Below are positions 1 to 43,191 of a stretch of DNA of 43,191 nucleotides, in pieces. The stretch is taken from contig CAZYCQ010000025.1 of the NCBI GenBank assembly GCA_964645535.1, positions 1 to 43,191 on the forward strand. Reading direction: 5' to 3'. This stretch comes from an uncultured archaeon (GTDB taxonomy: Archaea; Asgardarchaeota; Heimdallarchaeia; Heimdallarchaeales; Kariarchaeaceae). How positions within the stretch are numbered: position 1 is the stretch's first letter; every line of letters starts with the position of its first letter. The notes beneath the pieces were generated by a model. The model was not told the DNA's origin. It did not search any database and worked only from the letters and a program-made list of their open reading frames with translations. Position numbers and translations under genes: made by a program.

Positions 1-108
1 ATGATTGAGGATCAAGGAAAGATGATTGAGCAGATAGACAAGAAAATAACGAAAACACAGCAGCAATTGGATACCTTGATTAAGCTCCTATCCGAGAAGC
101 TTGAATGA
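1..108 (+). CDS. Probable 3' end of a gene entering from the left edge (coiled-coil C-terminus)
   Basis: Frame 1 reads MIEDQGKMIEQIDKKITKTQQQLDTLIKLLSEKLE* with TGA at 106-108; heptad-like pattern. Rest of gene not visible. Confidence 0.55.
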   Translation: MIEDQGKMIEQIDKKITKTQQQLDTLIKLLSEKLE

Positions 109-114
109 AGGGAA

Positions 115-470
115 TCATTTCCTAGGGTAGAGATGTCCTGACAGATTTCTTTTTCGCGTCAGTTTCTTGATGACTGCATAGGCAGAAAATACTGTCAGAG
201 TGGTGGCTCCGATGACGATTCTTGAATTGGGAAAGGAGGTGATGTCCTTTGGGTCATAGCCGTCTTGGAGTTCCTCAAGATCGATATAGGTGTATCGGAG
301 TCCTGGCGCGAGGGATCGATTTCGATTTGGTTTTCGTAATAGTCTGCGAAACAGTCAAGGTCGCCATCCACATCAATGATGCTGTTTGTTTGATATTGGT
401 CCCCCTTTCATCCTTTCCAATAGATTTGACCTCCAAGTGTGTTTGCGGTCAGAACATATGGGATTTCGTT
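115..470 (-). pseudogene. Degraded remnant of a surface protein with DxDxD (bacterial TSP3-like Ca-binding) repeats and C-terminal membrane anchor
   Basis: Minus strand reads ...QIYWKG*KGDQYQTNSIIDVDGDLDCFADYYENQIEIDPSRQDSD, then after a frameshift near 292 TYIDLEELQDGYDPKDITSFPNSRIVIGATTLTVFSAYAVIKKLTRKR...*. In-frame TGA at 410-408. Confidence 0.6.
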
Positions 471-543
471 CTATTGGAGGATCAGAGTAGGACATGGCTT
501 GTCAGATATTGAATGACGTTGAAGTCTCACCAAAATTATCCCA

Positions 544-1266
544 TCAACTGGGGAATTCAATTCCCGAGATTTTCGCTAGGGCATGCAGGAGATCTTCCTG
601 CTTAGTTGCATCATCAGCCAACTGGTTGTAGGTCGACTCCTTCAAATGGTAGAAGTATTTTCCGGTAACAAGAGCCTCTGATTGATTACTGATAGCCAAC
701 CAAACCTGAGTGTCAACACCTTTTTGAAGATCATCAGGAGCCCCACTTCCGCCCATCTTTGTTGGCACCCATCCCGGATTGACAGAATTAACGTACACAG
801 CAGGCCATTTTCTCGCGACTGCGTTGGCGAAAACAAGCAGGAGGAGTTTGGAATCGGAATAGGAAACCCCTTTCATGAGATCTTTAGTGAAAAATCGACC
901 ACCCAGATGCATCGCCGAATTCATGTAGATCAACCTTTTTGGTTTTTGTATAAGACAGGTCAAGATGTAGGGAGCAAGGAGATTCACCTTGAAGATCAAT
1001 GAACGATCGGCATGGTATACTCCAGCATTGTGAATTATGCTGTCAAACGAACCGAAGGCATTGACTTCGTTTGCCATGGCAGTGGTTTCCTCAACATTGG
1101 AAAGGTCAGCGATCACTACATCCATGGCATTGGGGAGTTGTTGCATGATCTTGTCAGCTCTTTTCTGATTTCGGGCATGAAGGAGCACTTCATGTCCCTT
1201 TGCTAGAAGATCCTGAGCTGCAAGTTTCCCAAGGCCATCAGTGGAGCCAGTGATAAAAACCTTCAT
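544..1266 (-). CDS. Short-chain dehydrogenase/reductase (SDR) oxidoreductase
   Basis: TGSTDGLG Rossmann motif, HNAG, YSDSK (YxxxK), NPGWVPT. ATG 1266 (GTG 1269 alternative). Confidence 0.92.
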   Translation of the reverse strand: MKVFITGSTDGLGKLAAQDLLAKGHEVLLHARNQKRADKIMQQLPNAMDVVIADLSNVEETTAMANEVNAFGSFDSIIHNAGVYHADRSLIFKVNLLAPYILTCLIQKPKRLIYMNSAMHLGGRFFTKDLMKGVSYSDSKLLLLVFANAVARKWPAVYVNSVNPGWVPTKMGGSGAPDDLQKGVDTQVWLAISNQSEALVTGKYFYHLKESTYNQLADDATKQEDLLHALAKISGIEFPS

Positions 1267-1421
1267 CACAGGGTTTCATCTATGTTTTTCATAAGTCTTG
1301 AGATGGGGGTTCCCATCATTTGCGATCGTCCTAGCGAAGTGGCGGTGAAGATGAAGAATCGGATTGTGTGGGAACGTAAGGGAGGAACTTAGAAGATGCA
1401 TTCCGATGGAAATTGGAAGAG

Positions 1422-1952
1422 TCATTTTTCCCGATCTTCGAGGAGGATTCTCATGACACCGATGACTTGCGATGCCAGAAGTTCCCTGTCGCCAAGAGAC
1501 GCGTATGCTGTTGGGAGAGTGGTTTTAATGGCCGTCAGGTAATCTTCGGGAATATCAAGTTTTGCCCCGAGAAATGCAATGGCATCCCCCTGCAAGGAGA
1601 TGGTTGAGAAAGGTGATGCATCTTTTTGGAGGATGAGGGCTGTTCTTTGGGTAAAGCCTTCAAGGAATTCATTGAATGTGGTTTCCGTAAAGTGGCGGTT
1701 CCAATTTTTTTGGAGAACGGCTGCAAGGGCGATCTCATCGAGCATGTCATAGTCATAATCATTTCTGTGAAGGGTCAGTATCCCTCCTTGGGTGAATACG
1801 GCATGGAATCTCTCAATTGTGGCAGATCCATTCCTTAATGCTGCAAGGGCATTTCTCATGATGATGTCGATTCTCTTATGTCCTTCAAGGTTTTTGAGCG
1901 AATATCTGTTGTTGGGTATGGCATGGGTTACGACTGCAACATCAATATTCAT
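1422..1952 (-). CDS. trmY: SPOUT methyltransferase, tRNA (pseudouridine54-N1)-methyltransferase TrmY-like
   Basis: N-terminal GHKRIDIIMRNALAAL resembles TrmY GRLDxxxR; C-terminal trefoil-knot motifs FLGAKLDI and SLGDRELLASQVI. Divergent. Confidence 0.7.
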   Translation of the reverse strand: MNIDVAVVTHAIPNNRYSLKNLEGHKRIDIIMRNALAALRNGSATIERFHAVFTQGGILTLHRNDYDYDMLDEIALAAVLQKNWNRHFTETTFNEFLEGFTQRTALILQKDASPFSTISLQGDAIAFLGAKLDIPEDYLTAIKTTLPTAYASLGDRELLASQVIGVMRILLEDREK

Positions 1953-2646
1953 CTAGTTTGAGGGGTTCCTTCATCGTATTTTTATTATTCTGTTGGATCG
2001 GGATCTTGATGAGGAAGTTGCAGCTTGGCAATTCCCCGGGGGAATGGTCAATCCATCGAACAAATGAGTTGACATTGTAGACAAAATCAGTGGTTGCCTT
2101 CAGTGTACCTTGGACCATGGAACAGGATTTTCCGCTTTCATCCTCCCCATTGCACAGGCATGGGGAAACCTTTGCCTTGAAGGTGGTGAATTGTGTCTGT
2201 TCTACCTTCTGAAGCTCGATTGAGGTAATTGGTTTAATGGATCCGTCCGTGTCATAGTTGTATTCAATGAAAGGAAAGGCGAGAGAGAGAAGCTCTTGAA
2301 ACTCTTTCGGATCTTTTCGTGCCTGATGAACGTTCTTGGGATTGACGGATTCGTTGAGGAGGTTGTGGACGAAATCATAGCCCAGGTGTTGGGCAACAGC
2401 CTTGTTTGGAAGTGCCTTAGCCATTTTTCGGTAGAACTGGTTGATCCTGTTGGCATAGAAGTTTCGTGTCCGGTGTGTTCCAGTCTGGTAAACCTGTTTT
2501 TTTGCTGCAAGGTTGCTGAGAATATTTCGGACAGTGTTCCTGTGATATCCACTGATATCACCGATTTCTTGGACAGAGAGGGTCATCGGAAGCTTGTTCA
2601 GGATGAGCCTTATCTTTTCGGTATTTGAAAGGCAGTGATGACCCAT
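1942..2646 (-). CDS. HTH transcriptional regulator with C-terminal V4R-like Cys-containing sensor domain
   Basis: HTH LSVQEIGDISGYHRNTVRNILSNL; C-terminal SPCLC...SCSMVQGTLKA...CNFLI pattern of V4R-type domains. Confidence 0.65.
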   Translation of the reverse strand: MGHHCLSNTEKIRLILNKLPMTLSVQEIGDISGYHRNTVRNILSNLAAKKQVYQTGTHRTRNFYANRINQFYRKMAKALPNKAVAQHLGYDFVHNLLNESVNPKNVHQARKDPKEFQELLSLAFPFIEYNYDTDGSIKPITSIELQKVEQTQFTTFKAKVSPCLCNGEDESGKSCSMVQGTLKATTDFVYNVNSFVRWIDHSPGELPSCNFLIKIPIQQNNKNTMKEPLKLDEY

Positions 2647-2656
2647 GAATCATCCC

Positions 2657-2947
2657 TTAACTTTCCTGTTCAAGGACTTTTTTTGCTTCTTGAATGTGTG
2701 CTTCGAGGAGACTTGGTTCCATCATTGGATTGAGGGTATAGAAAACAGACCTCATATCTTCGAGATTGGGAATTTCAGAGATGATTCCTTCTTCAGACAA
2801 TCTTTTAAGAGCATACCTAACGGTTTTTGCGGGCATGCTCACTTTCATGATGAGTTCCTTTTGAGTAAGGGGTGAGTTCTCAGCAAGTGCGGTGATCAGT
2901 TTTTTTGATGATTTTGGAAGTTTGGGCAATTTATATTGCTGTGACAT
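2657..2947 (-). CDS. Small winged-helix (MarR/ArsR-like) transcriptional regulator
   Basis: LTQKELIMKVSMPAKTVRYALKRLSEEGII plus wing PNLEDMRSVFY. ATG 2947 preferred over GTG 2956 (GGTGA SD-like there). Confidence 0.85.
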   Translation of the reverse strand: MSQQYKLPKLPKSSKKLITALAENSPLTQKELIMKVSMPAKTVRYALKRLSEEGIISEIPNLEDMRSVFYTLNPMMEPSLLEAHIQEAKKVLEQES

Positions 2948-2952
2948 AATTT

Positions 2953-2969
2953 TCACCGAATTCGCACAA
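2953..2969. promoter_or_regulatory. Candidate operator copy 1 (partial palindrome)
   Basis: tcacCGAATTCGCACAA; 12 of 16 positions match TGTGCGAATTNGCACA; overlaps the SD region of the wHTH gene. Confidence 0.55.
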
Positions 2970-3036
2970 CTTTATGCAAACTCATATGAGAAGATGCAAT
3001 AAATATTTTTAAATTTTTTGATAAATCCCACTTTTT

Positions 3037-3054
3037 ATGTGCGAATTTGCACAA
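3037..3054. promoter_or_regulatory. Candidate operator copy 2
   Basis: ATGTGCGAATTTGCACAA, near-perfect palindrome in divergent intergenic region. Confidence 0.7.
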
Positions 3055-3138
3055 TTTGACGGGGAGAATTGTTAAAGAATAGTTCCATGTAAAATGGAAA
3101 GGATACACAGAATCCCGATATCAGCAAAAACACCAGAC

Positions 3139-3156
3139 ATGTGCGAATTAGCACAA
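3139..3156. promoter_or_regulatory. Candidate operator copy 3
   Basis: ATGTGCGAATTAGCACAA, 17/18 identical to copy 2, 102 bp away. Confidence 0.7.
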
Positions 3157-3236
3157 GTGAACCAATAGGATCGTACCGACTGATCTTCCTATATTCCGAT
3201 AGCTTTTTTACACGGCACTCTAGGCAGGAACTGAGA

Positions 3237-4205
3237 ATGACGGAATCGGACGAGTTACGCAGGTTGGCGGATTCAGTGGGAGACAAACTGGTAGATTCTG
3301 TCATCATCGGGCATCAGAGTTCGGAAGGTCTGCTTATCCTCAAAGGAGCTCGTACCGATGGTGACAAGTGGAGAATTCAGGTGATCACCATTTCAGGCGT
3401 AATGTCGATAAGTACAAGAGTACCTTCGCGGCAATTGAGAAGGTATGGGGCAAATGCACTGAGGTTTCTTGACGAAGAGGAATTCATCGCGAGAGTAGGA
3501 ACTTGGCAGGATCCCTTAAACCAGGCGTTAGGAATACAAATGCTTCTGTATTCAGGGCGTACGATAGAGGCAGTAGGGAACCTTTCGGTGGAAATCATTG
3601 ATGGAGAAATGGCAGAGAAGACCTATAATGTTCCAAATGAAGTTGCACTCCCCAAACCTTCAGTACAGATTGGTCATAAGGCATCCGCTCCAATTCCGAC
3701 ACCTGTAGAAGAAAAAGAGGAGATTGAATCCAAGACAGAGGTTGCAAATATTCCCATACAGGATCTTCCGAAAGATCAGACCACACCTCTTGAAGAACAT
3801 GAATATGCAGTGGCAGAAGCTCATGCAAAAATTACAGATGAAATCGACCGCGATGGTCAAAGAGAATGGATGAAGGCGCACCAAGAATTGTCCGAAGAGA
3901 TGGCAGAGGCAGAAAATGATGACGAAGAGCCAAGAATTGATGAGAAACTGACAGACACTCTTGATTCCAAATCCAATCAAGAGAAATTTTGGGCGGATCC
4001 ATCAGCCCCAATGGATCAGGGGTTCAAAGAGGTTGAAGAGGAAGACATTATTCAAGCCATTGACCGGGAGTTGGAGGAAGTCGAAAGAAAGGTCAAGGTT
4101 CAATTCGGAAAGAACGGGGAGAGACCCCAAGTTCCATTGAGACCAGAAGATCTTGACAGATTGACAAACCAACTTGAAGACAGTGGGCAAGATGATCAGA
4201 ATTGA
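3237..4205 (+). CDS. Hypothetical protein: ~125-aa alpha/beta N-terminal domain plus long acidic, probably disordered tail
   Basis: Long ORF; ATG 3237 (MTESDEL) preferred because the upstream extension runs through the operator region; E/D/P-rich C-terminal two thirds. Confidence 0.75.
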   Translation: MTESDELRRLADSVGDKLVDSVIIGHQSSEGLLILKGARTDGDKWRIQVITISGVMSISTRVPSRQLRRYGANALRFLDEEEFIARVGTWQDPLNQALGIQMLLYSGRTIEAVGNLSVEIIDGEMAEKTYNVPNEVALPKPSVQIGHKASAPIPTPVEEKEEIESKTEVANIPIQDLPKDQTTPLEEHEYAVAEAHAKITDEIDRDGQREWMKAHQELSEEMAEAENDDEEPRIDEKLTDTLDSKSNQEKFWADPSAPMDQGFKEVEEEDIIQAIDRELEEVERKVKVQFGKNGERPQVPLRPEDLDRLTNQLEDSGQDDQN

Positions 4206-4833
4206 AGCAAATGGAGAAGTTCTGAAAGTCTGGATCAATCGTCCAGAAAAGAGGAATGCCATTTCATCACGAGTAATGGAGGATCTGGAAACAGTTTGTG
4301 AAAAAATTGAGAAAGAAAGAAAGTTCAAGGCTCTGATCCTGACAGGGGAAGGAAAAGTGTTTTCTGCAGGAGCAGATCTTAAAGAGATAGCAACATTGTT
4401 CGGAAAGGCAAAGCATGAGTTCACACAGCGTGCACAATTGCTCTTACAGCGTATTGAACAACTACCTCTTTTGACATTGGCGGCGATCAATGGACATGCG
4501 TTTGGAGGAGGTTTGGAATTGGCCTTGGCTTGTGATCTCAGGTTCATTGTTCCAGGAGCAAAGATTGGATTAACAGAGGTTCGGTTGGGACTGATCCCTG
4601 CATGGGGAGGAACCCAGCGGTTACCGAAGTTGATAAAGCTTGGAAAGGCTAAACAGATGATTCTTCTTGGAGAACCCATTGATGCAACACAAGCTTTGGA
4701 ATTGGGACTGGTTTCCCGTATTTGTTCCCCAGAAAGGTTGATGCAGGAAGCAGAGGAGCTTGCTAGGAGTTTACCCAGCGATGTTGGCAGTCGAAAGGAG
4801 AGTTTTTTAGTTGCCCTTGGCAATTCTTCCTGA
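4192..4833 (+). CDS. Enoyl-CoA hydratase/isomerase (crotonase) family protein, short C-terminus
   Basis: NRPEKRNA, FSAGADL, AINGHAFGGGLELALACD, LTEVRLGLIPAWGGTQRL; both catalytic Glu present. Confidence 0.92.
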   Translation: MIRIEANGEVLKVWINRPEKRNAISSRVMEDLETVCEKIEKERKFKALILTGEGKVFSAGADLKEIATLFGKAKHEFTQRAQLLLQRIEQLPLLTLAAINGHAFGGGLELALACDLRFIVPGAKIGLTEVRLGLIPAWGGTQRLPKLIKLGKAKQMILLGEPIDATQALELGLVSRICSPERLMQEAEELARSLPSDVGSRKESFLVALGNSS

Positions 4834-6024
4834 AACTAGTTGATTGGGAGTCAGTTCAGATTTGGCATCAACAATGGTGCCCGGAAGCAAGGTGATGTTT
4901 GGCCATAGGGTTGAATGGGGACCGATCACTGCTCCAAACTTTGGAAGAGGAACTTCAACATCCTTGTTTTGGAGGATCGCACGGATTGTTCCCTTAGGTT
5001 TGTTGACGGTGACACATCCCGCATGGACGGTGGCGTTTTCCCCAAGGACACTGTCACCAATGAAGCACAATCTTGAGACATTTGACCCTCTCATGAGGGT
5101 TGATCCCTTGATTTCGCTTCCCATTCCGATTTTGGAACCTTCCTCAATAACAACGCCTTTCCTGATGAGGGCGTTGTTGCCGATGAAGACATTCTTACCG
5201 ATGTAAGCAGGTCCCCTGATGACAGTACCATGGAGGATGGTGGCACCTTCTTGGATAATGACAGGCCCAGTTATCTGGGTATTGCTTTCGATGGTGGCAG
5301 ATGGGTGAATGATGGTATTGGTCAGAGTTTCGAGGACAAGACGATTTGCAAGCAGGATATCCCATGGTTGACCAACATCAACCCAAGGCTCGGTCCAGAC
5401 CCCACAAGCCACTTTTCCTCCGTCATTGATATAGTGGTTAAATGCTTCATTGAAGGGAAGACCTTGTTCGAGGTATGGAAAGATGGCAGGGGTAAGGACA
5501 AAAGTACCTGCAATCACATAGTTTCCTTCTCGAACTTCGGCTTCTTCATAGACATGTCTGAGAAATCCTTGAGCATCAAGGGTAACTACACCAAATTCTG
5601 CAAGTTGTGACTGCAATGCTACTGCAATGGCCATATCTGCCCCGAGATTGTCCATGGCATTTAATGTACGCGTTATGAGACCGATGTCGGACATGATATC
5701 CGTATGTTGCAGGACAAACATGGATTCATCTTTGAAGTAGGGGATGATCATCTTGATAGCTTCATTGATACCGATTTTTGAGGGAGGTTGTTTGACATAG
5801 CGAAGTTTGACACCATAGTTTTCTCCAGAACCAAGAAAATCACGAATCTTATCACCTAGATGTCCAATGACAATAGTTATGTCTACAATGCCATGTTCTC
5901 TTAATTTCTCGATCTGGTAAACAATTAGCGGTTTACCCATAATCGGGATCAATGCTTTTGGTGTTTCGGCAGTCAATGGAAGGAGGTCTTCACCTTTCCC
6001 TGCCGCTAGGATAACTCCTTTCAT
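4807..6024 (-). CDS. Archaeal GlmU-like sugar-phosphate nucleotidyltransferase plus left-handed beta-helix protein, degenerate active-site motifs
   Basis: MKGVILAAGKG...TPKAL N-terminus, WVDVGQPWDILLAN, hexapeptide repeats; directly downstream of glmS. ATG 6024. Confidence 0.85.
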   Translation of the reverse strand: MKGVILAAGKGEDLLPLTAETPKALIPIMGKPLIVYQIEKLREHGIVDITIVIGHLGDKIRDFLGSGENYGVKLRYVKQPPSKIGINEAIKMIIPYFKDESMFVLQHTDIMSDIGLITRTLNAMDNLGADMAIAVALQSQLAEFGVVTLDAQGFLRHVYEEAEVREGNYVIAGTFVLTPAIFPYLEQGLPFNEAFNHYINDGGKVACGVWTEPWVDVGQPWDILLANRLVLETLTNTIIHPSATIESNTQITGPVIIQEGATILHGTVIRGPAYIGKNVFIGNNALIRKGVVIEEGSKIGMGSEIKGSTLMRGSNVSRLCFIGDSVLGENATVHAGCVTVNKPKGTIRAILQNKDVEVPLPKFGAVIGPHSTLWPNITLLPGTIVDAKSELTPNQLVSGRIAKGN

Positions 6025-6068
6025 AATTGACGCGAGGAACGTAATCATTAATGAGTGCTTTGGTGGGA

Positions 6069-7895
<1,827 letters not shown>

Positions 7896-7948
7896 AGAGG
7901 GTTCAACCTTTTTCTATAATTTCTTACAATAGACAGGTCATCCGGGGC

Positions 7949-7964
7949 TATATAAACATTTCAC
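7949..7964 (-). promoter_or_regulatory. Probable BRE/TATA promoter of glmS operon
   Basis: Minus strand GTGAAATGTTTATATA about 55 nt upstream of the glmS ATG. Confidence 0.5.
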
Positions 7965-7998
7965 TATTTTATTCCGTAACAAATCGGAAAAAAGGGCC

Positions 7999-9471
7999 TC
8001 AATTGAGTCCATATCGATTGAAGTCACCATATCTCCGAGTATCGTGATTTGAGGACTGATTTTGGGGGTTTGTGACAAAGGATGGGCGATTATAGCCAAA
8101 CCCCTTCATCTGGTTGGATAACTGATTGCGTTCTTCCTTCAAGCTCAAAATTTGATCCAAGATGGATTGGGGAGGAACTGAGTGGTTGGAATACTCCTTG
8201 ACAAGATAGTCGATTTGCGCGTCAATGTCACCGATGCGGGATCGCAATGCAGAGATGCCTTGACTGATTGGGTACTGATTACGGTTCGAAAAAAAATTCC
8301 CTTCAATCCCACCCTTGATTTCAGAAATTAGATTCTCAATATTTCTTTTCAATATTGAACCATCAGGGCTGTCCATGTCAATAGCATTGATCTTGGCAGG
8401 TCCATTGACAACAAGTTCTTCAGGAGGTTTCTGTCCGACCCATTCAAAATAGCCTGCAATACTGTCCAAAGCTGACGGAGTACCATGAATATGAAGTCTA
8501 GCATTCTTGAACTCCACAATGTAACGAAGACTTTTCAACAATGGAGAAACCAACCTCCTGTTTTGGAGATCTGAATAAGGGAATTTCTTGATTCCAATGT
8601 TCTTTGTGGGATGTTGAGGACAAAGTAACAGACCCCTATCAAGAAAAATCAAGGCTGCCTTGAAACGTTTCCGGGTAAGATTACCTTCCTCAAATTCGAT
8701 ATCAAGATCGGTCAAGGTGGCTACAACACCACTGACAAGCAGATCATCAGGAAAGAAGTGACGGATTTTTTCAAAGTTGGTTCGATGATAGAGTAACATT
8801 TTGAGTTTGGGGGAAACTTCTTCCAATTTTTCCTTGATCTGATCGAAAACAATATCCAACCTCTTTTTGAAAATCTGTATTCTATTTTCAATGGTATTGA
8901 CGTGGGACATGAAAATGGGATAGAGTTCAAGGTCATTCAGGTCATTCGTACGCATTTCCCTCACTACATGATTTGCAGCCTTCTTTATCTTGTCCAGCTC
9001 TTGAACAGACATTTTTGATGCATTTGCCAATTCTTCCTTGAGAGTTGAGAGATCGCTTTCAATTGAGGGATAACCATAGAAACCTGCCCTTCTTCCAATC
9101 CGCACAATTGCAACAATTCTGTCGAAACGTTTGTGGAGACCGAGGAGATAGTGGCCATAGGATTCCAAGGATTGAAGCAGACCTATGAACGATTGAGTAA
9201 TTTCATCCTTGACAGAAAATGGATTGCCAAGGTCAGTTGAGTCACAAAATGGACAATGGACTGTCCGATTGATATTGAAGGGATCGGTCGGCACACCACA
9301 TGTAACGCAATCTTCAAACATTGAGATTTCATCGCAATTTGGGCATTTGAATTCAGGAATGGTCACAACAGAGAGGCATCGCTCACATGCAAGTGAGATG
9401 CAATTCCGGCAGAACAGGACATTTGTCCTACCCTTGCATTTTTTGCACTCTACCGTGAAGCGATCCCTCAT
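7999..9471 (-). CDS. Hypothetical protein: six CxxC zinc-binding region, helical/coiled-coil middle, PH/GRAM-like beta domain, helical tail
   Basis: CKKC, CRNC, CERC, CPNC, CVTC, CPFC in the first ~80 aa; heptad region; ALIFLDRGLLL...FPYSDL...YIVEF...LHIHG pattern. Domain calls by eye. Confidence 0.75.
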   Translation of the reverse strand: MRDRFTVECKKCKGRTNVLFCRNCISLACERCLSVVTIPEFKCPNCDEISMFEDCVTCGVPTDPFNINRTVHCPFCDSTDLGNPFSVKDEITQSFIGLLQSLESYGHYLLGLHKRFDRIVAIVRIGRRAGFYGYPSIESDLSTLKEELANASKMSVQELDKIKKAANHVVREMRTNDLNDLELYPIFMSHVNTIENRIQIFKKRLDIVFDQIKEKLEEVSPKLKMLLYHRTNFEKIRHFFPDDLLVSGVVATLTDLDIEFEEGNLTRKRFKAALIFLDRGLLLCPQHPTKNIGIKKFPYSDLQNRRLVSPLLKSLRYIVEFKNARLHIHGTPSALDSIAGYFEWVGQKPPEELVVNGPAKINAIDMDSPDGSILKRNIENLISEIKGGIEGNFFSNRNQYPISQGISALRSRIGDIDAQIDYLVKEYSNHSVPPQSILDQILSLKEERNQLSNQMKGFGYNRPSFVTNPQNQSSNHDTRRYGDFNRYGLN

Positions 9472-9536
9472 CAATCAAACTAAGCTACTGAACCTATAAA
9501 AAGAGAGTAATACTCACAAAACACTGAGAAATTATT

Positions 9537-9809
9537 TTACGATTTTCTATGCTTCTTCGATCGAATCTTGACTTGTCCAAAGTGAATTGCACAACTGACG
9601 CAATAGGTTTGTGTTTCTCTCCTCCTTGGTAGGATGGCACCAGCCTTTCTCAGCTCTTGTGCCATTCGAGGATCGACAACACTGATATATCGAGTCCGTT
9701 TCTTTGCCTTGTCGGCAGGGACATTCCTTCCGCAGTTGTCACATTGGACATTTCCAGCCCTTCCCTTCGAACCGCCAGATCTTCCGCCGGTTCGTCTCTT
9801 TTTCGTCAT
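9537..9809 (-). CDS. rps26e: 30S ribosomal protein S26e (eS26)
   Basis: MTKKRRTGGRS, VQCDNCGRNVPADKA, YCVSCAIH...VKIRSK. Confidence 0.96.
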   Translation of the reverse strand: MTKKRRTGGRSGGSKGRAGNVQCDNCGRNVPADKAKKRTRYISVVDPRMAQELRKAGAILPRRRETQTYCVSCAIHFGQVKIRSKKHRKS

Positions 9810-9976
9810 TAAAGCATCGCCTCTTGAGGTTGCATAGGTTTCTATCCAACCCTTCCTTTTTTAAACTTCAGTTAAATGCAGATGAAAATTCATCCTACAA
9901 ATTACAGTTAGCAGGTTGTTATTTAATAGGTCACTTCACTAAAAGGCTTATCTATTATGTTGTAACAATAGATGTA

Positions 9977-12154
9977 ATGAGACCAAAAACATTACTTTTT
10001 TGGGCTATAGTGATTTCTTTTCTTGGGTCTTCAGGACTTCCTTTAACAAATGGTCTTGGACTCAGCCCAGTTGGAGCACCAATTGGAACAAAAGAATACA
10101 CACCGAAATTCGATGCATTGAATGTAAATCAGCAAATGACGTTATCTCCAATGTTTACGCCTGACAACGCTTTGGAGATCCACGCCTACTGGATTTCACG
10201 AGCAAATTCAACATTGGACGTCCAGAATCAGTACATCACCATGTTCAACACATCAAGTTCAACTACAGTTGAAGATTGGAAAAATGATCCGAATCCTGTT
10301 TTGAGAGAAATTGTCAAGGCATATCAAAGAGGTGTGTCTGTTCGAGTTCAGGTCAATGAGGATGGGGATTCAGATGATGTCACGACCTTCCTTCAGAGTG
10401 TAGGAATTCCAGTAAGATGGATGGGCTCAAGTGCAAACAATCCAGACAATGACTATCTATCTGCAACTCACAACAAGATGGTGATCATCGATGGCAAAGT
10501 CTCATTGATCAGTTCTATCAATTTCGGCGAAAATGCATTCACCCGAAATCGTGAAGCAGGAATGGTCATTCAGAATGAAGCCATAGCCGCATATTATACA
10601 TCTATTTTTGAATCGGATTGGGCAGATGGAGAAGTTCCTCCCCCCCTAGGTCCAGGTGAAGGGGTGGATCCACCATACCTGAATGATGTGGAGGTTCAAC
10701 TGTCCGGTTTTGATAGCCATACCGATATTCCAAAGGCAAACTTTACTGGAACTTACAATGTCACAGCCTTTACCAATCCAGACAATGCAAACGATGTCAT
10801 TTTCAAATATTTGAAATCTGCCAAGAAATCCATCTATGTGTCCATGTACACCATTTCACGGCCAGATTTCAATAAGACCCTGATTGATCTGAAGAAGGCC
10901 AATCCAGAATTAGATATTCAGGTCTTGATTTCAAGAAGGAGAGTTGGTGGAACTGAGAATATTGACACAGCCGCTGCCGCAAGGTCATTGGTCGAAAACC
11001 TAATTCCAGTATACAACAGTACGGATACCCTGAATTTCTATCATAACAAGTATTGGGTGATTGACGGCAAACATACGTTTGTCTATTCAGGAAACTGGTC
11101 ACCAAGAAGCGTTTCCCCCCCATTGGAAAGTGGAGACAATGCCTATTCATCAGGAGAAGCAAATCGTGATATGGGTCTTGTGGTAGCGGATGCACCGGAC
11201 ATAGCCCAATTCTTCATTGATGAGGTTTGGAAGAAGGACGTCGCAGTTGCTTCAGCATGGGAATTGCCGGTAGGTATCTCACAAACTTCATTTGAACATG
11301 CTGAAGTGGTAAGTGGAACAGTGACCCTGTCAGCCCAAGGTTCAGGCATCGAGCCGACCTTTGTTGGCTACAGATTTGGAAATGGAGATTTCCAAGAGGT
11401 TTCATCAACAGATGGATCCTTCTCAGTTCAATTCGACACCACAACCCTTCCGAATGGAATCACCACCTTTGAAGTGAAAGCTGAAACCCCATTGGGAACC
11501 TTTACAGATTCTGTGAGAATAAACGTCGCCAATTATGCATCAAGTGAAAATTGGAGGGTTTTGGTTACAGAAGTTCTTCCAAATCCGGATGCAGTCAGTG
11601 ATGCTGAAGGAGAATATTTTGAGATCACCAATGGATTTCCGTTTGATGTACTCCTAGGAGGATGGCAGGCAGGAACAGACAGCAAGTTATTGACTTTCGA
11701 TAGTAGCTATGTCATACCTGCATACACCTCAATTCTGATCGCAAGGAATAAGGACGGCGTGAACACAGGTTATGGAGTAACTGCGGATTTTGAGCTCAGT
11801 ATCAGCCTAACAAATTCAAAAGGGTATGTTCAGCTCATTGATTCTGAAGGATCTGTGGTTGATGCTATAGCTTGGGGAGATGCAGTAGCCCCAGATGGCT
11901 CCGAATCGGTCGATGCACCAGGTGCAGACGAGGCCATTCTTCGGGAACCGATCTATAGAGACACAAATTCAGCGAGTGATTTCGTGATCGGAACACCAGA
12001 TCCGAAAGGAACGGTTCCAAATCAACCATTGCTCCCTCCAGGTTCAACTGCATCACCCACGACACCAAGTGAAACAGGGTTGGAACCAGTTTCATTTGGT
12101 TTGATTCCCCTTGTTGCAGCATTGCCCATTCTTGTTAGAAGGAGGAAACAGTAA
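9977..12154 (+). CDS. Secreted, C-terminally anchored phospholipase D-superfamily protein with Ig-like and lamin-tail domains
   Basis: Signal peptide MRPKTLLFWAIVISFLG; two HKD motifs (HNKMVIID, HNKYWVID); Ig-like VSGTVTLSA...FDTTTLPNG; LTD VTEVLPNP...GEYFEITN...LTNS; T/P linker, hydrophobic helix, RRRKQ. Confidence 0.88.
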   Translation: MRPKTLLFWAIVISFLGSSGLPLTNGLGLSPVGAPIGTKEYTPKFDALNVNQQMTLSPMFTPDNALEIHAYWISRANSTLDVQNQYITMFNTSSSTTVEDWKNDPNPVLREIVKAYQRGVSVRVQVNEDGDSDDVTTFLQSVGIPVRWMGSSANNPDNDYLSATHNKMVIIDGKVSLISSINFGENAFTRNREAGMVIQNEAIAAYYTSIFESDWADGEVPPPLGPGEGVDPPYLNDVEVQLSGFDSHTDIPKANFTGTYNVTAFTNPDNANDVIFKYLKSAKKSIYVSMYTISRPDFNKTLIDLKKANPELDIQVLISRRRVGGTENIDTAAAARSLVENLIPVYNSTDTLNFYHNKYWVIDGKHTFVYSGNWSPRSVSPPLESGDNAYSSGEANRDMGLVVADAPDIAQFFIDEVWKKDVAVASAWELPVGISQTSFEHAEVVSGTVTLSAQGSGIEPTFVGYRFGNGDFQEVSSTDGSFSVQFDTTTLPNGITTFEVKAETPLGTFTDSVRINVANYASSENWRVLVTEVLPNPDAVSDAEGEYFEITNGFPFDVLLGGWQAGTDSKLLTFDSSYVIPAYTSILIARNKDGVNTGYGVTADFELSISLTNSKGYVQLIDSEGSVVDAIAWGDAVAPDGSESVDAPGADEAILREPIYRDTNSASDFVIGTPDPKGTVPNQPLLPPGSTASPTTPSETGLEPVSFGLIPLVAALPILVRRRKQ

Positions 12155-12155
12155 A

Positions 12156-12398
12156 ATGAAACGGGTAAAGGCAAAACTTCCTTCATGGGATGACGGGAAA
12201 CGATTTATCAAGGAGGTTTCTGAAATCTTGCAAAAAGATATTGAAATACGTGATGCAAATCAGGTGATAGAAACAGAGACCTATTCTGTCCACATGGTTC
12301 CCGATGACAGGGGATTTGCCTTTATCACAATTAAGTATGCAGATCTGCAAACAGGAGAGAAGATTGAAAAAATCCTGGAGAAATATGTTAGAACCTAA
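12156..12398 (+). CDS. Small hypothetical protein (80 aa)
   Basis: ATG 1 nt after PLD stop, GGAGG SD at 12141-12145; protein-like composition. Confidence 0.7.
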   Translation: MKRVKAKLPSWDDGKRFIKEVSEILQKDIEIRDANQVIETETYSVHMVPDDRGFAFITIKYADLQTGEKIEKILEKYVRT

Positions 12399-13096
12399 AA
12401 TTGTTGTTTGATTTTGAAACTCAATTCACGATACTCATTAAAAGAGTTCAGGAAATTGTTGAAATTTGAAATATTGACGATGGGAGTATCCTTATAGAAA
12501 CGTATTCCATGATCCCTCCATGTCAGGATGAGAGGATAGAGGGTGAAATTTTCCCAATGGGGAAATTGAAGAGGCAATGTCCCATGGATTTCATGAATGA
12601 CATTAAGGAGAAGTCGAACCCGTTCTTTTTGTTTCTCAACCGCAGCACGGATTGGGGATTGAGAAGGAGTTTTGTAACGTTTGCAATCAATGACAAGAAT
12701 TTGGCGAGATTCTGTATTTTCAGCAATCACATCGAGTTCAAGCCGCTTGTTTTTTTGACGGGGAGGAATAAACCTGAAGTTGGTTATCGTATTCCATCCA
12801 GCTTCCTCCAAGATTACGGAGGTCAATTCTTCAAAGGATTTCCAATCAAGATGCTTGACTATCTTTTCAAGAGAAAGACCTTGGTTCAGTGCATATTTAA
12901 GAAGACCCCCCAATGTCTCACTTTGCATCATGACACCATATTCCTCATCGGTGAGTGGAAAAGTGTCTTTGAGTTGAAGGAGATTTGTCTCTCCTTTTGA
13001 GAGGAAAGGACGAGCTTTTTCAAGTAGGGAGAGTACAGGAACTGAAGGGCTGACACTGATTTTGGAGAGCCATTCAGGGAGATCAGAATCGGTCAT
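12395..13096 (-). CDS. PD-(D/E)xK nuclease, Mrr-like restriction endonuclease domain protein
   Basis: LDWKSFEELTSVILEEAGW, ELDVIA, LVIDCKRY; ATGA overlap with the upstream gene. Confidence 0.8.
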   Translation of the reverse strand: MTDSDLPEWLSKISVSPSVPVLSLLEKARPFLSKGETNLLQLKDTFPLTDEEYGVMMQSETLGGLLKYALNQGLSLEKIVKHLDWKSFEELTSVILEEAGWNTITNFRFIPPRQKNKRLELDVIAENTESRQILVIDCKRYKTPSQSPIRAAVEKQKERVRLLLNVIHEIHGTLPLQFPHWENFTLYPLILTWRDHGIRFYKDTPIVNISNFNNFLNSFNEYRELSFKIKQQF

Positions 13097-14202
13097 TCCG
13101 TTATCTGGAATTCCATAAGACAGTAGATATCTCTTTTGCCTGCTGCAAAGTAGTTTGTGAATTCATACTTCTTACCAGTCAAAGAAGAAAGCACGCCTTC
13201 ATAAATGCCCATTCCAAAGTCACAGATGGCTCGGTTCGCTTCGGTGCATTTGTCACCAGGAGAGAGTGTGCAAAGAGATCTTGCCTTAATGTCTCGAATC
13301 ATGGTGACTGTGTCAGATTCAATGATTTCAGGAGTCAAAATGGCATCAGGACTGTTGCCAAAGGTTCCTTGAAGACTTTGAGCAAAAAACCGACCGATTT
13401 GATCTCCGATGGTTTTTGTGGAACGACCGGCCGCCAATGTTTTTTCTACTAGAAATTGAGTCAGAATAAGGACATTTTGTTCTGAATCATCAGTTCCTTT
13501 TCCTTCGAGGGGATTTTCATTATACCAGGAATTGGCAAACTCACTCATTACATCTTGGAGAAGCACATATAAGGTTGATAGAGGTAACTTCTGATGCAAG
13601 ATCGGTTGAAAGAGCTGGGAAGGATCGATCAGACTACTTTCCTCTGTTTTGATCGTCTGAGGCTGGGAGGGAGAAGAAGGAGAAGAAGTAAAGCCAGTTG
13701 TTTCACGTGCAGCAAGGGAAGCCGGTTCACCCCTGCTGGGTTGGATTTCAACAGCATTTAATTCAATATTATAGATTACACCTGTCGTGAAATCTATACG
13801 AACAAGTGCATCCACTTCCCTGTTTAGGAGATAATAACCAATGGCTTTCATAATGCTTTTGACAAGCAAGGTAAGACCTTGTTTTGAGGATTCCACCTGT
13901 TCAAGATGCCGGTTATTGCCTAAAACAATTTCAGCCTTTGTGGCTGAAAGCGTACGGATTTGGGCATTTTTCCAACCCAAAGACCGTAAAAAGGTGGATA
14001 ACTGTTCATTTATAGAAATTCCTTCGGCAGGAACGAAGAGGTTGCGGATGATTGGAACTACTATACCTGTAAAATTTTGACTGGAGGCGAGAGATTGAGC
14101 AGAATCCTCTGCAAGATACTGTAAAGATCTGAGAAGTATCCTGATAGTCTGGCTGGATTGGGTTTTTTCTGATCCGGTACGAGTCCAAATGTTTAGAGAC
14201 AA
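13093..14202 (-). CDS. Hypothetical protein with two V4R/Bet3-like domains separated by an S/P-rich linker
   Basis: N-terminal FLRSLGW...IMKAIGYYLLNREV; C-terminal SLC...C...ICDFGMGIYEGVLSSLTG...YCLMEF. TTG 14202 follows an AGGTGA SD; GTG 14211 alternative. Confidence 0.65.
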   Translation of the reverse strand: MSLNIWTRTGSEKTQSSQTIRILLRSLQYLAEDSAQSLASSQNFTGIVVPIIRNLFVPAEGISINEQLSTFLRSLGWKNAQIRTLSATKAEIVLGNNRHLEQVESSKQGLTLLVKSIMKAIGYYLLNREVDALVRIDFTTGVIYNIELNAVEIQPSRGEPASLAARETTGFTSSPSSPSQPQTIKTEESSLIDPSQLFQPILHQKLPLSTLYVLLQDVMSEFANSWYNENPLEGKGTDDSEQNVLILTQFLVEKTLAAGRSTKTIGDQIGRFFAQSLQGTFGNSPDAILTPEIIESDTVTMIRDIKARSLCTLSPGDKCTEANRAICDFGMGIYEGVLSSLTGKKYEFTNYFAAGKRDIYCLMEFQITE

Positions 14203-14217
14203 AGCGATCACCTAATG

Positions 14218-14257
14218 ATTACCAATTATGAGTACCTTCATCTGAAGGTATGGTAAT
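14218..14257. repeat. Interrupted inverted repeat immediately upstream of the V4R gene
   Basis: ATTACCA-(attatgag)-TACCTTCA tc TGAAGGTA-TGGTAAT; 15 bp can pair, with an 8-nt bulge. Confidence 0.7.
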
Positions 14258-14330
14258 TCAGTTTTTCTCATACTATAAGCACGAACCATGTTTTTAACCT
14301 TTTGTAGATTACCCCTTGTGTTAAGAGATG

Positions 14331-15131
14331 TCATTGATCAATTTCTGATTCTTCTGACTGAAGTTGTTTGCGAACTCGTTGATATTTGAGGGAAAATTCT
14401 TTAATCCAACCTTGAGAAATCGTTTGAAGTGATTCTTCCAATATTTTATGATTGTCATAATTGGAAAGGATTTGCTCAGCAGATTCACGTGAAAGCCGAT
14501 GGTAGATATCATCAAGAATAGGAAAAACCCGTTGAATATTGTCTACAATGGAAACATCAGCTGCTAAAGCAGTCCGTGACAGTGGGTTCAAATCGACGGT
14601 AATCACTTTTTTTCCCAATTTCACTAAAGCTTCGGTTCTATCCCCATCCTCAAGGGGAACAAAGACAACATCTGCAATGAGAATCCCGTCCTTATCAACA
14701 ACTCTTCTGAAAGATTCAAGGTTCGGCAATTCTGCAAACCGAGATTCATCAGCACCTAAGATTTTTTCCGCTCCAAGTTCTTCAAGATGCTTCTTGATTG
14801 CAGTATAACGTTCAGGTCGGCGGTAGAACAGGTTTATTTCTAAAGGGATACCTGTTTTGTTTGAGAAATCAACCATTTCTTTCCCGCATAGGATGGCGGT
14901 GTTTCCGTTGACAGAAATAACAGGATGAGTTGCGAGCTTTAAAAGCGCAGCAGCGGCCCCTATTGCTTTCTTTGCGAATTCGTGGGTTTTCTCCCCTAGA
15001 AGGTAATCAAATGCCTCACCCCTTCCATGGGCGATCAATCCAGATTCCGCGACGATATTGTTTTTCATTCCTTCGATCAGTGCATGTCTGATCCGTAATG
15101 ATTGAGAACGCGGATGGCTGTCAGGGATCAT
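14331..15131 (-). CDS. pps: 4-phosphopantoate--beta-alanine ligase (archaeal phosphopantothenate synthetase)
   Basis: IPDSHPR, GLIAHGRGEAFDYLLGE, PVISVNGN, ADVVFVPLEDGDRTEAL, DLNPLSRT. Confidence 0.95.
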   Translation of the reverse strand: MIPDSHPRSQSLRIRHALIEGMKNNIVAESGLIAHGRGEAFDYLLGEKTHEFAKKAIGAAAALLKLATHPVISVNGNTAILCGKEMVDFSNKTGIPLEINLFYRRPERYTAIKKHLEELGAEKILGADESRFAELPNLESFRRVVDKDGILIADVVFVPLEDGDRTEALVKLGKKVITVDLNPLSRTALAADVSIVDNIQRVFPILDDIYHRLSRESAEQILSNYDNHKILEESLQTISQGWIKEFSLKYQRVRKQLQSEESEIDQ

Positions 15132-15169
15132 CAATCGGAATTTCAATCAGCAGTTAATAAGCAGTTGGA

Positions 15170-15604
15170 TTATCTTCTTCTTTTCTGTTTTTTCTTTTTC
15201 CTTGAAGGAGGATGAGTGGGTTGAGGCAAACGGAAAGTCGAAGGAACAAGTTCAAATGGATATCTGAAAAAGAGATAGAACAACAGGAATGAATACAACA
15301 GATTAATGACGTCAATACCTCCAGGTTCAGTTAATGCAAGAATGGTATTGGCAATCAGGGAGATGTAAATAAAATTGTGAAAGGGAGGCTTATTGTTAAA
15401 AATTGCAAAGAATGAAATAATTGAACCTACCACAACTACGAGCAAGAGACTGAAAGCTATAGGATCGAAAGGGAGGTTGTTTTGTTGCCCAAGCAAAACA
15501 GTTCCGACAAGAGAGAGAATCTGAAACCAGATAAATACGAAAAGCAGAATCAGAAAAAGTTTTTGTGGTTGTTCCAAAGCTGCAATTTTTAATTGTGAAG
15601 ACAT
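15170..15604 (-). CDS. Small integral membrane protein (about 4 TM helices, basic C-terminal tail)
   Basis: Four hydrophobic stretches; ends SRKKKKQKRRR; starts 6 nt after the PEPC-like stop. Confidence 0.75.
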   Translation of the reverse strand: MSSQLKIAALEQPQKLFLILLFVFIWFQILSLVGTVLLGQQNNLPFDPIAFSLLLVVVVGSIISFFAIFNNKPPFHNFIYISLIANTILALTEPGGIDVINLLYSFLLFYLFFRYPFELVPSTFRLPQPTHPPSRKKKKQKRRR

Positions 15605-15610
15605 GTTGAA

Positions 15611-18442
15611 TTACCCTATATTCCGTAATCCTGTAGTAATTACATTAACGCTTTCTTCAATACCAAGCAAAAGTTGTTTGAGATGTTCCCCTTTTCTTCT
15701 TTTTTCCATTCTCCATCGTTTCCACAGTCCAGGGAACATCAAGGAGAGCGGATCAAGAAATCTAAGACGGTCAAGTACTGCCACACGAAGATAAGAACCC
15801 TCCAATAATTCTTTATTCCCAGTAATTTTAAGCAGCATCTGCACAGTTCTTTCAAATTCCTTCCTCATTTCAGCGAAAATTTCTTTACTCTCGTTGGATC
15901 CATTAGAAGCAAAATAATTGGCGATCGCAAGATTATTCTTCAAGAGAACCATTTGCAGATTATCCAGAAGGACACGGAAATATCCCCACTCAGAATGCAT
16001 CCTGCGCAAAATATCAAGCCCATGGGTTTTTTGGAATTGTTCAAGAGCAGAACCCACACCGAAAAACATGCTGATATTTAATCGACTCAAATTCCATGCA
16101 TAGTTCCAAGATGTAGGATTGATGGCCTCGATACCCATACCCTCTTTTAATTTGTCTACTGAGAAATATGGATTGTTGGAAAGGAGAAAATCAATGGAAT
16201 CTAAGGGGGAGCATTCAAGGAGATACCGGATAAATTTGGAAGAGCCCACAAATTCTCTGTAATGCTGTGATGCCATGTCACTGATTTTATCCAAATGTTT
16301 CATGTATTCTGTGGTGAGACCTTTTCTTTTCCCGAAACGATGTCCAATTCTTTTCTTCAGAGAAGCAGTGACTACAGATTTTATATTGAACAAAGCCATC
16401 TCCACATCAGAATATTTGCTGGGAATGGCCTCCCCCACCTCAAGAATTTGTAGATCTATTGAAGTGGTGTGTGGCAAGGCTTCAATTGCAAGATTTGAGG
16501 GAAGACCTCCTCGGCCTACTGGACTTCCTCTTCCGTGAGCAAAACGGAATCTGATACGGCGTTTTGCTGCGAAATCCGTAAGTTTTTCCTGAAGAGTATG
16601 AAGAAGAAATTGGGATCTCAAATAACCGACTTGTTTAGCAAGGACAGAAAAATTGAGGAACAGGGCTTGTGTCCGTTTGCGTTTTTGGAGAACCTGTCTA
16701 TAAACTGAATTTTGGAGAAGAACAGTAAAGTCATGGAGTAAACGTATCGCAGTATTTTCATCACCGACCATAGGAACAAGATCGACCATAATTCGGTCAA
16801 CCTTAGAAGGAGAAACTTTCAGCAATCCAACTTCCTTGCAGGTTAAGAGGACTGCCAAGTAGTCGGTATAGGATTGATAATCTTCAATAATAATACTTTG
16901 AATTGCATTTGGAGAAATAACTTCAACCGCGAAGACTAGGTTTTGGAACAATTCGACAAGTCTCTCATTGGAATCCGATAACAAATTGGTTTCATAGAAA
17001 AGATGGGCACCCAAAGGCCGGATCTTGTTGAGTTCTCCTTCAATCAGTTTTGCTTTGTCATCATAATTGAGGTCAAGGTATCCTGAAATGCCATTCAGTC
17101 TGAAAACCTCATCAAGGAAATTGTGGAAGTGTTTTGCATTGATGACAAGTTCTTGAGGCGCTAGATGGAAGCCGAAAAGTCTCACCTTTTCCATAAGTGG
17201 GTGGAAGTGAGTTTGTGCGATCATTTTTCCACCGCTTCTCTTGAGAGAGGAATAGATAACCTTGAGATCATCAAATAATTCCTGTGACCGTTGGTAATGA
17301 GGACCAGAGGGGAGAGAGATAATATAGGGATTATAGCCGACCAAGCCCAAGTCATCTGTCAACGGTTCCATTCTTACCCGGTTGTTTGTCAAGGTATTTT
17401 CAAGTTTAAGTCTGATGAAGTCCAATTTCCTTCGAAATGGTTCATCAATGTTCATTTCCCGTGTCAGGGCAGCAAAGTCTGGAAAAAGTAGTTCGTCTTC
17501 CTGAAGGCTCTGGATGAGTTCTTTGGAAGGTTCGAAGAATTTTGAAGAGATTGGAAGTTTCTTGAGGAGGGTTTTTACTTCTGCAATATATTTTCTGAGC
17601 ATGAGGCGTTTTTGGAGGAACAGCACCATCAAGGGCATCCGAGGTTCGATAAGACCGTTTGGAGATGAACTTTCCAGCAAATACGAGAATTCCAAGAAGA
17701 TAGGGAGGTTATAGTCCCCCATGCTCTTTTCCAAGATAAGCATTGTACCATCATAGAGTTCCTGGTAGACTCTTGCAATGGCCTCGACAATTGAGTTGTC
17801 AAAATAGTACATGGAATTGCGCACTTTCTCGATTTCAGAAGATTGGATCAATCTCCCTTCATTTGTTCCCCAAAGGATAGTCACTTCACTTTTGATCCTA
17901 GCCCGCAGTCGATAACGCTCGATTTGGTTTCCCTTTATTCGATGAATATCACCGAGCAGGGAGAATATGGAATTTAGAAGCTTGAGAAAGGATTGTTTGC
18001 GTTTATTGAATTCGTGCGGACTGAATATCAATTGGAGGAGGGACTTATGCATCAATTCGATAAAACTTATTACGTTTATCCCTTTCTGCCGAGCATATTG
18101 AATGGTATGTTGTAGATTCAATTGGCTATTTAGTTCATCATTTAGGTACTGCCCTTTCCGATATCGGGATTCTACTAGATTTGCAAGTTCAAAAGAAAGG
18201 ATCATTGACTTGATTATAGTTCCAAGGGTTTCAGGAGGTAGTTGTATCAATTCTTTCTCGATATCGGATAAGGATTTCCAATCTTGTGTTTGGAGATAGT
18301 GATGAGCAAGAAGACGAAGTCCTTCTTCAATTTGGAAAATTTCCCGCCCTCCCTGTTCAATGATGACTTCTTCCAAAATTTCATTTATGAAATTGAAGAT
18401 TTCGTCAATTTCCTTTTTTTCGGGGAGATAGTCTTGTTCCAT
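15611..18442 (-). CDS. Bacterial/plant-type phosphoenolpyruvate carboxylase homologue, probably catalytically inactive
   Basis: 943 aa, colinear with the Ppc family: FELANLVE, EPFRRKL, FGFHLA, AHGRGSPVGRGG, GVGSALE, LDPLS, C-terminal GLRNIG; catalytic motifs degenerate. Confidence 0.88.
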   Translation of the reverse strand: MEQDYLPEKKEIDEIFNFINEILEEVIIEQGGREIFQIEEGLRLLAHHYLQTQDWKSLSDIEKELIQLPPETLGTIIKSMILSFELANLVESRYRKGQYLNDELNSQLNLQHTIQYARQKGINVISFIELMHKSLLQLIFSPHEFNKRKQSFLKLLNSIFSLLGDIHRIKGNQIERYRLRARIKSEVTILWGTNEGRLIQSSEIEKVRNSMYYFDNSIVEAIARVYQELYDGTMLILEKSMGDYNLPIFLEFSYLLESSSPNGLIEPRMPLMVLFLQKRLMLRKYIAEVKTLLKKLPISSKFFEPSKELIQSLQEDELLFPDFAALTREMNIDEPFRRKLDFIRLKLENTLTNNRVRMEPLTDDLGLVGYNPYIISLPSGPHYQRSQELFDDLKVIYSSLKRSGGKMIAQTHFHPLMEKVRLFGFHLAPQELVINAKHFHNFLDEVFRLNGISGYLDLNYDDKAKLIEGELNKIRPLGAHLFYETNLLSDSNERLVELFQNLVFAVEVISPNAIQSIIIEDYQSYTDYLAVLLTCKEVGLLKVSPSKVDRIMVDLVPMVGDENTAIRLLHDFTVLLQNSVYRQVLQKRKRTQALFLNFSVLAKQVGYLRSQFLLHTLQEKLTDFAAKRRIRFRFAHGRGSPVGRGGLPSNLAIEALPHTTSIDLQILEVGEAIPSKYSDVEMALFNIKSVVTASLKKRIGHRFGKRKGLTTEYMKHLDKISDMASQHYREFVGSSKFIRYLLECSPLDSIDFLLSNNPYFSVDKLKEGMGIEAINPTSWNYAWNLSRLNISMFFGVGSALEQFQKTHGLDILRRMHSEWGYFRVLLDNLQMVLLKNNLAIANYFASNGSNESKEIFAEMRKEFERTVQMLLKITGNKELLEGSYLRVAVLDRLRFLDPLSLMFPGLWKRWRMEKRRKGEHLKQLLLGIEESVNVITTGLRNIG

Positions 18443-18472
18443 TTTCGATTACAACCACATCTGCCTTGATCA

Positions 18473-18480
18473 CTTTATAA
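18473..18480 (-). promoter_or_regulatory. Probable TATA box for the PEPC-like gene
   Basis: Minus strand TTATAAAG 31-38 nt upstream of ATG 18442. Confidence 0.5.
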
Positions 18481-18522
18481 CTCTATGGTGTAATGTCGCA
18501 GGATCGACAAATTTCTCCTGAT

Positions 18523-18711
18523 TCAGATTGAAAAAGGATTCAGACTTGAATTCAGGAGAATAACAAATCCGATCAGAACAGCTGTGAAAATCAAGGTTGC
18601 ATTTGCACTGATTTTCCGGCCGGGAAGTTCTTCATCAAAATATCTCATTAGCCCTGCACCAGTTGAAGGCATAGGGGCACTGTCTTTCTTCTTCTGTTGC
18701 CTCATCGACAT
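18523..18711 (-). CDS. Preprotein translocase subunit Sec61beta
   Basis: Basic N-terminus, AGLMRYFDEE motif, single C-terminal TM helix. Confidence 0.92.
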   Translation of the reverse strand: MSMRQQKKKDSAPMPSTGAGLMRYFDEELPGRKISANATLIFTAVLIGFVILLNSSLNPFSI

Positions 18712-18863
18712 GGTTCTTCACATCAGCAATCGTTAGGAGGCTTAAAAACCATTCCATATGGGGATTGATAATCTGATGGAAGAGATGTAGGTTGAGAAAA
18801 CTGCAAACAAAGGTGAAAATCAAATGAGGACAAAAAGCTTTGTTGACATTTAGTTATTAGAAG

Positions 18864-19469
18864 CTATGAATTGTTGAGAAGAATCAGTTTTTCATCTTTC
18901 TTGATGATTTGAATGGAAGCCATCCCAGCATCTTCGATTATTGAGATTTCGAAAATCCTTGAAGGATCCGAATAAGTAACGGCATTAGCTTTTACAACGG
19001 AGAGATAATCAAAAAAACCATTCTTTGCAGCGATTTCTTGGCATTGACGAAGGACTTTCTCATCAGGGTTTATAATGATTATCGGTCGGTCAACATTTTC
19101 TAATGATTCAAGAAAAATGAGAGGGGAGCCCCGAACTGCAATTAATTTTTTTTGGTTCAATGCAAGGGATGCCGCTTCTCTGTTGAGATTTATGAAATCT
19201 TTCTCCAATCCCTCAATTTCCGTGGGGAATTTATTCACCTCACCATATTCAATATCTCCCACTGCGTAGAGGAAGTCATCGGTGGATATTTTATCGAATT
19301 TGAGGAGTTCATCTCTAACCTGCCATTTATGTCCTTTAGGGCATTTGACAAATCCATCAAAAATTTTGGTTTCATTGAAATCTCCTTGGATGGAATACTT
19401 TCTGGAAAAAGGCTCAGTTTCGTCAGCACATTTTGGACAGACCAACAGGTCAAGAATCCTGAGTCGCAT
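18864..19469 (-). CDS. Trm112-like zinc domain fused to a divergent Rossmann/methyltransferase-like segment
   Basis: MRLRILDLLVCPKC...IFDGFVKCPKGHKWQVRDELLKF is Trm112-like; C-terminal IIIINPDEKVLRQCQEIA...LSVVKANA resembles class I MTase post-motif I. Confidence 0.6.
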   Translation of the reverse strand: MRLRILDLLVCPKCADETEPFSRKYSIQGDFNETKIFDGFVKCPKGHKWQVRDELLKFDKISTDDFLYAVGDIEYGEVNKFPTEIEGLEKDFINLNREAASLALNQKKLIAVRGSPLIFLESLENVDRPIIIINPDEKVLRQCQEIAAKNGFFDYLSVVKANAVTYSDPSRIFEISIIEDAGMASIQIIKKDEKLILLNNS

Positions 19470-19516
19470 AATTATGTACTTGATAGACTTGAACTTAAGA
19501 TTTCACATTGGTTGAG

Positions 19517-19996
19517 CTAAAGCTTCTCAAGTTCACGAGCTTCTGTTGATGGTTCCACATAGGTAAGTTCTATTGAGAAGGAATCCATAGGTTCCAATTT
19601 TTGGCTGACGGCAATTGATTCCTCATCAGAAAGTTTTCCGAAAACAGTATGGTTACCATCCAAATGTCTCGTATTGTCTTCATCAAGAACAATGAAAAAT
19701 TGAGAACCACCAGTATCACGTCCAGCATGTGCCATTGAGAGTGCACCAAGAACATGTTTTTGCTTTGGTGCTGTGACTTCACATCGGATCCTGTAACCAG
19801 GACCGCCGGTCCCAGTCTTGTATGGACATCCACCCTGAGCTACGAACCCAGGAATTACCCTATGGAACGCGGCATCATTGTAAAACCCCGATTGAATCAA
19901 GGAAACGAAATTTTTCACAGTGTTGGGGGTAGCATCGTCATACAGTTCGAACCGCATGTCGCCTTTAGGCGTGTGAATGACTCCTGTTGTCGCCAT
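19517..19996 (-). CDS. Cyclophilin-type peptidyl-prolyl cis-trans isomerase
   Basis: [50 protein letters not shown]. Confidence 0.97.
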
Positions 19997-20092
19997 AAGA
20001 TAAGATAGCAGTCTATCATATCTAAACCTAGCGATAATGATAGAAATCCCCTAATTTGAAGGATTTTTATACCGAATATCTGAGTCAAGATT

Positions 20093-20524
20093 GTGAGTGA
20101 AAGACCAAGTTGGGAACAGTATTTTGGTCAATTGGCCAGACAGGTTTCAACAAGAAGCACCTGCCCTCGGAAACAAGTGGGAGCAGTGATCATCAAGGAT
20201 AAAAACATTCTTTCTACAGGATACAATGGTTCTTTAAAGGGGTCTCCTCACTGTTCCGAAGTGGGATGCATGATCGAAAATGGGCATTGTATCCGGACAG
20301 TTCATGCGGAGGCAAATGCCATTGTGCAAGCGGCAAAGCATGGTGTAAAAATAGAAGGTGCCTCAATTTATGTTACCGCATCGCCTTGCTTCAATTGTTT
20401 CAAATTGATCGCAAATTCAGGGATCAAGGAAATCTATTATCTTGAATTTTACCGCGATGACAGGATTCTCAAATTTGCCGAAGAAGTCGGGATAAAACTC
20501 ATTGATCTGAACGAGGTCGAGTAA
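20093..20524 (+). CDS. dCMP deaminase / ComEB-family zinc deaminase
   Basis: RPSW, RSTC, VGAVI, TGYNG, HAEANA, PCFNC. Confidence 0.93.
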   Translation: MSERPSWEQYFGQLARQVSTRSTCPRKQVGAVIIKDKNILSTGYNGSLKGSPHCSEVGCMIENGHCIRTVHAEANAIVQAAKHGVKIEGASIYVTASPCFNCFKLIANSGIKEIYYLEFYRDDRILKFAEEVGIKLIDLNEVE

Positions 20525-20590
20525 AACCTTGCTGAAATCTCTCTTTGAAGAGAAAAGCCTTTATCTTCGAGAGAGATGTACCAATAGAAG

Positions 20591-22057
20591 ATGAGTTCAG
20601 GTGTACCATCTGCTGAAGACATTTCCAACATTTCGATCATCAGAGAATCCGTGCTGGAATTTCTGACAAAAATGATGAATGAAAAAATGAATGTGGAAAG
20701 CCAAATCAGAGAAAAAACTGAGGAAATAAAGACCGAATTTACCCAAATGGGCAAATCCTCCTATACGTATGGAGACATCTCAGATCTTAGTGCCAAATAT
20801 AGGGATTTCTTCCTCGAATTCTACAAAAACTCAATACATATGAGACTAGTTGCCACTGCATCACATTACATCCGGGAAGGTATCGAATCAGCATTCGTAA
20901 AGGCGGACTTGGTAAAGGAGGAAGTTTTGAGGGAATTTCAAAGGCTTCAAGAGATAATCAGTGAGCAGATGGAAAAAGATGCTAGACTTACGGACTATGA
21001 AAGGCAGTTAATGAATCAAACAGAGACCTATTCAGACCTCCAGTCAGAAAACATCAGGCTCAATAATGAGATAACTGCCTTACGGGCAGAATTGAACCAA
21101 AAGAATGAAGAAATCGAGAATCTCAGCCTCACCCTTAAGCAGATGGAAGACCAAGTGAATGTGCTAGGTTCTCGAATGCTTGAATCCTCAGGAGATATGG
21201 AAGAAATGCAGATGGCACTTGCTGAACGAGATAACATCATTGCTCATCTTCGCAATGAGAATAGGCAAGCATTGGAAAAGCTTCAAGAGATGGAACAACT
21301 TCGGCAGACAATCAAAGAGCTTACGGAACGCGAAAGAGAATTATTGTCTCGCCAAAGTTCCGTTTCAAATGAATTTATAGAGGACCTTCAGAAAAAATAT
21401 GAAAATGCGCAGAATGAACTGTTTGCCTTGAAATCTAAGGAAGTGGAAAGTAGAGAAGAAATCAGAAGGATGAAGTTGGATCTGGAGGGGAAGCAGTTGC
21501 AGATACAGCAACTGGAAGAGGAAAACTCCACCCTTAAGAGTCAAGTGGAAAACCTCAAGACCAAAATTCAGTCACTTGAAAAAGAAAATCTTGAATTGAG
21601 GAAGAAAATTGAAGAGAATCAGAATGTAAGTGAGGAATTGAAAAAGCTCAATTCAAGGGTTGCCCTGGAGTTGGAAAATGCAAAAGAAAAGCTAAAGCAA
21701 TATGAAGGAAAGGTTTCCCTTTCCCAAGAGGAAAAAGAACAGATGGAAGCAGAGCTTAAGGACCTCAGATCTAAAGTTACTGAAAACGAGGCTAGCCTTG
21801 AGTATTTGAAGGGGTTATTGATTTATGACCAGAAATACCGTGCTTTGGCTATAATCGAAAGCCTTGGCACGGAATTGCGTATGAGAGACCTTGCCAAAAG
21901 TCTCAACCTACCGCTGGAAATAGTGCATAGGGTGATCATAGAATTGGCAGACAATGGATTAATTGCAGTGAGAAGAGACGGGAATGTTACGTATATTCGT
22001 CCGATCGAAGAAAAACGGTCACCCTTCTCCCTAGAATATCTGTTGGCAGAAGTATAG
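20591..22057 (+). CDS. Long coiled-coil protein with C-terminal winged-helix domain
   Basis: About 300 aa of E/K/Q/L heptads, then LRMRDLAKSLNLPLEIVHRVIIELADNGLIAVRRDGNVTYIR. Confidence 0.8.
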   Translation: MSSGVPSAEDISNISIIRESVLEFLTKMMNEKMNVESQIREKTEEIKTEFTQMGKSSYTYGDISDLSAKYRDFFLEFYKNSIHMRLVATASHYIREGIESAFVKADLVKEEVLREFQRLQEIISEQMEKDARLTDYERQLMNQTETYSDLQSENIRLNNEITALRAELNQKNEEIENLSLTLKQMEDQVNVLGSRMLESSGDMEEMQMALAERDNIIAHLRNENRQALEKLQEMEQLRQTIKELTERERELLSRQSSVSNEFIEDLQKKYENAQNELFALKSKEVESREEIRRMKLDLEGKQLQIQQLEEENSTLKSQVENLKTKIQSLEKENLELRKKIEENQNVSEELKKLNSRVALELENAKEKLKQYEGKVSLSQEEKEQMEAELKDLRSKVTENEASLEYLKGLLIYDQKYRALAIIESLGTELRMRDLAKSLNLPLEIVHRVIIELADNGLIAVRRDGNVTYIRPIEEKRSPFSLEYLLAEV

Positions 22058-22076
22058 AGGAGGCATTCATATTAGC

Positions 22077-22541
22077 ATGAATGATACTGGGAGGTTGAAC
22101 ATGATCAGAAACCTTCTCAGGAGGAAGGGAACCATATCGATCATAGTCGATGGACCGAATTTGCTAAGAAAAGTTGGGAACCAGCAGATAAAATTGGATG
22201 ATATTGACAAATACGCTTCACAATTGGGTAATCTGGGAGAGAAATATGTTCTCCTTAATCGGCATGCAAGTGAAGCCCTAATTCAAGCAGTCATAAACAG
22301 CGGATATACACCGATTGTCGCGACTGATGATGTTCATACTCAGATGGCAATTCTCGCCATGGAATTGGTTCATCGAAATGCAGGAGATATTATCCTCCTT
22401 GGAAGCAGAGATGCCAAATGTACACCAATTTTAATGAAGCTCAAGGAAAAAGGGATCAAGACTGCAATTTTAGGATTTGATCCGGGATTTTCAGTTTCAT
22501 TGAAAAACGTCGCTGATTTTACCATTGATATTTCAAAATGA
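22077..22541 (+). CDS. NYN-domain (PIN-like) protein, archaeal TIGR00288-like
   Basis: IIVDGPNLLRK, QAVINSGY, DVH...AME, SRDA, GFSVSLKNVADF; GAGGAGG SD. Confidence 0.85.
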   Translation: MNDTGRLNMIRNLLRRKGTISIIVDGPNLLRKVGNQQIKLDDIDKYASQLGNLGEKYVLLNRHASEALIQAVINSGYTPIVATDDVHTQMAILAMELVHRNAGDIILLGSRDAKCTPILMKLKEKGIKTAILGFDPGFSVSLKNVADFTIDISK

Positions 22542-22604
22542 AATCGTTACGTTCAATCACTGCCAAATTGAAACGTTTTTATCGATTTCAACCCGCTACC
22601 CTTT

Positions 22605-24131
22605 GTGATTAAGCTACCTGTGAAGATTCTTGACATCAGGTCTGTTGACCCGACCATCATGATTTCACACAAAACCGCATCAAGATTGAAATTTAAACAT
22701 ACAGCAGTTGTCACAGTTCGACAGGAAATTTCCGGAAAATCTTTTTCAGCAACACCAGTCGTGACGGAAGGGTTAGTGGAAGATAATGTAGTCGGAATTT
22801 CTGCACCTGATGCAGAATGGTTGGGTATAAAAGATGGAGATGAAGTTATAGTTGCAAATAGGAGGCGACCCGCAAGTCTAGATCTCATTAAGCAAAAAAT
22901 GAAAGGAAAGACATTGACAAAAAATGAGGTCTACTCCATTGTCAACGACATCTCCAAGAGGAACTATATTAATCTCGAAATCAGTTCTTTTGTACTTACA
23001 AGTGATTTTCAAGGATTTTCAGAGGATGAGATGACCGCCTTTGCAATCAGTATGGCAGAACAAGGAACACAATTTGATTTTCAGGAAAAAACCTTTGACA
23101 AGCATTCCATTGGAGGCGTGCCTGGCAATAAGGTTTCATTGGTTATTGTACCGATAGTTGCATCTGCTGGATTGCTCATCCCCAAAACCAGCAGTAGAGC
23201 AATAACATCCCCATCTGGAACAGCAGATTCCATGGAGGTTCTTGCAGATGTAGAATTTTCTCCAGATGAAGTCAGCGAAATCGCCCCAAAAGTCAGGGGA
23301 ATGATCATTCATAATGAACCTCTCAAACTAAGCCCAATGGATGGAATCGTAGCGAAGGTCAAGAAATTCCTTGATGTGGATCCCCAAGATCAAATGCTAT
23401 CAGCAATCATATCTACAAAGATCGCCATGGGAATTAAAAATCTAGTATTGGACATCCCGACAGGAAAATATACAAAGATGCAGACACCAGAAGAAGCAAT
23501 GACTTTTGCGCATCGACTTGTTGGATTATGTCATCGTGTGGGGATAAACGTTGAGGCAGCCATGACCATGGGTGACACACCAATCGGCAACAATGTCGGT
23601 CCAGCTCTGGAAGCCAAGGAAGCCTTAGAAATCCTGGAAGGAAAAGTCAAGAATACGGCATATACCAAATCATTGGAATTGGCTGGAACACTTCTGGAGA
23701 TGGGAGGAGTTGCACCTCCTAACAGAGGTTCAGAAGTTGCAAGAGACTTAGTGGAATCCGGAAAGGCATTAAGGAAATTCAAGGAAATCATTGAGGCACA
23801 AGGAGGGAATCCAAACCTATCTTCAGACCAAGTCAGGGTAGGAGAATATTCCCACACAATTTGTGCGGCTCAAGATGGATATGTCAGGTCAATCTCAAAT
23901 CGGGGAACAAAATTGATCTGTGCTGCGGCAGGTGCACCAAGTTCAAAGGAAAGCGGAATGGTCATTCATACAAGGATAGGAGCTTTTGTGAAAGAAGGAG
24001 ACCCATTATTTACCATCTACTCCAATTCTGAATCCAAGCTTTCTTCCGCAATCCAAGTTGCCACAAACTATATGGCAGTCAAAATATCAGGAATGATAAT
24101 CAACAGGGTCAAATCTGAGAAAATGATTTAA
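22605..24131 (+). CDS. AMP phosphorylase (archaeal thymidine phosphorylase family)
   Basis: N-terminal double-psi-barrel-like extension, DKHSIGGVPGNK, PKTSSRAITSPSGTADSMEVLA, GPALEAKEAL. Confidence 0.93.
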   Translation: MIKLPVKILDIRSVDPTIMISHKTASRLKFKHTAVVTVRQEISGKSFSATPVVTEGLVEDNVVGISAPDAEWLGIKDGDEVIVANRRRPASLDLIKQKMKGKTLTKNEVYSIVNDISKRNYINLEISSFVLTSDFQGFSEDEMTAFAISMAEQGTQFDFQEKTFDKHSIGGVPGNKVSLVIVPIVASAGLLIPKTSSRAITSPSGTADSMEVLADVEFSPDEVSEIAPKVRGMIIHNEPLKLSPMDGIVAKVKKFLDVDPQDQMLSAIISTKIAMGIKNLVLDIPTGKYTKMQTPEEAMTFAHRLVGLCHRVGINVEAAMTMGDTPIGNNVGPALEAKEALEILEGKVKNTAYTKSLELAGTLLEMGGVAPPNRGSEVARDLVESGKALRKFKEIIEAQGGNPNLSSDQVRVGEYSHTICAAQDGYVRSISNRGTKLICAAAGAPSSKESGMVIHTRIGAFVKEGDPLFTIYSNSESKLSSAIQVATNYMAVKISGMIINRVKSEKMI

Positions 24132-24445
24132 GTCTGAAGGAAATTATCATTTCCCTGTTCCATAGCTCGTATGATTTGTTCGGTTACTTCCGGAGACAAG
24201 TCATTTGCAAGTTCGGACAGTTCTTCACGGGTTGCAGTGCGGTAATAAACAGAACGCATATCCAATAAATTGGGAACCCTATAGATGACCTTGTTTTCCA
24301 ACAAACGGCGAAGGGCATACTTGATTGCTTTCTGTTCAATTTCTGGACCAAGATAGTCTTGTATCTCTTTTGCTGTTAGACTTCCGTGCTTGGCCAAAAG
24401 TTTGAGAATTTCTAGAGCCGGATACGGAAGAGTATAGATAGACAT
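24128..24445 (-). CDS. Small winged-helix regulator, paralogue of 2657..2947
   Basis: LTAKEI...KAIKYALRRLLENKVIYRVPNLLDMRSVYY. Confidence 0.85.
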   Translation of the reverse strand: MSIYTLPYPALEILKLLAKHGSLTAKEIQDYLGPEIEQKAIKYALRRLLENKVIYRVPNLLDMRSVYYRTATREELSELANDLSPEVTEQIIRAMEQGNDNFLQT

Positions 24446-24697
24446 CAGGGTTCAATAAATTAATTGGCACACATTTTAATAATACTAACGTTTTGGATGA
24501 AAAATAAAGTTTTTTGCTCTATTTTCTTTCATTTCCCCAAGAAAAAGGGTTTCAGACGAAAGTAAAATATGACATTGTTTTACACTACGGTTTCTCGGTA
24601 ATTTTTAGCGAAGGAATGAAATAATAAGGATGAATCAAATAGAGCAGTGTTTCCACTCATCAAAAAGTTTATCATTGTGGAAGCATTTCTTTTATGT

Positions 24698-25756
24698 CTA
24701 TGGAAGAGGGAATCTCAGGATTGCGCCAATGCCTCCCAAAGCAAGGAGCTGTTCTGAAAAAGGATGGTCATTGCTCACAACAATGTTTTTCCCGTTAAAT
24801 CTTGAGTTTTCGATTAGCAATTGTTCAATCTTTTTTCGGATTTGCGGATCCTTTTTCATGAAGATATCTACTACTGCGAGTTGATCCACAGCACCCAACT
24901 CAACTGCTTTGGTAACCTGATCAATCCCATAAACTACATTCTGGCCGTCCTTAGACAATTCTTCGAGGAAAGCATCCATAAATTGAGATTCTTTCTTTAC
25001 CTGCTCTGTCAAATCGAAGTTGGAAAGGACATCAGCATTGATTAATTCTTTAATTCCACCTCGTCCGGAGTTCTTCAATGGAACAGAGACAGTATTTTTG
25101 GTAAGGTCTCGAAATTTCTCTCGCAAGAAATCAAGGAATTCCTCACGGACAAATCCCGGACCACCAATCACAATTTTTCGGATGGTCTTGGATCGGTTCA
25201 AATCCTTTAGTGTTTCAGCAACTTTTGAGAAAAACTGAAGCTTCATTTCACGGTGCTGATCTTGGTGAACCTTTCGAGGAATAGAAGACGAAATTTCGGT
25301 CAATATTTGGGTAGCAAACCGTCCCAATTGGGCAATAACAGCCTCTTCATCATCAATCGATACTAAAATGATGTGACCAAGATAACGGTCAGAGGGGTTG
25401 TTCAGATCTTCCAAATCTTTGTTTTCCCATTTTTCTCGGATGATGGTTATTTTTTGTTTTGGCTTCACCGTAAGTGAATGATATGATGACAATGAGATAT
25501 TAGGATCGGAAGAATGAAAAATCGGACCTCGAAGACGGAGATGATCCCCATATCCCTTGTATTCAATTGCTTCGACTTCGATGCCAAGAGTTACACTCTC
25601 TCTTTTAGTGGTATCTGTAGCTTCATGTTTGATTTTCCTCGTGGTTCTTCCAATGACTTTGTCACCAATCCTAATGGCATTTGACAAGATATAGAGATCG
25701 TCATCGGTTTCAGGAACTATCTGAAGTTCCGGAGGACGAAAAAATCCCATTTTCAT
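24698..25756 (-). CDS. pelA: mRNA surveillance / ribosome rescue protein Pelota
   Basis: PETDDDLYIL, GDKVIGRTTRK, LRLRG, YHSL, GPGF, YGIDQV, LGGIGAILRFP. Confidence 0.93.
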   Translation of the reverse strand: MKMGFFRPPELQIVPETDDDLYILSNAIRIGDKVIGRTTRKIKHEATDTTKRESVTLGIEVEAIEYKGYGDHLRLRGPIFHSSDPNISLSSYHSLTVKPKQKITIIREKWENKDLEDLNNPSDRYLGHIILVSIDDEEAVIAQLGRFATQILTEISSSIPRKVHQDQHREMKLQFFSKVAETLKDLNRSKTIRKIVIGGPGFVREEFLDFLREKFRDLTKNTVSVPLKNSGRGGIKELINADVLSNFDLTEQVKKESQFMDAFLEELSKDGQNVVYGIDQVTKAVELGAVDQLAVVDIFMKKDPQIRKKIEQLLIENSRFNGKNIVVSNDHPFSEQLLALGGIGAILRFPLP

Positions 25757-25767
25757 GCAGCTCAACC

Positions 25768-26607
25768 TTATGGAAAGATTTCAGGAGCTATGGCTAATGC
25801 AAGCGCATTGGGTCCTACATTTGAACCGACACTCGAACCGACCTTACCAATGTACAATGTTTTTGGTGCAATTCTTTCTAGAACAGTTGAATAGAATTCC
25901 TGTCCTTCAAGAAGATTGGTAGAATAGAGTACCGATGCCAACAACTGGGATTCATTTGCATATCGGCGGCTTGCCTCTTCCAATATTTTTTCTTTTGCCT
26001 TATCAAATCCAAGAGCACGCATGGACGGAATAAGCTCACCGTCAACAACTTCCAAAATGGGTTTGATGTTGAGAATATTTGAAAGGACTTCCTGAGATCG
26101 TTTTGCACGACCCCCACGAACAACATATTTCAAGGTATCAAGGAGCACAAAGAGTGCTTGGCGTTGTTTCATTCTTTCAAGCACATCGAGAACGGAATCA
26201 ATGGAATGTCCTTCCTCAAATAGCTTGGCTGCATGCAACACCAATTGACCTAATCCCATGGAAACCGTACCAGAATCAAACACTGTGACATGACCCAATC
26301 CAAATTTGGCGACTGCCAATGATGCAGATTGGTAAAAAGGCGAGAGTTTTTTAGAGGTCAGTATTGCAAGAATCTTGTCATTTGTTCTTCGAAATTCCTG
26401 AAGAAAACGCCTTGGTCCTGCATGAGTGGTTCTAGGAACCAAGGGGCTGCTGACTAGCAAATCATAGAACTCGTGTTTTTCAAGATCAACCCCTTCGACA
26501 TATTTTTCAGGTCCAAACCACACGTTTGCAGGGACAATGTGAATATTGTATCGAGTAGAGAGTTCAGGGGGGAGATCTGATGCGGAATCTGTCACTATCT
26601 GTACCAA
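25768..26607 (-). CDS. DegV family fatty-acid-binding protein
   Basis: IVTDSASDLP, DSGTVSMGLG, TLKYVVRGGR, LNIKPIL, VGPNAL. Confidence 0.92.
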   Translation of the reverse strand: MVQIVTDSASDLPPELSTRYNIHIVPANVWFGPEKYVEGVDLEKHEFYDLLVSSPLVPRTTHAGPRRFLQEFRRTNDKILAILTSKKLSPFYQSASLAVAKFGLGHVTVFDSGTVSMGLGQLVLHAAKLFEEGHSIDSVLDVLERMKQRQALFVLLDTLKYVVRGGRAKRSQEVLSNILNIKPILEVVDGELIPSMRALGFDKAKEKILEEASRRYANESQLLASVLYSTNLLEGQEFYSTVLERIAPKTLYIGKVGSSVGSNVGPNALALAIAPEIFP

Positions 26608-26656
26608 AACGCCTCAAATCACTAAATGCATTCTCTAATAAAAACCTGATGGACAG

Positions 26657-27901
26657 TCATTGTTGAGGGGTAACAACCATATTCCCTGCATCGTACACAT
26701 ATAGAACGGAACGGTTCGATGAGACATAGTCATCAATCATTTCTCGTAGTTCCTGCAAGGAAATTTTGGATGCAAACACTTGATTGGTTTCCTTCTCTGA
26801 AAGAGAAGAGCAAATGTAGAGATTTGTTGCCATGGCAAGGCTTGCAAATTTTGCGGCTTTGTGGTCACCAAATCGGTAAGTCTCTCGTTTCAAACTCGAG
26901 ACAACTTCTGAAGGATGGGAAAATTTCTTTATGGTTTCAAAAAATGCAGTGTTGCCAATGCCTTTGGGGCACTCAGCCAATAACACCATAACTCCTCCTT
27001 TTTTCACGGCCTGCCGGGTGTTTTCCAACCCTTTCTGTGCTTGATACAAACTTCTAGAGATAGGGCCCACCACATGGGCAATAACCATATCAAATTTTTC
27101 TGGAATTTGGTGGGTGAATATGGTTCTGGAAAGTGTTTCTGCATGTCTGAAGGACTCGAGAAGTGAGCCTGAAAAGACCCCGAATATTTTTTCATGGATG
27201 TTGACCAGTTGGATACCAAACAAGTCTAAATCAGGGATCAATGAACCACATTCCCAAAGGTCTTCAAATAGGGGGTTGCCATCAGTTATTGTTGGACCGG
27301 AATCTTTTGACAATGCCCAAGAGTGGTTTTTTTCGATTGTTTTAACTGATGCAAGACCAGGAATTAAGGATTTAATTCCTCCCGTGAATCCAGCAAAATA
27401 ATGGGGTTCAACAGAATTAATGCATATTATTTTTTCAAAATCGAAGAGTCGCGGGTTGACAAGAACTCGTGTCCCCCGGGAGGTGACACCCAAATTTCGA
27501 TACGATTCTTCTTGGAGATGTCCATCATGGATAATCAATTCAATCCCATTGAGATTAATTCCGTTGAGCAAAGACATCAATTCAGCTTTACTTGGAGGAG
27601 TGTGACTTCCAGTAGCGATTGCGATTGCTTTAATTTGATGATCGGGTATTTTGAGAAGAATATCCAAGATTATAGGGGATGGAGTTGCCCTATGAGCATC
27701 ATTGATAATCAGAAGTGAAGGTGCCGATGTTACAACTGGCACCATGTGTTTTAGGCTTTCTTTGATTTCAGACAGGGTCATTGGCAATCGTGTTGCAGAG
27801 GGTAAAACCTTGGCAACCGCAGATGGAAGTTCCTCAAGAGGTTCTGTCACAGATTGAAGAAGGAAGAAATCAAATAATAAGGATTTAGATGGTAAAACCA
27901 A
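26657..27901 (-). CDS. LarA-like (DUF2088) nickel-pincer-dependent hydroxyacid racemase/epimerase
   Basis: NDAHRATP, IATGSH, LGVTSRGT, EPHYFAGFTGGIKSLIPG, LYQAQKG. Start codon uncertain. Confidence 0.88.
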   Translation of the reverse strand: MVLPSKSLLFDFFLLQSVTEPLEELPSAVAKVLPSATRLPMTLSEIKESLKHMVPVVTSAPSLLIINDAHRATPSPIILDILLKIPDHQIKAIAIATGSHTPPSKAELMSLLNGINLNGIELIIHDGHLQEESYRNLGVTSRGTRVLVNPRLFDFEKIICINSVEPHYFAGFTGGIKSLIPGLASVKTIEKNHSWALSKDSGPTITDGNPLFEDLWECGSLIPDLDLFGIQLVNIHEKIFGVFSGSLLESFRHAETLSRTIFTHQIPEKFDMVIAHVVGPISRSLYQAQKGLENTRQAVKKGGVMVLLAECPKGIGNTAFFETIKKFSHPSEVVSSLKRETYRFGDHKAAKFASLAMATNLYICSSLSEKETNQVFASKISLQELREMIDDYVSSNRSVLYVYDAGNMVVTPQQ

Positions 27902-27908
27902 TCAAGAA

Positions 27909-28436
27909 CTATTTACGAGCATGGTAATATGTTTGGTTCTTATGCTGAACTTTGTCAAGAATGCCTTCCTCAACAAATCTGCTCAAAGTTTTCCTCAAAT
28001 TGACATAATTTTTAGTGTTGAGTTCAGAAGCAATTTGATCAATGGTGACCATATCAATGGAGGAATTGGCCTGCACCTTGATTATTGCAAGAGCCACCTC
28101 CAAATCTTCTTCAGAGAGATGGTTTCTGACATCCCAATCCTGAATGCTTGGCATCGAATTTCTTATGGTCTCAATATATGAATCAACTGCTTTTTTGATG
28201 AATTCGTGATGGTTGAAGACCATGAATTTTTTCTTAATGAAAGGTTTGGAAATTAACTCATTAATAAAGTCAAGTTGATCTCTAGAAAGGTTGACATTGG
28301 AATTCATTGCTGCTTCAGTAATACACCAGCGAATACATTCAGTGTTTGTTTTGAAGTTATGGATTTCTTTCAGTTTCAAAAAAGTTTTACGAACTTCCCC
28401 ATCCAGTTCAATCCTAATGCTCAACCTTTCTGTCAT
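27909..28436 (-). CDS. DNA-binding protein with two ribbon-helix-helix-like units and a C-terminal winged helix
   Basis: LSIRIELDGEVRKTF...NTECIRWCI; VNLSRDQLDFI...HHEFIKKAV; VTIDQIASEL...LRKTLSRFVEEGILDK...YY. Confidence 0.65.
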   Translation of the reverse strand: MTERLSIRIELDGEVRKTFLKLKEIHNFKTNTECIRWCITEAAMNSNVNLSRDQLDFINELISKPFIKKKFMVFNHHEFIKKAVDSYIETIRNSMPSIQDWDVRNHLSEEDLEVALAIIKVQANSSIDMVTIDQIASELNTKNYVNLRKTLSRFVEEGILDKVQHKNQTYYHARK

Positions 28437-28509
28437 GAAACAAATGCATGTAAGAATATTGTTTTTTATATTACGTTATTGTTATAAAGACAAATGAAGG
28501 GTTTGGGGT

Positions 28510-29259
28510 GTGGAAATTATTCTTTCACATTCTTTCAAAGGAGGCAGCGGAAAAACTACGATTAGTGTAAACTTTGCAAAATTGCTTGCCTCAAAAGGAA
28601 AGGTCCTCCTTCTTGAAGCAGATTTCAAGATGCCGAGTCTCCACCATATGTTTCCCGAGATTGAAACCGAGGTGTTCTTCAATGACTATCTAAATGGTAC
28701 CCATACCTTGACTGAAGTAACCAACTCAATTGAGCGGGACGGACAAAGATTCGACATTGTCTTTGTTAACAAGAAATTCATTCCTTCCGAGAAGATCCAT
28801 TCTTCGGACAGGAGTTGGTTTCTTAATATGCGAGATTCCCTGTTTGCGGATCTGAAACGCAATGAATACAATTATGTCATTTTTGATCTTGCTCCAGGGA
28901 TCTCTTTCTTCACATTGACCATTCTAACCATTTCCGATATCGTTCTCTCCGTAGTGAGACCAGATTTCCAATCTGTAAAAGGGATGGAAATGCTTTTGGA
29001 AAACTTCTACAAACGAGCCATAAGCAGTTTGGCAGTACAATTCCATCTTATCTTCAATCAGGTTCCAAATCATCCAAAAATGCAAGACCTTATTGCAGAT
29101 TGGATCATGGCAATGAAAATCAAATATCCACAAATCTCCTCATTTTCAAATATTGAATATGATACAGAGGTTGCCTACAGATCTGCAATTCAAGAGATAT
29201 TTTTGCCAGATGATTCAAATGCCATGAAAAAATTGAAGGAAATCGCATCCATTCTTTGA
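28510..29259 (+). CDS. ParA/MinD family ATPase
   Basis: Deviant Walker A KGGSGKTT, LLEADFKMPSL, YVIFDLAPG, LIFNQV. Confidence 0.9.
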   Translation: MEIILSHSFKGGSGKTTISVNFAKLLASKGKVLLLEADFKMPSLHHMFPEIETEVFFNDYLNGTHTLTEVTNSIERDGQRFDIVFVNKKFIPSEKIHSSDRSWFLNMRDSLFADLKRNEYNYVIFDLAPGISFFTLTILTISDIVLSVVRPDFQSVKGMEMLLENFYKRAISSLAVQFHLIFNQVPNHPKMQDLIADWIMAMKIKYPQISSFSNIEYDTEVAYRSAIQEIFLPDDSNAMKKLKEIASIL

Positions 29260-29260
29260 T

Positions 29261-30034
29261 TTACCAGAATTTCTCATAATGGATTTCTTCTTTGGGCCAG
29301 CCAAGAGAGAGCATGACCTCTTCCATAGTTGTCAGCATGGATGCAGGTCCGCATCCATAGACAGTTGCAATTTCAGACCCAGGCTTCTGCCATCTTTCAA
29401 CTTGTTCTCTGATCATGTCTGCGTTGATTCGACCAGTTAACCCAGGCCATGTATCCTTAAGTTTATCTTCCAATCTCGTAAGGGTATGAACAACAGTAAC
29501 ATTAGGGTTCATCCGTTCAATCATCTGGATCTCGTCATGGAATACTATGTCGCGGGGAGTTTTGTTAGAGTAGAGAAGGAGGAAACGACGATCAATTTTT
29601 TCTTCAGTGCTCCATCTGAGCATGGACATTAGAGGGGTGATACCAACACCAGCACCTATGAGAATGATATCATTGGTTCGTTCCATATCGAGGGTGAAAT
29701 GCCCATAGGGTCCGCGTAATGTCCAAGAGGAGCCTTCCTTCAATGTCCACATGTGGTGGGTGAAGACACCATATAATTTAATCGTAAGGTCAAGATAAGG
29801 GGAATTTGGTGAAGAGCTAATGGAATATGCCCGATTTGCCTTCCCAAAGACTTCAGGGAAGAAAACCATCACAAATTGTCCAGGAATAAAGGTCCAACCT
29901 TCAGGCTTTTCAAAACGGAAGGTTTTGACATCGGGGGTTTCCTCAATTATTTCCAATAACTCAGTTTCCCATTTAATTGCCCGAGGGCGTTTTCTTTTGC
30001 GTTCTTCCATTCGGGGTTCTGGTGACAATGCCAT
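29261..30034 (-). CDS. Ferredoxin-NADP reductase-like FAD/NAD(P)-binding oxidoreductase
   Basis: FIPGQF, RAYSISS, GPYGHF, GAGVGITP, CGP, terminal EKFW. ATG 30034 preferred. Confidence 0.92.
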   Translation of the reverse strand: MALSPEPRMEERKRKRPRAIKWETELLEIIEETPDVKTFRFEKPEGWTFIPGQFVMVFFPEVFGKANRAYSISSSPNSPYLDLTIKLYGVFTHHMWTLKEGSSWTLRGPYGHFTLDMERTNDIILIGAGVGITPLMSMLRWSTEEKIDRRFLLLYSNKTPRDIVFHDEIQMIERMNPNVTVVHTLTRLEDKLKDTWPGLTGRINADMIREQVERWQKPGSEIATVYGCGPASMLTTMEEVMLSLGWPKEEIHYEKFW

Positions 30035-30236
30035 ATAAACTGCCTCTATGGTTAACTTACTTTCTTTTGGGGGATTAACCTTATTAAATGATATGAATAT
30101 AACGCTCGCCTTATGCAAAGAAACATATGAATTTGATTGATTCCAATATAGCTTCAAATCTTAAACTCAGATTATTGACATGAAAAATATGTGGTTTTTT
30201 GAATTCAAGTTGATGATAAGGTAAGTAATTTCGGGA

Positions 30237-32474
<2,238 letters not shown>

Positions 32475-32536
32475 TTAATTCCCTTAATTTCTTTTAAATG
32501 ACTAGCTTAGAATGGAATATTTTTCAATTGTTTTCA

Positions 32537-32685
32537 GTCCTCATTACGATCCAAAAAGCCAAAATCCGAGAGGTGTAGCGAAAAGCAACACGTTAAGACT
32601 GTGAAAACAGGCACCGATTTTCATGGCAAGAGCCAATTTTAGTCTACTTACGAAATAGTTAAAACAAAGCGTGAGGATTTGTCCT
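32537..32685 (+). ncRNA. Candidate structured RNA or leader between cdc48 and aIF2-beta
   Basis: CTGT-GAAA-ACAG GNRA hairpin (32599-32610), GTGTAGC/GCAACAC, AAAATC/GATTTT, closing GTCCTCAT/GTGAGGAT stem. Unverified. Confidence 0.3.
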
Positions 32686-32686
32686 T

Positions 32687-33118
32687 GTGAGTGAATACTG
32701 GAAATCATATGATTATGAAGAGGCATTGAAAAGGGCACGTAGCAAATTACCCCAGATTGTTGCCGATGATGACTCTCGGTTTGAAATTCCAAAAGTCAAT
32801 TCAGAGATTGAAGGGAACCGGACATTCATCAACGGATTTAAGGCATTGGCCAACGCGATCAACCGGAAAGAACAGCATCTCCTTAAATTTTTCTCAAATG
32901 AACTGGGAACTTCTGCCAACATTGAAGGAAACAGGGCTATCCTTCAAGGAAAACACCCACGTGCATTGATACAGAAGGCTTTTGAAAGGTATATTCAACT
33001 CTATGTTCTCTGTGCCACCTGTGGAAAGCCCGATACCAAGCTTGAATTGCATGATCGGATAATGATGATGAGATGTGAAGCATGCGGTGCACAGGCAGCT
33101 GTCAAGGCCTTGAAGTGA
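32687..33118 (+). CDS. eif2b: Translation initiation factor 2 subunit beta (aIF2-beta)
   Basis: YEEALKRA, RFEIP, GNRTFING, HLLKFFSNELGT, CATCGKPDT...CEACGA. Confidence 0.96.
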   Translation: MSEYWKSYDYEEALKRARSKLPQIVADDDSRFEIPKVNSEIEGNRTFINGFKALANAINRKEQHLLKFFSNELGTSANIEGNRAILQGKHPRALIQKAFERYIQLYVLCATCGKPDTKLELHDRIMMMRCEACGAQAAVKALK

Positions 33119-33125
33119 TGGTCGG

Positions 33126-33425
33126 ATGTTTTACCTTAAGATCCATGAAATCAATGGTCAAAAGTTAATTGCCATCTGTGACAAGGAGATCTTAGGAAAA
33201 GTCATACCCCACAATGGCGTCAAATTGAAAATCCGAGAGGCATTTTATGGAAACATTGAATATGATGCGGATGAGGTGCTTCAGGAGTTAAAATCATTTT
33301 CTCAGTTGAATGTCTTTGGAGAACGAATTGCTAAATTGATGATCGAGGAAAAAATTGTACATCCAGATGTCTTTTTATGGATTGAATTTCATGGGAAAAA
33401 GATTGGTCACGCAATGATCATGTAA
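33126..33425 (+). CDS. DUF424 family protein
   Basis: LKIH, LIAICDKEILGK, FYG, NVFGER, HAMI; a common neighbour of aIF2-beta in archaea. Confidence 0.85.
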   Translation: MFYLKIHEINGQKLIAICDKEILGKVIPHNGVKLKIREAFYGNIEYDADEVLQELKSFSQLNVFGERIAKLMIEEKIVHPDVFLWIEFHGKKIGHAMIM

Positions 33426-35376
33426 GACTGTTCGACCAACTGTCAGGAATATCGCCTTTCATTCTCCATTCACTTCGGGGGGAAAGGGAAATCGAAGTTA
33501 CTTTGGGACCTTCAGGCATTGAAGAACGTTTGAATTGGTTGTGGAAAAATCTGCTGAGGAAAATCTTGAGCCACTGTCGGATATCTTCATCTTGAAATCG
33601 CCCTTTGAAGGCTTGTATGGCAAGAAATTCAATTTTAGGAGGAGAAAATTGGTTCTTGACAAAGTGGTAGAGGAAGAAATCATGCAATTCATATGGCCCA
33701 ATGATTTCTTCGGTCTTCTGTTTTAACTCCCCATCGGAAGGGACAAGTTCAGGACTGATGGGAATCGATAAAATTTGTTCCAAGACCATTTGCTGCTCAG
33801 ACGTGGATTTGTATGCCGCATACCATTTGATGAGGAGTTGAACCAAAGTTTTTGGAATTGAGGCATTAACTGCATAAGAACTCATATGATCTCCATTATA
33901 GGTCATCCATCCAAGAGCAATCTCCGAAAGGTCTCCAGTACCAATAAGGATGCCCTTTTCTTTGTTTGCAACATTGAAACCGATTTGGGTTCGGATTCTG
34001 GCCTGCAGGTTTTCAAACACGGCACCTTGCGTTTCTTTAAGCCCAATGGCATTCATTTCTGCTTCAACAAGTTCAATAATTGGAATTTCTTGGAGTGCAA
34101 TATCGAATGCCTTACAGAGGGACCTAACCAATGAAAGAGTTGTGGAGGAAGTACCCGGTCCAGGAAGAGTCAAAGCGATAAGTTGGGATTTATCCCCTTG
34201 TACTATGGAAAGAGATTCTAAGGCAACTAGAAATGCCAATGTGGAATCCACACCACCACTTAAATTGAGAATCAACTTTTCGGATCCTGATCGTTGAAAC
34301 CGTTTTGCCAAACCATGAGATTGAATGGAAAAGGCCTCTTGCAAGAATTCCCTCACTAATGGACTTTTTAGGGTATCGAAAATGTCTTTGGCAGAGGGAT
34401 CATATGGGAGAAATGGAAACCGGTTAATCGGGCGTTTTGTCAGTTTCAGTTTCGGTAACATGCCAATCTTGACTGATATCTTGAATGGATTGCGAATGTC
34501 AACCGTTCGCCGCACAGCCTTCTTCCAAGTTGTGTTTCGTATTCTTTTCAATTTCACCAATTGGACATCAATATCCCCGTAGAGAATTTCATTTTGGGAG
34601 AAAGGAGGATTTTCAGTAATCTTCTCTCCGAGTTCATAAATTAATGAATGACCTGCAAACACCATTTCTGCGGTTGATTCTGACAAGCCTGCGGAAACAA
34701 AACAATATGCACACATCAACTTGTCAGAAATTATCTTGACCAACTCATTACGATGTAACGCCTTGCCAATTATTTCATTACTTGCAGAAAGATTGACAAT
34801 CACCTCTGAACCAGAAAGACAACTTAGTTGAGAAGGAGTGAGGGGAGACCATAAGTCTTCGCAGATTTCCAATCCCAGAGCAAGGTCAGATTCTGCATCC
34901 TCAAAAATCAATTCGTTCCCCATAGGGATATTTCCCAATTCAGGAATAAAAATAAGTCTGTTGCCCTTAGGGGCATCTTCGAAGTAGATGTCTTCCTTGA
35001 ATTCGTTATAGTTGGGCGGGAAGGTTTTGATGAAATATCCTACCATTCTCCCTCCGTTGAAGACAGCTGCACCATTAAAAAGAGTTCCATTTTGCGAAAG
35101 TGGAACCCCTACAATTAAAAGATGATCAGGATATTTTTTAGAGAAAACAGCTAGATCCTGTATTGCCAAGATGGCCTGTTCTTGAAGATATGCGTTATGA
35201 AAAAGATCGTCACATGAATAGCCAGTCAAAGAAAGTTCGGGGAATGCAATAATTCGTGCACCATTACGAGATGATTCTTCAATCAGTTTTTTGTGTTCCT
35301 TAAGGTTATGCACAACATCGGCTACCTTAAGGGAGGGGACGCAAAGAGCCAATCTGACAAATCCAAAAGCAGACAT
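33418..35376 (-). CDS. nadE: Glutamine-dependent NAD(+) synthetase (nitrilase plus synthetase domains)
   Basis: FPELSLTGY, KTFPPNY, EICEDLW (E-K-C triad), LSGGVDST, ENLQARIR, GTGDLSE, ISPEL, NQFKRS. Confidence 0.96.
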   Translation of the reverse strand: MSAFGFVRLALCVPSLKVADVVHNLKEHKKLIEESSRNGARIIAFPELSLTGYSCDDLFHNAYLQEQAILAIQDLAVFSKKYPDHLLIVGVPLSQNGTLFNGAAVFNGGRMVGYFIKTFPPNYNEFKEDIYFEDAPKGNRLIFIPELGNIPMGNELIFEDAESDLALGLEICEDLWSPLTPSQLSCLSGSEVIVNLSASNEIIGKALHRNELVKIISDKLMCAYCFVSAGLSESTAEMVFAGHSLIYELGEKITENPPFSQNEILYGDIDVQLVKLKRIRNTTWKKAVRRTVDIRNPFKISVKIGMLPKLKLTKRPINRFPFLPYDPSAKDIFDTLKSPLVREFLQEAFSIQSHGLAKRFQRSGSEKLILNLSGGVDSTLAFLVALESLSIVQGDKSQLIALTLPGPGTSSTTLSLVRSLCKAFDIALQEIPIIELVEAEMNAIGLKETQGAVFENLQARIRTQIGFNVANKEKGILIGTGDLSEIALGWMTYNGDHMSSYAVNASIPKTLVQLLIKWYAAYKSTSEQQMVLEQILSIPISPELVPSDGELKQKTEEIIGPYELHDFFLYHFVKNQFSPPKIEFLAIQAFKGRFQDEDIRQWLKIFLSRFFHNQFKRSSMPEGPKVTSISLSPRSEWRMKGDIPDSWSNSLT

Positions 35377-35412
35377 TCAAACCCCCTAATGCATTGAACT
35401 TCTTTAATCCTC

Positions 35413-36243
35413 TCAAAAGTTTACATACATTTTGAATGTTTCAACCAACTCAAACCCAAATTTTGTGTCTACTGTTTGCCTATCACCTTCATCATAGACG
35501 AGCATGGAATCACATCTCTCTTGAAGTTCAATATTCGCAAGCAGGATGTTTCCATAATTGGGTTTGAAAGAGTCAGGAGGTGTCAGAAGATAGAAGACAG
35601 AGATTCCTTGTTCATTATTGGGGAATTTGGTCGGAACAGTTATGGCACAGGCTAAAAAATTCTCATAGTAATCCTCTAAAACCCAAAATTTCCCATCGAA
35701 TAGGTGAAGAAGAGCTCGTGGTATTCTTTCCACAATTGAGGAATGTGAATTGACACCCTTCATCGAATAGAATGTCTTTTGGGTATTCTTGATCAATCCT
35801 GGAAGCAGGTCTAAGCGCTCGTACATTCTTTCAACCTTGCCTCTTTGCGAGAAGGAGAAAGTCTTTACGGAAAGTGGGGTGTCAAGTATCTCATCCAAAA
35901 TAAGTGGATCCATACCCGTTTGTTTATGGAAAATCGATAGTGATTGCATGGTTTTGGAGAAACCAATGTCATTCAAAATCGGAGCCGCCGTCAAGGCAAA
36001 TCTTGAAGGGACATAGACTCGTTTAGAATCTTTGATAAGTTCCAAGGTTCCCTCGGAAATTGGATTAGCATTTTCTTCAAGGTTAAGTATGAAAAACCCC
36101 CCCTCAGGAGAGTCATCTCGCAAAATGCGGAAACCTTCCTCTACTTGATCAAAAGAAAATCCTCTGAGGGCTTCTGCTACTTCTTGTAAGATCATTCTCA
36201 GATTCCCAAACGCCACATCCAATGAAGGGACCATAGTTAACAT
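35413..36243 (-). CDS. Hypothetical protein, possible degenerate tandem GNAT fold
   Basis: Two GNAT-like terminal motifs (ILNDIGFS, TKFGFELVET) and NYGNILL. ATG 36243 or 36234 avoids overlap with the upstream gene. Confidence 0.55.
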   Translation of the reverse strand: MLTMVPSLDVAFGNLRMILQEVAEALRGFSFDQVEEGFRILRDDSPEGGFFILNLEENANPISEGTLELIKDSKRVYVPSRFALTAAPILNDIGFSKTMQSLSIFHKQTGMDPLILDEILDTPLSVKTFSFSQRGKVERMYERLDLLPGLIKNTQKTFYSMKGVNSHSSIVERIPRALLHLFDGKFWVLEDYYENFLACAITVPTKFPNNEQGISVFYLLTPPDSFKPNYGNILLANIELQERCDSMLVYDEGDRQTVDTKFGFELVETFKMYVNF

Positions 36244-36286
36244 CTGTATAAAAGCTTTAATTGAGTTTCTCAGGGAGTAGAAAAAA

Positions 36287-36676
36287 CTATTTGACTTTTT
36301 CAATAAGAAGATCCACAGTCAATCCGAGGTGTGTGATCAATTCTTCCAAGGTTTTTTGTTGGTCATCAGGAACTTTTCCAAGATAGGTTTCCTTGTGAGG
36401 GAGGGAAACATCCTCAAGGTAGAGGGAAATGGAACCGCTGCTTCCATGTAAGCTTAGGTCATATTTCTTGAAGCTCGATTGTAGAGCTTCATTCTTCCCC
36501 TTGACAGGAGTGGTTAAAATGAGTTTTCCATCTCTTTTGATTGCTCGACCCCTGATCGGGAGGGAATCAAGTAGCCGTTTCGAAGTAAATGGGATATAGG
36601 ATCGTCTCAACGGAATAACAATTGAGGATTGTCCTTCGAAGGTAAGTTTTATGGTATATTCTGAAATCCCTTCCAT
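36287..36676 (-). CDS. Cyclophilin-like fold protein (DUF369/TM1367-like)
   Basis: PFTSKRLLDSLPIRGRA...LILTTPV...YLGKV matches the family pattern. Confidence 0.7.
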   Translation of the reverse strand: MEGISEYTIKLTFEGQSSIVIPLRRSYIPFTSKRLLDSLPIRGRAIKRDGKLILTTPVKGKNEALQSSFKKYDLSLHGSSGSISLYLEDVSLPHKETYLGKVPDDQQKTLEELITHLGLTVDLLIEKVK

Positions 36677-36906
36677 CAAAGCATCTACCTATTAATTGCA
36701 TAAAACATTAGTCACTTCATCCTGAAATTTTCACAAGGGGGCAGGAAAGGAAAGATATCTTAGCCAAATAGGAATGCCGAATTTGATGGATAGATCAACC
36801 ATTTAAAGACATTGAACAAATCATCTAACGATAATCATTTTAATACTTAAATCAGAGACAAATCAGTGCAGGTAATTCTGCAAAATGAGAACCACTAGAA
36901 AAGGAT

Positions 36907-38403
36907 GTGACGAATATAGCAAGCCGATTCTTAAGTATGTTTAAATTATTTTTGCCGTTGACTATCGAGGTCAAGAAACCGGAAAAACAGCCATCATTCA
37001 ATAGAAAGGTAATGTATACCTTGATGGCCTTGGTGCTTTACTTGATCATGCTCTCAGTCCCTGTTTATGGACCTGGGGATTTGAGCAACCAAGAAGACCC
37101 CTTCTTCGCCCTAAGAACCATATTGGCATCGCAGAGGGGAACCCTAGCCGAATTGGGAATCGGGCCGATCGTCACAGCAGGAATGATACTCCAACTGCTT
37201 GTTGGTTCTCGAATAATCAGTGTAGATTTCCAAGATTCAGAGGAAAGGGCACTTTATACTGTTTCACAGAAAATCATGGCAATCCTGATGACTGTCTTTG
37301 AGGCAATCGCCTATATTTCAGGTGGAGCTTATGGAGACCTCAGCGGACAGATTGGCATTCAAACCGCAATCGTCGTGCAGTTGACGTTGGCTGGAATTGC
37401 AATCATGCTTATGGATGAGTTAGTTCAGAAAGGCTATGGATTGGGATCAGGAATTTCCCTCTTCATTGCCGCTTCAGTCAGCTTTCATGTTGTAAGAGGG
37501 ATGCTCTCCCTAAATGACGTAACTGATCCGACATGTCCAACTCTCGATACGGATCCCAGAAGTTGCCAATACAATCAAGGAGCTTTGATTTTCTTTTTCC
37601 AAGCTCTAGCCAGAGGAAATGTGTATAGGGGGTTATGGCATCCAGACATTCCGAATTCTCCCGACATGTTCAATCTATTTGCAACCATACTGGTTTTTGC
37701 AGTGGTGATCTATTTTGAATCCATGAAAATAGAGATTCCTGTTCAGCATTCGGAGTACAAAATGCCAGCAAGATATCCCATCAAATTCCTGTATGTGAGC
37801 AACATCCCAGTCATTCTTGTATCTGCACTTTTCGCAAATGTTTACCTCGTAAGCAGGTTGATGAACAATCGTTATGGTGCAGATGATACTCCATTAGGTG
37901 CACTTTCTCGTTTCCTCGGGAGATGGGAAGCTTCTGATGCAGGAGGAGGTCAACAGCAACAAGTCCCAACAGGTGGATTAGCATCATTTACCACCCCACC
38001 AAGAGGTATCCTAGGAGTGGCACATAATCCAGTTCAAGCAATAGGATATCTTGTTTTGATGGTAATTCTTTCAACTGCATTCGCCATGGTGTGGGTTGAA
38101 ACAGCAGGGATGTCTGCAAGAAATGTGGCAGAACAATTAATTGGTGCAGATATGCAGATTCCAGGGTTCAGAAGGAATCCTAAAAGCATTGAAAAATATC
38201 TCAACAATTATATTCCATACGCGGCATTCTTAGGAGGTGTATTTATTGGACTGCTCGCAGCATTGGCAGACTTCATGGGAGCCATTGGATCAGGTACAGG
38301 AATTCTCCTCACTACGGGCATTATCCGCCAATATTATGAAATCCTAGCAAAAGAGAAATTGGCAGAAATCAATCCAAATCTTGCAGGACTGCTTGGACTT
38401 TAA
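36907..38403 (+). CDS. secY: Preprotein translocase subunit SecY/Sec61alpha
   Basis: About 10 TM; GTLAELGIGPIVTAG, DELVQKGYGLGSGISLFIA, YPIKFLYVSNIPVIL, IPGFR, GSGTGILL. Confidence 0.97.
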   Translation: MTNIASRFLSMFKLFLPLTIEVKKPEKQPSFNRKVMYTLMALVLYLIMLSVPVYGPGDLSNQEDPFFALRTILASQRGTLAELGIGPIVTAGMILQLLVGSRIISVDFQDSEERALYTVSQKIMAILMTVFEAIAYISGGAYGDLSGQIGIQTAIVVQLTLAGIAIMLMDELVQKGYGLGSGISLFIAASVSFHVVRGMLSLNDVTDPTCPTLDTDPRSCQYNQGALIFFFQALARGNVYRGLWHPDIPNSPDMFNLFATILVFAVVIYFESMKIEIPVQHSEYKMPARYPIKFLYVSNIPVILVSALFANVYLVSRLMNNRYGADDTPLGALSRFLGRWEASDAGGGQQQQVPTGGLASFTTPPRGILGVAHNPVQAIGYLVLMVILSTAFAMVWVETAGMSARNVAEQLIGADMQIPGFRRNPKSIEKYLNNYIPYAAFLGGVFIGLLAALADFMGAIGSGTGILLTTGIIRQYYEILAKEKLAEINPNLAGLLGL

Positions 38404-38420
38404 TTCAACAACACAATTAT

Positions 38421-40085
38421 CTACAAAACATTTCCATCATCGTTTTTGAGCAATACCTTCCGTAATAGTGGAATTGGAGGAGCACCAAAGCTTAAAAGAT
38501 CATCGTGGAACTTTTTAAACGAGAAGTCGTCAGGATGTTCCACCATATAATCTTCCCTCAATTTTTCGATCATCAGCTTACCTAAAGCATAATTCAGATA
38601 CCCAGGGTCATATGTTCCTCTGAAAGCCTCACTCTCAGCAGGTTTTTTCTCCATGAAAGCCTTTTCCATGAACAGTTTGGTACCATCTTCCACGGTAAAG
38701 GTATCTGTCGTATGATATTTGATGGCACAGATAAGTCTGACATTTCTGATCAATGTTTCAATGAGTTGAGCTATACGGTATTCATCATCCCCTTTCTGGA
38801 AGCCATGTTCCCACATTGCCTCTTCGACATACAATGCGTAACCTTCCCAAAAATGGTAAGCTCCGAATAACTTTGCCATAAGTGATTTGGAGCGCTGGTT
38901 ATGCAAATGGTGGAGATAGTGGCCAGGATAGGCTTCGTGGACACAGATATCGAGCAGTTGCTTATAGTTGAACACAGTAAGCCATGATTCCTGCTCTTCT
39001 GGACTCCAAGAGTTATCAGGTGGTGTAATGTAGTAGTAACTGTCCGTTGCCTTGGTTTCTAGGGCGCCAGGGGTGTCCATTGCTGCAAAGGCCCAATCCC
39101 GGAAGGGTTTGGGAGTAGGAATGACTTTGGGCATGACCATGGAAGGTACACTGACAAATTCCGTTTCGATAAGAAAATCCCTAATACCTTCGAGCATTTG
39201 TTGGGTTTCAGATATTAAGTTCTCTTTTGTAGGATGGTTAGATTTTATTTTTTCAAGGATTTCCTGGGGCGTTTTGGCAGGATCGATTCTCTTTGCCGCT
39301 TCAAGGAGTTCAGTCAAGTTTCTTTCGAGATTTTTCATCCCAGCGTCAAGTATTTTTTCTACAGGAGTAGCAACTCTTTCATTTGCCCATAGCATCTGCT
39401 GGAAGTTTTCCTTGCCCATTCGGAATGTTCCCTTGGGGTCACCTTTTTCCAAAAAGGCAACGTAGTCATTCAAGGCCTCTTTAGCCACTTGTGCTTTCTT
39501 TTGCACTAAATCAAGCGTTTGTTCTTTGACAGAACCTTGATCCGGAATTAGTGTCTTTATTTCATCAGCAATGTTATCAAAAAAATCTACCATGCCTTTT
39601 AACATGGAAAGTGTCATGGTTACATGCTCTTTGGCAATTTTTGAGAAATCAAGGTTTTTTCGGGCGTCCTCATACACTTTTGGGAGTTGACCCAGATATG
39701 CCGCTAATTCCTGTATTCTTTGTTCCAATGGGGCATATTGTTTCAGGAGATAATCAAAGATAAAGGCGGGGCCAGCATATGTCATTGGATTTGTCTTATG
39801 TGATTCAAGAACATCATATGAAAACAGGAGAGAGTCAATATGGTTTAACATGACCCAAAGATCAATTTTTGCAACGTCATCAAGTTCATTTTCATCGATT
39901 TCTTCTGCTCTTGCCTTCATGTTCCTCAAAAAGAGCCTTGTAGCGTCCAGCCTTTCCATTGAAAAGTCCGGTACAATACCAGCGTATTCTCTCCAACCTG
40001 CACTAAATACGGATGATGGAAAAAATACAGCATAACCCCTGAGGAATTCATGCATCAAATTTTCGAATTTGGTCTGTCCATTCAT
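38421..40085 (-). CDS. DUF885 family protein (putative zinc metallopeptidase)
   Basis: HEAYPGHYLH, FWEGYALYVE, PGYLNYALGK, FHDDLL. ATG 40085 avoids overlap with udp. Confidence 0.9.
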   Translation of the reverse strand: MNGQTKFENLMHEFLRGYAVFFPSSVFSAGWREYAGIVPDFSMERLDATRLFLRNMKARAEEIDENELDDVAKIDLWVMLNHIDSLLFSYDVLESHKTNPMTYAGPAFIFDYLLKQYAPLEQRIQELAAYLGQLPKVYEDARKNLDFSKIAKEHVTMTLSMLKGMVDFFDNIADEIKTLIPDQGSVKEQTLDLVQKKAQVAKEALNDYVAFLEKGDPKGTFRMGKENFQQMLWANERVATPVEKILDAGMKNLERNLTELLEAAKRIDPAKTPQEILEKIKSNHPTKENLISETQQMLEGIRDFLIETEFVSVPSMVMPKVIPTPKPFRDWAFAAMDTPGALETKATDSYYYITPPDNSWSPEEQESWLTVFNYKQLLDICVHEAYPGHYLHHLHNQRSKSLMAKLFGAYHFWEGYALYVEEAMWEHGFQKGDDEYRIAQLIETLIRNVRLICAIKYHTTDTFTVEDGTKLFMEKAFMEKKPAESEAFRGTYDPGYLNYALGKLMIEKLREDYMVEHPDDFSFKKFHDDLLSFGAPPIPLLRKVLLKNDDGNVL

Positions 40086-40164
40086 CAATTCCGTAGGAAT
40101 TTTACCGAACTTAAAGTTCAACAATGGGGAAGTGATTTGTTGAAAAGCTTTGCTCACAAATTGA

Positions 40165-40977
40165 TCAATACCAATATTTGGAAGATCGATGCCTATAGTC
40201 TTCAACAATAATTTTGACGGCTTCATTTGCTACCTTAATTGCATTTTCCTCCCCCTTTACACCGAATTCCTTGCGGGGACGATTGGCATAGACTGCACTG
40301 ACTGCACCGATTTCCATTTGATAGAGTTTTCCCATTACAAAAAGTAAACTAGCCTCCATTTCAAAATTGACAACCCCCGCCCTTGTTAGATCATCAACAA
40401 GATGTTTCCGATGAGAAGGCAGGTACTCATTGTACCCAGGACGACCCTGTCCACAATAAAATGAAGAGGATGTAGCAGTAATTCCGACGTGGTAGGGAAT
40501 ATTCAATTCTTCCGCAGCCCTAATCAAGGCGCTGGTAACCATCCGTGATGCGATAGCAGGATATTCTTTCATGACATAATGATCACTTGTGTCTTCAAGT
40601 CGAACTGCCCCTTCAGAAATGACTACACTTCCTAACTCAATTTCCTCTTGAAGTGCCCCACATGACCCTACTCTGATAATGGTTTCAACACCCACATTTT
40701 TCAACTCGGCAAGGGCGATTTCACATGCAGAGGGCCCTATTCCAGAACTTGTAGCAGAAATCGGAACCCCCTTGTATTTTCCAGTATATGAAACATATTG
40801 TCGGTATTCTGCAATTTTTGCTGCTTCGTCCCAATGACTGGCAATTCTTTGAACTCTTTGTGGATCACCGGGAAGAAGAACCGAAGAGGCAAGATCACCA
40901 GGCTTGACCTTCAGATGATATTGAAGTCCTTCAGGAGATTCGACATTTTCTGAATTTTTTGCAATATGTTCTGACAT
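40165..40977 (-). CDS. udp: Uridine/nucleoside phosphorylase
   Basis: QYHL, LLPGDPQRV, GIGPS, IRVGSCGAL, FYCGQGR, NFEMEAS. Confidence 0.92.
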   Translation of the reverse strand: MSEHIAKNSENVESPEGLQYHLKVKPGDLASSVLLPGDPQRVQRIASHWDEAAKIAEYRQYVSYTGKYKGVPISATSSGIGPSACEIALAELKNVGVETIIRVGSCGALQEEIELGSVVISEGAVRLEDTSDHYVMKEYPAIASRMVTSALIRAAEELNIPYHVGITATSSSFYCGQGRPGYNEYLPSHRKHLVDDLTRAGVVNFEMEASLLFVMGKLYQMEIGAVSAVYANRPRKEFGVKGEENAIKVANEAVKIIVEDYRHRSSKYWY

Positions 40978-41110
40978 AAAAGAAGATCAGTGATTGGCAA
41001 AATAAAGATACCGATCTTCATTAGTTCAAATTTTAGAAATCTGATCAAACGTCTATACATCTACAGGACAGAATACTGTTTGTTCATACACATTTATTAA
41101 GGAGTATGCA

Positions 41111-41124
41111 TATGGTATACCATA
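41111..41124. promoter_or_regulatory. Perfect 14-bp palindrome, candidate RHH operator
   Basis: TATGGTATACCATA, overlapping TATGCATA (41105-41112), between a TATA-like TTTATTAA (41093-41100) and the RHH gene start. Confidence 0.55.
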
Positions 41125-41146
41125 AGAATGACTATCAGGTGTGAAC

Positions 41147-41794
41147 ATGCCTCGTAAGGAAAATAAACAGATTAGCTTCTATGTGACAGAAGAATTGCAT
41201 AAGCAAATCAAGGAACAGGCAATTCTTAGTGGAAAAACCATGAAACGGTATATTACAGACCTGCATAAAGAGAACCTTGCGAGAGAAAAACAGGAGGATT
41301 TGTGGGAAACGCACCTCCAATCTATCAATCTATTGATGGAAGAGGTTCGTGATCTCAAAAACCTCGTTGCTAACCAAACCAAGTTAATTCAGAAGCTCCT
41401 AGGTCAAAAAATTCAAGAACCTGTAGAAGTCGATAATGAACCGGTTGTTTCGCTCCATGATGTCATGGCAAGCGTCAAGCATCCTGAAGATGAGCAAGGA
41501 ACCCTTCACGACTTAGCTAAAGGGGGATTAGGGAAATTCATCTCAAAGGAGGCCACAAGTGAACCTGTCAAGGAAGATGAAAAAATCGACGAATTCACCC
41601 AATTGATTGAAGAGGCTCTGAATGAGTTGGGACAGACAGAAGTAAGCAATTTAGATTTAAGAATTAAAGATTCCAGTGGTAAAACCATTTCCGCAATCTC
41701 GAACAACCCTCCAAAACCAAACACTAAACCAATGGAAGACGTGTATACTGAAGAATTTACTCACCTATTGGAAGAAGCACTCAAAAACATTTAA
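41147..41794 (+). CDS. Ribbon-helix-helix protein with coiled coil and repeated acidic amphipathic helices
   Basis: KQISFYVTEELHKQIKEQA...TMKRYITDL (RHH); DEFTQLIEEALNEL and EEFTHLLEEALKNI repeats. Confidence 0.75.
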   Translation: MPRKENKQISFYVTEELHKQIKEQAILSGKTMKRYITDLHKENLAREKQEDLWETHLQSINLLMEEVRDLKNLVANQTKLIQKLLGQKIQEPVEVDNEPVVSLHDVMASVKHPEDEQGTLHDLAKGGLGKFISKEATSEPVKEDEKIDEFTQLIEEALNELGQTEVSNLDLRIKDSSGKTISAISNNPPKPNTKPMEDVYTEEFTHLLEEALKNI

Positions 41795-41855
41795 AGAACG
41801 TACATCTAGAATTGTTTTTTAACCCGTTTACCTACAGATATATCAGGGATATGTA

Positions 41856-42524
41856 ATGAGCAACAAGGAAAAGGAAGATGCATTCAAGCAGTTTGCAAAC
41901 AATCTCCTTAACATTGAAAAAGAGGCCAAGGAGAAAAAAGCGGCAAAATTGAAGGAAGGGATAGAGGAACTGGAAAATGAAAAAGATACAGCAGTCTTAA
42001 AGTCACGAACCATAAAAACAAGAATGAGCCAGATCCGTGAACAGGCAGGAATCTCGACATTTGTCGGAACAAGCGGAGAAATCAAATCACCTCGATTTAG
42101 GCGGGGTAAATTCCTTCAACTACTTGCACGAGAATTGCTTCTTATTGGAACAGAAGAACTACGAGAGGAAACTGGAGGTATTTGCTCAATTGAACGATTA
42201 GGCAACCATTTCAAAGAAACCCGTGAAAATTGGAAATTGAGAGAAGGGGACATCCAAGATGCAATTTCCATTCTTGTAAAGCAAAAACTCATCCCTGGGT
42301 TTGTAGATAATGAGAAAAAAATTGTTCAATTTATTCCCAAGGAATTGGATTCAGATGCAAATAAGCTTCTCATTGCTGCTTCAGGATTGTCAGAGACAAA
42401 TTTCAGTCAAATGCAAGCAACATTGGGGTGGTCAGAAGAGAGGCTGAAAAAGACGTTACATCAACTGGAAACACAAGGATTGGTTATAAAAGAGGGAGAA
42501 AACCTCTTCTTTCCAGGCCTTTGA
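41856..42524 (+). CDS. EAP30/Vps22-Vps36 (ESCRT-II)-like tandem winged-helix protein
   Basis: LARELL...TGGICSI...DIQDAISIL...VQFIPKELDSD...LGWSEER...L...GL...FFPGL aligns by eye with Vps22/SNF8 NGGLI...DLIRAI...QSVPAELNMD...LKWETER...YWLPAL. Confidence 0.82.
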   Translation: MSNKEKEDAFKQFANNLLNIEKEAKEKKAAKLKEGIEELENEKDTAVLKSRTIKTRMSQIREQAGISTFVGTSGEIKSPRFRRGKFLQLLARELLLIGTEELREETGGICSIERLGNHFKETRENWKLREGDIQDAISILVKQKLIPGFVDNEKKIVQFIPKELDSDANKLLIAASGLSETNFSQMQATLGWSEERLKKTLHQLETQGLVIKEGENLFFPGL

Positions 42525-42622
42525 CCCGTTACAGATTTTTGTTCATCAATGGCAGGTTTGCAAGTTAGGAATACTTAATAACATAGAAAGCTTATCTAAT
42601 ATCGTAAGAGTAAGGTGAAATT

Positions 42623-43191
42623 ATGTTTCCTGACGATCAACTGAATGCAATTCCACCTGAAGGCGTAAGTGTAGGCATGAAAGCGTTAATTCTGTTTGGA
42701 ATGATTGCAGTCATTTTAGCTGTTGTTTTTTCCAAGTTTTTCGTTGCCCGGGGCAGAAGCACAACAAATGGAACAAAAGGTGCGTCAGCTTTCAGTGTTG
42801 CCTCATCAATGACTTCCGTTCAAGATAGAGCGATAGCGTATCAAGCAGAAGAATCAGCAATCCAAGAAATGATGGACTTCCTTGCCGAGGCTAGGGAAAA
42901 TGATCTTATTTCATCCAGTGGTTTTGTCAAAGCTAAAAGGCTTTTACAGGCAGACCTTCTTCTTGTTGAACAATCTCTCGAGGAACTACAAAAGAATAGA
43001 AATGTACAGCTTTTGCAGGTTCAGAGAGAGGAAGAAGATTTTTCCGATTTGGAGGCAGATTTACAATCACGGCTAGCCCAAGATCCTTTTGTACCAACAA
43101 CGCAACCAACAAGAAGAAGCACTTTTAATGCACCATCAATTCAACAATCTCCACCGCCCTCTTCACCACCTGCTCAATCATCAATTCCTGC
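42623..43191 (+). CDS. Single-pass membrane protein with helical hairpin and Pro/Ser-rich region (runs off the window)
   Basis: Open frame from ATG 42623 (AGGTGA SD) to the edge: MFPDDQ...ALILFGMIAVILAVVFSKFFV...LAEARENDLISSSGFVKAKRLL...DLEADLQSRLAQ...QSPPPSSPPA. Not in the ORF track because no stop is inside the window. Confidence 0.85.
   Translation, partial: MFPDDQLNAIPPEGVSVGMKALILFGMIAVILAVVFSKFFVARGRSTTNGTKGASAFSVASSMTSVQDRAIAYQAEESAIQEMMDFLAEARENDLISSSGFVKAKRLLQADLLLVEQSLEELQKNRNVQLLQVQREEEDFSDLEADLQSRLAQDPFVPTTQPTRRSTFNAPSIQQSPPPSSPPAQSSIP

Follow-up and report, generated by a model that had tools for sequence, protein, structure and literature searches.

Locus and gene content

The window, by which we mean the whole 43,191-nucleotide stretch of contig CAZYCQ010000025.1 from an uncultured archaeon of the family Kariarchaeaceae, carries on its minus strand a gene for a homologue of the bacterial/plant-type PEP carboxylase (PEPC), Ppc, followed by a gene for a small membrane protein (Table 1). 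Profile PF00311 covers residues 16 to 943 of the 943-amino-acid Ppc homologue with 464 bits, and the match to NCBIfam PRK00009 reaches 451 bits, below the equivalog cutoff of 815. An earlier note on this DNA had reported an uninterrupted reading frame and a TATA box. Both were seen on reading the sequence, the frame being open over all 943 amino acids and the putative box being preceded by CCATAGAG, which is identical in a 73% identical orthologue, the closest one with a full flank.

Table 1. Coordinates of the genes, putative promoter element, and key residues (E. coli Ppc numbering for the reference residues)
Feature	Position in window	Strand	Comment
Pseudo-PEP carboxylase gene	15611..18442	-	943 aa; complete bacterial/plant-type Ppc fold, by homology and predicted structure
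TATA-like box, TTATAAAG	18473..18480	-	31-38 nt 5' of ATG; from sequence reading, putative
His143 (His138, catalytic base)	18014..18016	-	Kept in 7/7 dead copies; flanking motif altered
Arg337 (Arg313, activator site)	17432..17434	-	Kept in 7/7 dead copies
Val433, replacing Arg396 (PEP binding)	17144..17146	-	Lost in 7/7 dead copies
Glu470 and Arg475 (tetramer ion pair Glu433/Arg438)	17018..17035	-	Kept in 7/7 dead copies
Gly560, replacing metal ligand Glu506	16763..16765	-	Lost in 8/8 dead copies
Remodelled GYSDS motif	16634..16654	-	Asn597 for Gly540, Val600 for Asp543; Lys603 = Lys546
Switch loop, Arg638 (Arg581) and Arg644 (Arg587, aspartate ligand)	16511..16531	-	Kept in 8/8 dead copies
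Remodelled active-site lid	16118..16174	-	Asn757 and Asn775 for Arg699 and Arg713; modelled ordered helix 760-766
Lys835 (Lys773, aspartate/malate ligand position)	15938..15940	-	Kept in 8/8 dead copies
Arg892 (Arg832, aspartate/malate ligand position)	15767..15769	-	Kept in 8/8 dead copies
Asn941 (Asn881, aspartate/malate ligand position, C-terminal peptide)	15620..15622	-	Kept in 8/8 dead copies
144-aa membrane protein	15170..15604	-	About four helices, basic tail; starts 6 nt past the ppc stop

The protein is not the small, archaeal-type PEPC, PpcA. It had no match to the PpcA profile PF14010, its genome had no match to that profile above the cutoff, and its 943 amino acids compare with about 500 in PpcA (3ODM), a distant structural relative (Z, 21) that is half the size and lacks the allosteric aspartate site. 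The earlier description of the large type as atypical in archaea holds for the phylum, where it was found in 10 of 301 genomes searched; it does not hold for the Kariarchaeaceae, where the large type is normal (7 of 11 other genomes of the family). The Ppc tree roots among bacterial enzymes, which makes a bacterial origin of the large type near this family likely.

Loss and retention of Ppc residues

An alignment-based search of genome contigs identified orthologues that share a common pattern of catalytic loss, whereas a single-sequence scan of the same contigs gave none. Of eight such copies, here called dead, four come from genomes of the genus (one partial), one from a genome of another genus, and three from other assemblies; the loss pattern holds at 27 to 80% identity. 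Residues were compared in MAFFT alignments of the window protein with E. coli Ppc, with orthologue counts taken over seven or eight dead copies, and maize and Flaveria residue numbers were converted to what we take to be their E. coli equivalents. Residue roles are from PMC7569800 and PMC3586729.

Every catalytic loss that had been read by eye in the window protein was borne out by alignment. The GGDRDGNP motif is missing, both metal ligands are replaced (E506 by G560 and D543 by V600, with E. coli residues first), and so are three arginines of PEP binding and the lid (R396 by V433, R699 by N757, and R713 by N775). The window protein likewise has other residues at all three positions of the hydrophobic pocket (W248, L504, and M538), and no dead copy has retained the pocket or the three PEP arginines. 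At the GYSDS motif, Gly540 is Asp or Asn in 8/8 copies, Lys546 is kept in 8/8, and Asp543 is lost in 7/8; since it survives in one copy, a partial sequence, erosion went on after the dead copies had split. The His138 motif and the lid also differ between two sub-clades. By the four criteria tested, the window protein is, as judged from its sequence, a Ppc homologue and not an active PEP carboxylase.

In contrast to these losses, all four aspartate/malate ligand positions (R587 = R644, K773 = K835, R832 = R892, and N881 = N941; roles from PMC3586729 and PMC7569800) are kept in all eight dead copies, as are Lys546 and Arg581, which extends to the orthologues what had been noted for the window protein. 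The survival of His138 in an altered context likewise recurs in the orthologues (7/7), and the conserved Glu433/Arg438 pair is the ion pair of the Ppc tetramer (PMC7569800). The claim that activator-site arginines are kept stood for Arg313 (7/7) and failed for the arginine of the TNEGR motif, which is not conserved across all orthologues. Since R192 is kept in the window protein as R197 and in only some of the dead copies, the activator site appears to be partly kept. Glu612 and Glu615, near the former active site, are invariant in the dead copies, like His138, Lys546, and Arg581, which indicates that retention extends beyond the allosteric site and that the rim of the former active site is partly retained; the protein may have acquired another activity, or these residues may have a structural role.

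To gauge retention at the aspartate site, we took as reference the 93 polar or charged sites that are invariant in 12 intact Heimdall Ppc proteins. Only 20 of these are invariant in all dead copies, a rate at which the retention of 4/4 aspartate-site residues would occur by chance with a probability of about 0.002. The same 4/4 compared with six catalytic residues, one of which is kept, gave a Fisher P value of 0.048. Conservation differed by segment: three active-site segments are less conserved among dead than among active copies (0.30 versus 0.73, 0.26 versus 0.62, and 0.33 versus 0.70), whereas residues 301 to 350, presumably a helical segment of the subunit-contact bundle, are equally conserved in both (0.49 and 0.49). 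Relative to bacterial/plant-type Ppc (EC 4.1.1.31; PF00311; E. coli 1FIY and 1JQN, maize 6U2T and 6MGI), the dead copy shares the fold, the aspartate/malate site, the ion pair, the His base, and the switch loop but lacks the metal ligands, the PEP arginines, GGDRDG, the hydrophobic pocket, and the canonical lid.

Ancestry, selection, and the working paralogue

The eight dead copies form one clade (support, 99/98), nested in a 99/100 clade with the intact enzymes P0004 and P0205, which P0206 joins. Support for a single origin could be overestimated because of long branches. Two shared new states, Gly540 to Asp/Asn (8/8) and Glu201 to Lys/Arg (7/7), fit one origin of the dead copies. Gly540 to Asp is also present in P0089, an unrelated degenerate bacterial Ppc, and may just plug the pocket; P0089 also hints that similar dead Ppc proteins exist in unrelated bacteria. 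P0004 and P0205 share the locus of the dead copies, directly before the small membrane gene and near the AMP phosphorylase and LarA genes, which indicates that the gene at this locus was a working one before it lost catalysis. The active paralogues form a separate clade at variable genomic positions, and in the core of the genus their branching order mirrors that of the dead copies; the active copy of G003 groups apart from the other active copies of its genus. No general operon with phosphopantothenate synthetase can be claimed, since that link is limited to the core of the genus.

The membrane gene lies directly 3' of ppc at all ten loci read (eight dead and two intact), with gaps of 2 to 63 nt where these were read, whereas the other neighbors shuffle; it is absent from all of the active-paralogue loci. 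Its product had no family match in Atlas and Pfam searches. The gene is found family-wide and occupies the same locus without ppc in four genomes of the family, so ppc was probably inserted before an older gene, and the synteny is probably a matter of inheritance. The ppc-linked membrane proteins have a long basic tail that is missing in unlinked ones, a difference that is confounded with descent.

Saturation of synonymous sites precluded the use of dN/dS, and we relied on pN/pS and on differences by codon position. Compared with its two nearest orthologues, at 80% and 73% protein identity, the window gene had pN values of 0.12 and 0.18 with pS at about 0.79, and the dead copies diverged at 0.08 to 0.12 of second codon positions compared with 0.56 to 0.59 of third positions. 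All of the complete dead copies have full-length open frames. The dead copy of the window is 73.1% identical to its orthologue in one sister lineage, and an intact Ppc from the sample that contains this orthologue is 71.5% identical to the working enzyme of the window genome; a shared sample does not prove a shared genome, but the dead and working trees mirror each other there. The dead copy is thus at present under roughly the same constraint as the working enzyme. Its early branches are about 3 to 5 times longer than those of the intact enzymes and then slow to the working-enzyme rate, a pattern that suggests rapid change at first and a later onset of new constraint. These data indicate that purifying selection acts on the dead Ppc despite the loss of its catalytic residues.

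A canonical ppc, whose presence elsewhere in the genome had been put forward as a check, is found on contig C121 (positions 888 to 3659) with all catalytic motifs intact and is 30% identical to the dead copy. Contamination is unlikely to explain C121, whose tetranucleotide match falls at the 93rd percentile and whose flanking genes are the same as in a sister lineage. The dead copy coexists with an active Ppc in G000, G001, and G003. An active Ppc is also present in the P0002 sample, where it probably belongs to the P0002 lineage itself. In G002 (89% complete) and G007 (80% complete), the dead copy was found alone, with no active ppc detected. The slot filled by the active gene in the window genome is empty on a continuous G002 contig, although the slot position is not conserved among genomes, and a database search for G002 gave no protein at the identity expected for active Ppc; these observations are suggestive of a lone dead copy there. 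Searches of the genus for GTP-PEPCK and pyruvate carboxylase domains gave no match.

Taken together, the shared loss pattern of eight copies, the purifying selection, and the canonical ppc in the same genome support the earlier proposal of a pseudoenzyme, and the protein is almost certainly one that selection maintains.

Predicted structure and likely function

The AlphaFold model of the dead Ppc (pLDDT, 91.7) matched solved Ppc structures with TM scores of 0.84 to 0.88 and Z scores of 37 to 43 over 844 to 882 residues, the best match having a Z of 42.8 and an rmsd of 2.4 over 868 aligned residues. Rmsd values were lower against inhibitor-bound (2.4 to 2.8) than against active-state (2.9 to 3.2) structures, although Z scores showed no preference. 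The model of the working paralogue, used as a control, ranked active-state structures first (6MGI, Z of 47.2; 1JQO, 45.6), ahead of the inhibited 6V3O (42.9), 6U2T (41.5), and 1FIY (39.8). The states of 6MGI, 1JQO, 5VYJ, 6U2T, and 6V3O are those given in PMC8637149, and the remaining ones were taken from entry titles. The lid was modelled with a helix at a pLDDT of 89 to 95 in the dead Ppc, compared with 76 to 85 in the paralogue. These comparisons weakly suggest that the dead Ppc might rest in a T-like state.

We consider it on balance probable that the dead Ppc is a regulator with aspartate or malate as its ligand, in the form of a non-catalytic, dicarboxylate-binding oligomer. It would still form Ppc-type dimers or tetramers, bind aspartate or malate at Arg644, Lys835, Arg892, and Asn941, and sit in or near the inhibitor-bound, T-like shape, with ligand binding altering its shape or assembly. 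The output partner is the weakest step of this proposal. An active Ppc whose feedback response is tuned by co-assembly is the likeliest candidate, and a tentative one; another soluble protein has a somewhat smaller chance, and the downstream membrane protein a slight one. With only 30% identity between the dead and the active copy, mixed tetramers appear less certain. The earlier suggestion of a regulatory subunit of an active PEPC is weakened by the finding of only the dead copy in G002 and G007.

In the least favored form of this regulator, the dead Ppc would bind the membrane protein, with which it would be co-transcribed, at its cytoplasmic face or its basic tail and pass on a dicarboxylate signal. 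The constant 3' position of the membrane gene at dead and checked intact loci, its absence from active-paralogue loci, and the long tail of the linked proteins would fit such a sensor. However, the link is older than the catalytic loss, four genomes with the membrane gene at the locus lack ppc, and the tail difference follows descent, so we regard this coupling as improbable.

The main competitor of the regulator, to which we assign a clearly smaller chance, is a ligand-blind scaffold, a dead protein with a structural or protein-binding role in which the aspartate-site residues serve to hold the C-terminal helix and the Arg587 loop in place. Survivors are mostly Gly, Pro, Trp, Leu, and buried charges, as would be expected of a scaffold, and Arg587 (179/179 rows of a Ppc-family set of mostly intact enzymes) and Arg832 (178/179) are, with the terminal glycine, near-invariant in all Ppc and may have a structural role. 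However, Lys773 (163/179) and Asn881 (153/179) vary in active enzymes and yet are fixed in 8/8 dead copies, whereas 73 of the 93 comparable polar sites are not. The two residues thus appear to be dispensable for the Ppc fold, which argues against purely structural retention.

Somewhat less probable again is a metal-free enzyme or new ligand site, in which His143, Lys603, Arg638, Arg644, Glu668, and Glu671 would form a smaller anion site on the barrel for a molecule other than PEP. All six residues are invariant in the dead copies, and both the shared new states at Gly540 and Glu201 and the early long branches that later slow are compatible with a new activity. In contrast, the replacements of Arg396, Glu506, Asp543, Arg699, and Arg713 vary freely among the dead copies, unlike those of a new catalytic site, the two sub-clades differ in the His138 motif and lid, and the change of Gly540 to Asp recurs in the bacterial P0089. 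That the protein is still a PEP carboxylase with shifted ligands is very improbable: His138, Lys546, Arg581, and Arg587 are present and Asp543 persists in the partial copy, but no conserved acidic residue lies within 3 positions of either lost metal ligand in the eight aligned dead copies, and every copy lacks the PEP arginines and pocket. Decay of a redundant gene, which the long branches and the working paralogue might suggest, is equally hard to credit given the full-length frames, saturated synonymous sites, and codon-position pattern, in agreement with the earlier argument against decay.

Several known systems resemble parts of the regulator reading. In the Class-2 PEPC of plants and algae, the bacterial-type subunit is catalytically active and malate insensitive. 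This hetero-octamer combines bacterial-type and plant-type subunits, and co-assembly alters malate sensitivity (PMC8100219, PMC3010082); like the Heimdall pair, it involves two divergent Ppc paralogues per cell and sets a precedent for a mixed oligomer, but the extra Heimdall copy is dead with its inhibitor site kept, and co-assembly here is a proposal. The trypanosome prozyme, a dead S-adenosylmethionine decarboxylase paralogue that structure shows to be an obligatory activator (PMC5201418), is likewise under selection beside an active partner; its fold is unrelated, however, and no active partner was found in two of the dead-Ppc genomes, which are incomplete. The inactive phosphotransacetylase (PTA) domain of malic enzyme is a dead fold reused to sense metabolites allosterically at the PEP-pyruvate-oxaloacetate node (PMC8100219), but it is a fused domain rather than a stand-alone 943-aa protein. 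As the earlier note had anticipated for prokaryotes, our literature search, which covered few subscription journals, found neither a catalytically dead PEPC nor a Heimdall PEPC. Dead regulatory paralogues and mixed PEPC oligomers of plants are already known; the present analysis adds intact orthologues that share the locus, a statistic for residue retention, the comparison showing equal rates in dead and working copies, a possibly lone dead copy in G002, and a hint of unrelated dead Ppc proteins in bacteria.

The clade offers a rare graded series, from intact orthologues at the same locus through a partly eroded copy with Asp543 to fully dead copies. If aspartate or malate binding is true, the allosteric machine of Ppc would have been separated from catalysis; nature would thereby have supplied a means of studying the T/R switch, and the protein might serve as a scaffold for a dicarboxylate biosensor. 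We tentatively propose that an Asgard lineage made a bacterial-type Ppc into a receptor dedicated to aspartate or malate, which would control either the working Ppc or the membrane protein and might outlast the enzyme itself. If unrelated bacteria have similar dead Ppc proteins, such metabolite sensors would be a recurrent class not described before. If the regulatory reading is true, the dead Ppc would illustrate regulation by a pseudoenzyme among the Heimdall archaea, which are closely related to eukaryotes.

Genes surrounding the dead ppc

Several further genes of the window, including those next to the dead ppc (the pseudo-PEP carboxylase gene), are listed in the table. Where the window has the small ORF, a relative carries an annotated Sec61-beta gene (L015:7787-7972). 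The 201-aa gene had no match in Pfam, and its homologues lie near the membrane gene (the 144-aa gene directly downstream of the dead ppc) family-wide, immediately behind it in several genomes. The 372-aa gene matched neither Pfam nor NCBIfam; its identity is 74 to 87% over the core of the genus. The coiled-coil gene lies upstream of the genes for AMP phosphorylase and for a protein that has an NYN-domain counterpart in relatives.

Additional genes in the window
Feature	Position	Strand	Remarks
Phospholipase D-like protein	9704-12154	plus	a pair of PLD domains plus one lamin-tail domain
372-aa gene	13093-14211	minus	downstream of phosphopantothenate synthetase
Small ORF, ~62 aa	18523-18711	minus	without gene call; homologue of a relative's Sec61-beta gene
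201-aa gene	18864-19469	minus	cysteine motif at N-terminus
488-aa coiled-coil protein	20591-22057	plus	weak SMC/Rad50-type matches only

The ppc loci of related genomes

In a sister lineage (L148), the slot between the CNNM/CBS and amidase genes is occupied by ppc and a 617-aa gene, and in this genome the same CNNM gene is followed by ppc. In contrast, ppc is absent between these two genes in G002, a related genome with a dead copy, where they directly adjoin (contig C99, L164:7951-7954).

In G003, another such genome, a 663-bp copy on contig C11 (L142:9610-10271), 95% identical, spans the last 43 codons of the dead gene plus the membrane gene; it is either a partial duplication or a fragment from a second strain.

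Degenerate Ppc proteins outside the archaeal dead clade

P0089 (MBE3582787.1, Limnochordaceae, L147:6001-9036) is a bacterial Ppc unrelated to the archaeal dead copies. It carries Glu506-to-Gln and Gly540-to-Asp changes (E. coli numbering) and has lost Arg713; the Gly540-to-Asp change, common to P0089 and the archaeal dead copies, apparently arose by convergence. P0104 (Logan assembly, 927 aa), with Arg396-to-Lys, Asp543-to-Glu, Arg581-to-Gln, and Arg699-to-His changes, is a third unrelated degenerate Ppc beside P0089 and P0132.

In P0132 (MEM8804457.1, Cyanobacteria bacterium, 1932 aa), a degenerate Ppc is fused to an N-terminal half, which by eye reads as P-loop NTPase-like with helical repeats. 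The Ppc part has Arg396-to-Lys and Asp543-to-Glu changes and has lost Arg713, and it retains Arg587 and Arg832, two of the four aspartate/malate ligands. The Ppc fold may serve as a sensor domain in this protein.
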